NCBI GenBank assembly: GCA_964473825.1
Contig: CAYYQL010000056.1
Span: forward strand, 1-12,087
DNA from: an uncultured archaeon
GTDB taxonomy: Archaea > Asgardarchaeota > Thorarchaeia > Thorarchaeales > Thorarchaeaceae
Reading direction: 5' to 3'
Length of the DNA: 12,087 bases
The number at the start of each line of letters is the position of its first letter. Position 1 is the stretch's first letter. Shown here piece after piece: positions 1 to 12,087 of the stretch. The notes beneath the pieces are model-generated. The model was not told where the DNA came from and searched no databases. It saw only the letters and a program-made list of their open reading frames with translations. Both the position numbers and the translations under genes were made by a program.

Positions 1-56
1 CACCTGACAACCATCTCGAGGAGGTTGAGCAGGCCTTCATCTATTTCATCTGTCAT
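1..56 (-). CDS. vhuU: VhuU-like small peptide (separately encoded C-terminal segment of the [NiFe]-hydrogenase large subunit); 5' part only, runs off the window
   Basis: Not in the ORF track. ATG at 56-54 reads MTDEIDEGLLNLLEMVVR followed by a partial TG- codon. This matches the 'E/D-x-x-L-N-x-x-E-M-x-x-R-x-Y-D-P-C/U' helix that precedes the L2 motif in MvhA/VhuU. A GGTGA RBS overlaps the mvhA stop about 10 nt upstream. It is in a different frame from mvhA. Confidence 0.85.
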   Translation of the reverse strand, partial: MTDEIDEGLLNLLEMVVR

Positions 57-69
57 CTTGATTGTTCAC

Positions 70-1386
70 CTATGTCTTGACCATGGGTTCAGGTAGGTCT
101 AATTCCTTGTGTCCTTCCTTCTCGAAGATCAGTTTCGCAGCATCCATGAGACTCTTTTCAATGCCAGCGATGTTATTGTTTGTCGCCACGATGAGATTTG
201 CCTTCGTGATGATTCCCTCCTCATCGCACTCGTAGTTATGTAACAGCGTTCCACGAGGTGCCTCAACTATGCCAACACCCTCGCCTGCTTTTGGTTCCAC
301 ATCAGCGAGTTTGACGTCAGTGCTGACGATATCAGGGTCCTCTAGAAGCGTCTTGATCCATTCAGCAGCCTGAACCATCTCAACAACCCGGGCGTAATGG
401 TAGGCGAATGTGTGATGTGAGGGACGTCCAACGAGTTCACGCATCTCCTCCAGAGCCGCCTGAGCCAAAGGTGTCGCCATCTTATCGGCAACATTGCAGC
501 GAGCGAGAGTATTGGCCCTCCAGATCCCCTCGGGGTATCCGGCGGGTTTGTAGTAGATGTGCGTTGCATAGGAATGGTCAGGTATGTGTTCTCCGTAATA
601 GTCTGTGTAATCCTGCGGTTCAAAGTCTGCTACTATCTCACCGTCAGGGGCCATAACCCGAACGGTGCCGTCATATATATCCAAGACACCATCGTTTGTG
701 AGACCGATGTAGTATGTCGGAGTGACAGCTACCTTGGTGATTACATCAAGATAGTCATTCACGATTGTCTTGGCCAAATCAACGGTCTTGTTGATGTTCT
801 CAAGCATCTCCGGTACTTCGCCAAGCCAATGGTCACGTTCCTCCTCCTTGAGTGGAGTGAGCATTCCGCCGGGTATTGCTGTAGTGGGATGGATGGCTTT
901 TGCTCCGATTGTTCTACAGAGCTCCTGACCAAACTGCATCAGCTTGATTGCCTGGACTGCTACATCAGGCAAATGCTTCAGAACAGCTGCGACATTTCTA
1001 ACTGCCGGGTCTGCGAATGGGCCGAAGACGAAATCGGGGGCGGCGAGCGCGTAGAAATGTATCGCATGAGATGAGAGCTGTTTGGCCTCAATCAGAAGTC
1101 TTCTGAGCTTGATGGCTGCAGGGGGTGGTGTTATGTCCCAAGCATCCTCAACGGTCTTGACCGAAGCAAGGTGATGAGGAATGGGACAGATACCACAGAT
1201 TCTGGGCGCAATCCTGATGGCTTCTTCCATCGGTCGCCCTTCGAGGAACTTCTCAAAGAACCGAGTACTCTGCACATTGAACTGAACATCTTTCACCTTT
1301 CCATCAGTTCCCATCTTCAGCGTCAGTGCTCCGTGTCCCTCGAGACGTGTAACTGGGTCTATCTTGACAACTCTCTCATCGGTCAT
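70..1386 (-). CDS. mvhA: F420-non-reducing (group 3c) [NiFe]-hydrogenase large subunit, VhuA-type (no C-terminal DPCxxC motif)
   Basis: Has IDPVTRLEGH, RFFEKFLEGR, the L1 motif RICGICPIPHH, EAPRGTLLH and ANLIVAT. Ends ...LPEPMVKT with no L2 motif. ATGA overlap with mvhG. Confidence 0.95.
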   Translation of the reverse strand: MTDERVVKIDPVTRLEGHGALTLKMGTDGKVKDVQFNVQSTRFFEKFLEGRPMEEAIRIAPRICGICPIPHHLASVKTVEDAWDITPPPAAIKLRRLLIEAKQLSSHAIHFYALAAPDFVFGPFADPAVRNVAAVLKHLPDVAVQAIKLMQFGQELCRTIGAKAIHPTTAIPGGMLTPLKEEERDHWLGEVPEMLENINKTVDLAKTIVNDYLDVITKVAVTPTYYIGLTNDGVLDIYDGTVRVMAPDGEIVADFEPQDYTDYYGEHIPDHSYATHIYYKPAGYPEGIWRANTLARCNVADKMATPLAQAALEEMRELVGRPSHHTFAYHYARVVEMVQAAEWIKTLLEDPDIVSTDVKLADVEPKAGEGVGIVEAPRGTLLHNYECDEEGIITKANLIVATNNNIAGIEKSLMDAAKLIFEKEGHKELDLPEPMVKT

Positions 1387-2306
1387 TGTTGCTTAGCCTC
1401 CTCTCGTTTGATACGGATGTTTCCTAGATGACTCGTTGCGTATGTGAATCTCCAGAACAATCCAAGAGGATCCTTGACCGTCTGCGTGAGCTCAGCCGGT
1501 TCGAGTGGCGCGTAAGAACCAAGCATTCCTATCCCATTGGCACCCTGGTCCTGCATGATGGGCGGAGGAGGTCCGAAGCATCCACGACACGTTGCGCCCT
1601 TATTCACACATTGCCCCTCACAGAGGCCCCACGTGGCTGAGCCCATGCAGATGTACCCCTGCTCGAGAAGGCATCTATCTGGTTCGGCATTTCCATCAAA
1701 GGGACGCAGAATGTGAGGAATTGGAGTTTCCTGTTTGTCACGATCGCAATAATGACAGACTGTGTGTGGGTCCAGCTCTAGTTCCTTGCCTTGGATGAGT
1801 GACGTAAGAGCAGTATAAATCAAATCGGAAGTCGGAGGACAACCTGGCAGGTAGACGTCAAAGTCTACATACTGGTTGTTCGGCTTTATCACCGCAGCCA
1901 TGGGAGGAACGTTCTCAGTGGGTACTTTACCATTCTGGACAGTCTTGTTGTTTCTGAACTTGACATCATAGCATTCTTCGATATCAGAAAAGTTTGCAAG
2001 ACCGGGTATACCGCCGAAGCATGAGCAAGAACCGAAAGAGATCAGTGTCTTGCATTTCTCTCGCATCAGCTTGAGATTATGAATGTCCTCCTCTGTCCTT
2101 GCAGCTCCCTCATAAAGACCAACATCAATCGACTGGTCCGGATAACTCTCTAGGTGCTTGTGCTTGAAATCTGCAACCGCAGCCCAAAACTTGATGTCAA
2201 GGAGAGGCAAGACCTCTGCCAGACGCAGATGGATGTCAACAAGGCTCTGGAAGCAGCCCCAGCAAGAGGAACCTTGCATCAACGCTACTGAAACCTTGTC
2301 TGTCAC
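1383..2306 (-). CDS. mvhG: F420-non-reducing hydrogenase small Fe-S subunit G
   Basis: Has SCWGC, EGA, GSCSCFGGIPGLAN, LPGCPP, VCHYC, CLLEQGYICMG and CEGQC...CRGCFG. GTG start overlaps the stop of the upstream small ORF (GTGA), with GGAGG upstream. Confidence 0.95.
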   Translation of the reverse strand: MTDKVSVALMQGSSCWGCFQSLVDIHLRLAEVLPLLDIKFWAAVADFKHKHLESYPDQSIDVGLYEGAARTEEDIHNLKLMREKCKTLISFGSCSCFGGIPGLANFSDIEECYDVKFRNNKTVQNGKVPTENVPPMAAVIKPNNQYVDFDVYLPGCPPTSDLIYTALTSLIQGKELELDPHTVCHYCDRDKQETPIPHILRPFDGNAEPDRCLLEQGYICMGSATWGLCEGQCVNKGATCRGCFGPPPPIMQDQGANGIGMLGSYAPLEPAELTQTVKDPLGLFWRFTYATSHLGNIRIKREEAKQQ

Positions 2307-2545
2307 TCTTCTGATGCCTCCGAGAGCTTGTAGACCAACTGATCATCTTCCTCACCAGAAACCGCAACCTCATTCCATCGCATCATCGCTAAGAGGTTCC
2401 AGAGAATCAACTGAGTAGGAAACTCTGTAATCTCCGCAATGGCACTGATAGTCTTTGGTCCGCCTTCTAGAGCCTCGCTGATCGCCTTTCTTTGTTTCCG
2501 TATTTCTCCGCGTTTCTGATCAAAGTACTTCTGAAAGAGACTCAT
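2303..2545 (-). CDS. Small winged helix-turn-helix-like protein (~80 aa)
   Basis: AISEALEGGPKTISAIAEITEFPTQLILWNLLAMMRWNEV...VYKL fits a wHTH pattern. 4-nt overlaps with both mvhD and mvhG. ATG at 2545 lies 7 nt after GGAGG; the alternative ATG is at 2551. Confidence 0.8.
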   Translation of the reverse strand: MSLFQKYFDQKRGEIRKQRKAISEALEGGPKTISAIAEITEFPTQLILWNLLAMMRWNEVAVSGEEDDQLVYKLSEASEE

Positions 2546-2985
2546 TTCCATTCCTCCTGAATCGGTCCGACCTCTTTGACCTGTTCCACCAGCTTCTTGA
2601 CGCCATCGGCAAACACTTGGCCTTCCGATGCGCTAGCCCACTGTAACCTTATTCTCCGGGTGTCAACACCGGCCTGTTCTAAGGCTCGCTCCATCAGCGC
2701 CCATCTTGCCCTGAGCTTCAGATTGCCGCTTGTATAGTGACAATCTCCCGGATGACATCCCGAAACCAGAACACCATCAGCCCCCATATCCAAAGCCGCC
2801 AAGATGAATTCAGGGCTTATACGACCTGTACAGTTCACACGGACTATTCTTGCGTTGGGTGGGTACTGTATTCTACTGGTTCCAGCGAGGTCAGCGCCTG
2901 CATATGAACACCAGTTGCAGCAGTATGCTACGATGCGAGGTGTCCACTCGTGTTCAGATTGGGTCTTTGCCTTAGCTTGGGTCAA
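2542..2985 (-). CDS. mvhD: [2Fe-2S] subunit MvhD/FlpD (hydrogenase-to-HdrA adaptor), all-Cys form
   Basis: Has CCNWCSYAGADLAG, RVNCTGRI, GADGVLVSGCHPGDCHY and WASASEG. TTG start directly after the hdrA stop, with GGAGG upstream. Confidence 0.96.
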   Translation of the reverse strand: MTQAKAKTQSEHEWTPRIVAYCCNWCSYAGADLAGTSRIQYPPNARIVRVNCTGRISPEFILAALDMGADGVLVSGCHPGDCHYTSGNLKLRARWALMERALEQAGVDTRRIRLQWASASEGQVFADGVKKLVEQVKEVGPIQEEWK

Positions 2986-4761
2986 CTACGGACCTCCTTG
3001 TTCTACATCGCTTGGACACAGATACGCTTCGATCATCGCCATGATCTGATTATCTGTAGAATGGTACATGATGATTGCGTTGCTGGGACAAGCGGCAGCA
3101 CACGTACCGCATCCGTGACACTTCGCTTCCGTCACGAAGGCCACAGGGGGGTTGTGTTCCTCATCCATCGATATTGCACCGTATGGACAACCGGTGATAC
3201 ATGTGTGACATGCAGAGCAGAGATCAGAAACAACATGAGAAACAGTCGACTCGATCTCCACCTTTCCACGGGCCATTAGACCCACAGCCTTTGCCGCAGC
3301 GCCACTGGCATCAATGACTGATTCAGAGGCATTCTTTGCAGCCTGAGCCGCTCCAGCAATCATGACTCCTGCAGTGTGAGTTGTAAGCGGAGCCAGTTTG
3401 ATATGCTCTGGATTGAAGAACCCGTCACCGCTTCTGGTTAGGCTGAAGAGACTCGCAGTCTCCGTTACATCCTCAGGGGGAATCATAGCAGTTGCAAGTA
3501 CAATCATGTCGGCATCGAACTCAAGTCTGTCTCCTGATAAGACATCCTTCCAGATGACCCTGATATTCCCATCATCGTCAACATGGACCTTCGGTTTTTC
3601 TTCACGTGGGAACTTCGAGTAGATCACGTGCTTGCTCAATGCAAGTCTATGTATCTCTTCGTGACCTCGACCATAGGTCCGGATGTCCTGGTAGAGAATG
3701 AGTACTTGGTCAACTCGGTCTTTCAAGTCTGCGGATGCCTGTGCTACTGCAGAACAACAATGTCTCGAACAGTGCTCGTGTCCCTTCTTGCCGGGTTCCC
3801 TCGATCCAACGCATCCAACGAACGCTAGCTTCTTCACCAATCTTCCATCACTAGGACGTCTCAATTCTGCTTTTGGCGGAAGCTCTTGGAGTTGAGCCAG
3901 TGTGATTATGTTTTCTGATTGCTCATAGGCATAGTAGCCTTCTGGTTCAAACGGTCTAAATCCGGTGGCAACTACCACTGTGCCCACCTCGACCGTCTTC
4001 ATCTTGTCTGTCTTAAGGTTCTGTATCTTCACAGTGAAATTCCCGATGTATCCATCGAATTCAGCAACCTTGCTGCTGGTCATCACATCGATGAGTTTGT
4101 GTTTCTCAACATGCCTGATGAGTGGTGAGATGACCTGCGCTCCCGATTCGTCAGCAGGAAACAGATGAGTCCATTTCTTTACATGGCCACCCAGCTCAGG
4201 CTCCTTCTCCACAAGGACGGCCTCGAAGCCACGGTCAGCTATGTCCAGTGCAGCCCGCAAACCAGCGATGCCCCCGCCGACTACCAGAGCCCTCGGAGTG
4301 ACGTCAACTTCCTTGATCGGGAGGTACTCGAGTTCTCGAGCTCGTGCTACCGACATGCGAATCAAGTCCCAGGCCTTCTCAGTGGCGGCTTCTGGTTGTC
4401 GCATGTGACACCAGGATACGTGTTCTCTTAGATTCACCTGTTCGAAGAGGTAACGGTTGAGCCCTGCAGCTTCAACAACACGCCTGAACGTTGGTTCGTG
4501 CATCCGTGGGGAGCAGCTTGCAACAACGACCCGGTTGAGGTTCATCTCGTCTATCTTGTCCTTGATCAGCTGTTGTCCCGCATCGGCACACATGAACATC
4601 TCATGAGTGCTGAAGATAACTCCAGGCAGGCTCTTCGCCTTCTCTGCAACCTCTTCCACATCCACTACACCCGCAATATTGTGCCCGCAATGGCAGACAA
4701 ATACTCCAATGCGTGGTTCCGTCTTCTCTGTTGTCTTAACTTTCTCACTGGCTTCTGTCAA
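2986..4761 (-). CDS. hdrA: HdrA-family flavoprotein: N-terminal Fe-S domain + FAD domain + C-terminal 2[4Fe-4S] ferredoxin, no central ferredoxin insert
   Basis: Has RIGVFVCHCG, FMC, ASCSPRMHE, NLREHVSWCH, GGGIAG, CVGSR...HCSRHCC, CSACHTCITGCP and CHGCGTCAAACP. TTG start after GGAGG. Confidence 0.93.
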   Translation of the reverse strand: MTEASEKVKTTEKTEPRIGVFVCHCGHNIAGVVDVEEVAEKAKSLPGVIFSTHEMFMCADAGQQLIKDKIDEMNLNRVVVASCSPRMHEPTFRRVVEAAGLNRYLFEQVNLREHVSWCHMRQPEAATEKAWDLIRMSVARARELEYLPIKEVDVTPRALVVGGGIAGLRAALDIADRGFEAVLVEKEPELGGHVKKWTHLFPADESGAQVISPLIRHVEKHKLIDVMTSSKVAEFDGYIGNFTVKIQNLKTDKMKTVEVGTVVVATGFRPFEPEGYYAYEQSENIITLAQLQELPPKAELRRPSDGRLVKKLAFVGCVGSREPGKKGHEHCSRHCCSAVAQASADLKDRVDQVLILYQDIRTYGRGHEEIHRLALSKHVIYSKFPREEKPKVHVDDDGNIRVIWKDVLSGDRLEFDADMIVLATAMIPPEDVTETASLFSLTRSGDGFFNPEHIKLAPLTTHTAGVMIAGAAQAAKNASESVIDASGAAAKAVGLMARGKVEIESTVSHVVSDLCSACHTCITGCPYGAISMDEEHNPPVAFVTEAKCHGCGTCAAACPSNAIIMYHSTDNQIMAMIEAYLCPSDVEQGGP

Positions 4762-4766
4762 ATTGA

Positions 4767-6068
4767 CTAGCCTCCCTGAGCCAATATTATTGTGGCTTTC
4801 ATCGCAGCTGCACTGCCAGCTGTTACCGAGTCAGGAATGTCCTTGGGACCGTCTGCACAGCCGCATACAAAGATACCAGGCATCTTTGTATCGACAGGCC
4901 CGAAGTAATGGTGTGATACGTCTACGTAGCCGTCTTCACGAACAGACACCCCTAGCTTCTTCGTCATTGTAAGAAGGTCGTCAGGAGGAACGATACCGGG
5001 ACTCAGAACAACAAGGTCATGCTCAACATCCATAGGCTTCGCTGAAAGCGTATCCTCAACTTTTACCGCCAATCGGCCCTTCTTCGTTCTCGTGACTTCT
5101 GCAACCCGACCTCGTACGAAGTTGACACCGAAACGTGTACGGGCCATCTCGTAGAACTCCTCAAACCCCTTTCCAAAGGCACGGATGTCGGCGTAGTAAA
5201 TGTTTACCTCAGCATCTGGTAGGTGTTCCTTTGCCATCACGGCGTTCTTAATCCCGTACATACAACACACCCGTGAACAGTAGGGCACGCCTTTTGCAAC
5301 ATCTCTTGCTCCGACGCACTGGATAAATCCGATAGATTTTGGAATCTTACCATCGCTGAGTCGGATGAGATGTCCATGCGTTGGACCAGCAGCGTTTATC
5401 AGCCGCTCATATTCCATAGCGTCAATAACATCTGGAATCCTAGCGTAACCCAGACGAGGGTAGCGGCTCACATCAAACATCTCATAACCTGTTGCTAACA
5501 CGATCGCGCCGACCTTGAAATCTAGTCGTTCGTCCTGCATTTCCAGATCAATAGCGTCTCTTTCGCACTCGTTTATGCACCGCTTGCATCGTATGCAACT
5601 GTCCATGTCTATCGTGTACACATTTGGTGTAGCCTGTGGAAAGGGGGTATAGATTGCCTTTCTTATGCCGAGACCGCGGTCAAACTCATTCGGGACTTCA
5701 ACCGGACATACCGCAGTACAATCTCCACAACCAGCACATTTCTCTTCATCAACGTAGCGAGAGCGCTTGATTACAGTAACCCTGAAATCCCCAACCTTCC
5801 CTGAAACGGCCTCTAAATCCGCGTTCGTAATCAGCTCGATATTAGGATGGCGGGAGACCTCACTCAGTCGTGGTGTGAGTATGCATGCCGAACAGTCAAG
5901 AGTGGGAAATGTTTTGTCCAATTGAGCCATTCTACCGCCGATGGATGGTGACTTCTCAAGTAGATATACTTTGTATCCTTGATTTGCGATGTCTAGAGCT
6001 GCCTGCATTCCAGCAACTCCGCCTCCCACTACTAATGCGCTGTTATTGGGTTTCTCGTCTGACATCAT
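4767..6068 (-). CDS. hdrA: Short HdrA-family flavoprotein: FAD domain + central 2[4Fe-4S] ferredoxin, lacking N- and C-terminal Fe-S domains
   Basis: Has GGGVAG, GGRMAQLDKTFPTLDCSAC, CAGCGDCTAVCP, CIRCKRCINEC, EYERL, QCVGAR...YCSRVCCMYGIK and GPKDIPDSV. ATGA overlap with hdrB. Confidence 0.93.
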   Translation of the reverse strand: MMSDEKPNNSALVVGGGVAGMQAALDIANQGYKVYLLEKSPSIGGRMAQLDKTFPTLDCSACILTPRLSEVSRHPNIELITNADLEAVSGKVGDFRVTVIKRSRYVDEEKCAGCGDCTAVCPVEVPNEFDRGLGIRKAIYTPFPQATPNVYTIDMDSCIRCKRCINECERDAIDLEMQDERLDFKVGAIVLATGYEMFDVSRYPRLGYARIPDVIDAMEYERLINAAGPTHGHLIRLSDGKIPKSIGFIQCVGARDVAKGVPYCSRVCCMYGIKNAVMAKEHLPDAEVNIYYADIRAFGKGFEEFYEMARTRFGVNFVRGRVAEVTRTKKGRLAVKVEDTLSAKPMDVEHDLVVLSPGIVPPDDLLTMTKKLGVSVREDGYVDVSHHYFGPVDTKMPGIFVCGCADGPKDIPDSVTAGSAAAMKATIILAQGG

Positions 6069-6943
6069 CTAGCCTCCGCCATCGATGCGAAGATACCATC
6101 TGGAGGTATCTTGTTGAGATACGTTCCAAGACTGTCTGCGTCAATCCCAATGGCAGGTCCAAGAAACTGGGGAAGAGTAAGAACGGGAACTCTTTTCTGC
6201 GGCTCCATTCCTTCACCAAACTGAACTTGAGTAAGCTGAATATCACAGAACACACAGGCCGTGACCAAGCCCTGCACATCAGCATCCTGAAGGTTATTGA
6301 TTTTCTCCATTCCGATCTTGTTCGCAACGGACTCGTCAACTGCAAGCATCGGCCCACCACAGCATCTTGTCTTTCCAATATAGTCTACAGGTGTGGCACC
6401 AGCTATTCTGATGATCCGATCAATGATTGTTGGGTTCTCGGGGTCGTCAACCTGAACAATCTCATACGGCCTTGTTACGTGGCACCCATAGTGAGCCGCT
6501 AGCCTGATTCCATTGTAGGGTCGAACGATGGCCTCTTCAATTGCATTGTAGCCAATATCTTCCTGGAAGATTTGCAGGAGATGCTTGACACGAATGTTGC
6601 CAGTGTACTCTAGGCCTTCTTCCTTCAAGAGATCATTTACTTCTGCACGAAGATATCGGTCCGAGTCAAGTTCATGTTTTACTGTCTTCAATGATCCCGA
6701 GCAGGCACCACAGACCGCCAGTATATCCAGACCCTCTCGCTCTGCAAGTGCAAGAATCCGACCACTAAGTGCTGCAAATGCTGGCCTGCTTAGAGACTCA
6801 ACGTACTGAGCTCCACAGCAATTTGCATCCTTCATAGTAGTGAGTTCGATACCAAATTTCCCAAGAACAGCTCTCACGGATGCTTCGTATGCGGGAAGCC
6901 GTACGGGAGTCGTGCAACCAGTGTAAAGCATGAACTCTCTCAT
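6065..6943 (-). CDS. hdrB: Heterodisulfide reductase subunit B (two CCG domains)
   Basis: Has YTGC...CCG...CGAC and HYGCH...CCGG...ACVFC. TAATG overlap with hdrC. Confidence 0.96.
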   Translation of the reverse strand: MREFMLYTGCTTPVRLPAYEASVRAVLGKFGIELTTMKDANCCGAQYVESLSRPAFAALSGRILALAEREGLDILAVCGACSGSLKTVKHELDSDRYLRAEVNDLLKEEGLEYTGNIRVKHLLQIFQEDIGYNAIEEAIVRPYNGIRLAAHYGCHVTRPYEIVQVDDPENPTIIDRIIRIAGATPVDYIGKTRCCGGPMLAVDESVANKIGMEKINNLQDADVQGLVTACVFCDIQLTQVQFGEGMEPQKRVPVLTLPQFLGPAIGIDADSLGTYLNKIPPDGIFASMAEAR

Positions 6944-7464
6944 TACTCTACGTCCTCCTTGAAGTACTTCTCCTTCACTCTCTGAACGAAGTCGTGATTC
7001 CAGTTCAGCTCTGTGTCAAGGCCCAGGTCATCTCGGTCGTCTTCAACGAAGTCGCTGTATGCTTCCTTCAGCATCCAGCCGTCCTTTAGGACGATGCCTG
7101 TAGTACTCTTGAATACATTTGGAATCTTGCCTTCTCTTGATGCTATCTTTCTCACTGCACCAAAGATTTCGGGCAGACTCACACCTTCCTGACATCGCTC
7201 CTCACATAGCCGGCAGGTCATGCACAACCATGGTAGGTCGCTGTTCAACACTTCTTCGCGTTTTCCGAGGAGTATCTTCTGAATCAGTCGTCGGGGTCTG
7301 TATCGGTCGGTGTATTTGGCTACAAGACAGCTTGCAGTACACATACCGCACTGGATACATTTGGTGATATCCTCCCCGCCGGGTTCGCTGGATAACTCCT
7401 CAGAGAAATCTGAACTCGGATGATGCAAAGACGGTTGCTTCAGCTCACCTTTTGTTTCAACCAT
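6943..7464 (-). CDS. hdrC: Heterodisulfide reductase subunit C (2[4Fe-4S])
   Basis: Has CIQCGMCTASC, PRRLI and WLCMTCRLCEERC. Directly upstream of hdrB. Confidence 0.94.
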   Translation of the reverse strand: MVETKGELKQPSLHHPSSDFSEELSSEPGGEDITKCIQCGMCTASCLVAKYTDRYRPRRLIQKILLGKREEVLNSDLPWLCMTCRLCEERCQEGVSLPEIFGAVRKIASREGKIPNVFKSTTGIVLKDGWMLKEAYSDFVEDDRDDLGLDTELNWNHDFVQRVKEKYFKEDVE

Positions 7465-7469
7465 TCCGT

Positions 7470-7724
7470 TTACACGTCCTTCCGGTTTTCTAGGCTCCTT
7501 GCCATTGGTTCAAGCTGCTGGTTACAAACTTCAACAAAAAAGTATATGGTTGTGTCAAAATGTTTGTTGTTACGTGTGTCTTTGCAATCATGAGAACAGA
7601 ATTCGAATGCCCTTCTATGCTTCTGAAACCCTGAAGATTCCTCCAGTAGGCAATTCAGGGCATTCCCATGGGCACACAATTTACATTCCTCGCTACTTTC
7701 CTGCAGAAGGGTACCTAGCAACAT
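7470..7724 (-). CDS. Possible small Cys-rich protein (CxxC...FCSxxC); may instead be non-coding spacer
   Basis: 84-aa ORF that starts 19 nt after the upstream stop (AGGGGG before the ATG) and ends 5 nt before hdrC. CKLC and FCSHDC resemble TRASH/L24e-type Zn motifs. The 3' half is AT-rich and looks regulatory. Confidence 0.3.
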   Translation of the reverse strand: MLLGTLLQESSEECKLCAHGNALNCLLEESSGFQKHRRAFEFCSHDCKDTRNNKHFDTTIYFFVEVCNQQLEPMARSLENRKDV

Positions 7725-7743
7725 CGCGGTCTGGAACCCCCCT

Positions 7744-10497
7744 TTAACTCTTCTCTTGATATTTGTTAAGGATGATAGTCGCTCTCATCGCTGCCGCACT
7801 ACCAGCCGATACTGAATCAGGAATGTCCTTGGGCCCATCTGCGCATCCGCAAACAAAGACACCAGCAAGCTTTGTGTCCACCGGGGTAATAACCCGGTCA
7901 GCCACATCTATGTACCCATCAATTGCCAGATCCATACCCAGCTCTACAACCATATCGCTCATTCCCTCTGGCGGTTGAATGCCCGGACTCAGGACAATCA
8001 AATCATGCTCGACATTATGGAGAATCTCCTTTTCTGTATCCTCCACTCTGACAATCAGATTCCCGTTCTCCTCGTTTTCAATAACTTCTGAAACGCGACC
8101 ACGAACGAAGTTCACACCGAAACGTGTACGAGCCATCTCGTAGAACTCTTCAAATCCCTTTCCAAAGGCCCGGATATCAGCGTAGTACATGGTGACCTCA
8201 CAGTCTGGATGGTGCTCTTTCGCCATCACGGCGTTCTTTATCCCGTACATGCAGCACACACGTGAGCAGTAGGGTACACCCTTACTCACATCGCGAGCGC
8301 CGACACATTGAATGAATCCTATATTCTCCGGAATCTTCCCGTCGCTGAGGCGAACAAGATGCCCCTTGGTGGGCCCAGCCGCGTTGATGAGGCGCTCGTA
8401 TTCCATGGCGTGGATAACATTGGCGTACTTGCCGTAGCCGTACTGCGGATACCGTGACACATCGAAGAGCTTGTACCCTGTTGCCAGGACAATGGCTCCG
8501 ACATCGAGGTCAAGTATCTCATCCTTCATGGAGTGATCGATTGCCTCACGGGTGCAAGCATCTACACAAAGCTTACACTCGCAACAATTGGCACACCCAA
8601 GACAGCGCTCAGATTCAAGGCGAGCCACTTCCTCGGTGAAGCCTAGTTCCACCTCAGCAAAGTTGTTACATCGCGAGGCTAGCCCTTGCTTCGGCATCAC
8701 AGCGCCCTTTGACTGTTCTTTGTGGATGGTATCAACCTCATAAGACTGTACACGGTGCAGAGGTTCGGCCCTGCCCTCTTCAATGGAAACTCCTCTTAGG
8801 TAACGATCGATAGACTCCGCAGCCTCTCGCCCCTGACCAACAGCCTTCACAGCTGTAAGCGGTCCTGTGACAATATCTCCTCCAGCGAATACTCCGGGTT
8901 CGCTGCTCTGCATGGTGACTTCATCAATAGTGACAGTGCCCCATTTCGTGCAGTCGCAGTTAGTCTGAACGCCGTGGATGTCTGCTTTCTGGCCTACCGC
9001 CACGATGGCTGTATCTACCGCCATTGTGAACTCAGAGTTCTGGATGGGGATTGGTCTTCTCCTGCCCGAGTAGTCTGGTTCACCCAGGCGCATCTTAACG
9101 CATCTAATTCCAGTGAGTTTTCCATCTGACGACAGGAACTCTGTAGGATTGGTCAAGAGCATGAACTTGACTCCTTCTTCCTTGGCATCCTCCACCTCGC
9201 TTGGAATGGCAGGAATCTCGATGCCTGACCGCCTGTAGACAAGGGTCACCTCTTCGGCGCCTAGACGAACAGCAACTCTGGCAGAGTCAATTGCAGCATC
9301 TCCTCCTCCAACGACCACAACTCTTCTTCCAATCTCTACGTGTTCTCCAGTGTTCACCTTTCTGAGAAACTCCATAGAGTGAAGTACGCCCTCTGAGTCC
9401 TCCCCTCTCACTCCCATATCATTGCATTCCCAGGTTCCAGTAGCGATAAAGACTGCCTTGAATCCTCGTTTCTTCAGTTCTTCAATGGACTCTACTGGAG
9501 TGTTAGGTTTCATCTTGACACCATGGTCGATGACTCTCTGTATCTCCTCATCAAGTATATCGCGAGGCAGCCGATACTCTGGAATCGCATATCTGAGCAG
9601 ACCGCCCAACAGTGGCTCCTTCTCAAAAACGGTAACAGGATATCCCCTGCGAGCCAACTGATACGCACAGCTGATGCCAGCAGGTCCAGAACCAATCACT
9701 GCAACTTGTTCCTCTTTGTCGATGTTGGGCACGACTGGCTCCACCACATCTAGTGTTCGTTCCCAGTCCGCAAGAAACCTGTGCAGGTTCCGTATCTTCA
9801 TGCTCTCATCGAGATAACCACGCTCACACTCACCCTCGCAAAACGATATGCAGACTCTGCCAAGAACGCCAGGAAACGGAATGGAGTCTCTGACAATCTC
9901 AAGAGCCCTAGCATAGTCTCCTGTCTTCATCATCGTGATGAACCCTTGCGCATTGACACGGGCAGGACAGGTGTCTCTGCACGCAGGCTCACCCTTCTTG
10001 TCAATGGTGTACACATTGGGTGTGGCCTGAGGAAACGGAGTGTAGATGGCTTTCCTAAATCCAAGAGATTCATCAAACTCGTTAGGGAGCTCCACCGGAC
10101 ATGTCGACACACAGTCGCCGCATCCTGAACATGCGTCTTCATCAACATACCTCGCCTTCCTCCTAACTCGTACTCGGAAATCGCCCACTTCACCATGAAT
10201 CGACTGGACCTCAGAATACGTGAGTAGTTCGATTCTTGGATGTCGAGAGACGTCACTCAGGCGTGGTGTGAGAATGCACGCGGAACAATCCAGCGTCGGA
10301 AATGTCTTGTCTATTGCCGCCATTCGTCCTCCTATCGAAGGGGACTTCTCAAGCAGATAGGTCTTGAAGCCTTGATCTGCGATGTCAAGCGCGGCCTGCA
10401 TTCCTGCCACCCCGCCGCCTATGACTAGTGCAGCTAGGGTTGTTTCTTCCTCGCGTTCAGTTTGGGAGCTCGGACCAGAAGCCTTCTCGATTGTCAA
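7744..10497 (-). CDS. hdrA: HdrA/HdrL-like flavoprotein: short HdrA core with a ~470-aa GltD/NfnL(SudA)-like FAD/NAD(P)H module inserted in the ferredoxin domain
   Basis: N- and C-terminal parts closely match the 433-aa HdrA. The insert has ACRDTCP, FPGVLGRVCISFCEGEC, VAVIGSGPAG, GGLLRYAIPEYRLP, VVVGGGDAAID, VYRR, GVFAGGD and RCLGC. TTG start after GGAGG. Confidence 0.93.
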   Translation of the reverse strand: MTIEKASGPSSQTEREEETTLAALVIGGGVAGMQAALDIADQGFKTYLLEKSPSIGGRMAAIDKTFPTLDCSACILTPRLSDVSRHPRIELLTYSEVQSIHGEVGDFRVRVRRKARYVDEDACSGCGDCVSTCPVELPNEFDESLGFRKAIYTPFPQATPNVYTIDKKGEPACRDTCPARVNAQGFITMMKTGDYARALEIVRDSIPFPGVLGRVCISFCEGECERGYLDESMKIRNLHRFLADWERTLDVVEPVVPNIDKEEQVAVIGSGPAGISCAYQLARRGYPVTVFEKEPLLGGLLRYAIPEYRLPRDILDEEIQRVIDHGVKMKPNTPVESIEELKKRGFKAVFIATGTWECNDMGVRGEDSEGVLHSMEFLRKVNTGEHVEIGRRVVVVGGGDAAIDSARVAVRLGAEEVTLVYRRSGIEIPAIPSEVEDAKEEGVKFMLLTNPTEFLSSDGKLTGIRCVKMRLGEPDYSGRRRPIPIQNSEFTMAVDTAIVAVGQKADIHGVQTNCDCTKWGTVTIDEVTMQSSEPGVFAGGDIVTGPLTAVKAVGQGREAAESIDRYLRGVSIEEGRAEPLHRVQSYEVDTIHKEQSKGAVMPKQGLASRCNNFAEVELGFTEEVARLESERCLGCANCCECKLCVDACTREAIDHSMKDEILDLDVGAIVLATGYKLFDVSRYPQYGYGKYANVIHAMEYERLINAAGPTKGHLVRLSDGKIPENIGFIQCVGARDVSKGVPYCSRVCCMYGIKNAVMAKEHHPDCEVTMYYADIRAFGKGFEEFYEMARTRFGVNFVRGRVSEVIENEENGNLIVRVEDTEKEILHNVEHDLIVLSPGIQPPEGMSDMVVELGMDLAIDGYIDVADRVITPVDTKLAGVFVCGCADGPKDIPDSVSAGSAAAMRATIILNKYQEKS

Positions 10498-10568
10498 ATG
10501 GGTTCCTCCATGTCTTGGTTTGCATCAGGGGTTCTTGAGACAGCATTTCTGCATGCTCTTCCAATCGA

Positions 10569-10618
10569 CTTAGCTATGCAATACGATAGAAAAGAGTTCC
10601 TATTTTCGGCTTAGCTAT
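10569..10618. repeat. Direct repeat CTTAGCTAT x2 (10569-10577, 10610-10618) upstream of the operon; candidate operator
   Basis: Exact 9-mer repeated with a 41-bp period. Each copy contains the palindrome TAGCTA. Lies 70-120 bp upstream of the first operon gene. Confidence 0.4.
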
Positions 10619-10623
10619 TGTTT

Positions 10624-10661
10624 CCATAATTGAGCCCCACATACTTGGTGCTGAATTATGG
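10624..10661. repeat. Imperfect inverted repeat / hairpin (14 of 16 stem pairs, 6-nt loop)
   Basis: CCATAATT-g-AGC-c-CCA-catact-TGG-t-GCT-g-AATTATGG, paired by hand. Confidence 0.6.
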
Positions 10662-10904
10662 GGCGGGATGAATCGAGAATCTGGACCAGACTGACCAGAA
10701 GAGAACCGAACCTACAGACATGATGGAATCAACGAGTGCATAGGCGTCATTCCCCCTTAGTTTCACAGAATCGATCTTCGAAATCGGTGGGGACAGCATT
10801 GTGATAGAAATCGTTGTGAAATCGGGTTCCTGTTGGAGATGGTCGTTTTCTCCAAGGGGAAGTGGATATCGGCTAGATTGCTTGTCCTCAGGCTTAAGAA
10901 CTGA

Positions 10905-11267
10905 TCAGCTTAGCACCTCTAAGCTGTCTGAGGAATCAACGACGGCCTTGGCGAGAGCAAGCCAAGGATTCACGATAAATCGCCGTAGAGTCCCTTTGAG
11001 AATAGGATTCCACCTAGCCTGTTTTGCGATGGGGGGTGATATCTCATAGTAAATGCGAGTCATCATGGAACCGAATCTACTAGTAAGCATCCGCTCATCG
11101 CGAAACCGCCGCAACAAATCAATACGGGGATCAAAGGGAGTCCTGATTACAGCCGTTGCAATGAAACACTCGGATTGGTGCCCCTTACAGAAGATTTCAT
11201 CCTTGATAGCCTTTCTCACCTGCTTGCTAGCGCCGACTCTCTGTTCTTGTGAATCTTTTCCCCTCAA
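10905..11267 (-). CDS. Stand-alone CFI-box-CTERM domain protein
   Basis: CFIATAV...LLRRFRDERML...G...IYYEISPPIA...LRRFIVNP matches the CFI-box-CTERM signature. An in-frame TGA lies immediately before the TTG start. The start position is uncertain. Confidence 0.82.
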   Translation of the reverse strand: MRGKDSQEQRVGASKQVRKAIKDEIFCKGHQSECFIATAVIRTPFDPRIDLLRRFRDERMLTSRFGSMMTRIYYEISPPIAKQARWNPILKGTLRRFIVNPWLALAKAVVDSSDSLEVLS

Positions 11268-11560
11268 TCAATCGAGAATCAGCCAGACGCTAAATATCAT
11301 GAGATAATGAATAGATGTAGTGCTGAGTCCAATGCCAGAAGAAGAAATTGTCGAGTTTGAGGTCGCTTCCGAAATCGGTGAATCACAAAGAGCAGATGGC
11401 CATTTGATGCGAACAGATGGGAACCCCAAGAGGCAATCAGCCTCTCCTCCTAGTCTGGGTTGTGATACCCGCAGTTCTTTTCTTGATGGTTCTGGTCACT
11501 CGCATCCGACAAGGGTAAGCGAATTCCAAAGTGTGGTCTTGCTCGGTACGATTGCGGGTT

Positions 11561-11815
11561 CTACTTGCGGCCTTCTTTTCCGTGAATGCAGAACCAACCA
11601 CCTTTAAGCTCGTATTTCTGGAATACGCCACAACCAAAGCAGCTACATCCTTTGTCCTCGATGTCATCAGCCTGTTTCTGCGATGCGCCACGAGCACAGA
11701 AGAGGGCATGTGGTTCAACTTTATTCAATTCGTTCGGCTTGAAGGTGGGACATGGCCCGCAAAACTGCTTACATATCTCCATGTTCTCCTCGGTATCAGG
11801 AACAGGTTTCATCAT
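11561..11815 (-). CDS. DUF2769-family small cysteine-rich protein
   Basis: VPDTEEN..IC...CGPCPTF...LFCARG.S...KGCSCFGCGVFQKYEL...WFC..G is typical of DUF2769. AGGAG lies just upstream of the ATG at 11815, which I prefer over 11851. Confidence 0.85.
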   Translation of the reverse strand: MMKPVPDTEENMEICKQFCGPCPTFKPNELNKVEPHALFCARGASQKQADDIEDKGCSCFGCGVFQKYELKGGWFCIHGKEGRK

Positions 11816-11863
11816 ATATTCTCCTTGAAGTATATCTACGGCACCCATCATTTCTGAATTATC

Positions 11864-11878
11864 ATTATAAGACTTGCT
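11864..11878 (-). promoter_or_regulatory. Putative archaeal BRE/TATA promoter for the DUF2769 gene
   Basis: The minus strand reads AGCAAGT-CTTATAAT about 50 nt upstream of ATG 11815. Confidence 0.45.
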
Positions 11879-12034
11879 AACAAATCTATGGTCTATGCGA
11901 TCAGAATACTTCCAAGCCTAAATGGACACAGATTTTCAGAAACCAGCACAGTACAGGTGATCCTTAGCAAAAATACAAATCTCTGAATTAGTAGCAGGAT
12001 GGAAAACTGCATCTACGAGCGAATGCTCAGGCTT

Positions 12035-12087
12035 TCAATCAGAGCTCTTCGTGGCTGCCGCCATCTTGTCCGGATCGATAAGAACCT
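12035..12087 (-). CDS. Possible 3' end of an upstream gene (...VLIDPDKMAAATKSSD*)
   Basis: The frame is open from the window edge to TGA at 12037-12035 and has protein-like composition. Too short to identify. Confidence 0.3.
   Translation of the reverse strand, partial: VLIDPDKMAAATKSSD

Follow-up and report, generated by a model that had tools for sequence, protein, structure and literature searches.

Which gene supplies the second half of the nickel-iron site of a hydrogenase whose large subunit seems to end too early? This question is raised by the first 12,087 bases (hereafter, the window) of contig C56, which begins at window position 1 and belongs to a Thorarchaeote genome of 3.27 Mb in 103 contigs. 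The window holds a single minus-strand operon, i.e., genes for a GltD/NfnB-like protein, a small ORF, HdrC-like, HdrB-like, and two HdrA-like proteins, MvhD, an 82-aa ORF, VhuG, VhuA, and, running off the contig edge, vhuU. Large and small hydrogenase subunits, MvhD, and HdrABC-like genes thus occur together, as in the group 3c Mvh/Vhu hydrogenases that are coupled to Hdr. The features of the window are as follows:

7744-10497, minus strand: GltD/NfnB-like pyridine-nucleotide oxidoreductase, 917 aa, at the head of the cluster (PF07992 and PF14691)
6943-7464, minus strand: hdrC-like gene, 4Fe-4S dicluster (domain search)
6065-6943, minus strand: hdrB-like gene with CCG domains (PF02754, E 4.6e-25)
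4767-6068, minus strand: second HdrA-like flavoprotein, 433 aa (domain search)
2986-4761, minus strand: hdrA-like gene with FAD/NAD oxidoreductase and 4Fe-4S domains, Cys form (..HCSRHCC..), with a non-TGA stop directly before mvhD (domain search, translation)
2542-2985, minus strand: mvhD/vhuD (FlpD), Cys form, no in-frame TGA (PF02662, E 9.6e-51; read-through translation)
2303-2551, minus strand: 82-aa ORF between mvhD and vhuG, overlapping both (no Pfam match)
1383-2306, minus strand: vhuG/mvhG small subunit, 307 aa, with a 4-nt overlap with vhuA (PF01058 Oxidored_q6, E 1e-20)
70-1386, minus strand: vhuA, large subunit of a split [NiFe(Se)] hydrogenase, 438 aa (ORF and PF00374 match)
57-70, minus strand: vhuA-vhuU spacer, 13 nt (69-57), read directly from the sequence
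1-56, minus strand: 5' part of vhuU, codons 1-18 and the first 2 nt of codon 19, continued on contig C40

The 82-aa ORF at 2303-2551 may encode a small protein of winged-helix-like type or else an additional subunit of the hydrogenase. The two HdrA-like genes (433 and 591 aa; 2986-6068) lie in tandem in different frames, and both are Cys forms. In Lokiarchaeota, pairs of selenocysteine (Sec)-containing HdrA and VhuD have been reported, whereas HdrA and MvhD of the Thorarchaeote window are Cys forms; Sec in either of them was ruled out, as translation gave ..HCSRHCC.. for HdrA and no in-frame TGA for mvhD. Since HdrA and MvhD are both Cys forms, vhuU is left as the sole predicted selenoprotein gene of the cluster.

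VhuA contains the L1 motif (RICGICPIPHH) and terminates in ...LPEPMVKT at a TAG stop (72-70), while no (C/U)xxCxxH segment (the L2 motif) is present in the 438-aa translation of the ORF at 70-1386. A Shine-Dalgarno-like GGTGA (70-66), which overlaps the final base of this stop, represents a putative ribosome-binding site. From an ATG at 56-54, in a frame that differs from that of vhuA, the sequence encodes MTDEIDEGLLNLLEMVVR plus 2 nt and then runs off window position 1. The initial annotation had reported this anatomy (L1 motif, missing DPCxxC, 13-nt gap, frame change, and GGTGA), and all of its features and coordinates were found to be correct when the sequence was read again.

The rest of the gene was found on another contig of the same assembly. 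Window positions 1-55 recur with 100% identity as the final 55 nt of contig C40, which is typical of the k-mer overlap that an assembler would leave. When C56 and C40 are joined, they align as a single block, which reaches about 580 nt beyond the junction, to a contiguous locus (L007) from a closely related MAG whose VhuA protein is 99% identical. The grounds for the proposed join are the k-mer overlap and the synteny within the assembly, and it places the remaining features as follows:

C40:22271 to 22122, minus strand: remainder of vhuU with its stop UGA (22124-22122), followed by the SECIS to about 22058 (overlap and collinearity)

It had been predicted that the truncated ORF continues into a YDP(C/U)xxCxxH-type motif with a tail behind it. 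Once extended beyond position 1 via C40, the ORF does not stop after VVR; read-through gives 50 codons, namely ..VVRCYDC, a TGA (codon 23), LSCGAH, 21 further residues, and a second TGA. The first, in-frame TGA (U) sits at the first Ni-ligand position, and the expected motif takes the form RCYDC-U-LSCGAH, in which the residue before Sec is Cys instead of Pro. The 21-residue tail after the His is present as well. It aligns, as a homologous segment, to the C-terminal extension of FrhA, which is cut off by a maturation protease, and would presumably be cleaved likewise. All 50 vhuU loci that were collected from Thor and Loki MAGs encode RC[YF]DC-U-L[SA]C[GA]AH, and nearly all of them terminate in GGAUGA. 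For the comparisons among Asgard archaea, these 50 loci were used for the peptide, 48 distinct ones for the SECIS alignment, and about 45 for the gene layout.

Homology searches support the identity of both parts. The best PDB match of VhuA is 9sfi_g, the 418-aa VhuA of M. maripaludis (E 1.9e-131), and the full-length MvhA 5odc_F (473 aa) is aligned with VhuA at residues 5-407 only. The VhuU peptide could be aligned with the VhuU that was solved as a chain of its own (27 aa; 9sfi_M, E 2.4e-4) and with the C-terminal ends of MvhA (residues 427-452 of 5odc_F) and FrhA. These alignments therefore put the split at the position known from Methanococcales. The structure 9sfi is the M. maripaludis super-assembly of Hdr, Vhu, and Fwd, in which VhuA and VhuU were solved as separate chains (PMC13518236). 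The closest VhuA loci (80-99% identity) all derive from Thorarchaeota MAGs. As in other VhuU, a short separate ORF follows a large subunit without L2, it shows C-terminal homology including (C/U)xxCxxH, and a UGA occupies the first ligand position. The R-x-Y-D-P that precedes the ligand elsewhere is replaced by RCYDC; as R-x-Y-D-P is a conserved context and no defining ligand, the assignment as VhuU stands.

Reading of the in-frame UGA as Sec would be directed by a SECIS element, for which a candidate was found at the end of the gene. In the predicted fold, the UGA that stops vhuU lies within the AUGA core of a eukaryote-like SECIS, and the last vhuU codons serve as the 5' arm of its 9-bp lower stem. 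Above the lower stem follow the AUGA internal loop, an 8-bp upper stem, a 12-nt GUAAA... apical loop, and a 3' GA. With AUGA on the 5' side, GA on the 3' side, an upper stem of 8 bp (range 7-15), and an A-rich loop GUAAAGAUGUGA, the Thor vhuU SECIS is best described as a type I eukaryote-like element (type I lokiSECIS) that is predicted to recode the UGA. AUGA is invariant across the 48 distinct Thor and Loki loci, and two-sided changes occur in all eight upper-stem pairs (8/8). In the 48 sequences, 94.8% of cells are paired, versus 16-49% with slid partners, and 96 cells have changed on both sides, compared to a mean of 30.8 after shuffling (0/500 shuffles reached 96). Covariation was scored on an explicit structure, and pairs that RNAalifold placed outside the upper stem were left out. 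The lower stem can be formed in 48/48 sequences, although the stem sequences of Thor and Loki differ. The SECIS is made a three-way junction by a conserved side hairpin of 4 bp (CCCnGCnnGGG), which is inserted after the 3' GA and before the lower stem, and the closing pair of which covaries (AU 27, GC 9, GU 5, CG 1). This side hairpin is absent from the published description of the lokiSECIS, as far as its text was searchable. Together with the side hairpin, the element lies at:

L003:1337-1420, minus strand, equal to C40:22055-22138: SECIS with side hairpin (fold and covariation)
L002:1966-2049, plus strand: SECIS with side hairpin of the second locus on contig C19 (fold and covariation)

A scan of Rfam (E<=1) gave no match to a SECIS family. 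One match to the C/D-box RNA sR1 (L002:1806-1862, plus strand), overlapping the vhuU start on C19, is probably due to chance (20.1 bits versus a gathering threshold of 45; E 0.2). A bacterial-type SECIS hairpin directly after the UGA (CUCAU..GACGAUGAG) was also considered and dropped in view of SepSecS, the lack of SelA, the 9/4 tRNA-Sec, and the covarying 3' element.

The genome contains the components that would decode such a signal. Its tRNA-Sec(UCA) adopts the archaeal/eukaryal 9/4 fold, SepSecS was matched with 404 bits, the gene for EFSec adjoins that of SepSecS, and SelD is present. A PSTK-like gene adjoins that of tRNA-Sec, with a match (132.6 bits) below the NCBIfam cut-off of 290.5. 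SelA was not found in the genome. The presence of SepSecS, the absence of SelA, and the 9/4 fold of tRNA-Sec point to an archaeal Sec system, and with tRNA-Sec, PSTK (sub-cut-off match), SepSecS, EFSec, and SelD the set corresponds to the archaeal/eukaryal pathway. A gene for a HycI-type maturation endopeptidase was found as well.

The sequence anatomy and homology, the covariation in the SECIS, the genes of the machinery, and the conservation were all directly observed, and on these grounds we consider it very probable that vhuA-vhuU, which closes an hdr-mvhD-vhuG-vhuA operon, encodes a split, Sec-containing [NiFeSe] hydrogenase of group 3c (Mvh/Vhu-type). For the Thorarchaeote itself, we infer that Sec is inserted, that the tail is cleaved, and that the hydrogenase is active. 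Of the two pairs of Ni-Fe ligands, VhuA would provide the first (RICGIC) and vhuU, in trans, the second (U-LS-C-GAH), with the UGA at codon 23 being read as Sec by tRNA-Sec and EFSec under the direction of the SECIS. Following metal insertion, the HycI-type endopeptidase presumably removes the 21-residue tail, and the mature peptide of about 28 residues would stay on VhuA, as in the solved VhuADGU of M. maripaludis.

The split could alternatively be an assembly or sequencing artefact, or mark a pseudogene, if a frameshift and a stop had broken a continuous MvhA and the TGA were a second lesion. The feature does lie at a contig end, and MAG assemblies can hold errors. However, the same layout of a stop, a spacer (8-60 nt), a new ATG, and an in-frame TGA recurs in about 45 independent Asgard assemblies, so that neither chance nor assembly error accounts for it; vhuU was detected in 206 of 400 Asgard genomes, with one in-frame TGA inside nearly all of the matches listed; the peptide is conserved past the TGA; and the split recurs at the equivalent place in the solved Methanococcus enzyme. 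This conservation effectively refutes an artefact, the probability of which we regard as negligible.

Gene callers that apply translation table 11 take the TGA as a true stop, and one JGI protein (P0010) breaks off with ...RCYDC, precisely at the TGA. If they were right, a 22-residue peptide would result, and VhuA would be inactive or completed by another protein. This is very unlikely, given that conservation continues after the TGA through LSC[GA]AH and the tail, that a covarying SECIS follows, and that the Sec machinery is complete, the PSTK-like match being below its cut-off. Moreover, the remaining (C/U)xxCxxH segments of the genome are located only in two full-length, distantly related large subunits, both with RAYDP. 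Recoding of the UGA to Cys or another residue, giving a [NiFe] instead of a [NiFeSe] site, would fit the existence of Cys-type VhuU in some Asgard MAGs (P0003-P0009) and of some genome matches without an internal stop. Against this stand tRNA-Sec(UCA), SepSecS, EFSec, SelD, and the SECIS, all of which are present, and there is no sign of genome-wide UGA reassignment, as UGA stops vhuU and other genes; we deem such recoding highly improbable. The Cys-type peptides P0003-P0009, found in Thorarchaeota and 'Sigynarchaeota' MAGs, retain RCYDC, and in P0007 the His is replaced by F (..CSAF..).

A split Sec-containing hydrogenase raises the further point of how many vhuU serve how many vhuA. A search for additional vhuU copies had been suggested, and a second vhuA-vhuU locus was found on contig C19. 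It is paralogous: its VhuA shares 70% identity, and its vhuU (P0002) is complete, with 50 codons. This brings the genome to exactly two vhuU, each beside one split vhuA. The C56/C40 and C19 (L002:1830-2049) loci are near-identical in DNA from the middle of vhuU to the end of the SECIS, whereas their vhuA are only about 70% identical, and this near-identical repeat probably made the assembly break off at window position 1. Two split vhuA occur in 18 genomes of the family (at least 90% complete), 7 of which show a single detectable vhuU (G318, G320, G328, G342, G370, G392, and G393), with MAG incompleteness and repeat collapse as caveats to these copy numbers and to the homogenisation discussed below. 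In five other genomes, 2.0-2.5 kb of contig past the paralogue-2 vhuA contains no vhuU, and each has a single strong vhuU match. The pattern of two split vhuA with one detectable vhuU was also noted for loci L043, L045, L050, L068, and L070. G341, at 97% completeness, carries the vhuA of paralogue 2 and yielded no vhuU match in the genome. In a VhuA tree (quick version; row L052 was disregarded as a frameshifted extraction), the paralogue-2 sequences group in a clade with an SH-aLRT support of 98. Within this clade, an adjacent vhuU is found in two subclades only, and its sequence resembles the paralogue-1 copy of the same genome. This suggests that the vhuU-SECIS module may have been duplicated or gene-converted between loci in some lineages, including the genome studied here. 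In some Loki loci (L055, L059, L060, and L061, of Promethearchaeota), vhuU is not directly adjacent to vhuA but follows about 1.5 kb downstream, past a ferredoxin/HdrC-like gene (CYQCNRCTDxCP).

The cysteines in front of Sec are a further trait of these peptides. RC[YF]DC is found in 50/50 Asgard loci, versus RAYDP in the aligned solved VhuU chain, MvhA, FrhA, and NiFe large subunits; to our knowledge, the Pro of the L2 motif before the ligand is near-universal. Cys-type peptides also keep the extra cysteines (RCYDC-C-LSC), which makes the CxxC a property of the detached Asgard peptide that is independent of selenium use. Neither this CxxC before Sec nor the mismatch in copy number between vhuA and vhuU is mentioned in the accessible parts of the literature searched. 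It is conceivable, albeit doubtful, that the vicinal Cys-Sec/CxxC acts as a redox switch or nickel-handling device of the detached peptide, that one vhuU, its peptide being detached, may serve two VhuA, and that the module has been copied or homogenised. Possible additions to the published biology are the cysteines beside Sec, the SECIS side hairpin, and the copy mismatch.

The initial annotation had also warned that gene callers would miss the micro-gene. This is supported by a search of 5.8 billion protein clusters, which returned only 8 short relatives, 7 of them Cys-type and one the JGI call that ends at the TGA. Where vhuU is missed or shortened, the main H2-oxidising, Hdr-coupled hydrogenase of this Thorarchaeote would be scored as being without half of its active site. 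Correct annotation of vhuU bears on how the metabolism of Asgard archaea is modelled, also in scenarios of eukaryogenesis that build on hydrogen-based syntrophy.

Compared with known systems, the Thorarchaeote enzyme shares its split position with VhuA/VhuU of Methanococcales (M. voltae and M. maripaludis; 9sfi chains g and M), with a VhuA of 438 aa instead of 418 aa. In both, a small Sec peptide (predicted in the Thorarchaeote) with UxxCxxH belongs to an Hdr-associated VhuADGU hydrogenase. They differ in that Methanococcus has RAYDP-U and the Thorarchaeote RCYDC-U, and in that the Methanococcus SECIS is of the archaeal GAA_A type in the 3' UTR, whereas that of the Thorarchaeote is AUGA/GA. 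Unlike Methanococcus, the host is a non-methanogenic Asgard archaeon with HdrA and MvhD in Cys form. Full-length MvhA (5odc_F and 9sw2_F, of Methanothermococcus thermolithotrophicus / Methanothermobacter) represents the same group-3c enzyme as a single polypeptide, with RAYDPC and with Cys where Sec is predicted here.

The closest counterparts are those of other Asgard archaea. By Mariotti et al. 2016, VhuU of Lokiarchaeota is described as a protein of about 50 aa with one Sec, and the lokiSECIS as consisting of AUGA, a 9-bp stem, an 11-nt A-rich loop, and GA or AA, the AUGA of Loki VhuU.1 serving as stop codon as well (PMC4989117). Huang et al. 2024 assigned the FrhA/MvhA/VhuU family to 68.3% of Sec-using Asgard archaea and G[U/G]AAA loops to the genes of Thorarchaeia (PMC11227280). 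The supposition that a peptide overlooked by gene callers completes the active site in trans therefore stands in that the L2 ligands reside in vhuU and callers miss or truncate its Sec form, but not as a new arrangement, for it has already been published. The vhuA-vhuU split and its SECIS are already known in Asgard archaea, and the present result is an annotation fix and no discovery. According to both papers (PMC4989117, PMC11227280), the same ORF of about 50 codons follows a short large subunit with a single Sec at UxxC. The published Asgard SECIS likewise have an AUGA before an 8-9 bp stem, an A-rich loop (GUAAA in Thorarchaeia), and a 3' GA, with AUGA providing the stop in Loki VhuU.1. 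The vhuU of this Thorarchaeote and the published Asgard VhuU genes are essentially the same.
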